Source: Gammaproteobacteria bacterium (GTDB lineage: Bacteria > Pseudomonadota > Gammaproteobacteria > CAJXQU01). From it: a DNA stretch of 64,000 nucleotides. The notes beneath the pieces are model-generated. The model saw only the letters and a list, made by a program, of their open reading frames with translations. It made no database searches and was not told the DNA's origin. Position 1 is the stretch's first letter. Each line of letters opens with the position of its first letter. The position numbers and the translations under genes are program-made. Positions 1-64,000 of this stretch are shown here, piece after piece. The DNA lies in the NCBI GenBank assembly GCA_965238175.1, contig CBDEGZ010000003.1, positions 736,001 to 800,000 on the forward strand. The letters run 5' to 3'.

Positions 1-1643
<1,643 letters not shown>

Positions 1644-1653
1644 TTACTTATAG

Positions 1654-2271
1654 ATGACTGATTATAAAATTCCCGCCGAAACAACGCGATTTGAGCAAGA
1701 AATAAAAAAAAGCCGCTTTATAGCCTATGCCGCTTGTGTTGAAAGCCCAGAACTAGCTCATCGTTTCATAAAAGATCTTAGAACAGAGTTTCCAGATGCC
1801 GGTCATGTTTGTTCGGCATTTTTGATCGGCGAGCCAGGCAATACGACACAGCTTGGTTTTAGTGATGATGGTGAACCTAGCGGAACGGCCGGCATGCCGA
1901 TATTGAATGTTTTACAGCATGGTGAGACGGGCGATATTGTAGTTGCAGTGGTTCGCTATTTTGGTGGGATCAAACTAGGTACAGGCGGTTTAGCCAGAGC
2001 ATATTCCAGTTCCGTGACTTCGGTTTTAAATATCACGCCATTGAAGTTAAAAGTTGTGATGAGATCAATCACTTTCTCGGCGTCTTTTTCCTTAGAAGAT
2101 CCGATAAGAAGACTTCTAAAATCTGTTGGGGTTACAAATCTGAATGTTCAATACAAGCAAGAATTAAATATCGAATGTGATGTGCCGGAAGATCAATTAT
2201 TTGATCTGGAAAAAAGGTTAAATGATATTGGAAAGGGAAAAATAAAGTTGCTAAAGAAAGCACACATTTGA
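1654..2271 (+). CDS. yigZ: YigZ/IMPACT family protein
   Basis: IKKSRFIA, SDDGEPSGTAG and VVRYFGGIKLGTGGL motifs. Confidence 0.93.
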   Translation: MTDYKIPAETTRFEQEIKKSRFIAYAACVESPELAHRFIKDLRTEFPDAGHVCSAFLIGEPGNTTQLGFSDDGEPSGTAGMPILNVLQHGETGDIVVAVVRYFGGIKLGTGGLARAYSSSVTSVLNITPLKLKVVMRSITFSASFSLEDPIRRLLKSVGVTNLNVQYKQELNIECDVPEDQLFDLEKRLNDIGKGKIKLLKKAHI

Positions 2272-2278
2272 TCTACTT

Positions 2279-4015
2279 TTATGGAAATAAATTATATTGA
2301 TCGGTGTCCTGCCCAGGATCTTTTTTGTTGGAAAGCTGAAAACAAACCCGGTTTTGTTCGTTATGGATCAACTTTAATCGAAAGCCATTGAGTTCCGCCT
2401 GACGCGCAGCCTGGTAGAGTCCAATCCCCAATCCACTTTTTGAATTCATCGGTTGTTGAAAAAGTTTTTCTGCAATCTCATCTTCGATTGGCTTGCCAGA
2501 ATCACAGATCGAAAGTTTTACTTCCGTATCCTCAGTCATTAATGAAATTGTGATTTTTAGATCAGGATCAAGTTGTCTCTTAAAGCTGGCGTTTTCGAGC
2601 AGGTTTTCGATCACACTGTCGAACAGATCAAAGGGAATAATGGGGTTGGATTTGACGTGTGCCTGGAATTTTATTTCATCAGATTTGAGTCTCTGTTGTA
2701 ATTTCTTCCACCAGTTTTCCAGCGACATATGTTCAATCGTCACATCTTCTGGATCACGTAATTTATCCAATGCCAGTTGCATACGCTGAGTAATATAGGG
2801 TAATTGTTTTTTGAGTAATAATTGTGCGGGTGAAGGTTTGCTGTCATTTTTTTCATTTAGAATTTGATCCGTTTCTAAAACTGCGGTGATGGTTTGCAAT
2901 GATTGCAGCAGGTTTTTTATGTCATGTGTAACACGAGCGCCAGTTTCATAAATGGCCTGCAGATGTGTTTGCTGCATAAGTTCGAGTTCACGTGCTTTTG
3001 CAGTATGAAAATGATGGACCAGCTGGATCAAAAGTTTGCAGTGCATTAACAAAGTTGGGCCAATCGCGCGGCGCGTGTAAATGTTGGCACTTAGTGTCCC
3101 GCTGGAAAGATCTAAACGGTATTTTGTTTTTACTCCGTGCAAATCTTTATTGTTTGTCAGTTTCCAGCTAACACCTTCTATCCATGGTAATTCGACCAAT
3201 TTTTGCATAGCGGCTTTGACGAAGGTATCCGGCATTTTTTCCTGATCAGCTAATTTTGCTAATTCTCCTAGCCAGGTTTCGAACGGTGTACCGATATTCA
3301 TTAGTGATCGTTCCCAAAGCTGTGCAAGACCACCAAAACCGATCACCGGTGATGACAACCAGCTAAGGGTAAATAAAAAGACTGACAGGACTAAAAGTGA
3401 TTGAAGTAATGCGACTGGATATTGAACGCCAGAGTAATACATGTTCAATAAACTACCAGCGGCAAGCATGGCCGCAATCAATGAAACAGTGATTGCACGA
3501 AAAAAATCAACAGCGCGGATTTGGGTTTCTGGTGTGTGACTGCGAGTTAAAACAATAATGATCAACGGCAGTGCAATTAATCCATAACGAAATAAATTGT
3601 AGACACTCGCATTGATATTTGAAACTTGAAATAGTTCTGTGATGCAGCGGATCAATAGTTCTGACACCAAAAATATCAAAGTGATCAAATAAGCGCGACG
3701 TTCGGTGATATTCTCTAAAATTTGTCCCGAAACTAGTCCGATCAAAAGAATGATCCAACCACACATAATCCACCAATTCATCCAAAAAATAAATCCGCCG
3801 GTGAAAAGCACAAACAAAACACCGGCTTGAAAAGCGATAGTTTGATCGCGTCGCCATAAGGGCTGCCAGATAAAAAATAAACCCAGATGAGCGAGCATTA
3901 ATGATTTTGATAATCGGCTATCAAAATCCTTCCAGATGGCAAAATGTAACAATAGCAACATGGTTGCTAATACCCAGAAACCATTTAATTGCGTTTTATG
4001 TCGTTGTTGTGGCAT
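2279..4015 (-). CDS. Multi-TM sensor histidine kinase (PrsK-like H-box)
   Basis: About 8 N-terminal TM segments; H-box THDIKN, N-box ENLLENA, DSG and GLGIGL. Confidence 0.85.
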   Translation of the reverse strand: MPQQRHKTQLNGFWVLATMLLLLHFAIWKDFDSRLSKSLMLAHLGLFFIWQPLWRRDQTIAFQAGVLFVLFTGGFIFWMNWWIMCGWIILLIGLVSGQILENITERRAYLITLIFLVSELLIRCITELFQVSNINASVYNLFRYGLIALPLIIIVLTRSHTPETQIRAVDFFRAITVSLIAAMLAAGSLLNMYYSGVQYPVALLQSLLVLSVFLFTLSWLSSPVIGFGGLAQLWERSLMNIGTPFETWLGELAKLADQEKMPDTFVKAAMQKLVELPWIEGVSWKLTNNKDLHGVKTKYRLDLSSGTLSANIYTRRAIGPTLLMHCKLLIQLVHHFHTAKARELELMQQTHLQAIYETGARVTHDIKNLLQSLQTITAVLETDQILNEKNDSKPSPAQLLLKKQLPYITQRMQLALDKLRDPEDVTIEHMSLENWWKKLQQRLKSDEIKFQAHVKSNPIIPFDLFDSVIENLLENASFKRQLDPDLKITISLMTEDTEVKLSICDSGKPIEDEIAEKLFQQPMNSKSGLGIGLYQAARQAELNGFRLKLIHNEQNRVCFQLSNKKDPGQDTDQYNLFP

Positions 4016-4040
4016 AGAAAATGAGACTAAAATAAAACTA

Positions 4041-4204
4041 AGGAACCTCTGATTAAGTCCGAGCGAAGTAGATTGTGATGCAAACTAGTCGTAATCAAGG
4101 CGTGAATCACCCGTAATAGCAACAAGCTATTGCGAAGATTGACAACGTAGAGTGTGGCTAGGTTGGACACAAGGTACGAATTCACGATTTAATCAGAGGT
4201 TCCC
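4041..4204. mobile_element. MITE (~164 bp) with 15-bp perfect TIRs, flanked by TA
   Basis: GGAACCTCTGATTAA (4042-4056) / TTAATCAGAGGTTCC (4189-4203); TA at 4039-4040 and 4205-4206; internal hairpin AATAGC-aacaa-GCTATT. Confidence 0.85.
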
Positions 4205-4240
4205 TAAGATATTTGCACATAGTGTTTACAGGAGCCGCCA

Positions 4241-5023
4241 TTGTACGCCATCTTCGCTATAACTCGCTTTACTCTTTTGGAGGCTTTCCGTAATCGGCTT
4301 AGTTGGCTGTTTTTGATTTTATTACTGGCTGCCATGCTGCTTGCTGAGTTTATGGGGGGTATTTCAATAACTGAAAGCCATGCGATAAAGACCAGTTCGC
4401 TCGGAGCGACTTTACGGATTTTTGCTGTGTTTATTACCAGCCTTTACGTAATCACCAGCATGGTTCGTGAGATTAATGATAAAGGCTTGGAACTGATACT
4501 TTCTCTACCTGTTTCTCGATGTAATTATTATTTCGGTAAATTTTTTGGATACACACTGATCGTTTTAGCCATGACGCTGGTGATCGGGATTTGTCTTATA
4601 TTTTATGCGCCAGCACAAGCAATTTTGATTTGGGCAGTATCATTGTTTTGTGAGTTGCTGATCATTTCTGCACTTTGCATGCTCTGTGTTTATACCTTCA
4701 CACAAGTAACGGTGGCGATTACAGTCGTCGCGGCATTTTATCTTTTAGCTAGAAGCATCGATGCAATCCAATTAATGAGTAAAGGGCCGCTGATTGATCC
4801 GAATTCACTCGTGCACATGTTTATGACAAGGACAGTTGATTTGCTCGCTGCAGTACTACCGGATTTATATCGGTTTAGCCCATCTGAATGGTTGATCTAT
4901 TCTGATATTTCCCCGAATCAAATCGCCTGGGATCAAATTGGTCCAGTTATTATCCAAACTTTTATCTATCTTGCTGTATTGATGGCAGCAGGATTATTTG
5001 ATCTATATCGAAAGAACCTATGA
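4241..5023 (+). CDS. ABC-2-type permease subunit
   Basis: About 6 TM; TLLEAFRNR start, RE..GLELILSLPVSR..Y.FGKF motif, FYRKNL-like C-terminus; AGGAG RBS before TTG. Confidence 0.8.
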   Translation: MYAIFAITRFTLLEAFRNRLSWLFLILLLAAMLLAEFMGGISITESHAIKTSSLGATLRIFAVFITSLYVITSMVREINDKGLELILSLPVSRCNYYFGKFFGYTLIVLAMTLVIGICLIFYAPAQAILIWAVSLFCELLIISALCMLCVYTFTQVTVAITVVAAFYLLARSIDAIQLMSKGPLIDPNSLVHMFMTRTVDLLAAVLPDLYRFSPSEWLIYSDISPNQIAWDQIGPVIIQTFIYLAVLMAAGLFDLYRKNL

Positions 5024-5166
5024 AAAATCCATTTCACAATGCGCCCTTTTCGTCATGTCGGCGTTAAAAAGCATCTCAAAACACTCGTTTACAAGTGTAA
5101 ACTGCGCTTTTTCGATAACTTTTTGCCTTGTCCTGACAAGAAGATCACATTGTGAAAAGGATTTTT
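5023..5166. mobile_element. ERIC-like MITE (~144 bp)
   Basis: IR AAAAATCCATTTCACAATG (5023-5041) vs CATTGTGAAAAGGATTTTT (5148-5166), 18/19; central hairpin GTTTAC-aagt-GTAAAC. Confidence 0.8.
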
Positions 5167-5175
5167 AGATTAGAA

Positions 5176-5892
5176 ATGAATCTTTTTGATCAAAATAGAG
5201 AACGAGCAATAAAAAATATTCCGGTCTGGATCTTACCGAGCTTATTAATAGCATTGCTTGTGCAAATTGCGTGGCATAATTTGCGTTCGGAACCAGTCGC
5301 ACAAATGGTTGATTTAAAACCACCGCCGACAAAGGAAATGTTCAATGCCATGAGTTTTGGAGATCCAGTCGCGCTATCCAAACTAACCATGCTTTGGCTG
5401 CAGGCACATGACAATCAACCAGGGATCAGTATCCCGTTTAAAAACCTCGATTATTTAGTCCTTACTCAATGGTTAGGCCGTGTTTTGGATCTTGATCCTC
5501 GTGGGCAATATCCACTTTTATCCGCTGCTAGAGTTTTCAGCCAAGTGCCAGATGTTGAAAAGCAAAGACAGATGCTGGCTTTTGTGGAGCAGGAATTTCA
5601 TAAAGATCCAAACAGGCGCTGGCAATGGCTAGCGCATGCTGCATTTGTAGCAAAGCATCGTTTAAAAGATCAAAAGCTTGCGCTGAAATTTGCAGAATCG
5701 CTGACCGAAAAGGCGACAGGGGATAATGTTCCAAGCTGGGCAAAACAGATGCAGATTTTTTTGCTGGAAGAGTTGGGTGAGATCGAAAGTGCAAAAATCC
5801 TGCTGGGTGGTTTGTTAGAAAGTGGTCAGATAACCGACCCAAACGAACATGCATTTTTGTATCAGCGATTACAAGAACTTGAAGAAAAGTGA
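5176..5892 (+). CDS. Membrane-anchored hypothetical protein, partner of the upstream permease
   Basis: One TM then a helical domain; ATG 5176 preferred because the GTG at 5152 lies inside the MITE. Confidence 0.7.
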   Translation: MNLFDQNRERAIKNIPVWILPSLLIALLVQIAWHNLRSEPVAQMVDLKPPPTKEMFNAMSFGDPVALSKLTMLWLQAHDNQPGISIPFKNLDYLVLTQWLGRVLDLDPRGQYPLLSAARVFSQVPDVEKQRQMLAFVEQEFHKDPNRRWQWLAHAAFVAKHRLKDQKLALKFAESLTEKATGDNVPSWAKQMQIFLLEELGEIESAKILLGGLLESGQITDPNEHAFLYQRLQELEEK

Positions 5893-5960
5893 CCTAGGCT
5901 CAGGAAAACAATCAAGTCTTAAGTTGTATTTGAACAGCAAGGTTTTACAGGCTTCGTTCT

Positions 5961-5992
5961 GAGATTCTTCTTCCTATCGTCATTAGAATGTC
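5961..5992. repeat. REP-like hairpin (GAGATTCTTC...AGAATG)
   Basis: Same pattern recurs at 11320-11347 (AGATTCTTCACATATGCTCAGAATGACA). Confidence 0.4.
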
Positions 5993-6311
5993 ACAATCCT
6001 CAGAAACCTTTATCGTTGCAGAAGGTGAGAGTACGCAAGTTTAATAAATCGTGTTTCTGGTGCAATGGTTTACCTTAAAGAAGGTATTGAACCAGAAGGA
6101 AATTGCAAACTAACACGAAGGCGAAAATTTTAATAAAAGGGCTTCTTTCCCACTAAATTAACAGGCATATCCTCTATTGCTGGAAGTTGTAATCATATGC
6201 GAGACAGCCCGTAATGTGCTTAATGACTACATGTGTTACACAATGTAAACTGCCTTTGTAAGGTCCACAAACCAGTGGAACTTACTGACAGAATTATAAT
6301 TATAAGAGGGT

Positions 6312-6953
6312 GTGAAAATGATCTACTTAGAATTTTTATTTCGATGGGCACATGTTTTATTTGGTATAACCTGGATTGGGTTGCTCTACTATTTTAACTT
6401 TGTGCAAGGCGAGTATTTTAAAGAAGCGACTGCAGATGCAAAATCCGATGCTCTCCAAAAACTGGCACCACGTGCTTTGTGGTGGTTCCGCTGGGGGGCA
6501 ATGTTTACTTTTTTAACTGGCGTGTATCTGTTTTCACAATTAGGCGGCACAGTAAATGGTTATATTATCGTGGGCGTGTTAGCTGGCACTATCATGTTTT
6601 TAAATGTTTGGATTATCATCTGGCCAGCTCAAAAAATTGTCTGCGGTATTGTTAAAGGTGATGTCGCTGCTGCCGCACCTAAAGCGGGGTTAGCCTCACG
6701 CACAAATACACTATTATCCGGCGTCATGCTGATGGGCATGTTAGGTTCAAAACACGGCGCCCCAGGTGGCGATGCATTGATGCTATTATCTGGCGGACTT
6801 TCTCTTGGTGTAATCCTGACGCTGTTGGTGGTACTGCTGTTGGGTGCAAATGGCATTAAAGGCAAAATGGGACCAATGGCAAGTGTTGCTGGTGTCAGCC
6901 ATTGTAGTATTGCCTTAACTATTGTTATTTTCGCACTGATGAATTACATATAA
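6312..6953 (+). CDS. Urate oxidase N-terminal domain (PuuD/DUF989-like) membrane protein
   Basis: RWAHVLFGITWIGLLYYFNFVQ, WWFRWGA, FLNVW..IWP.Q and SRTNT motifs. Confidence 0.82.
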   Translation: MKMIYLEFLFRWAHVLFGITWIGLLYYFNFVQGEYFKEATADAKSDALQKLAPRALWWFRWGAMFTFLTGVYLFSQLGGTVNGYIIVGVLAGTIMFLNVWIIIWPAQKIVCGIVKGDVAAAAPKAGLASRTNTLLSGVMLMGMLGSKHGAPGGDALMLLSGGLSLGVILTLLVVLLLGANGIKGKMGPMASVAGVSHCSIALTIVIFALMNYI

Positions 6954-6990
6954 CTATCTAAATCATTCAGATCACAAATTTAGATTAATT

Positions 6991-7017
6991 AAAGGCTGCC
7001 TCCGGGTAGCTTTTTTT
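6991..7017 (+). terminator. Rho-independent terminator
   Basis: AAAGGCTGCC-tccg-GGTAGCTTT stem followed by a T run. Confidence 0.85.
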
Positions 7018-7182
7018 ATTACACCTTTCACATATTTTCGATCGACGTAGTTCAATTAAAGATTAAATCCTTCTGCCGATGTTCTAACAACAGCTTTATA
7101 CCCCTGCTTAACGTAAATTTAAGATTACTTCTTAACGAGACTGTCTATATAATGATAGTACATTCACTTAGGAGGGAATTTT

Positions 7183-8097
7183 ATGGAAGCCACTCTTGCG
7201 ATAGTCATATTCGCCATCTTCATCGTATTTCAGGGGATTAGAAAAGTACCCCAAGGTTATGAATACACGGTAGAACGATTCGGAAAATACACTCGAACAC
7301 TACGACCTGGGCTGCATTTTATGATCCCGTTTATGGATCGAATCGGATCAAAGTTGAATATGATGGAATCCGTGCTAGATGTCCCATCACAAGAAGTTAT
7401 CACTAAAGATAACGCGATGATCAAAGTTGATGGTGTGGTTTTCTATCAAGTTTTAAACGCACCCAAAGCAGCATATGAAGTAAACCAACTTTCACACGCC
7501 ATTTTAAATCTGACCATGACCAACGTTCGTACGGTGATGGGTTCAATGGATCTGGATGAATTGTTATCCAAACGTGATGAGATTAATGCCCGCCTATTAC
7601 ATGTAGTTGATGCTGCAACTGAACCATGGGGCGTAAAAGTTACCCGTATCGAGATCAAAGATATTAATCCACCACAAGATCTGGTTGATGCAATGGGTCG
7701 ACAAATGAAAGCTGAGCGTATAAAACGCGCCACCATTCTCGAAGCCGAAGGTCAAAAAGAATCTGAAATCCTGCGTGCAGATGGTGAAAGACAAGCCGCG
7801 ATTATGGAAGCTGATGGTCGTAAAGAATCAGCGATAAGAGATGCGGAAGCACGTGAACGGTTAGCACAAGCAGAAGCGCGTGCGACACATATGGTATCTA
7901 AAGCCATTGAAGAAGGTGATGTTCAGGCGGTTAATTATTTTGTCGCAACGAAATATGTGGAATCTCTAAAAGATATTGCTTCCGCCCAAAATAGCAAGGT
8001 AATACTTATGCCGCTTGAAGCCTCAAGTGTGATCGGTGCGATTGGTGGTATTTCTGAAATTGCTAAAGAAGCCTTTGGTAAAAATAAGGAGGCTTGA
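7183..8097 (+). CDS. qmcA: SPFH/band-7 protein QmcA
   Basis: [31 protein letters not shown]. Confidence 0.92.
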
Positions 8098-8098
8098 T

Positions 8099-8542
8099 AT
8101 GGATCTCGTTCTACATCTTCTTCCCTGGCATTGGTTGGCAGTAGGACTGGGGTTGATCATTCTTGAGATGCTTATACCCACTGGCCATACAATTTGGTTA
8201 GGTATTTCCGCCCTGATAGTCGGTACGATTTTATGGTTAATTCCTGACATAGACTGGAAACTGCAGATGCTGATTTTTGCAGCTTTATCATTTGTATCAT
8301 TCCTTATCTACAATAAAATTGCGAGGAATAACCCTGCCGAAACCGACTCACCTGATCTAAATCGTCGAGGTGAACGGTATATTGGTCGGACTTTTACAAT
8401 TGAGGAGCCGATTGTAAATGGTGTTGGGAAAATCCGTGTCGATGATTCTATCTGGCGAGTAAACGGTGAAGATCAACCTATCGGCACAACGGTAAAAGTC
8501 GTTGCAATGAATGGTTCAACACTACAAGTTAAAACTCTTTAG
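8099..8542 (+). CDS. ybbJ: NfeD family membrane protein (YbbJ-like)
   Basis: HWLAVGLGLIILE; LNRRG..YIGR; IVNGVGKIRVDDSIWRV. ATG 8099 directly follows the qmcA stop. Confidence 0.88.
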   Translation: MDLVLHLLPWHWLAVGLGLIILEMLIPTGHTIWLGISALIVGTILWLIPDIDWKLQMLIFAALSFVSFLIYNKIARNNPAETDSPDLNRRGERYIGRTFTIEEPIVNGVGKIRVDDSIWRVNGEDQPIGTTVKVVAMNGSTLQVKTL

Positions 8543-8551
8543 AAGGAAAGC

Positions 8552-9526
8552 GTGAAAGCTATTCGAGTAAACAAGCTCGGAGATCCAGAAGTTTTACAAC
8601 TAGAAGCGGTTCCCACGCCAGCACTTGCGAAAGATCAAGTTCTGATCAAAATTAAAGCCATTGGAGTGAATCCAGTCGACACGTACATTCGATCGGGTTA
8701 CCAAGGTTACGATCCAACTGTGCCGTACACTCCTGGTTTTGATGCTGCAGGCACTGTCGAAAAAGTTGGCCTTCAACCCGGCGAAAATATCAAAAACATT
8801 ACACCCGGAATGCGTGTTTATCTATCTGGCTCAATTTCTGGAACTTACGCAGAATATGCACTTTGCAATTTCGATCAGATCCATTCACTGCCCGATCATA
8901 TTTCTTTTTCACAGGGTGCAAGTCTTTATGTTGCATACGTAACAGCCTATCGAGGGCTAATCCAACGAGCAAATGCAAGTCCCGGCGAAACGGTTTTGAT
9001 CCACGGAGCCAGTGGCGCCGTCGGAATCGCGGCAATCCAATTTGCACGCAATTTAGGGTTACGAATTATTGCGACAGCAAGTACTGAAGAAGGCCAACTT
9101 TTAACCGCAGAGCATGGCGCAGATCTGATTATTGATCATTCTGATCCTTCTCATTTTGATCTTATAAATAATTACACAGAAGCTATAGGTGTCGACGTTA
9201 TTTTAGAAATGGCTGCACATATTAACTTGTCGCAAGACCTAAAAGTCCTCGCTCAAAATGGCCGCATTATTATCGTTGGGAATCGAGATACCATCGAAAT
9301 TAACCCGCGTGACACAATGGCTTGTGATGGATCAATTCTTGGAATGTCGCTGATGAATATTTCTGATCAAGACGAAAAAGAAATCTATGCTGCAATCAGT
9401 GCAGGGTTAGTCAACAACACATTAATCCCAGCAATCCGTTGTGAGTTACCGCTAAAAGAGGCTCCGCAAGCTCATAGAATGGTGATGGAATCTGGTGCTT
9501 GTGGAAAAATAATCTTGCTTCCGTGA
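8552..9526 (+). CDS. NADPH:quinone reductase (zeta-crystallin family)
   Basis: GVNPVDTYIRSG, PYTPGFDAAG, HGASGAVG, GKIIL. Confidence 0.9.
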   Translation: MKAIRVNKLGDPEVLQLEAVPTPALAKDQVLIKIKAIGVNPVDTYIRSGYQGYDPTVPYTPGFDAAGTVEKVGLQPGENIKNITPGMRVYLSGSISGTYAEYALCNFDQIHSLPDHISFSQGASLYVAYVTAYRGLIQRANASPGETVLIHGASGAVGIAAIQFARNLGLRIIATASTEEGQLLTAEHGADLIIDHSDPSHFDLINNYTEAIGVDVILEMAAHINLSQDLKVLAQNGRIIIVGNRDTIEINPRDTMACDGSILGMSLMNISDQDEKEIYAAISAGLVNNTLIPAIRCELPLKEAPQAHRMVMESGACGKIILLP

Positions 9527-9909
9527 AATCAAAACCCAAACCTATTTTGACCACCGTTCTTATTGCCATTTCAGCACTATTTATCTTTTTATACACCAAA
9601 CAGGAAAGTTCTCTAAGAACAGAAAGTGAAAATTGGCTCTCAATAGAGGCGGTGATCAGCGAAAGCAATATCCGCCGTGATTGGAATAAGAATACTGGTA
9701 CACCTAACGCTATTTACCAGTTTGAACTTCAATATATTTATGAAGTCAACAATACAAGCTTTACAGGATCACGCTATTCCTTTCATGGAGATTCGTCATT
9801 TAAATCAAAATCGATAGTTGATCAATTACTTGTGAAATATCCCGTCGGGAAGAGAATCACGATTTATTACCAGCCAGAAAACCCTCAAGAATCTGTCGTA
9901 TTACGTTAA
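9523..9909 (+). CDS. DUF3592-like membrane-anchored protein
   Basis: TM helix, W..(T)G.VI.S-like segment, Y.Y.V, YPVG..I.IYY.P.NP..SVV; GTG 9523 overlaps the upstream stop. Confidence 0.75.
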   Translation: MKSKPKPILTTVLIAISALFIFLYTKQESSLRTESENWLSIEAVISESNIRRDWNKNTGTPNAIYQFELQYIYEVNNTSFTGSRYSFHGDSSFKSKSIVDQLLVKYPVGKRITIYYQPENPQESVVLR

Positions 9910-10045
9910 ATAATAACAATTGGCCTATATTATGCTTAAAAACTATAACTTAAAACCTGCTAAGACCCACAACCGGAGAGTAAGATGAAAGCGAGCAATC
10001 TATTTAATCTGAACTCGGGATAAGGAATAAACTATTATTCTTATT

Positions 10046-11271
10046 TGTAGAAATTCAGATTTGATCTGACAGTTACCCAATTATCAGTAACCGACTGTCA
10101 GGTTAAGTTTAATTCACAAACTTTTCCTTCCAGATAGCTTGTCCGTCGATGAGTGTTTCCATCGGCGTCCTCCCGCAGCACATTTTGCCTTGGTGAGTTC
10201 GTTGAGTATTGTATTTGAGCAACCATTCGTCAAGGTCGAGTTGCAGTTCATCAATCGATTGGTAAATTTTCTTACGCAAAGCGACTTGATAAAACTCATT
10301 GAGGATCGTCTTATGGAATCGCTCACAAATACCATTCGTCTGAGGTGATTTGACCTTGGTTTTGGTGTGTTCGATATTGTTCAACGCCATATAAAGCTGA
10401 TAATCATGCTGGTCAGCTCGCCCACAATACTCCGTCCCTCTATCTGTCAAAATGCGCAACATAGGCAAACGTTGTTCTTCGTAGAATGGGAGGACGCGGT
10501 CATTGAGCATGTCAGCTGCCGTAATCGGTGTTTTAGTCGGGTACAGTTTCGCGTGAGCGACCTTGCTGTAAGTATCAACAAACGTTTGTTGATAAACCCG
10601 ACCAATGCCTTTGAAAGTACCGACATAGTAAGTATCTTGCGAGCCAAGATAACCAGGGTGTGCCGTCTCTATCTCGCCACAAGCCTCATCGTCGTCTTTC
10701 TTGCGTTCCATCGCCGCGACTTGAGACTCAGTGAGGATCAAGCCTTCACCAGCTACCTTATCAGACAATGCCTTCAGGCGATCTTTAAAGCAAGCAAGAC
10801 CATGACGAAGCCAGATACAACGAACGCCACTGGGTGAGACAAATGTTCCCCGTTTGCGCAGCTCGTTACTGGTGCGCGTTTGACCATGTGCGGGCTCTTC
10901 CAGTGCATACTCGAGCACAACGGTTTCAATAGCCGGGTCGATTCTGTTTTTAAGATTTGGGGTACGCCGATTACGATCAAACAAGGCTTCTACACCGCCT
11001 TCATCAGCCGCTTCTTTGTAGCGATAAAATGTATCTCTGGACAAACCCATCATCTTGCAGGCTTTTGAGACATTGCCGAGTTCTTCAGCGAGATTGAGTA
11101 GACCAACTTTATGTTTTATAACTTTGTCATTAGTATGAATCATGAGAGTTACCTCTTTGTGTTTTGATGTTTACGTTGCAGTTACATCAAAGCGGGTAAC
11201 TCTCACTAAATCAAGCGTCGCTACGCTCCGCTTGATTTAGTGATGTGTCAGATTGGGTCTAAACTTCTACA
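10046..11271 (-). mobile_element. IS481-family insertion sequence, 7-bp TSD TCTTATT
   Basis: 26-bp TIRs TGTAGAAATTCAGATTTGATCTGACA / TGTAGAAGTTTAGACCCAATCTGACA (20/26); TCTTATT at 10039-10045 and 11272-11278. Confidence 0.93.
10109..11143 (-). CDS. IS481-family DDE transposase
   Basis: N-terminal HTH (LNLAEELGNVSKAC..G.SRDTFYRY); DDE core SQDT, TDRGTEY, PQTNGICERF. Confidence 0.95.
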   Translation of the reverse strand: MIHTNDKVIKHKVGLLNLAEELGNVSKACKMMGLSRDTFYRYKEAADEGGVEALFDRNRRTPNLKNRIDPAIETVVLEYALEEPAHGQTRTSNELRKRGTFVSPSGVRCIWLRHGLACFKDRLKALSDKVAGEGLILTESQVAAMERKKDDDEACGEIETAHPGYLGSQDTYYVGTFKGIGRVYQQTFVDTYSKVAHAKLYPTKTPITAADMLNDRVLPFYEEQRLPMLRILTDRGTEYCGRADQHDYQLYMALNNIEHTKTKVKSPQTNGICERFHKTILNEFYQVALRKKIYQSIDELQLDLDEWLLKYNTQRTHQGKMCCGRTPMETLIDGQAIWKEKFVN

Positions 11272-11469
11272 TCTTATTGATTCAATAGTTTAACTTAAGG
11301 TTAAAGGGCTTCTATAGTAAGATTCTTCACATATGCTCAGAATGACAGATTTTCCCTATATTATTACCATCCAACTTGTTGAATCATAAAGAGTTTTAAA
11401 TTCTCTTATCCCGAGTTCATATATGGTCTCCTCCCGTATTGCAAGATAAAACATTCAGATAACAGGGAC

Positions 11470-11620
11470 AGGATTGCTGTCATATATACGGCCCTCAATG
11501 AAGTTTTCAACTTCTGACCTGGATGTATTACGCGCCTATTTTCCTTATCAGGTTATCGGTATTAGTTACCCCTGAGCTCGACAGGTTTTCAATAGGCTGG
11601 TTTGACCTGTTATGCCATCT
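11470..11620 (-). ncRNA. Predicted bridge RNA/seekRNA in the non-coding region downstream of the IS1111 transposase (ends approximate)
   Basis: RNA GCCUAUU...CGAGCUCA-GGGUAACUAAUACCG-AUAACCUGA...AAUAGGC (target loop), then ACAUC...GAAGUUgaaAACUUC...AUAUAUGA (donor loop); segments match the insertion site and the circle junction. Confidence 0.8.
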
Positions 11621-11665
11621 TTAGTTTTACCTTCGCAATTCGTTGAAATGATTTGTTCTCTCTAT

Positions 11666-12679
11666 TTAGGCCGGTGAGTAGTCATCACCAGAAACCGTTA
11701 TAGCCCAGGCCATTCTTGCCATTTTGTTGGCATACGCCACACACGCTCGATTATGCCCCCGCGTCTCAACTAAACGATTAATCCATTGACTCAGTTTATC
11801 GCCTTTCGTTTTGGCTCTTGATACCACGGCCTTCGCGCCTAGAATTAACAAACAACGAAGGTATTTATTGCCGCGTTTACTGATCCCCAGTAGCACCTCT
11901 TTACCACCACTACTGTACTGTCGTGGAACAAGTCCTAATGAGGCGGACACATCGCGCCCTTTGTGATAATGAGCGCCGTTTCCCACTTCATTAAAATACG
12001 CGCTCGAGACCATCGGCCCAAACCCTGGAATAGTTTGTAAGCGTTGGCAAATCGCATTGTTTTTTGCCGATTGAATGATCAATTGGTCAAATGTCGCAAT
12101 ACAGGCATCAAGTGATTGCCATTGTTCCTTTAGCTGGCGCAGTATCCTTTTGAAAGTAACGGACAACCGTTCGTTCTCATCACTTAATAGCAACGGGATA
12201 GATTGACGTAGGGTATTTAGGCCGGGACGAAGGCTAATGCCATATTCTGCAACAAGCGCTCTCATTTGGTTACATAATGCGGTTCTTTGTCTGACCGCTA
12301 AGTCTCTTGCTTTATGTTGTGCCTGGTTGTCTTGTTGCTCAACTGATTTAATGCCCACACTTTTTAAATGAGGTTGTTTCGCAGCAACGGCGATGGCCAA
12401 GGCATCGTTATAATCATTCTTATTGCCGATTAGAAATGCGTTAACATGCTGAGGTGGTAGTAATTTCACCTGATGTCCCTGTTGTTGTATCGCTCGGGCC
12501 CAATACTGTGACGTTGCACAAGATTCTATTGCGACTAAACAAGGAGGTTGAGATTGAAAAAAGGAGAGTACCTGCGCTCGCTTTAACATTTTCTTTTTGA
12601 TTATACGCCCTTGTTGATTACAGCAGACAGCATGAAATACGTTTTTTGCTATGTCTAACCCGATTGTTGTAGTCTTCAT
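11666..12679 (-). CDS. IS110-family recombinase (DEDD RuvC-like domain plus Tnp20 domain)
   Basis: IGLDIAK, AIES, KNDYNDA (DEDD); GLVPRQYSSGG catalytic Ser; ATG 12679 with an AGAGGAG RBS. Confidence 0.95.
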   Translation of the reverse strand: MKTTTIGLDIAKNVFHAVCCNQQGRIIKKKMLKRAQVLSFFQSQPPCLVAIESCATSQYWARAIQQQGHQVKLLPPQHVNAFLIGNKNDYNDALAIAVAAKQPHLKSVGIKSVEQQDNQAQHKARDLAVRQRTALCNQMRALVAEYGISLRPGLNTLRQSIPLLLSDENERLSVTFKRILRQLKEQWQSLDACIATFDQLIIQSAKNNAICQRLQTIPGFGPMVSSAYFNEVGNGAHYHKGRDVSASLGLVPRQYSSGGKEVLLGISKRGNKYLRCLLILGAKAVVSRAKTKGDKLSQWINRLVETRGHNRACVAYANKMARMAWAITVSGDDYSPA

Positions 12680-13319
12680 TTTGGTCTTCTCCTCTTTTGA
12701 TTGTGTGTATGTCAGTTCAATCATGGCACCTAGATGCCGTTAGGGGGAGGAGACCATCACATCAGGTTATTTATTAAGTGTCTTGAAAATGAAGGAATTA
12801 AATATATTTTTGGTGTTCCGGGTGAAGAGAACCTGGATATGCTAGAGTCATTATAAATGACTCTTCCATTGAGCTTATTCTTACCCGTCATGAGTAACCT
12901 GCAGGTTTTATGGCAGTAACCTTTGGCGTTTCCTTTTTAGGTCTACTAGCTAATCCTAAAAAAAATATTGGACATAGACGAGGCAGTATAAGTGTATAAT
13001 TAGGTCTAGCTATATTAAGAACTTCTGGTCTTCTAGAAACTATAAATCTCATCGGATTATTAGTTACAAACAATTAAAGGCTAATGACTTGTTTTTAATT
13101 CATCTTAAAAAGCTATCAAAGTAAAACCAGTGGAAATGTTTATAGCCTTCTATTTATGATTAGTTCTACGATAAGAACTATCATTTTACTCAGGATTTGA
13201 GTGAAAATGTTAGTTTTTCGAATCATTTTTCTCTTGTAAGTTTCTTTAGGACTAACACTTTTTGGCGCAAGTGCAATTATTTACATAGCGATCCTAAAAT
13301 AGTTGCCGTTAAATGTTAC

Positions 13320-13462
13320 TTAGTCATTTTACTGCTGCACAATTCATTGTTGATATTTTTGCTTTTCCTTGGAGAACTGATTATCCTTACCAAAGATTGG
13401 TAGATGTAGGATTTATAGCTGTGGGTATTGTTATTGTTGGGGGGCTTCAGGCTAACTTATGA
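13320..13462 (+). pseudogene. Possible remnant of an SMR/EamA (ArnE/F-like) small membrane protein
   Basis: Two joined frames read LIFLLFLGELIILTK/LVDVGFIAVGIVIVG, like the FLGE..S..K..G..LI..G C-terminus of that family. Confidence 0.35.
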
Positions 13463-13518
13463 TTTACTGACATGGTTAAATTGCCCCTTCTCCTGCGTCA
13501 TTATGAGCTTAATTTAGT

Positions 13519-14160
13519 ATGAAAAAAAAAATCGAGGGTAAAGACCTATTCATAGGAATTGCCCATGCTGATAAGTATCAGTCAGGAAATTGGATATCAA
13601 AAAGACTTGTTAATGAATTTATGGAGACAGTTCTTACAACAGTAAAAGAGGCTGGCTCTATAGATGTTCATGAGATTGGATGTGGTGAAGGCCATATCCT
13701 TGGTATCCTTGCGATAAATGATTTTACCATTCGAGGTTGCGATCTATCACGGGAATCACTAGCTGTTGCAGCTACTGAAGCAAGCAAACGCGACTTAAAA
13801 CTCTCACTTAAACATAAGAGTATTTATGATCTGGACCCTGCTGAAGATTCTGCCGATACAGTCATTTGTTGTGAGGTATTAGAACACTTAGAAGATCCGC
13901 AACTCGCCTTAAGAAAACTTATTTCAATAACAAAAAAAGATTTGATCATTAGTGTACCAAGAGAACCTATATGGCATCTATTGAATATGCTACGAGGTAA
14001 ATATTTACATGCACTAGGTAATACACCAGGGCATTTTCAGCATTGGTCTAAAAATATGTTCATTGATTTCGTCAGTCCTCATTGTGAAATTATTGCTGTT
14101 AAAACACCTTTGCCATGGACTTTGATTCATTGTCACCCTAAATCAAATCGGAGAACATGA
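13519..14160 (+). CDS. Class I SAM-dependent methyltransferase
   Basis: EIGCGEG, CCEVLEHL.DP, ISVPREP. Confidence 0.9.
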   Translation: MKKKIEGKDLFIGIAHADKYQSGNWISKRLVNEFMETVLTTVKEAGSIDVHEIGCGEGHILGILAINDFTIRGCDLSRESLAVAATEASKRDLKLSLKHKSIYDLDPAEDSADTVICCEVLEHLEDPQLALRKLISITKKDLIISVPREPIWHLLNMLRGKYLHALGNTPGHFQHWSKNMFIDFVSPHCEIIAVKTPLPWTLIHCHPKSNRRT

Positions 14161-14163
14161 ACA

Positions 14164-15111
14164 ATGACAAACAGGCTGTTAGTTGCAATTCCGTGTCTTA
14201 ATGAAGCTAGCACCATTGAGAAAGTGGTGCAGGATGTACCCCGCACCATCTTAGGTATCGATATAGTGAAGGTACTTGTAGTGGATGATGGTTCGTCCGA
14301 CGAAACAAGTAGTTTGGCTGTTAGTGCAGGTGCTTCAGTCATAAATCATTCTCGTAACGTTGGTGTGGGCAAAGCTTTTCAAACTGCGGTCAACTATGCC
14401 ATCGAAAATAATTTTGACTTGATGATAAATATTGATGGCGATCGCCAGTTCAACCCAAAAGATATACCAAAGCTTGTTACACCTTTACTTGAAAAGCAAG
14501 CGGATATGGTGACAGCATCAAGATTTTTAAATGGTGAAATACCTATTGATATGCCAAAAGTTAAACAGATAGGTAACCGCATGATGTCTTTCCTGATCAG
14601 CAGGATGGTTAGACAAAAGTTTTATGATGTTTCTTGTGGGTTTAGAGGCTACAGCCGTGAAGCTCTACTTCAATTAAATCTACACGGAGCGTTTACCTAT
14701 ACACAAGAAACCTTCTTGGATTTTGCAGTTAAACGCTTAACTATTTTGGAAATTCCAACCCAAGTAGCTTACTTTCAGGATCGAGAATCCAGAGTTGCAG
14801 GAAGTATTTCTAAGTATGCACTCAATACAGCTAAAATTATTTTTCGTGGTTACCGAGATTATTTTCCATTAAGATTTTTTTGGAGTATCGCATTAGGGTT
14901 TTCAATCCCAGCTATGCTATTAGCCCTTATATTTTTTGGACACTATTTTATATCAGGTGTCTTCACAGGTTATTTATTTGCAGGCTTCTTATCTGCATTC
15001 TTATTCCTAATGGCAATGGTATTTTTTGTGTTAGGTGTGGTCACAGAGATGCTAGATCGAATTCGTTCAAATCAAGAACGCATACTCTATAGGCTTAAGA
15101 AACGTGATTGA
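14164..15111 (+). CDS. GT2 polyprenyl-phosphate glycosyltransferase (GtrB/DPM-like) with 2 C-terminal TM
   Basis: IPCLNE, VDDGSSD, DGDRQF, ASRF, D.SCGFR; hydrophobic C-terminal pair. Confidence 0.9.
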   Translation: MTNRLLVAIPCLNEASTIEKVVQDVPRTILGIDIVKVLVVDDGSSDETSSLAVSAGASVINHSRNVGVGKAFQTAVNYAIENNFDLMINIDGDRQFNPKDIPKLVTPLLEKQADMVTASRFLNGEIPIDMPKVKQIGNRMMSFLISRMVRQKFYDVSCGFRGYSREALLQLNLHGAFTYTQETFLDFAVKRLTILEIPTQVAYFQDRESRVAGSISKYALNTAKIIFRGYRDYFPLRFFWSIALGFSIPAMLLALIFFGHYFISGVFTGYLFAGFLSAFLFLMAMVFFVLGVVTEMLDRIRSNQERILYRLKKRD

Positions 15112-15168
15112 TTACTCCCTATGGCTATGGTTGATCCTTAATGCAATGCTAGAAAATGTGTAGATAAA

Positions 15169-16041
15169 ATGCTTTGTAAGATATGTCAAAATAATACGAC
15201 AGCATTTTGGCTGACTACCAAGGGTTACAACATCGGGAAATGTTCACATTGCGGGTTTGCACAAGCACTGGATATTCCTTCAGAAACTGAATTAGATGAA
15301 CTCTATGAATTGTTACATGCAAAGCACATTAAATATCGCAGCAGCCAGTCAGCAAAAATAGAAAACAAACGACGTGTTTCTTTTTTGAAAAAACATATCG
15401 CTGAAGGAGCGAAAGTACTAGATGCAGGCTGTGCTAGCGGGGACTTTATGGCGATAGGAGTAGAAGATTTTGAAATGTATGGCTCTGACATCTCTACATC
15501 CGCAATAGAATATGCAAAGAAACGGTTGCCAGAACTAAGTAAACGGTTAAAAGCTCACCGACTAGAAGATGAAAATATAGGTTGGCATGACTTCGATGCC
15601 ATTTGCCTTTGGGATGTGATTGAGCATGTGGCAGATCCCATCAATGTTACCCAATTAATAATGGATCGAGTTAAACCTGGTGGGTATTTATTCATCTCAA
15701 CACCTGACTTTGGTTCGCTTATAGCAAAACTAATGCGATCCAATTGGGCCTTTATGACACCACCCTATCACTTAGGATATTTCACAAAACAGTCATTTAA
15801 AATACTCTTCCAAAACCATTCATCAGGTAAAATTATCCGTTATGAAACCAAAGGCAAAACAGTCGATTTATCTTTTTTAATGTATAAGTTAAATCAAATG
15901 AATAAGTGGTTATCACCTGAGTTTTTATTAAATTGGGTTGTTAAAAGCCGTATGGGACAAGTTAAACTTTATATTCCAACGAATGACATTGCATACCTAG
16001 TTATCCAGAAGCCTTCTGCAATTACTAAGGACAGAAACTAG
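15169..16041 (+). CDS. Class I SAM methyltransferase with N-terminal CxxC...CxxC zinc ribbon
   Basis: CKIC, CSHCG, VLDAGCASG, WDVIEH, KPGG.LFISTP, PPYHL. Confidence 0.9.
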   Translation: MLCKICQNNTTAFWLTTKGYNIGKCSHCGFAQALDIPSETELDELYELLHAKHIKYRSSQSAKIENKRRVSFLKKHIAEGAKVLDAGCASGDFMAIGVEDFEMYGSDISTSAIEYAKKRLPELSKRLKAHRLEDENIGWHDFDAICLWDVIEHVADPINVTQLIMDRVKPGGYLFISTPDFGSLIAKLMRSNWAFMTPPYHLGYFTKQSFKILFQNHSSGKIIRYETKGKTVDLSFLMYKLNQMNKWLSPEFLLNWVVKSRMGQVKLYIPTNDIAYLVIQKPSAITKDRN

Positions 16042-16042
16042 T

Positions 16043-18055
16043 ATGTGTGGCATTTTTGGTGTTATCGCGAATCCTGCTTCTAGTGTAGATTCGCACATAC
16101 TAGAGAAAGTAGTGAGAGACGTTTTTAACCTTTCGGAAGTTCGTGGAAAAGATGCTTCTGGTGCCTTGGCAGTTCTTCCAGAACGTATTGAGTTGATAAA
16201 ATCTTCGCAACGAGTAAGTCACCTAGTTAAGCAACCACAATTTGATCAATTAATAATTAATGCTTGTAAGGCATATGAGTCAGAAAACATTTTTGCGATT
16301 GCTGGCCACACTCGCATGGCTACAAATGGGACGGAAGGAAAAGGTTTTAATAACCAGCCAGTCATAAAAGATAACCACTTGATTTTACATAATGGGATTA
16401 TCGTAAATGATGCAAATCTTTGGAGTTTAAACCCTTCTCTCGAAAGGGAATATGAAGTTGACACGGAGATTTTTGGTGCACTTTTAGGTAAAGAGACGGA
16501 ACAAGGACAAGCGTTTTTAGATGCAATGCAAGATGCATTTTTAAATATCAAGGGTGCTAACACCATTGCTGCACTGCCTCTAAACGAAAATCAAATGATG
16601 ATTGCAACTTCAAATGGTTCTATGTACTTCTGGCAAGCTAAGGATGAAAGTGTAATAGTGTTTGCCTCGGAAGAATTGATTGTTGAGCATACAGCTAAAC
16701 GATTAAAACTAACAAGTGACAGGAGCCAAGTACAACAATTAAAACCTGGGCAAGCATTAGTAATAGATTTAATAAGTTCGAAACTTGAAACTTTTTATCT
16801 TTCAGGTGAAAAAATTAACCTGCCTGAGAGGAAAATAAAAAAACGTCATTTAATAAGTATTCCATTCGAAAACACCCATAAAAATAACATACCTACCTTC
16901 TCTAATGAGTTGAAAGATATTGAACGATTGATGCAAATAGATCGAGACGCTATAGATAATATTAAGCGTTGTACCCACTGTTTATTGCCACAAACCTTTC
17001 CGTTTATTCGTTTTGATGATAAGGGTTTTTGCCAACTTTGTCGACAGCATCAATCACTTTCGTTAAAAGGAACGAGTGCTTTAAAAACATTAGCAAATCA
17101 AGCACGCAAAAATAATGGTCATCCTGACTGTCTCGTTCCTATCAGCGGAGGCCGCGATAGTTGTTATGGTTTGCACTACATCAAAAAAGAGTTGGAGCTA
17201 AATCCAGTAGCTTATACCTATGACTGGGGATTCGTAACCAATTTAGCTCGACGTAATATTTCACGAATGTGCGGAGAGCTAGGTATTGAGCACGTACTTA
17301 TCGCTGCTGATATCCGACAAAAACGAGAAAATGTGCGGAAAAACGTCACGACCTGGCTAAGAAATCCCGCTCTTGGAATGATCCCTTTATTTATGGCTGG
17401 CGACAAAATGTTTTTTTATTATGCAAGCATGATCCGCCATCAGATGGATTTGGGGCCAATTTTATTTAGTATGAATTGGCTGGAAAAAACAGGCTTTAAA
17501 ACAGGTTTCGCAAATGTTGATGACCTTCAAAATACTGATGCAGGTGTTGAAGGTAAAACATATGCCATGGGCTTATGGAATAAGACTAAGCTTATTTCAT
17601 ACTATGGGCAAGAATTTTTAAAAAATCCGAAGTATTTGAATAAGAGTATCCCTGATACGTTACAAGCTTTTTTTTCGTACTATGTGCAACGTAAGGATTA
17701 CGATTCCATCTTTGACTACTTACCCTGGGATGAACGATCTATTGAACACACTATAATAGATGGCTATGACTGGGAAACTTCACCAGATACAGTTTCAACA
17801 TGGAGGATTGGGGATGGTACAGCACCTTTTTACAATTACATATATCTTAAAGTTGCGGGATTTAGTGAGCACGATACTTTTAGAAGTAACCAAATCCGTG
17901 AAGGTATGATTACTCGTAAAGAGGCTCTTTCTCTACTTGAGGAAGAAAATCAACCACGCGTGGAATCCTTCAAATGGTACTGTGATACAGTAGGTATAGA
18001 TGCTATTGAATCATTGAAAATCATCAATAAAATTCCAAAGCTCTATTCTTGCTAA
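16043..18055 (+). CDS. Fusion of class II (Ntn) glutamine amidotransferase and WbuX/WbpG-like N-acetyl-sugar amidotransferase
   Basis: MCGIFG, GHTRMATNG, HNGII.N, DTE; then CTHC..CQLC and PP-loop SGGRDS, SNQIREG.ITR.EA. Confidence 0.82.
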   Translation: MCGIFGVIANPASSVDSHILEKVVRDVFNLSEVRGKDASGALAVLPERIELIKSSQRVSHLVKQPQFDQLIINACKAYESENIFAIAGHTRMATNGTEGKGFNNQPVIKDNHLILHNGIIVNDANLWSLNPSLEREYEVDTEIFGALLGKETEQGQAFLDAMQDAFLNIKGANTIAALPLNENQMMIATSNGSMYFWQAKDESVIVFASEELIVEHTAKRLKLTSDRSQVQQLKPGQALVIDLISSKLETFYLSGEKINLPERKIKKRHLISIPFENTHKNNIPTFSNELKDIERLMQIDRDAIDNIKRCTHCLLPQTFPFIRFDDKGFCQLCRQHQSLSLKGTSALKTLANQARKNNGHPDCLVPISGGRDSCYGLHYIKKELELNPVAYTYDWGFVTNLARRNISRMCGELGIEHVLIAADIRQKRENVRKNVTTWLRNPALGMIPLFMAGDKMFFYYASMIRHQMDLGPILFSMNWLEKTGFKTGFANVDDLQNTDAGVEGKTYAMGLWNKTKLISYYGQEFLKNPKYLNKSIPDTLQAFFSYYVQRKDYDSIFDYLPWDERSIEHTIIDGYDWETSPDTVSTWRIGDGTAPFYNYIYLKVAGFSEHDTFRSNQIREGMITRKEALSLLEEENQPRVESFKWYCDTVGIDAIESLKIINKIPKLYSC

Positions 18056-18071
18056 TTTCTACTTCCTTGTT

Positions 18072-18488
18072 ATGCGACTAGCTTTACTCTTAAAACCAGT
18101 TCAATGGCGAGAATTGTTAAAGTATTTGTCTATCAGTATCTTAGTTTACATATACATCATGATTGCGATGTATACGTTAGTAGATTATTGGCAGCAAGAT
18201 CCCGTTCTCTCGTTTATGGTTGTATATTTGGCCGCTTATATTATGGAATATATTCTTACTTTACGTTTTGTTTTCAAAAGAACTCATCAATGGAAAAAAG
18301 TTTTTAAATACGTTATCTATATCGTCATTTTCTTGTGTTTGAGTACTATGCTTTACAAATTATTACTTTATATAGACATTCATTATTTACTGGCGACCAT
18401 ACTAACTGCAATTACTTTAATGCCGGTTCGTTTTGTAGTTAATAAGTATTGGGTTTACCATGAAAAATGTGACTTGGAATGGCCATGA
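18072..18488 (+). CDS. GtrA-family lipid-linked sugar flippase
   Basis: 138 aa, 4 TM, LLKY, RFVF, RFVVNKYWVY. Confidence 0.8.
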   Translation: MRLALLLKPVQWRELLKYLSISILVYIYIMIAMYTLVDYWQQDPVLSFMVVYLAAYIMEYILTLRFVFKRTHQWKKVFKYVIYIVIFLCLSTMLYKLLLYIDIHYLLATILTAITLMPVRFVVNKYWVYHEKCDLEWP

Positions 18489-18762
18489 TAAAAATAGTAG
18501 TATTCTGCACTTTTAGCATTAAGTTTAGAAAGCACTTAACCTAAAATAAGTTTTAAAAAGTTATAAGATCCGAAAGGGACATCTTCGTAATTTAACTAAT
18601 TAATATACAACGATTACAAATAAAAATTATGCTCTGGAGTCAATAAAATAGTAGTTATTATCTGATTTTAAATATTATCGGATAACGTAAATATTTTCTA
18701 AAAGTTATGACAACATCATTGCAATAAGAACTATATGTGTTCAAGCTAACTATATACGTATC

Positions 18763-20832
18763 ATGTTTTTTCTCAAAAAATTAACCCACTCTCAAGCATT
18801 CGCAGAAAGCCTTGCTGCTTGGATCACATTTTTCATAACTGTACTGTTTTTTATTTGGACAGTAATCCATCATTTATCGACATTTGTTGATATCAAGTGG
18901 AATACTGTGGTTTTCTATACTACTTTAGGTTTGCCTCTTATAATTTTCTTAGCTGTCTGGATCGCGTTAAATTTTACTAAGGCATATCTAAAAGAGATAT
19001 CCTTTTCTACAGATCCCGTTAAACATAAAAATCCTGTATCTAGCATTTCAATCACTCTCGTGCTTTCTTTCTTTCTTGTTCTCCTATTTTCACTTCCCAA
19101 TTATTCTTTAAGATTTATTTTCGCCTGTTTATTTTTTTTAATTTTGATCTATTGGTCTAAATACCACAGTGATAATTTCTTATTAAAAGTTTCCATCGAC
19201 AAGGAAATATTACCGGCCAGTAATAGAACCATTCTGTTGACGATTTTCCTACTAATCATTATTGCAGAAGTGGTAACTTTGCTTACAAATCGGTCAGATT
19301 TTGACGATGCAGAATATATACAGACAGCTTTACAGACCTTGTTATACCCAGATAGAGCGATATTATCTTTTGATGCATCTCTAGGGATTATTCTTGATTC
19401 CTTTCGTTTCGCGCCGTATCGAATTGCGTCATACGAGACTCTTGTTGCACTTATAACAAGCTGGACAGAATTCGATCTATTAACTGTCTATTATCTAATA
19501 TTGCCCGCATTTTCTGCAGTAATAACAGTACTTGTAGGGTATTTATTTGCTCGTTGGTTCTTACCTTCAAGACTAGCTTTAATCGCGACGGGAATATTCT
19601 TGTTGATTATGCTTTCTTGGGGAGATACGCACGTTGCCTATGGCAATCGTGTGTTTGTTAGATTGTTTCAAGGAAAAGGCTTACTTATTGCTGTTACTAC
19701 GCCTCTGACCTTGATAACAGGGCTGTTATATATCCGTTCACCTTCAGTCAGTCGCTGGGGGTTTTTAGTAATAACCCAGATTATAACTTTAGGGGTTTCT
19801 TCTACAGGCTTAATTCTGTCATTTGCAACAACGATGTTACTACTCCCAATTGCATTTCAGTGGGGTAATAAAAATTCCGTTTTCTGTTGTATAGGCATCT
19901 TAGTATCTCTTACCTATTCAGTCATCATCGGCGTTTGGCTTAAATTTTCAAGTATTTCATCTCTTTCTATGAATCAAGTAGGTACAGATTTACCTATTAA
20001 TGCTTCATTAGGATTCAGTGTACATGAAGTTATTACTTTGGCACTACTTGTGGCCGGACTCGTTCTAGTACGTTCGGGAATTCGAAAACGAGAATTTTTA
20101 TTTTTATCAACTGGAGTACTTTTTTTTATACTAAATCCTTGGATTGCGGAAATAATAGCAAACTATTCGTCGAGGAATATGAATTGGCGTCTTGCGTGGG
20201 CAGCTCCTATCCCGCTTATGCTTTCCGTAGTTCTTGCAGCAGGCCTTTCGTCATTTTTCACATATAAAAATAATGTCTCAATTTTAAATTGGAGATCAAA
20301 AAAACATTCTGTTGGAATTTTTAGCGTCGTACTATTAGTAGTATTTTTGATCGAAGGGCGCTGGATCATATCTGCTAATAATAATGTATCGTGGGATTGG
20401 TTCTCGATAAAAGCCCCTCAAGAATATTATGCTACAAGAGAAATATCAGAAATATTATCTGATATGGATATTACTGGTACAGTTTTAAGTGTACAACGAA
20501 TCGGTACTTGGTTGACTGTAACAAACCCTGATTTAAAACAAATAATGCCTGGGCACGGTTTTCCTATTTGCTTAAAGACAATACTCACGGAAGCTGTTTA
20601 TGGAGACCGTGTTCAATTGTTAGCTTTGGTGGATATTGAAAATGCTGATTATTCAAACATGTATAGTTTAATAAAGTCACATGACGTTCAAGCAGTTGTG
20701 TTGAATAATGGTCCAATTTCAAAAATATTTCTTTCAGAACTTAGTTCTTTAGAGAGCATTGTTGTTCAAAAGAATGTTGCGATCGGAGACTACCACGCCT
20801 TGAAAATATCATACCCCAAAGGATATGACTAA
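18763..20832 (+). CDS. Polytopic membrane protein, DUF6077-like, putative GT-C glycosyltransferase
   Basis: More than 12 TM; DFDDAEY after an early TM; RLFQGK; WRLAW..P; soluble C-terminal domain. Confidence 0.65.
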   Translation: MFFLKKLTHSQAFAESLAAWITFFITVLFFIWTVIHHLSTFVDIKWNTVVFYTTLGLPLIIFLAVWIALNFTKAYLKEISFSTDPVKHKNPVSSISITLVLSFFLVLLFSLPNYSLRFIFACLFFLILIYWSKYHSDNFLLKVSIDKEILPASNRTILLTIFLLIIIAEVVTLLTNRSDFDDAEYIQTALQTLLYPDRAILSFDASLGIILDSFRFAPYRIASYETLVALITSWTEFDLLTVYYLILPAFSAVITVLVGYLFARWFLPSRLALIATGIFLLIMLSWGDTHVAYGNRVFVRLFQGKGLLIAVTTPLTLITGLLYIRSPSVSRWGFLVITQIITLGVSSTGLILSFATTMLLLPIAFQWGNKNSVFCCIGILVSLTYSVIIGVWLKFSSISSLSMNQVGTDLPINASLGFSVHEVITLALLVAGLVLVRSGIRKREFLFLSTGVLFFILNPWIAEIIANYSSRNMNWRLAWAAPIPLMLSVVLAAGLSSFFTYKNNVSILNWRSKKHSVGIFSVVLLVVFLIEGRWIISANNNVSWDWFSIKAPQEYYATREISEILSDMDITGTVLSVQRIGTWLTVTNPDLKQIMPGHGFPICLKTILTEAVYGDRVQLLALVDIENADYSNMYSLIKSHDVQAVVLNNGPISKIFLSELSSLESIVVQKNVAIGDYHALKISYPKGYD

Positions 20833-20904
20833 AGAGATCCATATAGGATCAGACAACAAGCAATACCACTAACTTGAGTAAGTCCGAGGAAAAACCGCTT
20901 ATGT

Positions 20905-21219
20905 ACCAAACAGGAAAGTTCTCTAAGAACAGAAAGTGAAAATTGGCTCTCAATAGAGGCGGTGATCAGCGAAAGCAATATCCGCCGTGATTGGAATAAG
21001 AATACTGGTACACCTAACGCTATTTACCAGTTTGAACTTCAATATATTTATGAAGTCAACAATACAAGCTTTACAGGATCACGCTATTCCTTTCATGGAG
21101 ATTCGTCATTTAAATCAAAATCGATAGTTGATCAATTACTTGTGAAATATCCCGTCGGGAAGAGAATCACGATTTATTACCAGCCAGAAAACCCTCAAGA
21201 ATCTGTCGTATTACGTTAA
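20905..21219 (+). pseudogene. 5'-truncated duplicate of the DUF3592-like gene
   Basis: Identical to 9595-9909 but lacks the start and TM helix. Confidence 0.85.
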
Positions 21220-21467
21220 ATAATAACAATTGGCCTATATTATGCTTAAAAACTATAACTTAAAACCTGCTAAGACCCACAACCGGAGAGTAAGATGAAA
21301 GCGAGCGATCTATTTATTAAGTGTCTTGAAAATGAAGGAATTAAATATATTTTTGGTGTTCCGGGTGAAGAGAACTTGGATATGCTGGAGTCATTAAAAG
21401 ACTCTTCCATTGAGCTTATTCTTACCCGTCATGAGCAACCTGCAGGTTTTATGGCCGCAACCATTGG
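20905..21467 (+). repeat. Right (uninterrupted) copy of the direct repeat
   Basis: Offset 11310 from the left copy; see 9595. Confidence 0.95.
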
Positions 21468-22935
21468 TCGTCTTACTGGAAAACCCGGGGTTTGCCTCTC
21501 TACTTTAGGTCCCGGCGCAACTAACTTCTTTACCTCCGCAGCATATGCCCAATTAGGTGCGATGCCGATGATGATGATCACCGGACAAAAACCAATTCAC
21601 TCTAGTAAACAAGGTCATTTCCAGATCATTGATACCGTCGATATGATGCGACCAATTACCAAATATACTAAGCAAATTGTTCACGGAAACCGAATTCCAA
21701 CGGTTGTCCGAGAAGCTATAAAACAGTCTGAAACCGAACGCCCAGGTGCTGTTCATCTAGAACTACCAGAAGATGTCGCGGCCGAAGAAACACATACCCA
21801 ACCGATGCCTATTCATAAAGTTAGACGTGCTGATGCCAATGAAACTGCTGTGAATATGGCGATAGAAAAAATTGAAAACGCCAAATCTCCATTATTTTTG
21901 ATCGGTGCAGGTGCAAATCGTAAGCTAATCTCAAAACGACTTGCTAAGCTGATCAACAAAACAGGGATCCCTTTCTTCAATACCCAAATGGGTAAAGGCG
22001 TAATAGCTGAAGATCATCCTCTTTTCTTAGGAACAGCTGCACTTTCTGATAATGATTATTTACATTGTGCAATTGATAAGGCCGATTTGATCATTAACGT
22101 TGGTCATGATGTTGTTGAGAAACCACCATTTTTCATGACACACGGTGGAACAGAAGTTATCCATATCAATTTTGTGCCCGCTGAGGTTGATGAAGTGTAT
22201 TTCCCTCAACTTGAAGTAGTTGGTGATATTGCAAATGCACTATGGCAAATTGAAAATCGTATTTCGCGGAAAAAAGATTGGGACTTCACCTACTTTATGA
22301 AAGTGAAAAAAGCAGTCGATGAAAAGATCCGTGAAAATGCAGATTCGGATCAATTCCCTATGATCCCACAACGTTTCGTTGCTGATGTCCGTGCTGCCCT
22401 TGGGCCAGAAGATATTATCGCGCTTGATAATGGTGTCTATAAAGTTTGGTTCGCCAGGAATTACTATGCACTTGCTCCAAATACGATCCTGCTAGATAAC
22501 GCTCTCGCAACAATGGGTGCAGGCCTGCCTTCGGCGATGGCCGCGAAAATGGTCAAACCTGAAAGTACTGTTGTCGCAATCTGTGGTGATGGTGGTTTTA
22601 TGATGAATAGCCAGGAAATTGAAACCTGCGTCAGATTGAAAATGAACATCATTGTTCTGATCCTAAATGACAGTGCCTATGGCATGATCAAATGGAAGCA
22701 AGCTGCGATGGGCTTCCACAATTGGGGACTCGATTTTGGGAATCCTGATTTTGTAAAATATGCCGAGAGCTATGGCGCAAGCGGACACAGAGTTGAATCT
22801 ACTGAATCTTTCTTACCGATGCTAAAAGATTGTGCTGATAAAGGCGGTGTCCATATAATTGACCTTCCTGTTGAGTACTCTGAGAATGCTAAGGTGTTAA
22901 CTGAAGAATTAAAAGAAAAAGCCTGTATTGTTTAA
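21295..22935 (+). CDS. Acetolactate synthase large subunit family (ThDP enzyme)
   Basis: FGVPGEEN, TRHEQ.A.FMA, STLGPGATN, GDGGFMMN...N. Confidence 0.93.
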   Translation: MKASDLFIKCLENEGIKYIFGVPGEENLDMLESLKDSSIELILTRHEQPAGFMAATIGRLTGKPGVCLSTLGPGATNFFTSAAYAQLGAMPMMMITGQKPIHSSKQGHFQIIDTVDMMRPITKYTKQIVHGNRIPTVVREAIKQSETERPGAVHLELPEDVAAEETHTQPMPIHKVRRADANETAVNMAIEKIENAKSPLFLIGAGANRKLISKRLAKLINKTGIPFFNTQMGKGVIAEDHPLFLGTAALSDNDYLHCAIDKADLIINVGHDVVEKPPFFMTHGGTEVIHINFVPAEVDEVYFPQLEVVGDIANALWQIENRISRKKDWDFTYFMKVKKAVDEKIRENADSDQFPMIPQRFVADVRAALGPEDIIALDNGVYKVWFARNYYALAPNTILLDNALATMGAGLPSAMAAKMVKPESTVVAICGDGGFMMNSQEIETCVRLKMNIIVLILNDSAYGMIKWKQAAMGFHNWGLDFGNPDFVKYAESYGASGHRVESTESFLPMLKDCADKGGVHIIDLPVEYSENAKVLTEELKEKACIV

Positions 22936-22943
22936 TCCAATAT

Positions 22944-22970
22944 AAAAAAGTGGGCACAAGGATGTGCCCA
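22944..22970. terminator. Hairpin after als
   Basis: TGGGCACA-agga-TGTGCCCA with an upstream A tract (U tract on the minus strand). Confidence 0.6.
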
Positions 22971-23061
22971 GTATTCTAAACCTTCCTCTGAATATAACCT
23001 TACGTCATAAAGAACTATTATTTTAATCCCTTAATCGAACAAAATTCTATAAAATACCTCC

Positions 23062-24831
23062 ATGTTATTTGATGCATGGCTCACACTGGCCGTAATAGGA
23101 TTTTGTTTTAGTAGTCTCGTTTTTACACGATACTCTCCTGACATCATCATGATGGGTGCTGTGACAATTCTTTTTCTCGGTGGTGTTCTCACTACAGAAG
23201 AAGCCCTGAGAGGTTTTGCAAACGAGGGCATGATCACCGTCGCTGTTCTCTATGTGATCGCCAGTGGATTACAAGAAACCGGTACCATCAAATGGCTTTG
23301 CAGTACACTTTTGGGCCGTCCTCAAACAGTTCCAAAGGCACAGTTTAGATTGATGACACCTGTCGCGATCCTGAGTGCATTTTTAAACAACACACCTGTT
23401 GTCGCTATGTTTATTCCTATGATAACGACCTGGGCCCGAAATAATAATATCCATGTTTCACAGTTAATGATCCCTTTAAGTTATGCGGCCATTATCGGTG
23501 GCGCATCAACTTTGATTGGCTCTAGCACCAATTTGATCATTAATAGTATGCTGATAAAACATAATCCTGAACTTGGTCTTTCCATGTTTGATCTGGCCTG
23601 GGTTGGCGTGCCCTGCGTAATTACGATTATTGGTTTTATCGTATTATTTGGACATAAGCTTTTACCAAAACATGGTTCAGCGGGGCAAGATCTAAAAGAT
23701 GTTCGACAATATACGGTAGAAATGCGCGTCGCACCGGATTCAGCTATTGATGGCAAAACAATAGATCAGGCGGGACTACGAAATCTACCTGGTCTATTTT
23801 TGATCAGCATTGAACGAAATGGGGAATCCATACCCAGCGTTGGACCACATCGAACCTTAAAAGGAAATGATCGGCTACTATTTGTTGGTGATGTCGAATC
23901 TGTGGTTGATCTGAAAAAATTTCGCGGACTGGATTTGATCGATAAGGAAGATCGTCGTTTCCTCAACCAGACCAATACGCGATCACTCGTTGAAGTCGTT
24001 GTTTCAGAGAACTGCCCGTTAATTGGTAGCACCATTCGCGATAGCCGTTTTAGAACGCATTACAATGCTGCGATTGTTGCGGTTGCAAGGAATGGTAGTC
24101 ATTTGAAACAAAAAATTGGTGATATTGTTTTGAAACCCGGCGATACACTATTGCTTGATGCTCGTGAGAACTTTCTCGAACAGCAACGATTTTCAAAAGA
24201 TTTTCTGCTCACAAGTCAGATCAAAGATTCCCGAGCGGTGAGACACAACTTGAGTATCGTTGCTCTGGTCATACTAGCAACCTTAGTGCTAACAGTGAGT
24301 ATGCAATGGCTGAGTATGCTGCAAGCATCAATGCTGGCTGCTGGCATGATGTTACTAACAAAATGTACTACAAGCATCGTTGCGCGGAAAAGCATTAACT
24401 ACCAAGTGTTAATTGTCATCGCGGCATCGATTGGTTTAGGTATTGCGGTTGAAAAAACTGGGCTAGCTGCATTGGCTGCTGAAAGACTGATCGGTTTGAG
24501 TGGAAACGAACCACTGGTTTCTCTGGCAATGCTTTACATTATCGCCGCGCTTTTCACTTCGATTCTGTCGAATACGGCGGCTGCAGTGGTTTTATTTCCC
24601 ATCACCATCGCAACAGCGGAATCACTCAATGTGAATCCGATGCCCTTTGTCATTACATTGATGATCGCAGCAACCGCTAGTTTCGCGACCCCGATTAGTT
24701 ATCAAACAAATCTGATGGTTTATGGTCCTGGCGGTTACCGCTTCACTGATTATCTGCGTGTTGGTTTACCGTTAACTGCTCTGGTATTTTTGATCACCTT
24801 AACCATCGTGCCAAACGTTTGGCCATTCTGA
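23062..24831 (+). CDS. SLC13/CitM-type anion symporter with two TrkA-C domains (sulfate/carboxylate)
   Basis: SAFLNNTPVV, TLIGSSTN, two RCK_C repeats, SFATPISYQTNLMVYGPGGYRF. Confidence 0.9.
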   Translation: MLFDAWLTLAVIGFCFSSLVFTRYSPDIIMMGAVTILFLGGVLTTEEALRGFANEGMITVAVLYVIASGLQETGTIKWLCSTLLGRPQTVPKAQFRLMTPVAILSAFLNNTPVVAMFIPMITTWARNNNIHVSQLMIPLSYAAIIGGASTLIGSSTNLIINSMLIKHNPELGLSMFDLAWVGVPCVITIIGFIVLFGHKLLPKHGSAGQDLKDVRQYTVEMRVAPDSAIDGKTIDQAGLRNLPGLFLISIERNGESIPSVGPHRTLKGNDRLLFVGDVESVVDLKKFRGLDLIDKEDRRFLNQTNTRSLVEVVVSENCPLIGSTIRDSRFRTHYNAAIVAVARNGSHLKQKIGDIVLKPGDTLLLDARENFLEQQRFSKDFLLTSQIKDSRAVRHNLSIVALVILATLVLTVSMQWLSMLQASMLAAGMMLLTKCTTSIVARKSINYQVLIVIAASIGLGIAVEKTGLAALAAERLIGLSGNEPLVSLAMLYIIAALFTSILSNTAAAVVLFPITIATAESLNVNPMPFVITLMIAATASFATPISYQTNLMVYGPGGYRFTDYLRVGLPLTALVFLITLTIVPNVWPF

Positions 24832-24865
24832 TCACACTATACGAGGACTATTGCTAAAAATCATC

Positions 24866-27034
24866 TTAAGCCAAATCATGATTCTTCAATGGCAAGCTAC
24901 GGATCCGTTTTCCCGTTAGCGTAAACAAAGCATTACAAACCGCTGGCGCAATGGGCGGTGTTCCAGGCTCACCAACGCCGCCTAATGTTTCACCACTATT
25001 GATAATCTCAACGTCAATTTTAGGCATTTTGTCCGATGGTAGTATCGGGTAAGAATCAAAATTGGTCTGTACGACTTTGCCTTGCTTCATAGTCACTTCT
25101 TCTCCGAGTGCCGCTGAAAGGCCATAGGCAATACCACTTTCCATCTGCATAGCTACAATTGCAGGGTTGACAGCAAAACCACAATCGACAGCACACCAGA
25201 CTTGATCAACTTTAAGCTCACCATCCTCAACAAACACTTCCGCAATTTGTCCTACGATCGTTCCAAATGAAAGATGTAAGGCGACCCCCATCGCATGTTG
25301 AGAGCCGTCTTTACCTTTCCAAGGAGCGGCTTTCCAACCAGCCATGTTTACCACGGTATCAAGCACTCTTTTAAAGCGCGGCTCAGTGTTTAACAGGCTA
25401 CGACGAAACTCAACAGGATCAGTTTCTACCGAATGAGCCATCTCATCGATAAAGGACTCTTTGAAGAAACCATTTTGTGAATTTGCCACAGATCGCCAGA
25501 ATCCGATCGGAACGGGTTTCACCGGTACGTTAATCAAATCCATCCGTTTATTCGGGATGCCATAAGGTTGCTCATAGGCACCTTCTATAATAGATGTGTC
25601 AATCTTCGGATCAGCTAGCATTCCAGGCAATATACGTCCCATTGGCCCTTCGCCCGCTGTTGTAATATGGATTGCGGTTGGCTTACCATTTTGATCAAAA
25701 CCCGCGCGGTATTTTGCTGCCGTCATAGGTCGGTAATGATCATGTTGAGTGTCCTCTTCGCGTGTCCAAATGACCTTGATTGGCTTGCCTTTATGCTTGT
25801 TTGCGAGGGTAACGGATTGAGCAATATAGTCGGCCATAAAACGTCGCCCAAATCCTCCACCAAGAAACGGTGTGAATACTTCGATCGATTCAATCGGCAA
25901 ACCAGTGATTTGTGACGCTACTTGTGCCACGGCATCTACTCCTTGATTAGGTGCCCAAACGCTACAATGATCATCTACAACCAGCGCCGTACAATTCATT
26001 GGTTCTAGTGTCTGATGCGCAAGGAAAGGCACATGATATTCCGCTTCAATTGTCTTAGCTGCGTCTTTTAGTGCTTGAGCAGCATCACCTTCATTTTCGG
26101 CTTGAACCCCATCATCATTGAGATGAGATTGAAGCTTTTTCAGATGACCTTCTGATGAAAAATCAGAATTGTCGCCGTTATCAAATTCTATTGGGAGTTT
26201 TTCCAGAGCAGATTTCGCATGCCAGAAATAATCCGCGATCACCGCCACACCGTTTTCGATCTCTTCCACGGCATGGACTCCGGGCATATTCATCACAGCT
26301 GACTTGTCATAGGACTTAACTGAGCCACCAAACACCGGAGATTGTTTGACCACGGCGATCAACATTCCAGCAACTTTGATATCAATACCAAATTCCGCAT
26401 TACCTGTCGCTTTAGCCGCACTGTCGGTTCTTTTAACTGGTTTGCCCAATAATCTAAATTCCGCAGGATCTTTTAAGCTAACATTTTCGGGCATTGGTAA
26501 TTTAGCCGCTAATGGTGCGAGTTCTCCATATGCTAATTTTTGGCCAGATTTTTTATGAATAACAAAGCCAGGCTGTGTTGAGCATTCCGATGCAGGCAGG
26601 CCCCATTTGTTAGCGGCCGCCTCGATCAACATCGCTCTTGCTGTAGCCCCAGCTTTACGCATCGTGTTATAAGAAGATCGAACACTCAAACTACCTCCAG
26701 TAAAACGCATTGTATTGTTGAACATGACTTTGTATTCAGGCCCATGCGGGGCTTGAACCACAGAAAGCACATCCATTTCGATATCAAGTTCTTCTGCAAC
26801 AATAGCTGGAATTGATGTGTAAGTACCTTGTCCCATTTCAACAAACGGGTTTTGGAAAAGCACCTGGCCATCTTCCTGGATCCCAATAAAAGCATTAATA
26901 ACCGATTCTTGATCGCAATCCTCGACAGCACGGGCAAATTTTCCATAGGGTAGTGCTAGTCCAAGCACAAAAGCGCTAGACATTGCTCCCAGAAATTGTC
27001 GGCGAGACAAGGAAACATTTATGATCTTGCTCAT
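24866..27034 (-). CDS. IorB-like molybdopterin-binding subunit (XDH family) with Tat signal
   Basis: SRRQFL, EMGQG, TGGSLSV, GGGFGRR, FWRSV, GVGEPG. Confidence 0.92.
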   Translation of the reverse strand: MSKIINVSLSRRQFLGAMSSAFVLGLALPYGKFARAVEDCDQESVINAFIGIQEDGQVLFQNPFVEMGQGTYTSIPAIVAEELDIEMDVLSVVQAPHGPEYKVMFNNTMRFTGGSLSVRSSYNTMRKAGATARAMLIEAAANKWGLPASECSTQPGFVIHKKSGQKLAYGELAPLAAKLPMPENVSLKDPAEFRLLGKPVKRTDSAAKATGNAEFGIDIKVAGMLIAVVKQSPVFGGSVKSYDKSAVMNMPGVHAVEEIENGVAVIADYFWHAKSALEKLPIEFDNGDNSDFSSEGHLKKLQSHLNDDGVQAENEGDAAQALKDAAKTIEAEYHVPFLAHQTLEPMNCTALVVDDHCSVWAPNQGVDAVAQVASQITGLPIESIEVFTPFLGGGFGRRFMADYIAQSVTLANKHKGKPIKVIWTREEDTQHDHYRPMTAAKYRAGFDQNGKPTAIHITTAGEGPMGRILPGMLADPKIDTSIIEGAYEQPYGIPNKRMDLINVPVKPVPIGFWRSVANSQNGFFKESFIDEMAHSVETDPVEFRRSLLNTEPRFKRVLDTVVNMAGWKAAPWKGKDGSQHAMGVALHLSFGTIVGQIAEVFVEDGELKVDQVWCAVDCGFAVNPAIVAMQMESGIAYGLSAALGEEVTMKQGKVVQTNFDSYPILPSDKMPKIDVEIINSGETLGGVGEPGTPPIAPAVCNALFTLTGKRIRSLPLKNHDLA

Positions 27035-27495
27035 ACTACACCTCCTTGCAATTCAACCGCTTTTTTAACCGCTGCAAAAATCTGCAAGTAAGTTCCGCAA
27101 CGACAATAATTGATCATACCTTCTTTGATTTCATCCTCTGTTGGGTTAGGGTTTTCCTTCAATAAAGCAACTGCCGACATGATCTGACCGGACTGGCAAT
27201 AACCACATTGTGGAACATCCGATTCAATCCAGGCTTGTTGCACGGGATGTAATTCACCCTCTTTAGCTAGCCCTTCAATGGTTGTGATTTTCTTACCTTT
27301 GACAGCACTAATAGGCATTACACAAGAACGCACAACTTGCCCATCAAGGTGGACTGTACAAGCGCCACATAAACCTTTTCCACAACCGAACTTAGTACCT
27401 GTATAGCCGATAACGTCACGGATTGCCCAAAGTAATGGCATGGAACCTTCTACATCTATTTCATGTTTTTCATCATTGATGATTAAGCTGGTCAT
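27031..27495 (-). CDS. IorA-like 2x[2Fe-2S] subunit
   Basis: GTKFGCG.GLCGACTV, QCGYCQSGQ, CRCGTY. Confidence 0.95.
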   Translation of the reverse strand: MTSLIINDEKHEIDVEGSMPLLWAIRDVIGYTGTKFGCGKGLCGACTVHLDGQVVRSCVMPISAVKGKKITTIEGLAKEGELHPVQQAWIESDVPQCGYCQSGQIMSAVALLKENPNPTEDEIKEGMINYCRCGTYLQIFAAVKKAVELQGGVV

Positions 27496-27517
27496 AACCT
27501 TGCCCTCAAATGTTGTA

Positions 27518-28132
27518 CTAATTTGTTATATCTTCTAAATCTTTTTGCGTATCTATATCTATCATTGCCTCGGGAACAGAGACGGTCAATAATTTTGACT
27601 GATGTTTTTTTAGTAAATTCCTCGCACCGATATCACCCTGTAAATTAGCCAGTTCCGCATAATTTGATGTAGGGAAAATTGCTGGAACGCCACATGTATT
27701 GCCATGCTCATTTTCATACTCGCTTGCAATTATGTTGTCTGGATTTTGTTGGTAAAGAGTCATTAATTTCTTGATCGAAGTTGCTTTAAGCAAAGGCTGA
27801 TCTCCTAAAAAAATCATTACTCCTTTTGCACTTTTGGGTAGGTTTAAAACACCCATTTTAATAGATGATGACATACCCTTTTGCCAGTCATTATTTATTA
27901 AAACATTTACCGATTGTAGCTTAGCAGTCTTTTTGATCATTTCTGCATTTGCACCCAAAACCATAATCACTTTTTTATCGAAAATTGAATTTGCCAGATT
28001 AATTGTATAGTTGATTAAATAATCGTTTTGCCAGATCGCAAGCTGCTTAGCAGAACCAAAGCGCGAAGATTCACCTGCCGCAAGAATGATCGCATATAGT
28101 TCATTAGACATATTTTCTGGAGAATTATTCAT
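27518..28132 (-). CDS. mocA: Molybdenum cofactor cytidylyltransferase
   Basis: LAAGESSRFG..KQL, GMSSSI, GDQP, GD.GAR, DIDT; XDH-family context. Confidence 0.85.
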   Translation of the reverse strand: MNNSPENMSNELYAIILAAGESSRFGSAKQLAIWQNDYLINYTINLANSIFDKKVIMVLGANAEMIKKTAKLQSVNVLINNDWQKGMSSSIKMGVLNLPKSAKGVMIFLGDQPLLKATSIKKLMTLYQQNPDNIIASEYENEHGNTCGVPAIFPTSNYAELANLQGDIGARNLLKKHQSKLLTVSVPEAMIDIDTQKDLEDITN

Positions 28133-28155
28133 CTATCAAACAATATCGAATATCT

Positions 28156-29247
28156 TCATGAGTAGATTGGTTTATCTTTATCTGACAACCGACCTCCACC
28201 ATGATTTCTAGAGACGGCTTGAATTTCTGCAATCACCGATAGTGCAATCTCCTCAGGTGTTTGGGCGGCTATATCTAAACCAGTAGGCCCAAATACCTGG
28301 CTTTGGATTTTTTGTGATTTTTCACCCAAACTTTCAAGCAAACGATCGCGTCGTTTTGCCGGCCCCAATAAACCAATATATGGAATATTACTGTCCGCAA
28401 GTTCTTTAAAAAAACGTTCGTCATAGTCCATATTATGAGTCATTAAAATCATCGCATCGAACTGATCTAATGGTAATTCTTGATTCAGATCAGCAGGAAT
28501 AATATGTAACAAAACATCAACATCGGGAAATCGCGATGCATTTACAAAACCAGAACGATGATCAACAACTGTAGTATGCCAGTCTAATAATTTCGCAAAC
28601 CGTGTCATCGACACAGTATCCGGCCCAGCACCTATGATCAATAATTTAAATGGTGGTTTTAGTAAATCGTAAAAAACATGCACTTTTTTATTATCAATAT
28701 AGTGTTTAATCAAAATAGGGGTTTTCTGATCGATTATTTGTTGTGCTTTTTTAATGAATTGATCATGATAAGTTATGGTTGTATCAAGCATATTGTTGTG
28801 CTTTAAAAAAGAACTATAGCCTGGTAGATAATCTATATGATCTGACTCACAAATTGTGAATAACACACCTGATCCATTTTCTTCGACTTCACCCTCAAGT
28901 AGATCAAAAGGTGAATGCTTATTCTCTGCTTTTAAGGGTTGTAATAAAACACGCACTGCGCCATTGCACCCTAAACCCAAACCCCAGATCGCATCTTCAG
29001 GTGAGCGCATATCATAGAAAACGACATTGGGTTTTCCACTGTTTAAAACCGCTTCTGCATGTTCATGTAGATCCAATTCAAAACATCCACCGCCGAGTAG
29101 TCCAATAAACTCACCGTTTTCTAAAATCAACATTCGTGCACCGGCTTTTTGATATGTTGAACCCATAGTTTCAATTATCGTTGCGAGCACGTAGTTCCCT
29201 GGGGTTTCTTTAATATGATGATAAATATTAGATAACTTATTCGACAT
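28156..29247 (-). CDS. xdhC: XdhC/CoxF Moco chaperone
   Basis: GST...GARM, GGCFE, GLGCNG, YIGLLGP..R, P.GLDI...TPEEIALS. Confidence 0.92.
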   Translation of the reverse strand: MSNKLSNIYHHIKETPGNYVLATIIETMGSTYQKAGARMLILENGEFIGLLGGGCFELDLHEHAEAVLNSGKPNVVFYDMRSPEDAIWGLGLGCNGAVRVLLQPLKAENKHSPFDLLEGEVEENGSGVLFTICESDHIDYLPGYSSFLKHNNMLDTTITYHDQFIKKAQQIIDQKTPILIKHYIDNKKVHVFYDLLKPPFKLLIIGAGPDTVSMTRFAKLLDWHTTVVDHRSGFVNASRFPDVDVLLHIIPADLNQELPLDQFDAMILMTHNMDYDERFFKELADSNIPYIGLLGPAKRRDRLLESLGEKSQKIQSQVFGPTGLDIAAQTPEEIALSVIAEIQAVSRNHGGGRLSDKDKPIYS

Positions 29248-29445
29248 TCATCAACCTACCTTAACACTTGAACTACTGTGACGACCGACACAACTGAAAC
29301 CAATACAGATCAACTCATTGAGAATCTCGTGAACGATTATAAAAGTAGTCTAATTCAATATGACAGCACTATAAGAATATTAGACTTCCCTGTAAACCAG
29401 GTGGCACGGGTATACTAAGTCACTTGAGTTTTGAGGTGGATAAAG

Positions 29446-29550
29446 ATGGAACATGAATTGAAACCTGATGTGCATGTAAAACCTTGTCCGCCGAGAGAAG
29501 TGCTCACTCTTTTATTAATCGGTAGACGGTTTAAAGTACGTCCCTGTTAA
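29446..29550 (+). CDS. Candidate small protein (34 aa)
   Basis: GAGGTGG RBS then MEHELKPDVHVKPCPPREVLTLLLIGRRFKVRPC*. Confidence 0.3.
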   Translation: MEHELKPDVHVKPCPPREVLTLLLIGRRFKVRPC

Positions 29551-31316
29551 TGGCGCATTTTAGGGTGAAATACACCTTGCTGATTCAAAATTTCTAATAG
29601 TTCATTAGCTTGAAGACTGTCACATGCATTAAGAATTTTTAATGCTTCTGATTCCAATTCATGTATTTCGCTTTGATTAATGATCCTTTTTATTTCGAGT
29701 AAAGAGGTTGGATGAACACTGAATTCTCGTAAGCCCAGCCCGAGTAGTAATTTAACAAATCGGGGTTCACCAGCCATCTCTCCACACATCGCAACAGGAA
29801 TGTTGTGTTGTTTCCCTGCCTGTATGGTCATATGGATCAATTTTAGAACGGCAGGGTTGAGAGGATCATAAAGATAATTAACTTCATCATTGACACGATC
29901 AATTGCCATCGCGTATTGGATCAAATCGTTAGTACCAATCGACAAGAAGTCTAAATATTGAGCAAAATTCTCAGCACAGATTGCAGCAGCAGGCACTTCA
30001 ATCATACCGCCGATTTTCAGTTCCGAATTAAATGGAATAGCGTTACTTAAAAATTCTTTTTTAATTTCATTGATAATCGATAATACTTCACGAATTTCCT
30101 GTATATTCGACAACATGGGAATCATTACGCGGATAGGATAATCTGCAGATACACGCAAGATTGCACGTATTTGTGGCTCAAACAGCATGGGTTCTTTTAA
30201 ACTGAGTCGAATTGCTCTTAAACCCAAGGCAGGATTAACCGACAAAGGTATTGTTCCTACTTCTGGAAGCATTGTTTTATCTGTACCGATATCCATTGTT
30301 CGCAGGGTTAGTGGTACATTACCAACGGACTCCATAACCTTTGTATAAGTCTCGTAATGTTCTTCTTCAGTCGGCGGTGTTTTCCGATTCATATAAAGAT
30401 GTTCTGTTCGATAGAGTCCAACCGCTTTCGCACCTACTTTTTCGACGGTTTGAAAGTCTTTTTCCAACTCGATATTTGCTTGTAGATTTATTTTGATTCC
30501 GTCTTGTGTAAGCGCCTCGGCTTCTTTGAGATCGATCAGTTCTTCTTGGTAATGAATTTCTTCTATAAGCTGCTGGAGATAGTCCGTCGTGATCGCATCA
30601 TCGGGATTGACTAGAACAACGCCTTCATTGGCATCAACAATCAACATGTCACCTTCAGTAATATAGCGTAGTCCACGTCGCAAACCGACGATGCTTGGAA
30701 TACCTAAACTACGAGCTAAAATGGCCGTATGTGATGTTGGCCCTCCATGTTCAATTACAAAAGCAGCGATCTTTTTATATTGCATCAACACCGTATCTGC
30801 AGGGCTCAAATCATCTGCCAATACGATATAGCCATCCATTTGACTATCAGGTTCTTCATGTACCTTCGCATCCTGATCGGTCAAAATCCATTGAACCCTG
30901 TTAACCACATGTTCAATATCATCTTTTCGGGTACGCAAATAGTCGTCTGCCATTTCATCGAATACAGCTATTAAAGCATCACGTTGTAATTTTAGAGCCC
31001 ATTCCGCATTACATTTTCGCTTGCGAATGATTTTGATCGGTTCTTTTTTCAGTGCTGGATCTTTTAACATCAACAAATGTGTATCGATAAAAGAAGCAAT
31101 ATTTTTGGGTGTATCTGACGGAATATGTTGGCTAATTGAACGAAGTTGTTTTCGTGCCTGTGTAAGGGCACTTTTAAAACGCTCTATCTCTTTTTCTAGA
31201 TTCTTCTCATTGATATGATATTCAGTAATTTCCTGCTGGTTACGTTCGATAATGTGAACTTTACCAATCGTAATACCACGCGAAACTCCAACACCTTGTA
31301 ATGAAAAGGTCGTCAC
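29547..31316 (-). CDS. ptsI: PTS enzyme I (no GAF domain)
   Basis: GPTSHTAILARS, GLYRTE, NPALGLR, MIEVP, SIGTNDL.QY, MCGEMAG. Confidence 0.95.
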   Translation of the reverse strand: MTTFSLQGVGVSRGITIGKVHIIERNQQEITEYHINEKNLEKEIERFKSALTQARKQLRSISQHIPSDTPKNIASFIDTHLLMLKDPALKKEPIKIIRKRKCNAEWALKLQRDALIAVFDEMADDYLRTRKDDIEHVVNRVQWILTDQDAKVHEEPDSQMDGYIVLADDLSPADTVLMQYKKIAAFVIEHGGPTSHTAILARSLGIPSIVGLRRGLRYITEGDMLIVDANEGVVLVNPDDAITTDYLQQLIEEIHYQEELIDLKEAEALTQDGIKINLQANIELEKDFQTVEKVGAKAVGLYRTEHLYMNRKTPPTEEEHYETYTKVMESVGNVPLTLRTMDIGTDKTMLPEVGTIPLSVNPALGLRAIRLSLKEPMLFEPQIRAILRVSADYPIRVMIPMLSNIQEIREVLSIINEIKKEFLSNAIPFNSELKIGGMIEVPAAAICAENFAQYLDFLSIGTNDLIQYAMAIDRVNDEVNYLYDPLNPAVLKLIHMTIQAGKQHNIPVAMCGEMAGEPRFVKLLLGLGLREFSVHPTSLLEIKRIINQSEIHELESEALKILNACDSLQANELLEILNQQGVFHPKMRH

Positions 31317-31597
31317 TCTTCTTCCTCAAAGCGATCATTGAACAGCTCTTCAAGTTGTTCAATAGCCAACGGTTCATCGTGACCGTCAGCGCTCAAAGTG
31401 ATTATTGTGCCTTTACTGGCAGCCAACATCATGACGCCCATAATACTTTTGCCATTAACGGTTTTTTGATCACCATTTTCCATTACACGATGGATCATGA
31501 TTTCACAATCAAAACGGGATGCAAGTTTGACTAACTTCGCTGCAGCTCTAGCATGCAAACCTAGCTTGTTAATTATTTTGATCTGAGATTCGATCAT
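31313..31597 (-). CDS. ptsH: HPr/NPr phosphocarrier
   Basis: GLHARAA (His15), NGKSIMGVMML (Ser46). Confidence 0.93.
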   Translation of the reverse strand: MIESQIKIINKLGLHARAAAKLVKLASRFDCEIMIHRVMENGDQKTVNGKSIMGVMMLAASKGTIITLSADGHDEPLAIEQLEELFNDRFEEEE

Positions 31598-31989
31598 AAG
31601 CCGTTTTTTACTTCAATCACACCAGCACTTCCTCCATCTAGCGCTTTCTGTGCAAGCAGGTTTAAATCTCGATCAGAATAGTTAAAGACTTTGATAAGCA
31701 TCGGTAAGTTTAAACCGGCTATAATGCGTAAATCAGGAAATGTGAGTAGGCGAGTAGCCACATTATTTGGTGTTGCACCATAGAGATCGGTTAGGACTAG
31801 AATGCCTTGGCCTGCGTCTAAATTCTTTGCGGCATGAAGGGATTGATCATAAATATTTTCAGGATCGCAATTCCAATCAGCTTCAATAACTTCAACAGCA
31901 GAGGGTAATATATTTGTAGCAGTTTTAGCGGTATCAAGTAGAACGTTTCCGAGATTACGATGAGTAATTAACAATAACCCAACGCTCAT
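31594..31989 (-). CDS. PTS EIIA, mannose class
   Basis: LLITH, LTDLYGATP.N, GLNLPML. Confidence 0.9.
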   Translation of the reverse strand: MSVGLLLITHRNLGNVLLDTAKTATNILPSAVEVIEADWNCDPENIYDQSLHAAKNLDAGQGILVLTDLYGATPNNVATRLLTFPDLRIIAGLNLPMLIKVFNYSDRDLNLLAQKALDGGSAGVIEVKNGL

Positions 31990-32900
31990 AAATGCATATC
32001 TCGGTGTGTCGCGAGAATATCTTTATCTTTACTGACGAAATAATCAGCAACTCTTTCTACCATATATACTGATCTGTGATGGCCGCCGGTACAACCAATA
32101 GCAATGGTCAAATAACTACGATCGTCTTTTTCATAACGCGGGATCCAAGAGTCAAAAAAAGCGATTAACTCATTGCACATTTCCAACACCATAGGATATT
32201 TTTCAAGGTAATTGATGACCTCTAAATCACGACCAGTGAAGTCTCGAAGATTAATATCCCAATATGGGTTCGGCAGACAACGAATATCGAATATAAAATC
32301 AGCATCAGGAGGCGCGCCATATTTGAACCCGAAAGACATAATGTGTATTGATAAGGTTCCGGCCTTTTTTCGTGCTACTCTTTCCCGAACTTGCTCTCGA
32401 AGTTGGTGAATATTGGTATGGCTGGTATCGATCTTCAGGCTAGAAAAATCTAAAAGTGGTTCAAGTATGCGGCGCTCTCGTGAAATAGCTTCTGCCAATG
32501 AGACACTTTCACTTGAAAGTGGATGTCGTCTGCGTGTTTCACTAAAACGTTTTATTAAGACATTGTCTTCAGCACTGACAAATACCTGTTCTATTTCAAA
32601 ACCGGATGCACGCAGGTCTTCTATCACTTTAGGAAATTGGGATAAATCTTCAGCAGGGTTTCTGGCATCTATTCCAATCGCTACACGCGAGTATGTTTTA
32701 CCTCCATCCTTACGGATCTGGCCCGCAAATTCAAGAAGGAGGTTTACAGGTAAATTATCAATGCAATAGAATCCAAGATCGTCAAGTGCATGGAGAACCA
32801 CAGATTTCCCCGCACCTGACATACCTGTCAGAATAATCAGTCGTTTTGCTCTTTGATTTATCACAATGATTCGTTCTCCATCATTTGATGTTGGCGACAC
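31986..32900 (-). CDS. rapZ: RNase adapter RapZ
   Basis: TGMSGAGKS, DNLP, ETRRRHPL, SFGFKYG, R.LPNPYW, GCTGGHHRSV. Confidence 0.95.
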   Translation of the reverse strand: MSPTSNDGERIIVINQRAKRLIILTGMSGAGKSVVLHALDDLGFYCIDNLPVNLLLEFAGQIRKDGGKTYSRVAIGIDARNPAEDLSQFPKVIEDLRASGFEIEQVFVSAEDNVLIKRFSETRRRHPLSSESVSLAEAISRERRILEPLLDFSSLKIDTSHTNIHQLREQVRERVARKKAGTLSIHIMSFGFKYGAPPDADFIFDIRCLPNPYWDINLRDFTGRDLEVINYLEKYPMVLEMCNELIAFFDSWIPRYEKDDRSYLTIAIGCTGGHHRSVYMVERVADYFVSKDKDILATHRDMHL

Positions 32901-33880
32901 ATAAAGTCTTCTGTGGAATTATAGCCGCTTAATCGTAAGATATGATTACGTGTTGCACATTCTACCAACACAGCTAAATTTCGACCTGGTGCAACAGGTA
33001 AAGTAATTTCCGGGATATCTAAACCCAGGATATTAACAGAACAGTAACTTCCTTCTAGTCGATCAACACCTTTCATTCGATCACTGTCTAGACGTTCCAG
33101 ACGGATAATTAAACGCAAAAATTTATGTTGTTTAACTGCCCCTGAACCAAATAATTCACGTACATTGATAACACCTAACCCACGAACTTCAAGAAAATTA
33201 GTCAAGGCATTAGGACAAGTTCCATTAATAGTATCAGGAGCAATTCTTTTGAATTCTGGTGCATCATCAGCTATCAACCTATGCCCTCTTGTTATCAACT
33301 CTACTGCTAATTCACTTTTCCCTACCCCACTTTCACCAACAATTAAGACACCAATGGTGACGATTTCCATGAAAACACCGTGAATGGTTGAAACTTCGGT
33401 TAGTACGTTCGATAGGTAATAATATAGATCGCCAATCAATTTGTTACTTGATCTTTTAGATGAGATCAACGGGATCTGCATTTGGTCACAAAGATCCACA
33501 AGTAATGGGGGTGCTTCTTGTCGTTCTGCAAGAATGATCAAATCGGGCTCTAAACCCATTAATTTTTTGATAGCCTCTTCTTTGGAAATTGATCTTAATT
33601 CGTTTAGATAGCTGATTTCTGTTTTACCCAGAACTTGGATTTGGTTTGGATGAATCAAATTAAAATGGCCGATTAAAGATTTATTCGGCGATAACTCTAT
33701 TAAGGTATCTGTAGAAGTTTGAGTGGCCTCAAGATCATCAACAACACCTCTCACATCATCTGACAGGGAATCAAGAAGAGATATTTTTCTAGTTCCACCA
33801 ATACGGCCAGCTTGCCATCGTAAACTAAGCTCGGCTGCATGACTCTCAAACAATTTATTGACAGTAATATGCGAAGCCAT
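32861..33880 (-). CDS. hprK: HPr kinase/phosphorylase
   Basis: HGVF, GESGVGKSE, RGHRLIADD, LEVRGLG, PGRNLA. Confidence 0.95.
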   Translation of the reverse strand: MASHITVNKLFESHAAELSLRWQAGRIGGTRKISLLDSLSDDVRGVVDDLEATQTSTDTLIELSPNKSLIGHFNLIHPNQIQVLGKTEISYLNELRSISKEEAIKKLMGLEPDLIILAERQEAPPLLVDLCDQMQIPLISSKRSSNKLIGDLYYYLSNVLTEVSTIHGVFMEIVTIGVLIVGESGVGKSELAVELITRGHRLIADDAPEFKRIAPDTINGTCPNALTNFLEVRGLGVINVRELFGSGAVKQHKFLRLIIRLERLDSDRMKGVDRLEGSYCSVNILGLDIPEITLPVAPGRNLAVLVECATRNHILRLSGYNSTEDFMCRQHQMMENESL

Positions 33881-33937
33881 AGCCAGGAACCCCTAATTAA
33901 AAGTTCTTATATTCAATAGTATCGACCATACTGTAGA

Positions 33938-34393
33938 TCAGATCATACCTTCCGTCAGCATTGTCCAAATAATATTTGGATCTTGTTGAGTTCGTAGTTT
34001 GCCAAGAAATATGTCATTGCTAAACATTTCTACGAGCTGCGCAAGTATTTTCAAATGCTCATCCGTAGAATTTTCAGGTACTAACAATACAAAAAACATA
34101 TCCACAGGGAGATTATCGATCGCATCAAAATCTATACCCTGGCTTAGCCGTAAAAAGGTGGCCGTTGTCTTTGAAAGACCAGGCATTCTCGCATGCGGTA
34201 TCGCAATACCATTGCCAAGTCCGGTGCTTCCTAAACGTTCACGACCAAGTAATCCTTCAAAAATTTCAACACTGCTAAACTCGGAAATATGAGGTTCTAG
34301 TGCTTCAGATAGATGATCAAGAACAGCCTTTTTACTATTGAAATTTGCACCTAGTTCGATACAAGTTTCTGGGAGAATATTTTTCACTTTCAT
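33938..34393 (-). CDS. ptsN: PTS EIIA-Ntr
   Basis: RERLGSTGLG.GIAIPH, FDAID..PVD, HL. Confidence 0.92.
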   Translation of the reverse strand: MKVKNILPETCIELGANFNSKKAVLDHLSEALEPHISEFSSVEIFEGLLGRERLGSTGLGNGIAIPHARMPGLSKTTATFLRLSQGIDFDAIDNLPVDMFFVLLVPENSTDEHLKILAQLVEMFSNDIFLGKLRTQQDPNIIWTMLTEGMI

Positions 34394-34425
34394 TTAAATC
34401 GATCAACAACTTGAATTATAATTGT

Positions 34426-34752
34426 CTACTCAGGGTTATCTTCCCAATTTTCACGATGACCTCGATGATGATCTTTTAATTTTTCTTTATGTTTTATGAT
34501 CTGTCTGTCTAACTTATCTACTAATGCATCTATTGCTGCATACATATCTTCACTCTCAGCCTCAGCATGGATATCAGCGCCCGCCAAATGTATATTTGCT
34601 TCTGCCTTTTGTCTTTGCTTTACAACTTCGAGAACAACTTCGATTTTTGTCATATTATCGAAATGTCGTTCCATTTTTTCGCATTTGGTTTCTACATAAT
34701 TCCTCAGTGAATCGGTAATATTAATGTGATGGCCACTAAGATTTACTTGCAT
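34426..34752 (-). CDS. hpf: Ribosome hibernation promoting factor
   Basis: DMYAAID.LVDKLDRQ; position after rpoN. Confidence 0.93.
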   Translation of the reverse strand: MQVNLSGHHINITDSLRNYVETKCEKMERHFDNMTKIEVVLEVVKQRQKAEANIHLAGADIHAEAESEDMYAAIDALVDKLDRQIIKHKEKLKDHHRGHRENWEDNPE

Positions 34753-34842
34753 AGATAACTCCTTCTATTTTGGATGTACCCCTCACTCATTGCGAGCGAT
34801 GGAAATAAACGCCTGAGCTCGATTTTTTCTTAAAAATACTAT

Positions 34843-36336
34843 CTAAACCAAGCGTTTGCGTTCGTTTGATGGTGGAATTGACATGGATTCCCTGTATTTA
34901 GCTACTGTTCTTCTCGCAACTTTTATGCCTTTTTCTACTAATAGATTTGCAACTTTACTATCACTCAGTGGTTTTGTTGCATTTTCTTCAGCAATCAGCT
35001 TTTTGATTACCGCTCTAATTGCCGTCGATGAGCATTCACCACCCATTGTAGTACTGACATGGCTTGAGAAAAAATATTTAAGCTCAAAAATACCACGTGG
35101 TGTGTGCATATATTTTCGTGTGGTTACACGAGAAATTGTGGATTCATGCATACTTAATGCTTCAGCAATATCATGCAACACTAGCGGTTTCATTGCTTCC
35201 TCACCGTATTCAAGAAAAGCTCTCTGTCGCTCGACAATATTGGTAGCCACTTTTAATAGCGTTTCACTACGACTTTGCAAGCTTTTTATAAACCAACGTG
35301 CTTCTTGTAAATGCGCTTTAAGTGATGCGTTATCAGGGCTGTTATCAGCTCTCTTTATCATGCCAGAGTATAACGAGTTTACTCGTAAACTGGGTACTGC
35401 ATCCGGGTTCAATTCAACCTGCCAGACACCTTTGTGCTTTCGGACATAAACATCAGGCACAACATACTCGGTATCTGATTCTGCCAAGTGAGAACCGGGC
35501 CGAGGGTTCATGGACTGGATTAACATTTCCACTTGCAACAAGGCTTCAGTATCCAGTTTCATACTTTTGCGTAATTGGGTGTAATCATGAGATGCCAACA
35601 AATCGAGATGTTCCGAGACAAGTTTTGTAGCCTCCTCTAACCATGCTGTGCCTTTATCCAATTCTCGAAGCTGCAATAACAAGCATTCACGTAGATCTCG
35701 AGCGCCTACTCCCGCTGGATCCAAAGAGTGCACATGGCCAAGTACCGCTTCAATTTCATCGTCATCTACTTCAAGATCAGAATCCATGACTAAGGTTTGA
35801 AGTATTTCCTCAAATGAGGCTGTCAGGTAGCCGTCTTTATCAATTGCATCGATAATCGCAAGTCCAATAGCCTTATCTTTTTCATTGAGAATGGACATAT
35901 TGATCTGCCATTCAAGATGTTCTGTCAAACTTTCAACTTTTGCGTTTCGAAGGTTTTCGTAATCCTGTCCGGAATATTCATTTGCAGAAGACGACAGTGA
36001 AGTTGTCGCATCGTAAGTATCTTCCCAGTCGCTATCGACTGCGAGTTCTTCAGGAATGTCTTCTTTACCGACTTCTCGGTCGGGAGTTTGGGTTTCAGCT
36101 GTATTTTGAGGATCGGCTTGTTCAGTTTCACTGTTCGTTTTTTGGTCAGCAGAATCAGATGCGTTGTTACCTGTACCGTCATCCTCATCTATTTCCAGCA
36201 TCATATTGGATTCAAGCACCTGCTGAACTTCCACACTCAGCTCCATAGTAGACAATTGCAGCAGCTTGATCGCTTGTTGCAATTGAGGCGTCATCGTTAG
36301 ACTTTGCCCAAGTCGGAGTTGTATTGCTTGTTTCAT
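34843..36336 (-). CDS. rpoN: RNA polymerase sigma-54
   Basis: [30 protein letters not shown] RpoN box. Confidence 0.98.
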
Positions 36337-36524
36337 AATTTCAGATAAAACAGATCCTTAATCATGATCAATTATTGATCAGAATTTTAAATTTGTACGA
36401 ATAGGAATCTTTCCCCTGTAGAATACTCACTACTATCTGTATTTTATACTAAGTTCAAAAAGATAGCAGAGTATTCTCATGTACTTTTGTTAAAAATGAC
36501 TTCCAGCCTTCGTAATTGTTTTGT

Positions 36525-37250
36525 TTAAATCGTAAAATCATCACCAAGATACACTTTACGAACTTGCTCATTTACCAAAATCTCATCCGTACTTCCTGAA
36601 GCGATAATTCTACCATCACTCACTATATAAGCACGGTCACAAATTCCCAATGTTTCTTTGACATTATGATCGGTTATCAATACACCTATTCCACGATCTT
36701 TCAGGTGATTTATGATGTGTTTAATATCCGTTACAGAAATAGGATCTACGCCTGCGAAAGGTTCATCCAATAATATAAACTCAGGTTCACTGGCAAGTGC
36801 TCTCGCAATTTCGATTCTCCTCCTCTCACCACCCGATAAACTTCCACCCAAGGTATCTCTTACATGAGTGATATGAAATTCCCGCATCAACCCTTCGGCA
36901 AGTCGCTGCCTTTCCATTTCACCAAGCTCACGACGAACTTCTAATACTGCAAGAAGATTCTCTTCGACCGTTAATTTTCGAAAAACTGAGGCATCTTGTG
37001 GCAGATATCCTAACCCTAAACGCGCTCTTTCTTCTGTGGCAAGCGGGGTGATATCGATTCCATTTAACTTGATTATCCCATTTTCTACGGCAATCAGACC
37101 CACAATCATTCTAAAACTGGTCGTTTTGCCTGCACCGTTAGGACCAAGTAATCCAACCACTTCTCCAGCAGAAAGCTCTAAACTGACATCCTTGACAACC
37201 TGACGTGCACGATAACTCTTGGTCAGGTTTTTAACCGACAAAAGGCCCAT
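36525..37250 (-). CDS. lptB: LPS export ATPase
   Basis: [35 protein letters not shown]. Confidence 0.96.
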
Positions 37251-37261
37251 AAATTACCAGT

Positions 37262-37834
37262 CTAATTTTTCTTCTTAGGTGGCAAAATCACCCTGATACG
37301 GCCTGCATTATTATCCGCACTTTTCCCTGATGGTGTATGCTCTCCGGAAACCGCTTTTCGTGCGATCATTTTACTCTTTTCGGTATCGTATTCGATATTA
37401 TAGGCCTTAAACAATTTTCCATTCTGGAGTAACTCTGCGTCTTCAGTCAAAATTAATTTATTATCTGCCGCAAGATAATCTATTTTGATACCCTTACCAT
37501 CTATATCGCCTTTTTCCTGTTCATCAGGTGTTTGCTTGAAAGAGGCTGGATACCCTAGCATAGTCGCTGTCTTTAATGTGTTGTCATCATTGTAAATGAG
37601 GGTGAAACGTTCTCCATGGAGCGTCATAGATCCTTGAATAACAACTACATTGCCTGAATATACAGTTATCCCACTTTTATCATCTAGTTCTGCTGCATCA
37701 GCTTCAATCTTGATTGGCTGCTCTTGATCGGTTGATAAAGCCATCACCTCCGTGAAACCGATTAAACTTAACGTCAAAATTGTCTTTAAAATTATTTTTA
37801 AAATACACCCTTTAGCGTTTAGGCGAATTATCAT
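37262..37834 (-). CDS. lptA: LPS transport periplasmic protein
   Basis: AL.TD.EQPI.IEAD, GNV...QG, GRIRVILPP. Confidence 0.9.
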   Translation of the reverse strand: MIIRLNAKGCILKIILKTILTLSLIGFTEVMALSTDQEQPIKIEADAAELDDKSGITVYSGNVVVIQGSMTLHGERFTLIYNDDNTLKTATMLGYPASFKQTPDEQEKGDIDGKGIKIDYLAADNKLILTEDAELLQNGKLFKAYNIEYDTEKSKMIARKAVSGEHTPSGKSADNNAGRIRVILPPKKKN

Positions 37835-38390
37835 AATGTCCCCTTACATCTTTGAGTAGTTTTAGATTTTGTTTCTCAAAATTGGCCTGCATTCCAACCG
37901 CTGTAACTTGAGTCTGACCTTGAATCATCATCACAAAATTGGATGTTTCTGCGTAATCTCCTTTTAGCAAAATTTTTAGATCCGTGGTGATCACTTCCAT
38001 ATCTTTTGCGATGTCAGGGTTCGCTCCTTCTTTATCACGCCAAATATATACTTTTCCGTATAAAAATAACTTCTCGCCATCACCACTTAACCAACCATTT
38101 TCCGCAGTTACGTGTATAGGTAACGTCTCATCTTTGTTATAGATCTGAATAACCGGTCTTTCTAACTCTACACTACCATCAAGTGGAAAATGTTTCATCA
38201 GGTCAGCATCTAGTTGTGTCTTAAGTTTACCGTTTTCATCCATGTCTGTGCGACGGAAATCCCACATGATTGAATCTGGCTCTCCCCGATCTTTTACCTT
38301 TACTACATCTTCTTCTTGTAAGGAGTTTTGAATCCAACTTGTCAATACTAGTAGAAGCAATAAAACAAAAACTGTTATCCAGCGGATCAC
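37812..38390 (-). CDS. lptC: LPS export protein
   Basis: Single TM plus jellyroll domain; between kdsC and lptA; L.LLKDVRG.Y. Confidence 0.85.
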   Translation of the reverse strand: MIRWITVFVLLLLLVLTSWIQNSLQEEDVVKVKDRGEPDSIMWDFRRTDMDENGKLKTQLDADLMKHFPLDGSVELERPVIQIYNKDETLPIHVTAENGWLSGDGEKLFLYGKVYIWRDKEGANPDIAKDMEVITTDLKILLKGDYAETSNFVMMIQGQTQVTAVGMQANFEKQNLKLLKDVRGHYDNSPKR

Positions 38391-38393
38391 AAA

Positions 38394-38927
38394 TTAATCC
38401 AACAGTTTTTTATACAGTGGTTCCAATAAGCCCTGAGCATCCATGATCAAATCACAAACCTCTCTTACCGCACCTCGCCCACCACAGCGTTTCGTGGTCA
38501 AATCAGCGTGTTGTTGAACGAACTCATGTGCATCGGCCACAGTAATGCCTAAAGCGACATGTTTGATCACGGGTAAATCAGGTAAATCATCACCCATATA
38601 AGCCGCTTGCTCCGCTGTGAAGCTTGTATCAGACAAGATTTTTTCGAACACAGTTAGTTTATCGCTGACTCCTTGATAAACATGATGAATACCTAACTCG
38701 CGCATTCTCTCTTCGACAATTGAAGACGATCTGCCTGTAATTATCGCCAACTCAAAACCGGCTTTTAATAGCATTACCAAGCCCTGCCCATCTTGTGTAT
38801 AAAAGGTTTTGAATTCTTCGCCTTTATCCCCCAAGATTAATCGGCCATCACTCAATATCCCATCAACATCGAAAGCGATTAATTTGATCTTTTTGGCACG
38901 CTGGGTTATCTCTTGTGACACTTTCAC
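38394..38927 (-). CDS. kdsC: KDO-8-phosphate phosphatase
   Basis: FDVDGILSDG, ITGRSS, GDDLPD, GG.GAVRE. Confidence 0.95.
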   Translation of the reverse strand: MKVSQEITQRAKKIKLIAFDVDGILSDGRLILGDKGEEFKTFYTQDGQGLVMLLKAGFELAIITGRSSSIVEERMRELGIHHVYQGVSDKLTVFEKILSDTSFTAEQAAYMGDDLPDLPVIKHVALGITVADAHEFVQQHADLTTKRCGGRGAVREVCDLIMDAQGLLEPLYKKLLD

Positions 38928-39910
38928 TAAATAACCCCAGCACGTAATAAATCATGCATGTTTAAAACACCCTTGAGAGTTTGATCTTGATCAACGACAA
39001 CGAGTGCATTAATCCTCTTTTCTTGCATCAGTCTTAATGCTTCTGCTGCTAACATTTCTGCAGCGATTTTAGTTCCTCCACTGGTCATCACTTCACCCAT
39101 TTGTACTTTATGGACATCAACACCCTTATCCAGTGCTCGGCGTAAATCACCATCTGTAAAAATTCCCAAAATCCTTTTTTGATCATCAACAATAGTTGTC
39201 ATCCCTAATCCCTTAGCTGACATTTCAACCAACGCATCTGCAAGTGACGTCTGCTCACTTACCATCGGGATCGCTTGATCGGTATGAATTACATCACCCA
39301 CACGCAATAATAACTTCTTACCTAAAGAACCACCGGGGTGTGACAGTGCAAAATCATCTTCACTAAAACCACGTTCTTCTAATAAGGCAATTGCCAGAGC
39401 ATCACCCATTGCTAATGCAGCCGTTGTACTTGATGTTGGAGCTAACCCCATAGGACAGGCTTCTTTTTCGACACTGACATCAAGGTGTGTGTCTGCCGTC
39501 TGTGCTAGAGTCGAACTCGGATTACCAGTTAATGCGATCAAAGGAACCGCAAGCCTTTTGATCAATGGTAATAAAACCGAAATTTCTTGAGTTTCTCCTG
39601 AATTCGAAATCGCTAATACAACGTCCTGCGCGACTATCATCCCCATATCACCATGACTGGCTTCACCGGGGTGAACAAAAAAAGCAGGGGTTCCTGTACT
39701 GGCAAGTGTTGCTGCGATCTTACTACCGATATGGCCAGACTTTCCCATCCCGAGAACAACAACCCTGCCTTTACATTCAAGCATGTGCTGGCATGCTCGA
39801 ACGAAGCTATCATCCATCCGTTTTGCAAGATCTTTTAATGCATCTGCTTCTGTTTCTATCACGGCATAGCCCAGAGAAAGTAGGCGTTTTTCCTTATCTT
39901 TTAGCGTCAT
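38927..39910 (-). CDS. kdsD: Arabinose-5-phosphate isomerase
   Basis: GMGKSGHIG, HPGEASHGD, EACP.GLAPTSST, HPGG.LG; CBS pair. Confidence 0.96.
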   Translation of the reverse strand: MTLKDKEKRLLSLGYAVIETEADALKDLAKRMDDSFVRACQHMLECKGRVVVLGMGKSGHIGSKIAATLASTGTPAFFVHPGEASHGDMGMIVAQDVVLAISNSGETQEISVLLPLIKRLAVPLIALTGNPSSTLAQTADTHLDVSVEKEACPMGLAPTSSTTAALAMGDALAIALLEERGFSEDDFALSHPGGSLGKKLLLRVGDVIHTDQAIPMVSEQTSLADALVEMSAKGLGMTTIVDDQKRILGIFTDGDLRRALDKGVDVHKVQMGEVMTSGGTKIAAEMLAAEALRLMQEKRINALVVVDQDQTLKGVLNMHDLLRAGVI

Positions 39911-39914
39911 AAAA

Positions 39915-40877
39915 CTACCCTGATCGAAATAGTACGAATTGATAGATCACAAAAGCAACCAATAAAATGGCACCATGAAGCTTCGTTATTTTACCTGCCT
40001 TTCGAAATCCATAAGACATAAAAAACATCAAAACACTTAAAAACAGCATAATTGGAAAATCGCGCGTTAATACATCACCATTAACCGTTGCAGGATGAAT
40101 TAAGCCCGGTACACTCAAAACGCCCAACATATTGAACATATTTGATCCAATAATATTACCTAACGCCATATCTTGCTCACCTTTGAGAGCACTCATCAAA
40201 GAGGCTGCAAGTTCCGGTAAGCTGGTTCCAACGGCGACAATCGTCAGGCCGATGATCAAATCACTCACCCCCCAAAACTGGGCAATGTTTGATGCACCTT
40301 TAACTAAGGCTTGAGAACCGACAAACAATAGTATGGAGCCTAATATCAACCAAAATACAGCAGCATTAGTAGAAAGATCATTCTCTAACTCTTCTTCAAA
40401 ATCTAATTTTATTGGATCATCCACCGCCGATTTCTTACCGAGAAAAACGGTAACCGCAATCATCAAAAACATTCCAAACAATAAAATAGCACCATCCAGT
40501 CGGCTTAGGTCACCATCAAGCAATAAACCATAAGCCAAAAATAAGGCAACAAACATCATTGGAAATTCGCGTTTGATCGTCCCAGAATTAACCAGCAAAG
40601 GAGACATAAGTGCCGTCGCACCTAAAACCAACGCAATATTAGTAATATTTGATCCAATTGCATTACCAATCGCTAATCCAGTTTTCCCATCCCAGGCAGC
40701 AACGCCGGCAACCAACATCTCTGGGACAGAAGTCGCGAATGCAACGATTGTCAACCCGATAATCAATGGTGACATTCCAAACTTGGCACCCACACTAGAA
40801 GCACCAATCACAAAACGATCAGCGCCATAAGTCAGTAATGCCAGACCAATTAAAACAGCAAGCGTATTTATTAACAT
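39915..40877 (-). CDS. yrbG: Ca2+/Na+ antiporter
   Basis: TSVPE/GTSLPE and GN.IGSN repeats. Confidence 0.9.
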   Translation of the reverse strand: MLINTLAVLIGLALLTYGADRFVIGASSVGAKFGMSPLIIGLTIVAFATSVPEMLVAGVAAWDGKTGLAIGNAIGSNITNIALVLGATALMSPLLVNSGTIKREFPMMFVALFLAYGLLLDGDLSRLDGAILLFGMFLMIAVTVFLGKKSAVDDPIKLDFEEELENDLSTNAAVFWLILGSILLFVGSQALVKGASNIAQFWGVSDLIIGLTIVAVGTSLPELAASLMSALKGEQDMALGNIIGSNMFNMLGVLSVPGLIHPATVNGDVLTRDFPIMLFLSVLMFFMSYGFRKAGKITKLHGAILLVAFVIYQFVLFRSG

Positions 40878-40997
40878 CCGCCCATTATCTCAGATTTTGA
40901 AACAAATCCGGCAGATTTAAAGATTTTTTTGCCGATTACTCCAATAAAACGAAATTACGAGATGGCAGAATTTTCGTATCTACGTAAAATGCCGCGC

Positions 40998-41999
40998 ATG
41001 GATACTCGACGGCAAGCAATAAAACGATGGTTAGAAGATGACTTAAAAATCAAAAATTACACCATCGAACCAGCCTCTGCAGATGCCAGTTTTCGCCGTT
41101 ATTTTCGGATCAAAACCAAAGATCAAAGCTTGATCATTATGGACGCTCCACCTGATAAAGAGGATTGTTCTCCCTTTGTTGACATCACAAACCGTCTGTT
41201 AAAAATTGGCCTCAACTCTCCTGAAGTAAAAGCACACGATATAGAAAACGGATTCCTTTTATTATCTGATCTAGGCCAAGTCATGTATTTGGACAAGCTC
41301 GATGATGACAATGCTGACACCCTTTATAAAGCAGCTATCGACTCACTGATCAAAATGCAAACTCAGGCTGATATCAATAAACTTCCAGAATATGATCAAC
41401 AATTATTGGATCAAGAAATGCAGCTTTTTCCAGACTGGTTGTTAAAACAATATCTCGGAATATCCAACGAATGGTTAGGAGATATTTTTAGTTTTGTTAG
41501 CCAATCAGCGTTGCAACAGCCTCATGTTTTTGTACACCGTGACTACCATTCCAGAAACCTGACATGGCAGCCTAATCAAGAACCCGGGATCCTCGATTTT
41601 CAAGACGCAGTTCTTGGTCCGATAAGTTACGATCTTGTCTCACTATTGCGTGACTGCTACATCCAGTGGCCGCAAGAGCGTATTGTCACCTGGGTGAAAT
41701 ATTATTGTGAGACGATGCGAAAAAAAGGCTTGTTAACAGAAATTTCAGATGAGGAATTTCTTCGCTGGTTTGATCTGATGGGAATCCAAAGACACCTGAA
41801 GGCCAGCGGTATTTTTGCCCGGCTGTGGCTCCGCGATGGTAAACAAGGATATTTAAAAGACATCCCACGCACTTTAAATTACATAATTGAAACCAGCGGC
41901 CGATACCCTGAATTACAGGAACTAGAATCAAAGCAAACGGATGAAATTTTGCCCGCAATACTCAGTAAGGAATTGCACAACAAGGAAAATTTAGTATGA
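40998..41999 (+). CDS. amgK: Anomeric MurNAc/GlcNAc kinase (start uncertain; ORF extends to 40929)
   Basis: SADASFRRYFR, MDAPP, HRDYHSRNL, DFQDA, GIFARL..RDGK. Confidence 0.9.
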   Translation: MDTRRQAIKRWLEDDLKIKNYTIEPASADASFRRYFRIKTKDQSLIIMDAPPDKEDCSPFVDITNRLLKIGLNSPEVKAHDIENGFLLLSDLGQVMYLDKLDDDNADTLYKAAIDSLIKMQTQADINKLPEYDQQLLDQEMQLFPDWLLKQYLGISNEWLGDIFSFVSQSALQQPHVFVHRDYHSRNLTWQPNQEPGILDFQDAVLGPISYDLVSLLRDCYIQWPQERIVTWVKYYCETMRKKGLLTEISDEEFLRWFDLMGIQRHLKASGIFARLWLRDGKQGYLKDIPRTLNYIIETSGRYPELQELESKQTDEILPAILSKELHNKENLV

Positions 42000-42688
42000 A
42001 AGCAATGATACTTGCAGCAGGTCATGGTAAGCGTATGGGTGAGCTAACCGCAAAAACACCCAAACCATTGCTCAAGCTTGGATCAAATCCAAACAGTAAA
42101 ACACTGATCGAACACCATATCGAAAGACTCGTCAAAGCCGGCGTCACCAATATTGTAATCAACCGTGCACAACATTCTGAACAATTTGAGAATGTATTAG
42201 GTCACGGTGAAAAACTCGGTGCGAAACTTAGCTATTCAGACGAAGGTGATCAGCCACTAGAAACAGGTGGCGGGATATACAAGGCGCTTCCATTGCTCAG
42301 TGATTCCAGCTTCATGGTCATTAACGGTGATATCTGGTGTGACTATCCCATTGAAAATTTACTGCATGATCCTGAAGGTCTTGCCCATTTAGTTCTTGTA
42401 TCCAATCCAGAACATAATCCCAAAGGTGATTTTGCATTAGAAAAAAGTAATGATGAGAAACATCAACGTACTCGGCTTGAAGGAGCAGAAAAATATACTT
42501 TCAGCGGCCTCGCCATTTATCGTCCAGAACTGTTTGACGAATGCAGCGAAGGCAGCTTCTCGCTTGCCCCGATTCTACGTCATGCTATCTCGCAAGATTT
42601 GGTTGCAGGAGAATTATATCAAGGCGAATGGCGAGATATTGGAACACCGGAACGACTGGCTGAGCTGGCTGAATTGATTGAAAGTTGA
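41996..42688 (+). CDS. murU: MurNAc-1-phosphate uridylyltransferase
   Basis: MKAMILAAG.G.RM, PKPLL, LETGGGI, NPEHNP.GDF, DIGTPERL. Confidence 0.92.
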   Translation: MKAMILAAGHGKRMGELTAKTPKPLLKLGSNPNSKTLIEHHIERLVKAGVTNIVINRAQHSEQFENVLGHGEKLGAKLSYSDEGDQPLETGGGIYKALPLLSDSSFMVINGDIWCDYPIENLLHDPEGLAHLVLVSNPEHNPKGDFALEKSNDEKHQRTRLEGAEKYTFSGLAIYRPELFDECSEGSFSLAPILRHAISQDLVAGELYQGEWRDIGTPERLAELAELIES

Positions 42689-42706
42689 TCGAAAAAATTA
42701 ACACAT

Positions 42707-42736
42707 AAAAAAAGCCCGCGTAAAACGGGCTTTTTT
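42707..42736. terminator. Bidirectional Rho-independent terminator
   Basis: A7-GCCCG-cgtaaaa-CGGGC-T6 between convergent murU and pilin genes. Confidence 0.9.
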
Positions 42737-42756
42737 ATTAATTCTTAATTAAAATT

Positions 42757-43509
42757 TCAGTAAAGATAAATAGCATTACAGTCTTGACTATCAGTACTGA
42801 CATCCCAAAGTAAAGCGGGGGCTGTTCCTGTTGTGCAATTACCTCCATTTTGTGCAACAGCACCATAATCCGTAGAATTAGGTGTAGTTACCCTCAAAAC
42901 ACCATTCCCAGGTCTTCCATCATCTATTTTCGTATCCAACTCTGAAAGAATCGCTACAGGCGTATTCCTACCCATATAAAACCCTAATTTTACTGTTGCC
43001 GCACCTAGATATTGATTTGTACTTCCGAGTAAAACTCTAGTACTAAAAGGATTTGTGGGTGCAACATTTTGTGTGGCACCAGTATAAGCTGCGGGAGTAC
43101 CAGCTACACCCGTATAATCGTTTACTAGAAAACCCGAAGCACTCAAATGCTTCCATACCGCTGCAGCTTCTGTAAAACTGCCTTGGCCAAGTCTGCCGTT
43201 TCCATTCCCGCCTGGACCCGTAGCCGCACAACTGGTGACACCCATTTGAGACGCACCTATAGCATTACACGCTGCTAGAGGAAGCATATCTCCAGGAATT
43301 GCTCTGTAACGATCAATAAATCCAAAATAAGCAGCCTGAACTGAAGAATTCAGATCAGCCATATTTCGCACTCGAGCACTATTTGCTAACTCTTGTCCTT
43401 TTAAAACACCGCCTAGAAGCAATCCAATAATAACCAGCACAATTGCAATCTCGACGAGTGTGAACCCCTGCTGTTTTGAATATTGTTGTGTATTTTTTAT
43501 TGTATTCAT
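42757..43509 (-). CDS. Type IV pilin/pseudopilin (class III signal peptide)
   Basis: QQG^FTLVEIAIVLVIIGLLLGGVLKGQEL; two Cys pairs; ATG 43509 with AAGGA RBS. Confidence 0.9.
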   Translation of the reverse strand: MNTIKNTQQYSKQQGFTLVEIAIVLVIIGLLLGGVLKGQELANSARVRNMADLNSSVQAAYFGFIDRYRAIPGDMLPLAACNAIGASQMGVTSCAATGPGGNGNGRLGQGSFTEAAAVWKHLSASGFLVNDYTGVAGTPAAYTGATQNVAPTNPFSTRVLLGSTNQYLGAATVKLGFYMGRNTPVAILSELDTKIDDGRPGNGVLRVTTPNSTDYGAVAQNGGNCTTGTAPALLWDVSTDSQDCNAIYLY

Positions 43510-43552
43510 CAATTCTGCATCCTTAAATTTAGCTGTAACTAAATCAGGTATT

Positions 43553-43568
43553 AGCAGAAACCATGCCA
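43553..43568 (-). promoter_or_regulatory. Sigma-54 (-24/-12) promoter for the pilin
   Basis: Minus strand TGGCATGGTTTCTGCT = GG-N10-GC, 44 nt upstream of the ATG. Confidence 0.75.
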
Positions 43569-43719
43569 TGCAAATAAGTCATTGATATTTAAAGTAATTA
43601 ACATGATTTTACAATGTTAGATCGACCATTGTTGACGAGCTGACAACAGGACTGTTGAGATATCAACAGTTGTAGTTCATGAGGGATTCAAAATAGTCGG
43701 AACATTAACCTGAGTGAAC

Positions 43720-45108
43720 TTAATCCGGGAAACGATTCCAAGCATGTAGTGCAGCGATCTTATAGGCCTCTGCAAGTGTTGGATAATTAAAGACGTTATT
43801 CACAAAATAGTCCATTGTACCGCCCAATTGCATTACAGCTTGTCCGATATGGATCAATTCTGTTGCGCCTTCGCCGACAATATGTGTACCGATTAGACGA
43901 CGATCTTCCAGGCTGAAGATTAATTTTAGTAACCCTTCGCGCAGACCCAGGATCTGACCCCGAGAAGTTTCTCGGAAACGAGCCTCACCGACCTCGTAAC
44001 CGATGTTGCGTTCTTTGCAGTCACGCTCCGTAAGGCCAATTACACTCATTTCTGGAACGGCATAAATTCCAAATGGAAAGTCACTGAAACCAGCATCCGA
44101 TTTTTTGCCAAATGCATGACGGGCAGCAAGCCGTCCCTGTTCCATGGAGCTGGAAGCCAGGCTTGGGAAACCGATCACATCACCAGCAGCATAGATGTGT
44201 CTTACTTTTGTTGCGTAATGTTGGTTCACCTCTATCAGCCCACGACTGTCAGCTTCTAACCCTGCATTTTCAAGTCCAAGATCGGCAGTGTTTCCTTGAC
44301 GACCGGCGGCATATAAAACCATATCAGCACGTAGTTGTTTCCCACTGGATAAATGGACTTTCACGCGTTTTTTGCCAAGATGTTCTAGTCTTTCGACAGA
44401 TTCACCCATGCGTATCGACACACCCCTATCACGTAAGTGATGTTTAAACTCGTCAATAATTTCGCGATCGAGAAAGCTAAGCATCTCTTCACGACCATCG
44501 ACTAAGGTGACGTCGATATCAAGCGCGCTATAGATTGATGCGTATTCAACTCCAATGACACCTGCGCCGACCACAACCATATTGCGTGGTAGTTTTTCTA
44601 TTTCCAAAATATGATCACTATCAAGGACGCGTACACCATCGAAGGGGATATCGGGCGGTTGAACTGGCGAAGTACCGACCGCAAGCATAAATTTTTTCGC
44701 CTGGTATTGCTCTTCTTTACCTTTATGATCAACAACACGCACAGTATGTGGATCAACAAAACTAGCGCGACCGACGATTGAGGTTATACCATTTCGATAG
44801 AGTTGATGTTGAATAACATCGATTTCATGACGAGTAGTAATGTCTAAACGTTGTGTTAGATCTTGTGCAGTGATGCGTTCTTTTACTCGGTAGCTTCTTC
44901 CATAAAAACCTCTTTGCCTCCACCCCGTCAGGTAAAGAACGGTTTCGCGCAAGGTTTTACTGGGAATAGTCCCTGTGTGCAAGCAGTTGCCCCCCACAGC
45001 CGTGTGTTTTTCGATTATGGCGACAGACTTACCTAATTTTGCTGCCTGGATGGCAGCTCGTTGGCCGGCAGGGCCGCTTCCAATAACGATGAAATCAAAT
45101 TTATCCAT
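43720..45108 (-). CDS. sthA: Soluble pyridine nucleotide transhydrogenase
   Basis: IGSGPAG, GG.C.HTGTIPSK, GFPSLAS, FNYPTLAEAYK; ATG 45108. Confidence 0.93.
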   Translation of the reverse strand: MDKFDFIVIGSGPAGQRAAIQAAKLGKSVAIIEKHTAVGGNCLHTGTIPSKTLRETVLYLTGWRQRGFYGRSYRVKERITAQDLTQRLDITTRHEIDVIQHQLYRNGITSIVGRASFVDPHTVRVVDHKGKEEQYQAKKFMLAVGTSPVQPPDIPFDGVRVLDSDHILEIEKLPRNMVVVGAGVIGVEYASIYSALDIDVTLVDGREEMLSFLDREIIDEFKHHLRDRGVSIRMGESVERLEHLGKKRVKVHLSSGKQLRADMVLYAAGRQGNTADLGLENAGLEADSRGLIEVNQHYATKVRHIYAAGDVIGFPSLASSSMEQGRLAARHAFGKKSDAGFSDFPFGIYAVPEMSVIGLTERDCKERNIGYEVGEARFRETSRGQILGLREGLLKLIFSLEDRRLIGTHIVGEGATELIHIGQAVMQLGGTMDYFVNNVFNYPTLAEAYKIAALHAWNRFPD

Positions 45109-45473
45109 AATTGTGAAAAATCTCAAAAGTAATGTTTTATGTGCTTCAAAGAAAGCAACAAATAAGCCAAAATTCAATGAATAATTTAATAGTGTGAACG
45201 GAAAGAATTTTAGCCTTTTCAGGGGAGCAGAAATTGGAATATATTAATTTGATGGTCAACGAGGGTGGTAGTCATCAGCAAACCAAGGAAATATCTGACG
45301 TAGGCGCAACTGCCATATCACGCCAGCAGCAACAATACCTTGCCGAAATAAAGGAACAAACATTCCAAAGAAAAAAGCCTTAACTGAAAAACAACTTTGG
45401 CGTGAGAAACGGGATCATGAACTCACAGTTACTTTTTTCATTAGAATTTTGTTCTTAAATTCAGACTTTCAAA

Positions 45474-47291
45474 CTAACTACTGTAAGGGACATCCAGATA
45501 AAAAGTGGCACCTTTTCCTTCGGTAGCATCAGCACCAAAATTGTGCTCAAGTAATCTTGCTGTATGCGAAACAATTGATAGACCCAGACCTAAACCTTGA
45601 TCATTTTTTTTATTTTTTCTTTTACTGATCGTTTTGCCTCGATAAAATTCTTCAAAGATATTATTTTTTGTTTCTTGATCAAACCCTGGCCCTGTATCAC
45701 AAACCTGAAGACGTAATTCTTCATCTTTTATGATCGCTTCAAGTGAGATTTCTCCAGCTTCGGTATATCGGATTGCATTGCTTAATAAATTACGCAAAAT
45801 TCTTTCTAGCAAGATTGGATCAGAAGTAATAATCCCTTTTACGTTTACTACTTTTAGTTGAAGATTTTTTTCTTCTGCGAGAATCGAGAAGTCTTGTTCT
45901 AGCTTATGTAATAAATCTTCAATCCTGAAATTACTGATCTTAGGTTGAAGCTGACCAGCTTCAAGCCTGCCCAGGTCGAGTAGCGAGTTGAACATGTCTT
46001 GCATGGATTGAACTGATATTTTTATTCTGTCGATCAAATCGGTTTTTTTGGGATCTGAAGAAACTTCTTTTTGGAGTAGATCGGTATAAAGCGAGAGAGT
46101 GTTGAGAGGTTGACGCAGATCATGACTGGCGGCACGTAAGAATCTCGACTTGGAAAGATTCTCTTCAACCGCTTCGGTTTTTAACGCACGTTCTTTTTTT
46201 ACTTTTTGCTGCGAGAGTAATAATTGGCGAGCACGAAGTTGGGAAAGAAACAGGTATAAAGAGATTAACGATGTGATCAAAATACCACTGATTACCCCAA
46301 GATAAGGTAATTTTGATCCGTTCCATTTACCTATAGTTATATTACTTTCGGTTGAAGATTTAAAAACCGCAACCCATTGTCTATCACCTACGGTGAACCT
46401 GCGTATCCAATGAGGTGTTTGTAACTGATCAATTGCGGCAACTTTTTTGATCAATTGAGCCTTGTTTTCTCCAGAAGAGTCACTACCGAAGTGAAATAAA
46501 AACTGTTCATTTTTTCTGGCTGATGCATCTAGTAATGTGATATCCAGATCCGTTTCATCGGCAAACATGCTCTGGAATAACCCAGTTATATCAAACTGCC
46601 CCATTGCAAAACCAGAGATAGATGAAATACCTTCATAATTTTTCTTACCCGATAGTGGCACCGGCAAAAATGCCTGAAAACCAAACTGACCCCTACCGTT
46701 ATATAAGTGAATACGTCGTGTTACGGCGGTGGTTTTATGATTGACAGCGGCTTGCATTGCACGCCATTTAGAAGGAACCGCAGCAAGATTCATTCCTTCA
46801 CTCAAACGCTCATCGCGTAATGAGATCAAGTGGTAGATGGGAAACGAATCGCCTTGTTTTAGGCTAGTACCCGGCATTCCATGCCCTGTCACTTCGAAGA
46901 TATTAAATCTGGCAGACACCTCATCTCGTGCTTTAGCTATAAAGCCATTTCGTGCTTCATTACTCACTCGCGGCACCCAACCAAGAGCAATGGTTCCTTC
47001 ATGGAAAGCCGCATCTGAGAGGACAAAAATCTCAAATGCTTCGCGACTGACGGATTCACTAGCTCTGTATAGAGCGGCAATTGATGTTAATGATTCAAGT
47101 CCTAGATCGAGCCTTTCTTGAAGTTGTTCTGCCTTCGCTTCATAGCGACGCTTTATTTCTGTACGAAGGCTTTCTTGCGAGTATTCAAGTAAAACATTAA
47201 AGCCCCATGCGGTTAGCAGCAAACCCAACGCAAAAACGGTTCCGGTCAGGATAAAGGGCCATTTTAATAACTGTCTATTTATTGATGCCAC
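45474..47291 (-). CDS. CHASE-domain sensor histidine kinase
   Basis: TM-CHASE (WVPRV, FPI, G.NL)-TM; KSRFLRAASHDLRQPL, NLLSNAIRYT, DTGPG, GLGLGL. Confidence 0.9.
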   Translation of the reverse strand: MASINRQLLKWPFILTGTVFALGLLLTAWGFNVLLEYSQESLRTEIKRRYEAKAEQLQERLDLGLESLTSIAALYRASESVSREAFEIFVLSDAAFHEGTIALGWVPRVSNEARNGFIAKARDEVSARFNIFEVTGHGMPGTSLKQGDSFPIYHLISLRDERLSEGMNLAAVPSKWRAMQAAVNHKTTAVTRRIHLYNGRGQFGFQAFLPVPLSGKKNYEGISSISGFAMGQFDITGLFQSMFADETDLDITLLDASARKNEQFLFHFGSDSSGENKAQLIKKVAAIDQLQTPHWIRRFTVGDRQWVAVFKSSTESNITIGKWNGSKLPYLGVISGILITSLISLYLFLSQLRARQLLLSQQKVKKERALKTEAVEENLSKSRFLRAASHDLRQPLNTLSLYTDLLQKEVSSDPKKTDLIDRIKISVQSMQDMFNSLLDLGRLEAGQLQPKISNFRIEDLLHKLEQDFSILAEEKNLQLKVVNVKGIITSDPILLERILRNLLSNAIRYTEAGEISLEAIIKDEELRLQVCDTGPGFDQETKNNIFEEFYRGKTISKRKNKKNDQGLGLGLSIVSHTARLLEHNFGADATEGKGATFYLDVPYSS

Positions 47292-47401
47292 CTATTATTC
47301 CGAAGGTTATAGTCCGTCCTGCATATTGTTATGTAGCAAGATCAATTCCATACTTATCTCGCATGTTTAAAAAACATATAAAACTAAAGGAGATGTATAT
47401 A

Positions 47402-47878
47402 ATGATCAACAAAACTATTCTAATCGCTTTTCTTTCATTATTCACAGTTGCTAGCAATGCAGCAGATGGCGCGCTAACAGTTTCTAAACAGGCTGTGCTT
47501 GATGTACCACCTTCAACTGCCTGGGCATTGCTGGGTGACTTTAATGGTTTGAACAACTGGCATCCTGCTGTGGCAGACAGTGAGTTAAGTTCTGATGGTC
47601 AAAAACGAGTATTAACATTGGGTGATGGCGCAAAAATCTATGAAACACAACTCAACCATAGTAACTCTAATATGTCTTATACCTACAAAATAACTGAGTC
47701 ACCATTACCGGTATCTGATTATGTTTCAACTATCAAAGTTGAACGTAATACAATGGGAACTTCTACTGTTACATGGTCTTCAAGCTTTAATGCCGCTGGT
47801 GTACCTGATGAGAAAGCCGTCGAAATTATTTCTGGCGTTTATGGCGGTGGCTTACAGTCGTTAGAGACCTTATATTAA
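47402..47878 (+). CDS. Exported SRPBCC (MxaD-like) protein
   Basis: Signal peptide; W...GDFNGL.NWHPAV, R.LTLGDG, SPLPV.DY; AAGGAG RBS before ATG 47402. Confidence 0.82.
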   Translation: MINKTILIAFLSLFTVASNAADGALTVSKQAVLDVPPSTAWALLGDFNGLNNWHPAVADSELSSDGQKRVLTLGDGAKIYETQLNHSNSNMSYTYKITESPLPVSDYVSTIKVERNTMGTSTVTWSSSFNAAGVPDEKAVEIISGVYGGGLQSLETLY

Positions 47879-47893
47879 GATTTGATTTGATCT

Positions 47894-48057
47894 TGAAACC
47901 TTTACACGGAAGAGTATCTTGTTTCCAAGCAAGGCAAAAACACGCACAAAAGAGGGAGTTTATGTTTTATAAATGACCAATTGAGCATGTTTTATCAACA
48001 GTAGGCGCTATAGGCAACACCGCACAGGAGCAAAATAACTTTCGTGTGATGGTTTCA
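47894..48057. mobile_element. ERIC-like MITE (~164 bp)
   Basis: IR TGAAACCTTTACACGGAAG vs CTTTCGTGTGATGGTTTCA (16/19); internal CAAGGC...GAGTTTAT-gtttt-ATAAATGAC...CAACACCG. Confidence 0.7.
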
Positions 48058-48115
48058 GCTATGACAGTCTTGATGGCTGTCGTAGTTCTTTCAAGTAACG
48101 TATTATGTTGCGCAT

Positions 48116-48730
48116 ATGGACATCCTAATCGCCGACGACCACCCACTATATCGCGATGCGCTTAGTATGCTCGTGCAACAACTTGATGATGTGGTGAATA
48201 CCACGACTGTGACTTGTTACGATGATGTGATCGAGCATCTTCGACAAGAGAACCAACCAAACCTGATTTTAGTTGATCTGCATATGCCTGGTATTGATGC
48301 GTGGCAGGGTATAAAAACCCTGCGCGGAATTTGCCCAGATATACCTGTGGTGGTGATCTCTTCCTCTGAATCTGAACAAGATAGTTCAAAAGCATTGGAA
48401 CTCGGAGCGCTTGGGTTTATCCCAAAATCGCTTGATGGCGATAGTATGGTGAATGCGCTGAAGTTGATCGTCGAGAACGGCATCACCATTGCTCCGATCA
48501 TGAAACGTTCAGTCATAGAAGAAACACCAACCTCATCAATGTTAACTCCTCGCCAGAATGAGGTTTTACAACATCTTGCCAATGGAGAATCCAATAAGGT
48601 CATTGCCCGTGAACTCGATCTTTCTGAAGGAACCGTCAAACTACATGTTCGTGCTGTTTTCACCGCATTGAATGTCAGTAATCGAACGCAAGCCGTTAGA
48701 GCAGCTGAAAAAAAGGGGCTAGTCGATTAA
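48116..48730 (+). CDS. NarL/LuxR-family response regulator
   Basis: ADDHPL, VDLHMPG, GFIPK; LTPRQ.EVL, NKVIAREL..SEGTVK.HV. Confidence 0.93.
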   Translation: MDILIADDHPLYRDALSMLVQQLDDVVNTTTVTCYDDVIEHLRQENQPNLILVDLHMPGIDAWQGIKTLRGICPDIPVVVISSSESEQDSSKALELGALGFIPKSLDGDSMVNALKLIVENGITIAPIMKRSVIEETPTSSMLTPRQNEVLQHLANGESNKVIARELDLSEGTVKLHVRAVFTALNVSNRTQAVRAAEKKGLVD

Positions 48731-48856
48731 GTTTTTACAGAATATTTATCATGGTATATTTCTATAACAAAATATTAAATTAACAATACTTCCACAATAA
48801 TTACTTTGCCAATAAAGCCATAAAAATAAAACAATACTAATAATTAAAGAATAACA

Positions 48857-49627
48857 ATGTTCAAAATTGCCACATGGAATCTCAACTCTCTTAAAGTACG
48901 CCATGATCATGTACTCGACTGGTTAGCAGCTGAACAGCCAGATGTTCTAACTTTACAAGAAACGAAAACCCAAGATCAAAACTTTCCATTAGAAGCCATC
49001 AATACCGCTGGTTATCAAGTCTCTTTTGCTGGCCAAAAGACCTTTAATGGTGTCGCAACACTGAGTAAAATTTCTGCACAAGATGTAATCACCGATCTGC
49101 CTGATTTTGAAGATCCCCAACGTCGTGTGATGGGTTGTCGTATTGGTGATGTTTTTGTACTCAATTTATATGTTCCAAATGGATCGGACGTGGGAACAGA
49201 AAAATATGCGTATAAACTCAATTGGCTAAAAGCACTTCATAACTATGTAAAGCAGCTATTAGAAAAAGAGAGGCATGTTATTTTGTTGGGTGACTTTAAT
49301 ATCGCACCCGAAGATCGCGATGTTCACGATCCTGAAAAATGGGAAGGTGGTGTTTTAGTGAGCGAACCTGAAAGGGAAGCACTTACCAAAATTCAAAATG
49401 AAGGTTTGGTTGATGTTTTTCGTTTATTTGATCAAGAAGAAAAATCTTTCTCATGGTGGGATTATCGTATGCTGGGTTTTCAGCAAAATCATGGTCTTAG
49501 AATTGATCTGATTTTAGCAAGCCAAAAACTAAGCGGTTTTTGTACTTCATGCAGAATTGATAAAGACCCACGACGACTTGAAAAACCTTCTGATCACACC
49601 CCTGTTATTGCGGAGTTTGCCTTGTGA
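48857..49627 (+). CDS. xthA: Exodeoxyribonuclease III
   Basis: ATWN.NS, LQETK, YVPNG, GDFNIAP, WWDYR, RIDL, SDH. Confidence 0.95.
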   Translation: MFKIATWNLNSLKVRHDHVLDWLAAEQPDVLTLQETKTQDQNFPLEAINTAGYQVSFAGQKTFNGVATLSKISAQDVITDLPDFEDPQRRVMGCRIGDVFVLNLYVPNGSDVGTEKYAYKLNWLKALHNYVKQLLEKERHVILLGDFNIAPEDRDVHDPEKWEGGVLVSEPEREALTKIQNEGLVDVFRLFDQEEKSFSWWDYRMLGFQQNHGLRIDLILASQKLSGFCTSCRIDKDPRRLEKPSDHTPVIAEFAL

Positions 49628-50172
49628 AAAATATGAAAAAGATTTTTTTTTACCTCCTGTTTGTTATTTCTAATCCTCTTTTTGCCGGTGAATTAAATGG
49701 CCCGCACAATCACGGCGAAGTTGAGTTACTCGCACTATGGCATGACAACAAGCTAAAAATCACCTTGGTTGCAAGTGCGCAGGATCTACTTGGTTTTGAA
49801 CGTGAGCCCGCAACTGCAAAAGAAAAAAAGACCTTACGAAATTTTGATAAAAAATATAATCCTTTCAAATTGCTTGAAATCAATTCAGAAGCAGAATGTG
49901 ATTACTCAAAAGGCTATTCAGAATCAGAACTGTTTTCGGCAGCACCTCACAAACATGGCATGTTAGATGAAACTCACACGCATGAGCTCGGATTAGAAGG
50001 CCATATCGATTTTCTTATGTATTCGGAATATAAATGCGATAACGCTCCGGTTATAACGTTCGAACTATTTAATTTATCGCCATCCGTCAAAAAAATTAAC
50101 GTGCATGAAAACACCATCGATGGAGAGATATTAACAACATTATCGAAACAAAATAATGAGCTCAAATTTTAA
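49624..50172 (+). CDS. ZrgA/DUF2796-like His-rich periplasmic metal-binding protein
   Basis: Signal peptide, H.HG, DLLGFE..P, His-rich linker, H.DF...Y.C. Confidence 0.7.
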   Translation: MKNMKKIFFYLLFVISNPLFAGELNGPHNHGEVELLALWHDNKLKITLVASAQDLLGFEREPATAKEKKTLRNFDKKYNPFKLLEINSEAECDYSKGYSESELFSAAPHKHGMLDETHTHELGLEGHIDFLMYSEYKCDNAPVITFELFNLSPSVKKINVHENTIDGEILTTLSKQNNELKF

Positions 50173-50743
50173 ACAACTTATTTTATCCTGCTTAATCTTT
50201 TTTCCTTCCTTAACCTTCGCTCACGCAATTGAAGGCAATGGTTTTATGGCTGGGTTGTATCATCCAGTTTTTGGGCTTGACCATTTACTAGCAATGCTTG
50301 CCGTTGGCATTCTCAGCACACAAATCGGTGGCAAAGCCATCTGGACTGTACCCGCAAGCTTCGTCACGATCATGTTGGTTTCTGGGTGGGTTGGTATGGA
50401 GGCTCTAGTGGATTTATCCACTACCCAGGTTGAAAATGGAATTATTTTTTCTGTTATTTTGTTGGGATTTTTGATCGCATTTGAAAAAAACATGCCCACC
50501 TTGCTAGCAATGTTATTCGTTGCTTTCTTTGCGATTTTTCACGGCTACGCGCACGGTATTGAAGTTCCAGCAAAAGCCAATCCTTACTATTTTGCAGCCG
50601 GTTTCGTGATCAGTACAATTGTAATTCATCTTGCAGGTGTTTTGATCGGTTTTATCGCTGGACGATGGAAAATTTCTACGACTTTATTACGCTATGCTGG
50701 TGCTGTAATGATGGGTATGGGAATACAAATGTTATTAGGATAA
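50156..50743 (+). CDS. HupE/UreJ Ni/Co transporter
   Basis: G..HPV.GLDHLLAMLAVG, FHGYAHG.E. Confidence 0.92.
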   Translation: MSSNFKQLILSCLIFFPSLTFAHAIEGNGFMAGLYHPVFGLDHLLAMLAVGILSTQIGGKAIWTVPASFVTIMLVSGWVGMEALVDLSTTQVENGIIFSVILLGFLIAFEKNMPTLLAMLFVAFFAIFHGYAHGIEVPAKANPYYFAAGFVISTIVIHLAGVLIGFIAGRWKISTTLLRYAGAVMMGMGIQMLLG

Positions 50744-50766
50744 TATCTCAATTCCGGGTTTCAAAT

Positions 50767-51372
50767 CTAATTCAAAAACTTCAATAATTTTTTATCTTTA
50801 ACGACAGCAGAGAGTGCCTTTGAAACAATCTTATTGATCATTTTTTCATTCTGACTGGCCAGTGGTGTGATCAAAACTTCTTCTTCAATACTTGCTGCAT
50901 ATTTACTAGTGAAACTTTTGTCTTTTTTATTACACTTAACTCTCAACAAAATATTATTCTTAATCACTTTGGGAAATTTTTTGCCAAGTATTTCGTAACC
51001 CAAACTTTCAACAAAAATTGTCATGTCGATATCTGTAGCATTTGAATTAATCATATTAAAACCATAACCACTCAGGGCACCAACAAGTTCTTGTCTAATC
51101 GGTTCTTCAGATCCGCCGTTAATAGTTAAAAGGGCCGTATCAGAATAAATCCCACCACGCGTACCCAATACTTTAGAGGGGCGTTCGTCAACCACTTTTA
51201 AATCGATTGAGCGTGATCGGCCGATATCTTTTTTATCGACGGTAATCGACGGATTAAGACTAATAGATTGAGGACTCACAGCGCATCCAGAAACAGAAAT
51301 TAATCCGCTAAAAAGAGTTAGATAAAGTAATTTATACAATATACTTTTACTTGAATAACTATTCTGGCTCAT
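50767..51372 (-). CDS. YajG-family lipoprotein (start approximate)
   Basis: Lipobox VSGC; V.DERP...LG.RGG.Y. Confidence 0.75.
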   Translation of the reverse strand: MSQNSYSSKSILYKLLYLTLFSGLISVSGCAVSPQSISLNPSITVDKKDIGRSRSIDLKVVDERPSKVLGTRGGIYSDTALLTINGGSEEPIRQELVGALSGYGFNMINSNATDIDMTIFVESLGYEILGKKFPKVIKNNILLRVKCNKKDKSFTSKYAASIEEEVLITPLASQNEKMINKIVSKALSAVVKDKKLLKFLN

Positions 51373-51994
51373 CCTGTTTTCCATACCTTTTGAATTTTTC
51401 AATATTAATCGCTATTTCTTGCTTTGAAAGAATGACTGGCTCGCCGATTTGTAAAGTGAGAAAATATTGCTTTGCTAATTCTTCGACTTGAGTTGCCATA
51501 TCAAACGCGTGTTTTAAACTTTCACCCACAGCAAGCATGCCATGATTTGCTATCAAACAAGCTTTCCGATCTTGCATTGCAACTAGTATGTTGTCAGACA
51601 ATGCTTGCGTGCCGAAAGTTGCATATTCAGCACAGCGGATCGTGTCTCCACCCGCTTCTGCAATCATATAATGGAATGGCGGAATATCTTTTTGTAAGCA
51701 AGCCAGTGCTGTTGCGTAAGTAGAATGTGTGTGAACTATTGCTCCAACATCAGCTCTTTTCTGGTAAAGATCAAAGTGAAAACGCCATTCACTTGAGGGT
51801 TGTAATTGATCATCAGTACGCTTTCCATCGTTATCGATAAAAACAATCTGTTCTGAACTTAAACTCTCATTTGGAATTCCGGTGGGCGTGATCAGAAAAC
51901 CATTTTTCACCTGAATACTGAGGTTCCCTGTCCTGCCAGTAGTCAATTTCTTAGCTGTTTTTACAACTAATTTTCGTTTTAATGTTTGACTCAT
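51359..51994 (-). CDS. Class II aldolase (FucA/MtnB family)
   Basis: GNLS, ITPTG, PSSEWRFH, VHTHS, NHG. Confidence 0.9.
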   Translation of the reverse strand: MSQTLKRKLVVKTAKKLTTGRTGNLSIQVKNGFLITPTGIPNESLSSEQIVFIDNDGKRTDDQLQPSSEWRFHFDLYQKRADVGAIVHTHSTYATALACLQKDIPPFHYMIAEAGGDTIRCAEYATFGTQALSDNILVAMQDRKACLIANHGMLAVGESLKHAFDMATQVEELAKQYFLTLQIGEPVILSKQEIAINIEKFKRYGKQDEPE

Positions 51995-52040
51995 ATTAGG
52001 TGTAGGGCTGACAAATATAGATCTGATAAATAGTTAACTG

Positions 52041-53555
52041 TTATTTTAAGAATAACGAATACGCCGGATTTTCTGTTTCTTCCCAATATGGTAACTCCAG
52101 TTTCACCAGTAATTTCCGGAACTGATCTCTTTCTGGTTCAGGAACCTGGATACCCATTAATACACGACCATATGCCGCGCCATGATTACGGTAATGAAAT
52201 AAGCTGATATTCCAATCTTGTCCGATACGATTCAAAAAATGTAGTAATGCACCGGGACGTTCTGGGAATTCAAAACGCACCAATATTTCATTTTCAATTT
52301 TTGCACCATGCCCTCCAACCATATATCGAATGTGCATTTTGGCCATTTCGTTATCTGAAAGATCTACGACTGGATAACCTTTTTCTCCTAACTGCGCCAA
52401 TAGAGATTCTTTCTCTTCCAGGCCATTTCGGATCTGTATTCCTGCAAAAATGTGGGCTTGTTGATCATCAGCAAAACGGTAATTAAATTCCGTAATTGAT
52501 CGCAGTCCAATCGTGTGGCAAAAATCGTGAAAGCTTCCGGGTTTTTCTGGAATAGTTACTCCTACTAGAACCTCTCTTTGCTCTCCTAATTCGGCGAGTT
52601 CGGCGACATGACGCAAACGATCAAAGTTAATATTTGCGCCACTAAAAATGGCGACTAACTCTTTATCTTTGATATTTTCTCTAGCGACATATTGCTTTAA
52701 TCCTGCCAGCCCAAGCGCGCCTGCCGGTTCAGGGATTGATCTCGTATCTTCAAAAATATCTTTAACCGCTGCGCAGATCTCATCATTCGTCACCAATATG
52801 ACTTCATCAACATATTTTTGTGCAACCCGAAATGTTTCCGAACCAACCAGGCGAACCGCTGCGCCATCCGCGAATATTCCAATCTTATCGAGTAGAACAG
52901 GCTTACCTGCTTTTAGTGATCGTTCTAATGACGGAGCTTCATCAGATTCGACACCAATGATTTTGATCGCTGGATTAACCGATTTTACGTATGCACAAAT
53001 ACCGGCGATCAATCCTCCACCACCAACAGGTACAAAAAGGATATCGGGATTGTTCGGATGTTGATCAAGAATTTCTTTTGCGACTGTGCCTTGCCCTGCA
53101 ATCACCAGAGGGTGATCAAAAGGAGGGATGTACGCCAACCCTTTTTCATCAGATAACTTATGCGCATGATCACTGGCTTCATCGTAAGTATTACCATGCA
53201 GAACTATCTCACCACCGAGATGGCGTACCGAATTTATTTTGATCTCCGGTGTTGTTTTCGGCATGACAATGACAGCCGTGATGCCAAGCTTTTGAGCAGA
53301 CAGAGCTACACCTTGAGCATGGTTTCCTGCAGAGGCGGTAATAATCCCCTGTTGCTTTTCTTCCGCGCTGAGAGAAGAAATCAGATTATACGCTCCACGT
53401 AATTTGTAAGAAAAAACGGGTTGTAGATCCTCTCTTTTTAACCAAACTTTGTTACCTACTTTTTGTGTCAACGCGGGTGCAAAATCTAGCGGTGTTTTTT
53501 TTGCCACATCGTAGACTTTTGCTTGGTTGATCATTTCCAAATATTTCTTGAGCAT
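52041..53555 (-). CDS. ilvA: Biosynthetic threonine ammonia-lyase
   Basis: KREDLQPVFSYKLRGAYN, SAGNHAQG, two ACT-like domains, FHYRNHG. Confidence 0.97.
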   Translation of the reverse strand: MLKKYLEMINQAKVYDVAKKTPLDFAPALTQKVGNKVWLKREDLQPVFSYKLRGAYNLISSLSAEEKQQGIITASAGNHAQGVALSAQKLGITAVIVMPKTTPEIKINSVRHLGGEIVLHGNTYDEASDHAHKLSDEKGLAYIPPFDHPLVIAGQGTVAKEILDQHPNNPDILFVPVGGGGLIAGICAYVKSVNPAIKIIGVESDEAPSLERSLKAGKPVLLDKIGIFADGAAVRLVGSETFRVAQKYVDEVILVTNDEICAAVKDIFEDTRSIPEPAGALGLAGLKQYVARENIKDKELVAIFSGANINFDRLRHVAELAELGEQREVLVGVTIPEKPGSFHDFCHTIGLRSITEFNYRFADDQQAHIFAGIQIRNGLEEKESLLAQLGEKGYPVVDLSDNEMAKMHIRYMVGGHGAKIENEILVRFEFPERPGALLHFLNRIGQDWNISLFHYRNHGAAYGRVLMGIQVPEPERDQFRKLLVKLELPYWEETENPAYSLFLK

Positions 53556-53629
53556 GTCTTATGTATTGTCTGTACTTATTCAGCGTACAATAATAACATT
53601 ATTATCAAGGTCAGCTTAGAGAGATTACG

Positions 53630-54283
53630 ATGGATCAAGATGCAAAGAAAAAAGCAGTCGCAAGAGCCGCGATGGATTATGTTGTTGAAGATGCGTATAT
53701 AGGTGTCGGCACTGGTAGTACTGCAAATTTCTTCATTGAAATGCTGGCGGAAAAAAAAGGCCGTATCGAAGGTGCAGTTGCAAGTTCGGATGAAACCGAG
53801 AAACGTCTTAAGGAGCATGGCATCCCTGTCGTACCACTCAATAGCGTTAATGATTTACCTGTTTATGTGGATGGAGCAGATGAATGCACCAAGTTTTTAC
53901 ACCTGACCAAAGGCGGTGGCGGTGCACTGACTCGCGAGAAAATAGTTGCCGCAGTAGCCGAAAAGTTCGTCTGTATTTTTGATGACTCGAAGCTAGTTAA
54001 AACACTAGGAACCTTTCCACTTCCGATTGAAGTAATTCCAATGGCGCGAAGTTATGTTGCACGTGAGATTATCAAAATGGGCGGTCGTCCAGAAATTCGA
54101 AATGATTTCACCACAGATAATGGCAACATTATTCTTGATATTCATAATCTGGTAATACTTAATCCGGTCGAAACTGAAGAAAAACTAAATTCGATTGTTG
54201 GCGTTGTTACCAATGGTTTATTTGCTAAAAGACCAGCGGATGTTGCTCTCGTCGCTACCAATGATGGGGTTATCGAGTTTTAG
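53630..54283 (+). CDS. rpiA: Ribose-5-phosphate isomerase A
   Basis: [23 protein letters not shown]. Confidence 0.97.
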
Positions 54284-54297
54284 AAAAAAATTTAGAA

Positions 54298-54518
54298 ATG
54301 GTTCGTTGGTTAATCATTCTTGGACTTAATACCCAAGTATCACGGGTATATACCAATAGTACTTGGTTTATTATGGACACTGATTAGCAAGTTAGGGTTT
54401 GGAAGGCTGCCTGGTGACATTTCACTCGAGAAAAAAATACTTGACTTACTTCCTGCTTACTTCATTAATTGTTATCTCTGTAATTGTGAGTTTGATTTTC
54501 TGGTTCTTTCGTAAATAA
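54298..54518 (+). pseudogene. DUF2905-like small membrane protein with a 22-bp insertion and a frameshift
   Basis: MVRWLIILGL|IPIVLGLLWTLISKLGFGRLPGDISLEKK|...TSLIVISVIVSLIFWFFRK*, spread over frame breaks; GRLPGDI motif. Confidence 0.8.
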
Positions 54519-54547
54519 TCTAGCGAAGGTAATCGATCTGAAAAAGA

Positions 54548-56737
54548 TCAATCTTCTTCTATTTTAAAGGTTTCAATCTCTTCACCTTTAAAATATATAT
54601 CCCAACATTTTTGATAAGCTTTTTCTAAATTTAATACAGTTAATTGCGAATTGAAAACAGGTTTGATCAGCATATTTCGTTGCACCTTACGTCTCAAAAT
54701 TTTTAAATATTCGGGGTGTGTTGCCAGGTAATGGGCTCTCTCACAATATTCTTCCCTTGTGCTGCATATCAAGGTAGGAAATTCTAACATTGACAATTTG
54801 CTTGCTGTCATTCGGCTTTCCATTGTTGAACCAAATATGCTCAACACCGGTAGCCCTGCTTTCAAGGCTTCGGTTGTTATCTCATTAGCATCTGATTTGA
54901 TTGTGTCCAGAAATAAATCTGCTAATTGAAAATGCGATAGTCTAAGTTCTCGATCATCAACATTTTGGGTAAACACCAATCGATCTGGACTGATTTCGAA
55001 TTTTTCGGCTTCGCGGCGAAGGTTTCGGCTAACATTTTGATCCCATTCGATCAGCCAAATAACACTGTTTTCTATTCGCTTTAGCAACTGCATCCAACAT
55101 TCAAAAATGTCTGGCGTAATTAATTCAGGTTTTACGAAACAACAATAAACCACTCCTTTTTCTGGAAGTCCCATTTTTGATCGCTCTAAGCGTCTCACAC
55201 TCACTCGGCGTTCAGTGACTGGTAACCAACGATCGACTAGATGTGTGTTCGGCAATCTAACCAATTTTTCAGTCCATAAGTGATCCGAGCCCTCTGGTGA
55301 AATCAGGTTGTGGGTTATTCTATATTGTAAAAAATTACTACCACTACTGTAAGGTGCTCCACCAAAACCGATTTGAATAGGTGCACACTGTTGCGCCAAG
55401 AGTTCGTAAGGATACTCCAGGCCTACGCCATCCAAATCGATAAGGATATGAATACAATCGTCGTGGATCTTCTGTGCAGCATCAGCCTCGGAACGCGGAT
55501 AAAGTTCTGTGAATTGGTCACAATTCTTTTTGATCTGCTGGTTAAAAGGACTATTGTCTCCGGGAACCATCGAATAACAATAGATCTCAAACTCAAAACG
55601 ATTATGTAGTGCATAAATCTCTGCGGTATTAAGAAGATCTGAATCCTGATTGAAGGATTTAGCGAGATATCCGATCCTTAACCGCCCAGGTTTAGTTAAA
55701 AAGTGATAATCAAACTTTTTATTGCTATCACTAAATTCACTTGCAATATGCTTAGCTAATTCAAGACGTAGGAGTGGATCAATATCCGCGTAACTTGCAG
55801 CTTTTAGTAGCATTGTGTTTGCATCGGATGCAGAAATTCTATCAACCTTCTTAAGGTAGCTTTGTAGTGATACTAAATATTCAGATCGATTATGCCAATC
55901 ACAAGCTTTTAAACGTTGATCGGCTAACGACAAATAGAGGTGCAGAGGATCAAACTGCATTTCACAAGGTAGACTTAGGTTTTGTTGTGCAAGTAGTTCA
56001 CCTAATTTTTCTGCATCCAACAACTCCGCTTGGGCAAAGTACTGCTCAGCTTCGTTATATTGATTTAATCCTGCCATAGCCATGGCTGAAAGAATTAGTG
56101 CAAAAAAGTTTTCAGGTTGGGAAGTAAGTACATGTTTTGTTGTAACTATCGCTTCATCAAAACGACTCAGTGCGATTAACACTGAAGCCTGAAGCAGGTG
56201 CGACCTCTTTTCAGAGGACAATTTTACCATTCGAGTCGCATCTGCTAATGCTTCTTCAGAACGGCCTAGCCTCGTATATGTAATCGATCTTTTTTCAAGA
56301 GCTTCTAACATTTCTGAGTTTTCTTCAAGGACACGATTCAACGCATCCAACGTTTCGCTATAAAAAGAACCCTGAAATAATAGACTTGCATAGTTAAGCA
56401 ATGTTTGGGAATTGTTTGGATCAATTTTCAGCGCTTGTTGGATAACATCCTGCGCTTCCTCTGTACGTCGTAAATCAACCAATGCATTTGATTTAGCATT
56501 ATGTGCTGCGATATTGTTGGGATCAAAATGAATCGTACGCTCAAAGGCCAAAATAGCAGCCTCAGCCTGATTCAAACGGTACCGGCTAACTCCTAGTGAG
56601 AACCAGGCATCTGGGTTTTCTGGTGCTTGTGCGCAGCTTTGGGAAAATATTTTTTCTGCCTGAATAAATTTATCGGCATTCATCAGTTGTTTTCCTTTAC
56701 GTAAATCTTCAGAAATGTCGATCATTAATAAGCTCAA
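54548..56737 (-). CDS. TPR + GT41 (O-GlcNAc transferase/SPINDLY-like) protein with degenerate active site
   Basis: About 7 TPRs; CDW..R, RLRIGY, IHILIDL.G, APIQ, ADLFLDT, GLPVL. Confidence 0.85.
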   Translation of the reverse strand: MSLLMIDISEDLRKGKQLMNADKFIQAEKIFSQSCAQAPENPDAWFSLGVSRYRLNQAEAAILAFERTIHFDPNNIAAHNAKSNALVDLRRTEEAQDVIQQALKIDPNNSQTLLNYASLLFQGSFYSETLDALNRVLEENSEMLEALEKRSITYTRLGRSEEALADATRMVKLSSEKRSHLLQASVLIALSRFDEAIVTTKHVLTSQPENFFALILSAMAMAGLNQYNEAEQYFAQAELLDAEKLGELLAQQNLSLPCEMQFDPLHLYLSLADQRLKACDWHNRSEYLVSLQSYLKKVDRISASDANTMLLKAASYADIDPLLRLELAKHIASEFSDSNKKFDYHFLTKPGRLRIGYLAKSFNQDSDLLNTAEIYALHNRFEFEIYCYSMVPGDNSPFNQQIKKNCDQFTELYPRSEADAAQKIHDDCIHILIDLDGVGLEYPYELLAQQCAPIQIGFGGAPYSSGSNFLQYRITHNLISPEGSDHLWTEKLVRLPNTHLVDRWLPVTERRVSVRRLERSKMGLPEKGVVYCCFVKPELITPDIFECWMQLLKRIENSVIWLIEWDQNVSRNLRREAEKFEISPDRLVFTQNVDDRELRLSHFQLADLFLDTIKSDANEITTEALKAGLPVLSIFGSTMESRMTASKLSMLEFPTLICSTREEYCERAHYLATHPEYLKILRRKVQRNMLIKPVFNSQLTVLNLEKAYQKCWDIYFKGEEIETFKIEED

Positions 56738-56948
56738 ATATTAATATTTTCAATTAGATACAAAATATACTTGCATTACTACATTAAAAGTAGTTATTAT
56801 GTTACCTAACAGCATTCTTACAGATCGATTTATCTGTCACCAGTTAACTATGGTTACGAGCACAAGGCACAAACGGAGGGAAAATTGGAACTTTCCTTTA
56901 AGTAGTAAGGTCTTCTTGATACAGTTAATCTAAGAGAGGGGTAATTAC

Positions 56949-57095
56949 ATGTACGCACCAAAACCGGCAATCTGTGGAAATGGCCATGCAGCTATGCTTC
57001 GAATCTACGATGTTGATAAGCATTTAATGTTTAATGAGAAGAAATCAAAGCAGAAAATTTCTCGTAAGTCACGCAAGACAAAATCCAGGATCTAA
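56949..57095 (+). CDS. Candidate small basic protein (48 aa)
   Basis: GAGAGGGG RBS; MYAPKPAICGNGHAAMLRIYDVDKHLMFNEKKSKQKISRKSRKTKSRI*. Confidence 0.4.
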   Translation: MYAPKPAICGNGHAAMLRIYDVDKHLMFNEKKSKQKISRKSRKTKSRI

Positions 57096-57266
57096 CATCG
57101 ATCAAAGTTTAATTTTCACTCTAACAGTTTCCTCCTTTTATATTTAGGATGCTTCAATCAAGAAGCGTCCTATCTCTTTTTATCTATTCCTTCCGACAGA
57201 TTTACAATCAAAAATTTGAAGGATAATGTCTCTCCTAAGATTATCCAGATTGAGTGAGTATTAAGA

Positions 57267-57572
57267 ATGCATAAAATAAAACAATCATTCCTGATCAGTA
57301 GTTTATTTCTTTTCACACCATTTACATCAGCCGAAGAAACTAATCGGTCCACGGAAGCTCTCGTTTTTACCTGCTACACATGCCATGGTACGGATGGAAA
57401 AAGCCCAGGAGATATCCCAACTCTAAATGGCTTAAGCTCTGAAATTATTACCGCAAACATGCTGTCTTTTCAAAAAGATGAAAACGCATCAACGATTATG
57501 AACCGCATAGCAAAAGGTTATTCCAGAGACGAAATTACTCAGATTGCAAATTATCTGGCAACGATAAAATGA
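57267..57572 (+). CDS. fccA: Monoheme cytochrome c subunit of flavocytochrome c
   Basis: Signal peptide, CYTCH, TIMNRIAKGYS; overlaps fccB start. Confidence 0.88.
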   Translation: MHKIKQSFLISSLFLFTPFTSAEETNRSTEALVFTCYTCHGTDGKSPGDIPTLNGLSSEIITANMLSFQKDENASTIMNRIAKGYSRDEITQIANYLATIK

Positions 57573-58882
57573 AAAAGAATATTACTCAAATAAACAACAC
57601 ACATCGCAGGAATTTTCTTAAAGAAGTTAGTGCTGTCGGCACGCTATCAGCAGTCGGATTGCCGCTACTTTCCAGCTGTTCTAACAGCGCGAAATCGATG
57701 GCCCATGTGGTCATTGTTGGTGCTGGATTTGGTGGTGCTACCTGTGCTAAATATCTACGTAAGCTTGATCAAAATATAAAAGTCACTTTAATTGATGCTA
57801 ATGCTCACTATAAAACATGTCCCTTCAGCAACACTGTACTTGCTGGAATTCACGCTATCGATGATCTAATATTTGGTTATGACACATTACAAAATAATTA
57901 TGACATTGAGTTTGTCAACGCTATCGTTACCTCAATCGACTATGAAAAAAGTTATGTTCAATTATCCGATGGATCAAAAATAAGTTATGACAAGTTAGTC
58001 GTCTCGCCAGGGATTGCCTTTACCTGGAATAGTCCAGAAGGCTACGACGAAGCTGCCACAGAAATTATGCCTCACGCATGGAAAGCAGGCACACAAACAT
58101 TACTGCTAAGAAAACAACTCGAAGCGATGGATGATGGCGGAGTTGTTGCAATTGGGCCTCCTCCGAAACCATTCCGTTGTCCTCCTGGACCATATGAACG
58201 TGCCAGTATGATCGCAAGCTACCTAAAATCACATAAACCTAATTCTAAAATTTTGATCTTGGACGCAAACGAAAAGTTCTCAAAACAAGGGCTTTTCATG
58301 CAAGGTTGGGAAGCTCTCTACCCAGGAATGATCGAATGGGTTTCAGTAACCGAAGGTGGATCGGTACAACGCGTAGATACAAAAACGATGATGTTATATA
58401 CCGATATAGAAGAACATAAAGTCGCGGTTGCAAATGTCATCCCGGCACAAACTGCAGGTAAGCTTGTGCTAGAAAATGGGTTAACTGATGCGAGTGGTTG
58501 GTGCCCAGTTGATCAAAAAACATTTGAATCAACGTTGATCAACAATGTTCATGTCCTTGGAGATGCAGCACTTGCCGGTTCTATGCCCAAATCTGCATCA
58601 GCGGCTAACAGCCAGGCTAAGATTTGTGCACTTGCGATTACGGCGATGCTTAATGGTAATGAGCCAAGAGAGCCTTCTTTCCACAATACTTGCTATAGCC
58701 TGGTTGATGCAGATTATGGAATTTCGGTGAACGCGATTTACGGATTATCAGAAAACAAGATCACTAAGATAAAAGGTTCGGGTGGTGTAAGTCCAATGGA
58801 GGTTTCAGCTGAATTTAGAGTTAACGAAGCGAAATATGCCAGGGGTTGGTTTGATAGTATTACTTCGGATACCTTTGCTTAG
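57569..58882 (+). CDS. fccB: Flavocytochrome c sulfide dehydrogenase flavoprotein (FccB/SoxF)
   Basis: Tat RRNFLK; GAGFGGA, TCPFSN, HAWKAG, RCPPGPYERAS, MPKS, NTCYS. Confidence 0.93.
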   Translation: MKKNITQINNTHRRNFLKEVSAVGTLSAVGLPLLSSCSNSAKSMAHVVIVGAGFGGATCAKYLRKLDQNIKVTLIDANAHYKTCPFSNTVLAGIHAIDDLIFGYDTLQNNYDIEFVNAIVTSIDYEKSYVQLSDGSKISYDKLVVSPGIAFTWNSPEGYDEAATEIMPHAWKAGTQTLLLRKQLEAMDDGGVVAIGPPPKPFRCPPGPYERASMIASYLKSHKPNSKILILDANEKFSKQGLFMQGWEALYPGMIEWVSVTEGGSVQRVDTKTMMLYTDIEEHKVAVANVIPAQTAGKLVLENGLTDASGWCPVDQKTFESTLINNVHVLGDAALAGSMPKSASAANSQAKICALAITAMLNGNEPREPSFHNTCYSLVDADYGISVNAIYGLSENKITKIKGSGGVSPMEVSAEFRVNEAKYARGWFDSITSDTFA

Positions 58883-59228
58883 TTAATCTGTCTTTTCTAA
58901 GACCTTATTCAGCAACCCTTTATGAAAAACTTAAGCTTCGTATGTTAGGCGAGAGGACGTCTATCGAAGTCGTAAAAAAACAGTCGTGAGTATGATGAGG
59001 CAAAAGGATAATTGAAAAACAGGTTTAAAATTAATATGTTCCTCGTTACAACATTTTTATTTTATGGTTTATTAAAAACAAAATCTGAAAGGTTCCAGTC
59101 TTCAAGCATTCCTTTGAAATCATTACTGAATAGCCCTTTGCTATGTGCGTGTTGTGTAAATGTTCTACATCACCAGGGAAATTTAATTCCATAAGTTCAG
59201 GTTATCTAGCAAACTACCCAGAAGAGTT

Positions 59229-59370
59229 TTAGTTTTGGCCAAGCATTACACCATCAACACCCCAAATAACACTCGTTACCTAACTCGATTCATCGTTGAG
59301 CAAGAAGTTTATCGCGTTGGCTACATCTTTGTGATGTGCCAATCCGTCCAATTGGGTGAAATTCATCAAT
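59229..59370 (-). pseudogene. C-terminal remnant of an SDR oxidoreductase
   Basis: DEFHPIGRIGTSQ/(frameshift)DVANAINFLLNDESS*VTSVIWGVDGVMLGQN*. Confidence 0.7.
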
Positions 59371-59507
59371 TGTTCGGGATGAACTTAAAAAGCTTACCGC
59401 CTTTGACTGACCTGCAGGATCAGTACTCCTAAATAAAGAATGCGGATGAACAGGTTTCTCGCAAATAGTTAGACGAGGTCGCAACGCGCTATCACTAGTT
59501 TTAGAGG

Positions 59508-60683
59508 TCAAATATAGGTCGCAACATCGATTTTGTATTTTGATGGGGCAATTGTCTGCATTACCTTTTCTTGTTTTTTTTCTAACAGGTTGAGTTCGTA
59601 TTCAGAGACATAAGAGCGTTGTTTCGCATCAAAAATAATTTTAAGGATCGGTCTTAGTAGATTTTCACATTGTTCTGTTACTAAACCAACCTTGCCTGAT
59701 TCCAGTTCTACCAGTGAGCCGACGGGATAGATGCCCAGTATCTTTATGAATTTTCTCATCAGAGCTTCATCCAGTTGACCAGGGCACCAATTGAGCATGG
59801 TCTTTAGTGCGACGGTAGGTTCCCAAGCCTCTTTATAGACGCGTACGGACGTGAGTGCATCATAGATATCGACGATAGCGGACATTTTACCAACCTCAGA
59901 GAGTTCCGAGTCTTTGAGTCCAAGCGGATAGCCTTTTCCATCGGGGCGTTCGTGGTGCATAGTAATGACATCTAACGCATTTTGCGGTAGGTCGTAGTCT
60001 TTAAGTAACTCGTTTTGCTCATCTATGGCGTGTTGACGCATGATAACAAACTCATCGTCAGTCAGTTTACCTGGTTTATTGAGAATTTTATTCGGGGTGA
60101 GCGCCTTGCCGATATCATGCAGGAGACCTCCTAATGCAATTTGATCGATATCTTCTGGACTATAATCTAACCCTTTGGCAAAGGCAGCCACTAGTGCTGA
60201 GACGCTAACACTGTGTATATAAGTATATTCATCTTTGGTTTTCAGGCGTGTAACACCCAGCAATGTATGGGTATCTTTGGACAACATGCGAGTGATGCTG
60301 GAAGCAACTTCGCGGGTGATTTCTAAGTCTATCTGTTTCCCCACTTTGGTTTCATTCATGAAGCCTACAACGACATTACTTGCATTTTTAACTAGATTTT
60401 TAGCCTCCAATACCCTTTTTTCAAGGCTAGGCTCCGGGTCAGAAATAACGGTTTGTACTACTTGCTCAGATACTGGCATTTCAGCTTCTTGTTGTATTAC
60501 ATCTTTTCCTTTCTCCGTATCGATAGAGATGAGTTTAATTTTTGCGTCAACAATTTTCTTTAATTCATTTCCATTGTTTATTAGGAACTTATTCCTCATA
60601 AACGGGTGTTCTGTCCAGCTGCAATGTAATTTATGCACGAACATTCCTATACACAGCTGAGAGGAGTTGATTTCCTTGATCAC
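59508..60683 (-). CDS. HD-GYP c-di-GMP phosphodiesterase with DUF3391-like N-terminus
   Basis: YTYIHSVSV, LLHDIGK, HHERPDGKGYP, D.YDALTS.RVYK. Confidence 0.93.
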   Translation of the reverse strand: MIKEINSSQLCIGMFVHKLHCSWTEHPFMRNKFLINNGNELKKIVDAKIKLISIDTEKGKDVIQQEAEMPVSEQVVQTVISDPEPSLEKRVLEAKNLVKNASNVVVGFMNETKVGKQIDLEITREVASSITRMLSKDTHTLLGVTRLKTKDEYTYIHSVSVSALVAAFAKGLDYSPEDIDQIALGGLLHDIGKALTPNKILNKPGKLTDDEFVIMRQHAIDEQNELLKDYDLPQNALDVITMHHERPDGKGYPLGLKDSELSEVGKMSAIVDIYDALTSVRVYKEAWEPTVALKTMLNWCPGQLDEALMRKFIKILGIYPVGSLVELESGKVGLVTEQCENLLRPILKIIFDAKQRSYVSEYELNLLEKKQEKVMQTIAPSKYKIDVATYI

Positions 60684-60880
60684 GTTCTTAATAATGTCCT
60701 ACTGAAGGCTTATGCCTGTTTTATCGTCAGAAAGTCGTAAAAGCTTAACTGGTAAAGCAGGAGTTATAAAAAATAGGCCGTTTCTACATCAATGCCTGCC
60801 ACTTAACTTATTAAAAAACGAGCTTTTTATTAATACGCGATAGTTAAGGTGATGTAGAGGTTGTAGGTTAACGGCAGAAA

Positions 60881-61330
60881 TCACTCTTCTTTATTCTTCC
60901 AAAACTCACCTTCTATCGTTTTAGATTCTGTTTGGGTTTGTGTCTGTGTCTGAGTTCCACTTGTATGAATTACGGTGAATTTTTTGATTGATTTTTTGAT
61001 CAGAAATTGACGTACCATTGGGATTAAGCAAAGGAAACCAATAATGTCGGTGAAGAATCCTGGTGTCAGTAGTAATGCACCTGTCACTAATAAAATTAAG
61101 CCTTCGAGCATTTCCATTGCAGGAACTTCGTTTTTGTTTAAACTATTTTGTGCGCGGGTGAAGGTCGACAAGCCTTGTTTTCTAAGGAGGTGTGCACCAA
61201 GAACTGCGGTTCCAAAAACCAGTAAGATGGTGTACCCCGCACCGATGACCGTGCCGACCTGAATCAAGAAATAGATCTCAAGTACCGGGATGGTCAAGAA
61301 GGCAATAAATAAAACTGAAAAGAGCGACAT
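60881..61330 (-). CDS. fxsA: FxsA family membrane protein
   Basis: P.LEIY.LI.VG, LLLTPGFFTD.IG, TIEGEF. Confidence 0.93.
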   Translation of the reverse strand: MSLFSVLFIAFLTIPVLEIYFLIQVGTVIGAGYTILLVFGTAVLGAHLLRKQGLSTFTRAQNSLNKNEVPAMEMLEGLILLVTGALLLTPGFFTDIIGFLCLIPMVRQFLIKKSIKKFTVIHTSGTQTQTQTQTESKTIEGEFWKNKEE

Positions 61331-61427
61331 ATTTTCACCGAATAAAATACATGATTTCTATATGGCGACACCATAGCCTTTTTCAAGCTGTTGAGGCAAA
61401 CTGAGATCTTTGCTCAAAAGTTAGCTC

Positions 61428-61757
61428 ATGGCATTCATCGTTATTATGAATACTTGCCCAGATAAAAAAACGGCACAGAAAATTGCAAAGAATTTGATCG
61501 AAAATAAATTGGCCGCCTGCGTGAATATCCTGCCGAAGGGGTTATCGGTTTATCGTTGGCAGGGTAAGGTTGAATCTACGGAAGAAAATTTGTTGCTGAT
61601 AAAAACCCATCAAGATCAATTCTCGCAAGTGGAAACGGTGATACAGAGCCTTCATCCCTATGAACTACCGGAGATTATTGCTGTCCCTGTTACGTCGGGA
61701 TCTTCTGACTATCTCGGTTGGTTGAGCCAAAGTTTGGATCAAAATAGTGACAATTAA
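61428..61757 (+). CDS. cutA: Divalent-cation tolerance protein
   Basis: LAACVNI, S.YRWQG, HPYELPEI. Confidence 0.95.
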   Translation: MAFIVIMNTCPDKKTAQKIAKNLIENKLAACVNILPKGLSVYRWQGKVESTEENLLLIKTHQDQFSQVETVIQSLHPYELPEIIAVPVTSGSSDYLGWLSQSLDQNSDN

Positions 61758-61759
61758 TT

Positions 61760-63649
61760 ATGGTTATAAAAAAAATGATGTTTGATAGAGTTTCAAAGTT
61801 AGGGATCTGGTTTTTTATCATGCTGAGCTCAGCATCAGTTTCTGCTGGGTTGTTTTCGGATGATTTGGGTTTTGGTGGAAAACAGAAAAAATTCTTACCA
61901 CCGGAAGAGGCTTTCGTGGTTTCGGTCAGAGCCGATGAATCAACATCAAATACAGCCATTGTTAATTTTGACGTGCAGGAAGGTTATTACCTCTATAAAG
62001 ACAAATTTTCATTTACCACTTCGGATACAGGGGTTTCAGTAGACACAGTTGATCTACCTAAAGGTAAGGTTAAAGAAGACCCATTATTTGGAAAAGTAGA
62101 AGTTTATTATGGCCCGACTGCTATTCCTGTTCGTTTGACCCGCGAGAGTTCTGCGGCTCAAGAGATCAATATTAAAGCAGCTTATCAAGGTTGTGCAGAA
62201 GACGGAATTTGTTACCCGCCACTAAATAAAACATTCGCTGTTTCACTGGCGGCTACGAATGTTGATGCAAATAAAAGTACAGAAAATTCTGATCAGCTTG
62301 AACAGAAACAAGCAACCGCACCATCTGAAAATGATCCTGAATTATCCGAATCGGATAGCATTGCATCTTTACTTGCAGACAAGCCTTTATTGATCAGCCT
62401 TGCGTTATTTTTTGGTTTTGGATTGGCCCTTTCATTAACGCCATGTGTTTATCCTATGATCCCAATTCTGTCCGGGATTTTAGTCGGTCAAGGTGACAGC
62501 ATAACCACCAGAAAATCTTTTATGTTGGCTTTGAGTTACGTGCTCGGAATGGCCCTGACTTATGCGGTTGTTGGGGTTGTTGCTGGCGTTTTTGGACACA
62601 ACATACAAGCAATTTTTCAAAACCCATGGATACTCGCAACCTTTGCTGGTGTATTCGTACTGTTAGCACTTTCTATGTTTGGATTTTACGAGCTGCAACT
62701 TCCTTCAGCATTGCAAACACGACTTACAAAAATGAGCGATAGTCAGGAGCGCGGCACATTAACGGGTGCTGGTTTGATGGGCATTTTTTCTGCCATTATA
62801 GTTGGGCCTTGTGTTGCACCACCTTTGGCTGGGGCTCTAATTTATATCGGACAATCCGGGAATGGTTTTCTCGGTGGAATGGCTTTATTTGTGATGGGCT
62901 TAGGCATGGGGGTTCCTCTTCTTTTACTGGGTGCTTCTGCTGGAAAATTATTGCCAAAAGCGGGCGGTTGGATGAATGCGGTCAAACACGTTTTTGGTGT
63001 ATTAATGCTGGCCGTAGCAATATGGTTGTTAGAGAGAATTTTGCCGGCACAAGTAATACTTGCTCTTTGGGGGCTGTTATTGATCAGTTCGGCCGTTTAT
63101 ATGGGCGCGTTAGATACATTAACCGGCGTTGTTTCAGGCTGGAGACGGTTATGGAAATCACTTGGTATCGTCATGTTGATCTATGGTGCACTTTTGATCA
63201 TCGGTGCGGCTAGCGGTGCGAATGATGTTTTCCAACCACTGAAAGGCATGGCAGGATCCAAGAGTGTTGGGCAAAAACAGGACAAGCTGGAATTCATTAC
63301 TATTAAAGGTATGAAAGGGTTGAAAGCCGCTTTCTCCACCGCGCATGCACAAAATAAACCGGTGATGCTCGATTTCTACGCGGATTGGTGTATTGAATGT
63401 AAACGGATGGAGAAAAACACGTTTACCGACAAGCGTGTTCAGCAGCAACTTGAGAACGTTATGTTGTTAAAAGCAGATGTCACACCCAATGACGATGAAG
63501 ATCAAAATTTGTTAAAGTCGATGGGCTTAATTGGACCACCTGCGATATTATTTTTTACGCCTGATGGAACTGAAAAAAGAAAATTTAGAATTACGGGTTA
63601 TGCCGATCCAACAGCTTTCAATAATCATATACAAAGAGTTTTTAACTAG
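61760..63649 (+). CDS. dsbD: Thiol:disulfide interchange protein
   Basis: YQGCAEDGICYPP, TPCVYPMIP, GPCVAPPL, ADWCIECK. Confidence 0.96.
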   Translation: MVIKKMMFDRVSKLGIWFFIMLSSASVSAGLFSDDLGFGGKQKKFLPPEEAFVVSVRADESTSNTAIVNFDVQEGYYLYKDKFSFTTSDTGVSVDTVDLPKGKVKEDPLFGKVEVYYGPTAIPVRLTRESSAAQEINIKAAYQGCAEDGICYPPLNKTFAVSLAATNVDANKSTENSDQLEQKQATAPSENDPELSESDSIASLLADKPLLISLALFFGFGLALSLTPCVYPMIPILSGILVGQGDSITTRKSFMLALSYVLGMALTYAVVGVVAGVFGHNIQAIFQNPWILATFAGVFVLLALSMFGFYELQLPSALQTRLTKMSDSQERGTLTGAGLMGIFSAIIVGPCVAPPLAGALIYIGQSGNGFLGGMALFVMGLGMGVPLLLLGASAGKLLPKAGGWMNAVKHVFGVLMLAVAIWLLERILPAQVILALWGLLLISSAVYMGALDTLTGVVSGWRRLWKSLGIVMLIYGALLIIGAASGANDVFQPLKGMAGSKSVGQKQDKLEFITIKGMKGLKAAFSTAHAQNKPVMLDFYADWCIECKRMEKNTFTDKRVQQQLENVMLLKADVTPNDDEDQNLLKSMGLIGPPAILFFTPDGTEKRKFRITGYADPTAFNNHIQRVFN

Positions 63650-63685
63650 AAGCCCAAAAGGAAAACCGAAAGGAAAACAATAATA

Positions 63686-64000
63686 ATGAAAAAAATCCCA
63701 TTACCCATACTTCTATTTGGTTTAATGTTTCTTGCCGGTTATGCTGGATTTTTTGTTTTCCAAAATATGCACGATCCACAATCACAGCAACATGGATCTG
63801 GAGCAATGGTCGGCAGTGATATGTTGATGATCGGTTTGCCGCGGCCAGATTTTGAACTGAACGATATAGATGGCAATCCACGCAAGTTGTCAGAATGGGA
63901 CGGTAAAATTATCATTTTAAATTTCTGGGCAACCTGGTGCCCGCCGTGTAAGAAAGAATTACCCGCGTTTGTTGAATTACAAACACAATATGCCGATCAG
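63686..64000 (+). CDS. TlpA-family disulfide reductase (runs off right edge)
   Basis: Manual translation MKKIPLPILL...RPDFEL..IDG...LNFWATWCPPCKKELP. Confidence 0.9.
   Translation, partial: MKKIPLPILLFGLMFLAGYAGFFVFQNMHDPQSQQHGSGAMVGSDMLMIGLPRPDFELNDIDGNPRKLSEWDGKIIILNFWATWCPPCKKELPAFVELQTQYADQ

Follow-up and report, generated by a model that had tools for sequence, protein, structure and literature searches.

The locus described here raises the question of how an IS1111-family insertion sequence (IS) came to lie in the terminal repeat of another mobile element, and whether a guide RNA encoded by the IS itself selected the site. A first-pass annotation of the window, i.e., the whole 64,000-nucleotide stretch of DNA that was analyzed, had proposed that an RNA-guided IS1111 recombinase is apparently programmed against IS982-type ends, a pairing not known to have been described. 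Taken together, our results make it highly probable that the IS is steered by its own guide RNA into the outer tip of IS982-type terminal repeats. The features concerned are collected in Table 1.

The assignment of the element to the IS1111 family was borne out by profile searches. The transposase matched Pfam PF01548 (3.6e-16) and PF02371 (6.4e-20), giving a DEDD (RuvC-like) domain with a PF02371 C-terminal domain, and scored 302.8 bits (cut-off 140) against NCBIfam NF033542, "IS110 family RNA-guided transposase." Its 338 aa fall within the 330 to 350 aa of IS1111 transposases, and the sequence GLVPRQYSSG fits the IS1111 C-terminal motif GL-P----S(t)G. An upstream ATG at 12724 would lengthen the protein to 352 aa; alignments of relatives begin at residues 1 to 3 of the 338-aa form. 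As is usual for IS1111 elements, the longer noncoding region is found downstream of the gene (246 nt, 11420-11665, versus 82 nt upstream of the ATG at 12682), and no open reading frame of at least 50 aa was found on its minus strand.

The boundaries of the IS were set by comparison with uninterrupted TAACCTGAAC sites. [quoted passage not shown] Once the empty sites had fixed these boundaries, the subterminal repeats (ATGGTCTCCTCCC and GGGAGGAGACCAT) were seen to be perfect over 13 bp, within the 11 to 13 bp of the family, with extensions of 7 bp on the left and 3 bp on the right, which is the IS1111 rule (Siddiquee et al. 2024, PMC11187229). Excision of 11420-12764 restores the minus-strand sequence TAAATA-ACC^TGAACTCGGGATAAG, the target rebuilt in the first-pass annotation. 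The host genome holds 24 complete, full-length copies with 100% identity and one more cut by a contig start. All 24 lie at AACC^TGA in a single orientation and the empty sites show no duplication, in line with the site and orientation specificity of IS1111 elements. The element at 11420-12764 is probably active or very recently active. The 24 copies do not equal 24 independent events, as three right flanks recur two to three times and IS-mediated rearrangement is evident. When a plasmid collection was searched with the whole IS, no near copy was found, only short 5 to 8% matches to enterobacterial IS110-family genes.

Table 1. Features of the IS1111-family element, its predicted RNA and its target (window coordinates; +, -, or. 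for strand)
Feature	Position	Strand	Basis or detail
MITE-like element bounded by IS982-type repeats	10007..11419	.	Interrupted by IS481-family IS
IS481-family IS nested in MITE	10046..11271	-	NCBIfam NF033577, 279.1 bits (cut-off 224)
Right arm of target, interior part of IS982-type terminal repeat	11405..11419	-	TGAACTCGGGATAAG on minus strand
Complete IS1111-family insertion sequence, 1345 bp	11420..12764	-	Full-length copies and empty-site comparison
Right 3-bp extension ATA	11420-11422		Next to right subterminal repeat
Right subterminal inverted repeat	11423..11435	.	
Predicted bridge/seekRNA core, two-loop structured RNA, 3' noncoding region	11458..11619	-	Alignment A1
Putative donor-binding loop	11481..11527	-	A1 read by eye; helices 5 and 6
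Predicted target-binding loop module	11534..11597	-	Minimum-energy fold and A1 helices 2, 3, and 4
Target loop closing stem GCCUAUU/AAUAGGC	11597-11591 with 11540-11534	-	
Putative left-target guide AUAACCUG (plus A of scaffold)	11548..11556	-	Identical to top strand of left arm and core
Target loop hairpin GGUA/UACC	11570-11558	-	
Putative right-target guide UCGAGCUCA	11573..11581	-	Complementary to top strand TGA(G/A)CTCG(A); variable block in A1
DEDD transposase/recombinase gene, 338 aa from MKTTT	11666..12682	-	Pfam, NCBIfam, motif
Left subterminal inverted repeat ATGGTCTCCTCCC (transposase sense)	12745..12757	.	
Left 7-bp extension TGATGTG	12758-12764		Next to left subterminal repeat
Left arm of target	12765..12773	-	Repeat tip ACC 12765-12767 and MITE 6-bp duplication TAAATA 12768-12773 (minus sense)

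The copy of the MITE duplication that matches the one in the left arm, TATTTA, lies at 10001-10006. The sequence belonging to the MITE-like element itself amounts to about 183 bp (10007-10045, 11279-11419, and 12765-12767); it has IS982-type repeats and the 6-bp TATTTA duplication, but its interior is single copy in the host genome, and only the terminal repeats are shared. A separate MITE of about 215 bp with the same repeats is multicopy there. The same repeat bounds a gene for a 299-aa IS982-family transposase (L022:2855-3754, minus strand), which is of the IS982 DDE type by its matches to PF13612 (260.8 bits) and NF033520 (279.6 bits, cut-off 130). The IS481-family IS nested in the MITE is flanked by the 7-bp duplication TCTTATT (10039-10045 and 11272-11278) and is represented in the host genome by 59 near-full-length copies with 99.2 to 100% identity. 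In the host's own copies, the outer boundary of the IS982-type repeat is ambiguous (ACC, AACC, or TAACC) because the duplications are near-palindromic, of the form TAnnTA. AACC and TAACC were rejected in favor of ACC plus a 6-bp duplication from the window MITE and two relatives described below (L037 and L057).

The noncoding regions of 36 related elements (alignment A1) share a structure of 28 pairs in which 97.3% of cells are paired and 20 of the 28 pairs show compensatory changes on both sides; none of 500 shuffles was as good, and slid controls were 30 to 42% paired. The internal loop described in the first-pass annotation, closed by the GCCUAUU/AAUAGGC helix and containing the GGUA/UACC hairpin, is present in the minimum-energy fold, and both helices are supported by compensatory changes. 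The conserved CCU/AGG stem of the target loop corresponds to A1 columns 35-37 with 77-79. Minimum-energy helices CCUG/CAGG and CCU/AGG that use guide letters were rejected as peculiar to the window's copy. A scan of 10500-13500 with Rfam 15 (E ≤ 1) returned nothing relevant over the noncoding region; its two chance-level matches, mir-630 and psRNA2, fall on the IS481 end. A promoter scan of the minus strand of the integrated copy detected no sigma-70-like site, a negative result that weighs against RNA guidance, and a single terminator-like hairpin (11481-11467) that the relatives do not keep as a hairpin. None of the three sequencing runs of this DNA, all from one study, is registered as RNA.

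Two segments of the target loop correspond to the rebuilt target, and their placement agrees with that given previously. On the minus strand, AUAACCUGA at 11556-11548 matches the left arm and core at 9/9 positions, and CGAGCUCA at 11580-11573 is complementary to TGAACTCG at 7/8, the sole nonpairing position being a C opposite an A. Mononucleotide shuffling of the 246-nt region, repeated 100,000 times, gave the 9/9 match in 194 cases, the 7-of-8 complement in 7,546, and both together in 18. Constraint on the left 9-mer is limited to UAACC plus UG: the 24 sites differ from one another at position -6, and the final A is part of the constant GAUAAGG scaffold.

In the second loop, UACAUC (11527-11522) is complementary to the left end of the IS, GATGT(G/A), and AUAUAUG (11487-11481) is identical to the right end ATA plus the core TG, with an inner stem and hairpin between these two putative donor segments. 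Read by eye across A1, a donor segment with ACAU occurs in elements that have the left end GATGT and one with UCAU in those that have GATGA, and AUAUAUG and AUAUACG mostly match the TG or CG that starts the right flank, L079 and L098 being exceptions. These correspondences suggest that the second loop recognizes the ends of the IS itself. No closing stem for this loop was established from A1.

The 24 complete copies in the host genome were analyzed for the sites that they occupy. Every copy lies at (T/A)AACC^TGA, with AACC in 24/24, T at -5 in 23/24, and TGA in 24/24, and the flanks, whose consistency the first-pass annotation had put forward as a check, fall mostly in IS982-type ends. Fifteen copies are within IS982-type terminal repeats, as recognized by a regular expression on the right arm, and three are in sequence that we classify as no IS982-type end. 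Because these three lie elsewhere, targeting of IS982-type ends is not exclusive; the preferred target is the junction of the duplication with the tip of an IS982-type repeat, in support of the first-pass proposal.

Occupancy depends on both arms. Among IS982-type ends with a (T/A)AACC left arm (n = 19), 15 are occupied and 4 empty, whereas none is occupied among ends with any other left arm, including seven recognizable repeat ends (three TAATC and one each of CAACC, GAACC, TAACT, and CTATC). The other end of the window MITE (TTAATC-TGA, 10004-10012), which was not used, matches the left guide at 7/9 positions; the suggestion that this mismatch accounts for the choice of end fits the occupancy of 15/19 versus 0. 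With respect to the right arm, 17 of 49 sites with at least 3/5 matches are occupied, compared with 7 of 473 that have fewer matches (Fisher p = 4e-14). Several variants of the end are tolerated by the guide, as had been suggested: the 24 sites show 18 distinct right flanks. Two observations count against RNA steering: the right guide pairs imperfectly with the commonest target (C opposite A at +4 in 19/24 sites), and the genome's only perfect site, TTAACC^TGAGCTCGGGG, has no insertion. Of 61 IS481-internal TAACC^TGACAGTC sites, 60 are empty; because one is occupied, the left arm and core can occasionally suffice. These data show that the 5-nt left arm and TGA are absolutely needed and that one or two right-arm mismatches are tolerated. 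By setting 24 identical copies against several hundred empty near-matches, the genome itself tests how specific an IS1111-type guide RNA is, and such an off-target profile is of interest to engineers of bridge/seekRNA recombinases.

In four relatives with 68 to 78% amino acid identity (L032, L033, L037, and L057), the left guide is unchanged and the insertion point is TAACC^TGA. One of them, in Pseudoalteromonas sp. ASV78 (L057; 78% over the best aligned segment), is inserted at ACC^TGA of an IS982-family IS that is flanked by TACATA, and another, in Paraglaciecola algarum G1-23 (L037; 68%), is within a MITE of about 240 bp flanked by TAAATA; in both, 6-bp duplications flank repeats beginning at ACC. 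For L032 (Colwellia) and L033 (Shewanella frigidimarina KCTC 23109), the targets look like IS982-type ends, but no partner repeat in inverted orientation turned up in the roughly 1.2 kb to the right of either element. The relatives in Pseudoalteromonas and Shewanella genomes are present in one copy each, with no extra copies.

These data bear on the possibility that an RNA-guided IS simply recognizes TAACCTGA and a few further bases, a short motif that happens to be frequent in IS982-type ends, in which case there would be no evolved relationship and the enrichment would reflect the distribution of the motif. In favor of this view, the guides span no more than about 13 nt, the sites stay conserved past +9 (GGATAAG), where no guide reaches, through the shared ancestry of the repeats, and 3/24 copies are in other sequence. 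However, since the four relatives keep the left guide at TAACC^TGA and two of them (L037 and L057) are in elements bounded by IS982-type repeats, the association has outlasted divergence of both host and sequence. The window's own guide, GAGCUCA, is moreover one change from each resident repeat family, TGAACTC and TGAGATC. We therefore consider a simple motif preference improbable.

Guidance by the RNA would also be illusory if the target were chosen by the protein, or by the DNA structure of inverted repeats, and the complementarity reflected common descent of the noncoding region and its targets. Across the 36 elements of A1, both segments change with the flanking target, the covariation that had been put forward as a check. 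The match of the right guide averaged 7.47/9 with cognate and 4.38/9 with noncognate targets, and that of the left guide averaged 6.86/9 and 4.25/9, respectively. The summed guide-target score was 516 against a permutation mean of 316.5 (standard deviation, 12.3; maximum, 371), and 0/20,000 permutations reached 516, in tests that ignore the relatedness of the elements. This neglect of phylogeny favors selection by protein or DNA structure, as does the fact that the existence and binding of the RNA are deduced here. Such selection is nevertheless hard to reconcile with a nearly constant scaffold in which exactly two loop segments follow very different targets, among them REP-like CGTAGGT^CGGATTAGC, TCGATTT^TGGGGACTT, and GTAGGGT^CGAATTC. 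In addition, the seekRNA of other IS1111 members is essential and reprogrammable by experiment (PMC11187229). Selection by protein or DNA structure is thus very improbable, and the alignment indicates that the two segments behave as putative target guides across the 36 relatives.

We give almost no credence to the idea that the shared flanks are an artifact, with TAACC and TGA being part of the IS or the copies having spread with their flanks by duplication or recombination, since the recurrent right flanks and visible rearrangements between IS copies that favor it are outweighed by the uninterrupted TAACCTGAACTCGGGATAAG sites, which contradict it, by left flanks that all differ upstream of -6 among the 24 sites alongside the 18 distinct right flanks, and by boundaries that follow the 7/3-bp extension rule.

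Steering of the IS by its own RNA into IS982-type repeat tips would operate as follows. The 3' noncoding region would encode a two-loop bridge/seekRNA that is presumably transcribed and bound by the DEDD recombinase. On the right side of the crossover, the top strand (TGA-R-CTCG) would be bound by the 5' segment of the target loop, UCGAGCUCA; on the left side, the bottom strand plus the TG core would be bound by the 3' segment, (A)UAACCUG. The two segments would jointly specify about 13 nt, TAACC-TG-A(A/G)CTCG. The target would comprise the last two duplication bases (TA) of an IS982-type element and the first 11 or so bases of its repeat (ACCTGAACTCG...). The recombinase would insert the circularized IS in a single orientation and with no duplication at a point 3 bp into the repeat, between ACC and TGA, which would probably disable the IS982-type end. 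Joining of the two ends in the circle would create a promoter, TTGCAA-17 nt-TATGAT. The IS would thus reside chiefly in the ends of IS982-family ISs and their MITEs, and it has filled most of the matching ends in the host genome.

A further reading, that the IS1111 clade found in this host and in marine gammaproteobacteria has specialized as a hyperparasite of IS982-family elements, is conceivable but doubtful. The guide would then read a sequence created by the insertion of an IS982-type element and absent beforehand (TA of the duplication plus the repeat tip), and insertion of the IS1111 element would split the repeat 3 bp from its end and so disable that end. GAGCUCA may have drifted to a "generalist" with one mismatch from each resident repeat family, and repeat variants such as AATC would escape. 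If this were true, the host would present an RNA-guided arms race between two transposons within one genome.

The claim of novelty in the first-pass annotation was overstated, as bridge/seekRNAs are general in IS1111 elements and other members of the family already target the repeats of mobile elements. [quoted passage not shown] Like the window IS, they have subterminal repeats and take one position and one orientation inside another element's terminal repeats; their target is a Tn21-family (Tn3-type) repeat, whereas that of the window IS is the tip of an IS982-family IS or MITE repeat plus two duplication bases. IS1383 is likewise said, from work by Muller, Lauf, and Hermann in 2001, to target the inverted repeats of IS1384 in Pseudomonas putida H. 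It shares with the window IS a specific target in the inverted repeat of another IS (IS-in-IS parasitism), but host and target IS differ, and there is no guide RNA analysis for IS1383.

Mechanistic parallels are described in two reports. The seekRNAs of ISEc11, ISKpn4, ISPst6, and ISPa11 are 70- to 100-nt RNAs from the downstream noncoding region (Siddiquee et al. 2024, PMC11187229). In these elements, as in the window IS, the top-strand complement lies 5' of the bottom-strand match, the extensions are 7 and 3 bp, and the target is not duplicated; retargeting in nature through exchange of both segments is likewise a feature shared with the clade of the window IS. They differ from the window IS in targeting a linear site, attC sites, or REP sequences, and their RNA and its function were shown by experiment, whereas the RNA of the window IS is predicted. 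The bridge RNA of IS621 (IS110 group) similarly has a target loop and a donor loop, each with a segment for either strand around the core dinucleotide, but it lies in the left end with the opposite order of segments, and IS621 has very short subterminal repeats (Durrant et al. 2024, PMC11208160). The same report predicted bridge RNAs for 93.0% of IS1111 elements.

Among titles and abstracts in the literature, no IS982 end was found as an IS1111 target, and the supplementary target tables for some 300 ISs (PMC11187229, PMC11208160) may hold one. With this scope, the IS982-type target is new, and both the mechanism and the habit of targeting other elements' repeats were already known in the IS1111 family. 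The finding leaves the known mechanism unchanged; with it, IS982-family ISs and their MITEs join the few mobile elements whose ends are colonized by IS1111 members, here at a target that straddles the boundary between duplication and repeat. For annotation, it explains the truncated look of IS982-type ends and the nesting of IS1111, IS481, and MITE sequences in the host genome.

The MITE-like element (hereafter MITE) with IS982-type terminal repeats in the window is split by two insertion sequences, one of the IS481 family and one of the IS1111 family. The protein encoded by the IS1111 element matched the NCBIfam model NF033542, 'IS110 family RNA-guided transposase', with 302.8 bits (cut-off, 140) and contains GLVPRQYSSG, corresponding to GL-P----S(t)G, the motif quoted for IS1111 transposases; its gene is followed by a 246-nt non-coding region, which is the IS1111 layout. 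With boundaries taken from uninterrupted sites, the subterminal repeats carry extensions of 7 bp (left, TGATGTG) and 3 bp (right, ATA), exactly the rule stated for the IS1111 family (PMC11187229), which fits membership of that family.

Features of the IS1111-family element and of the IS481-family element nested in the same MITE
Feature	Position in window	Strand	Details
IS1111-family insertion sequence	11420-12764	-	1345 bp; boundaries set against uninterrupted sites
IS1111 transposase gene	11666-12682	-	338 aa; Pfam PF01548 (DEDD_Tnp_IS110) and PF02371
Subterminal inverted repeats	12745-12757 and 11423-11435		perfect, 13 bp, ATGGTCTCCTCCC
IS481-family insertion sequence nested in the MITE	10046-11271	-	344-aa transposase; NF033577, 279.1 bits

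The first-pass annotation had proposed that an RNA from the non-coding region guides this element to the MITE end. Its rebuilt target was correct, and its left-guide segment, AUAACCUGA, and right-guide segment, CGAGCUCA, were found at 11556-11548 and 11580-11573, respectively. The closing helix and hairpin that it named are both present in the fold, and the unused MITE end reads TTAATC-TGA, as it stated. When the non-coding region was shuffled 100,000 times, the left and right matches occurred together in 18 cases.

The non-coding region was aligned for 36 elements, comprising the window copy and 35 of the 80 relative loci returned by the search, namely those with both subterminal repeats identifiable at a sufficient distance from the locus ends. 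The scaffold was nearly invariant. Across six proposed helices (28 pairs), 97.3% of alignment cells were paired, with two-sided changes in 20 pairs; the structure was drawn from the window fold and inspection of the alignment, which biases these figures somewhat in its favour. This pairing was equalled in 0 of 500 shuffles and fell to 30 to 42% when helix partners were slid by 1 to 3 columns. Two hypervariable blocks, exactly the two segments nominated as guides, flank a small hairpin within an internal loop. In a second internal loop, UACAUC is complementary to the left end of the IS, and AUAUAUG has the sequence of the right end plus core. Judged by eye, both blocks change with the IS ends (ACAU with GATGT, UCAU with GATGA), and AUAUAUG or AUAUACG mostly occurs in elements whose right flank begins with TG or CG (exceptions at relative loci L079 and L098). 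We infer that this second loop binds the donor.

Guides and targets were then compared across the 36 elements by scoring the 5' block (right guide) against the initial 9 nt of the right flank, reverse-complemented, and the 3' block (left guide) against the final 7 nt of the left flank together with 2 nt of core, with the best ungapped offset allowed equally for cognate and non-cognate pairs. Cognate pairs matched at 7.47/9 positions for the 5' block and 6.86/9 for the 3' block, whereas non-cognate pairs matched at 4.38/9 and 4.25/9. The cognate scores summed to 516, a value that 0 of 20,000 permutations reached; the permuted scores had a mean of 316.5 and a maximum of 371, and the test ignores the relatedness of the elements. 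The targets of the relatives are highly diverse (^, insertion point): REP-like CGTAGGT^CGGATTAGC, TCGATTT^TGGGGACTT, CCTTCGC^CGCAATGAC, and GTAGGGT^CGAATTCAT. The guide segment complementary to the top strand comes first, the order reported for IS1111 seekRNAs (PMC11187229). A large group of relatives (50 to 55% amino acid identity; loci L050, L079, L092, L094, L096, L100, L108, and others) is found at CGTAGGT^CGGAT(T/A)AGC... sites, adjoining palindromes such as CGGATTAGCGAAGCGTAATCCG that resemble REP-type repeats, which the family is known to target.

The host genome holds 24 complete IS1111 copies, full length and 100% identical, and one more cut by a contig start. AACC^TGA was present at 24/24 sites, with T at position -5 in 23, no constraint at -6, and mostly ACTCG at +4 to +8. 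Every left flank differed, and 18 right flanks were distinct. The recurrent right flank, TGAAYTCGGGATAAG, forms the terminal repeats of a MITE of ~215 bp and also bounds full-length elements encoding a 299-aa IS982-family transposase (PF13612, 260.8 bits; NF033520, 279.6 bits, cut-off 130); a second IS982 subfamily in this genome has the repeat TGAGATCGGTTTAAG. IS982-type ends, recognized by a regular expression on the right arm, hold 15 of the 24 copies. According to our reading of the flanks, the remaining nine comprise one copy in a clear end variant, TGAACCCAGGATAAG; five in probable remnants (three TGAAC abutting an IS481 end, one TGAACTCAAGATTCA, and one tiny two-repeat element); and three elsewhere, of which two are in unique sequence and the third is within an IS481-family element.

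IS982-type ends preceded by (T/A)AACC were occupied in 15 cases and empty in 4, and those with any other left arm were occupied in none, a class that through its loose regular expression also takes in ~30 unrelated sites. The never-occupied arms include TAATC (three, including the unused end in the window), CAACC, GAACC, TAACT, and CTATC. Occupancy of (T/A)AACCTGA sites was 17 of 49 where the right guide matched at least 3/5 positions at +4 to +8, compared with 7 of 473 where it matched fewer (Fisher p = 4e-14, calculated on non-independent sites). TAACC^TGACAGTC of the IS481-family element, present in about 60 copies, was occupied once. The right guide is imperfect on its commonest target, with C opposite A at +4; relatives in Shewanella frigidimarina (L033), Paraglaciecola algarum (L037), and Pseudoalteromonas sp. 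ASV78 (L057) have U at the guide position facing +4. The guide is one change from each of two resident repeat families, and its only perfect match in the genome, TTAACC^TGAGCTCGGGG, is empty, 27 bp from an occupied site. At G000:C3 (host contig) 393,936-395,340 (L024), a tiny element has two facing IS982-type repeats ~20 bp apart; an IS1111 copy lies in the imperfect repeat (TGAATTC), and the neighbouring TTAACC^TGAGCTCGGGG repeat is empty.

The window MITE is flanked by TATTTA at 10001-10006 and 12768-12773, and this duplication places the first base of the repeat at ACC, as had been assumed, so that the left guide reads three repeat bases and two duplication bases (TA). All readable duplications (TATTTA, TAGTTA, TAACTTA, TACATA, and TAAATA) end in TA, making TA effectively constant in the target. 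The ASV78 relative, which shares 78% amino acid identity in its best aligned segment, occupies the ACC^TGA position in an IS982-family IS (tblastn, 62% identity over 292 aa) that is flanked by TACATA, and the P. algarum relative (68%) lies inside a ~240-bp MITE flanked by TAAATA.

RNA guidance in the IS1111 family and targeting of other elements' inverted repeats are both established. A bridge RNA is predicted in 93.0% of IS1111 elements (PMC11208160), and a bridge/seekRNA has been shown by experiment for four members (PMC11187229). IS4321/IS5075 and IS1383 likewise enter the inverted repeats of another element; however, their targets are the ends of Tn21-family transposons and of IS1384, respectively, whereas the window element targets IS982-family and MITE ends. 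At title and abstract level, we found no published account of such ends as an IS1111 target, and ISfinder or survey supplements could hold one.

The sequence suggests a mechanism in which the element would leave as a circle. Joining its ends would create TTGCAA-17 nt-TA|TGAT, which is close to a consensus promoter. Promoters at such junctions have been reported for the IS1111 family (PMC11187229), and a scan of the minus strand of the integrated copy found no promoter-like site. The junction transcript would yield both the recombinase and the RNA with its two loops. One loop would bind the target by pairing with each strand of TAACC-TG-AACTCG around its TG core, the donor loop would pair with the IS ends as joined in the circle, and the recombinase would exchange strands without duplication. 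The integrated right end (11420-11444, with flank 11414-11419) reads TTGCAA-17 nt-TATGAA, a possible promoter facing out into the IS982-type element. If real, at full-length IS982 copies it would drive transcription antisense to the transposase gene.

The nested IS481-family IS is flanked by a 7-bp duplication, TCTTATT, and its 59 near-full-length copies (99.2 to 100% identity) make it the most abundant IS in the host genome. At G000:C3 about 1,050,196-1,054,152, two inverted IS1111 copies lie around one IS481 copy, with 37 bp of MITE on one side and its last 5 bp (GTTCA) on the other; these scraps indicate that a single MITE was occupied at each of its ends and later lost most of its length. 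Because the junction TGAAC|TGTAGAAG is found at three loci whose left flanks differ, IS copies seem to have recombined with one another. IS1111-type remnants on the same contig (L026-L030; 2,357,912-2,358,383, 1,154,717-1,154,798, 2,897,432-2,897,503, and 1,393,275-1,393,338) comprise one 79%-identical partial copy and short left-end fragments, two of them facing each other; TAACC also adjoins three left-end remnants of this set. To the right of the window MITE, 12780-12900 contains ...GGTGTTCCGGGTGAAGAGAACCTGGATATGCTAGAG..., which resembles a coding-region fragment broken by stops; it may be what is left of a gene in this IS-rich stretch.
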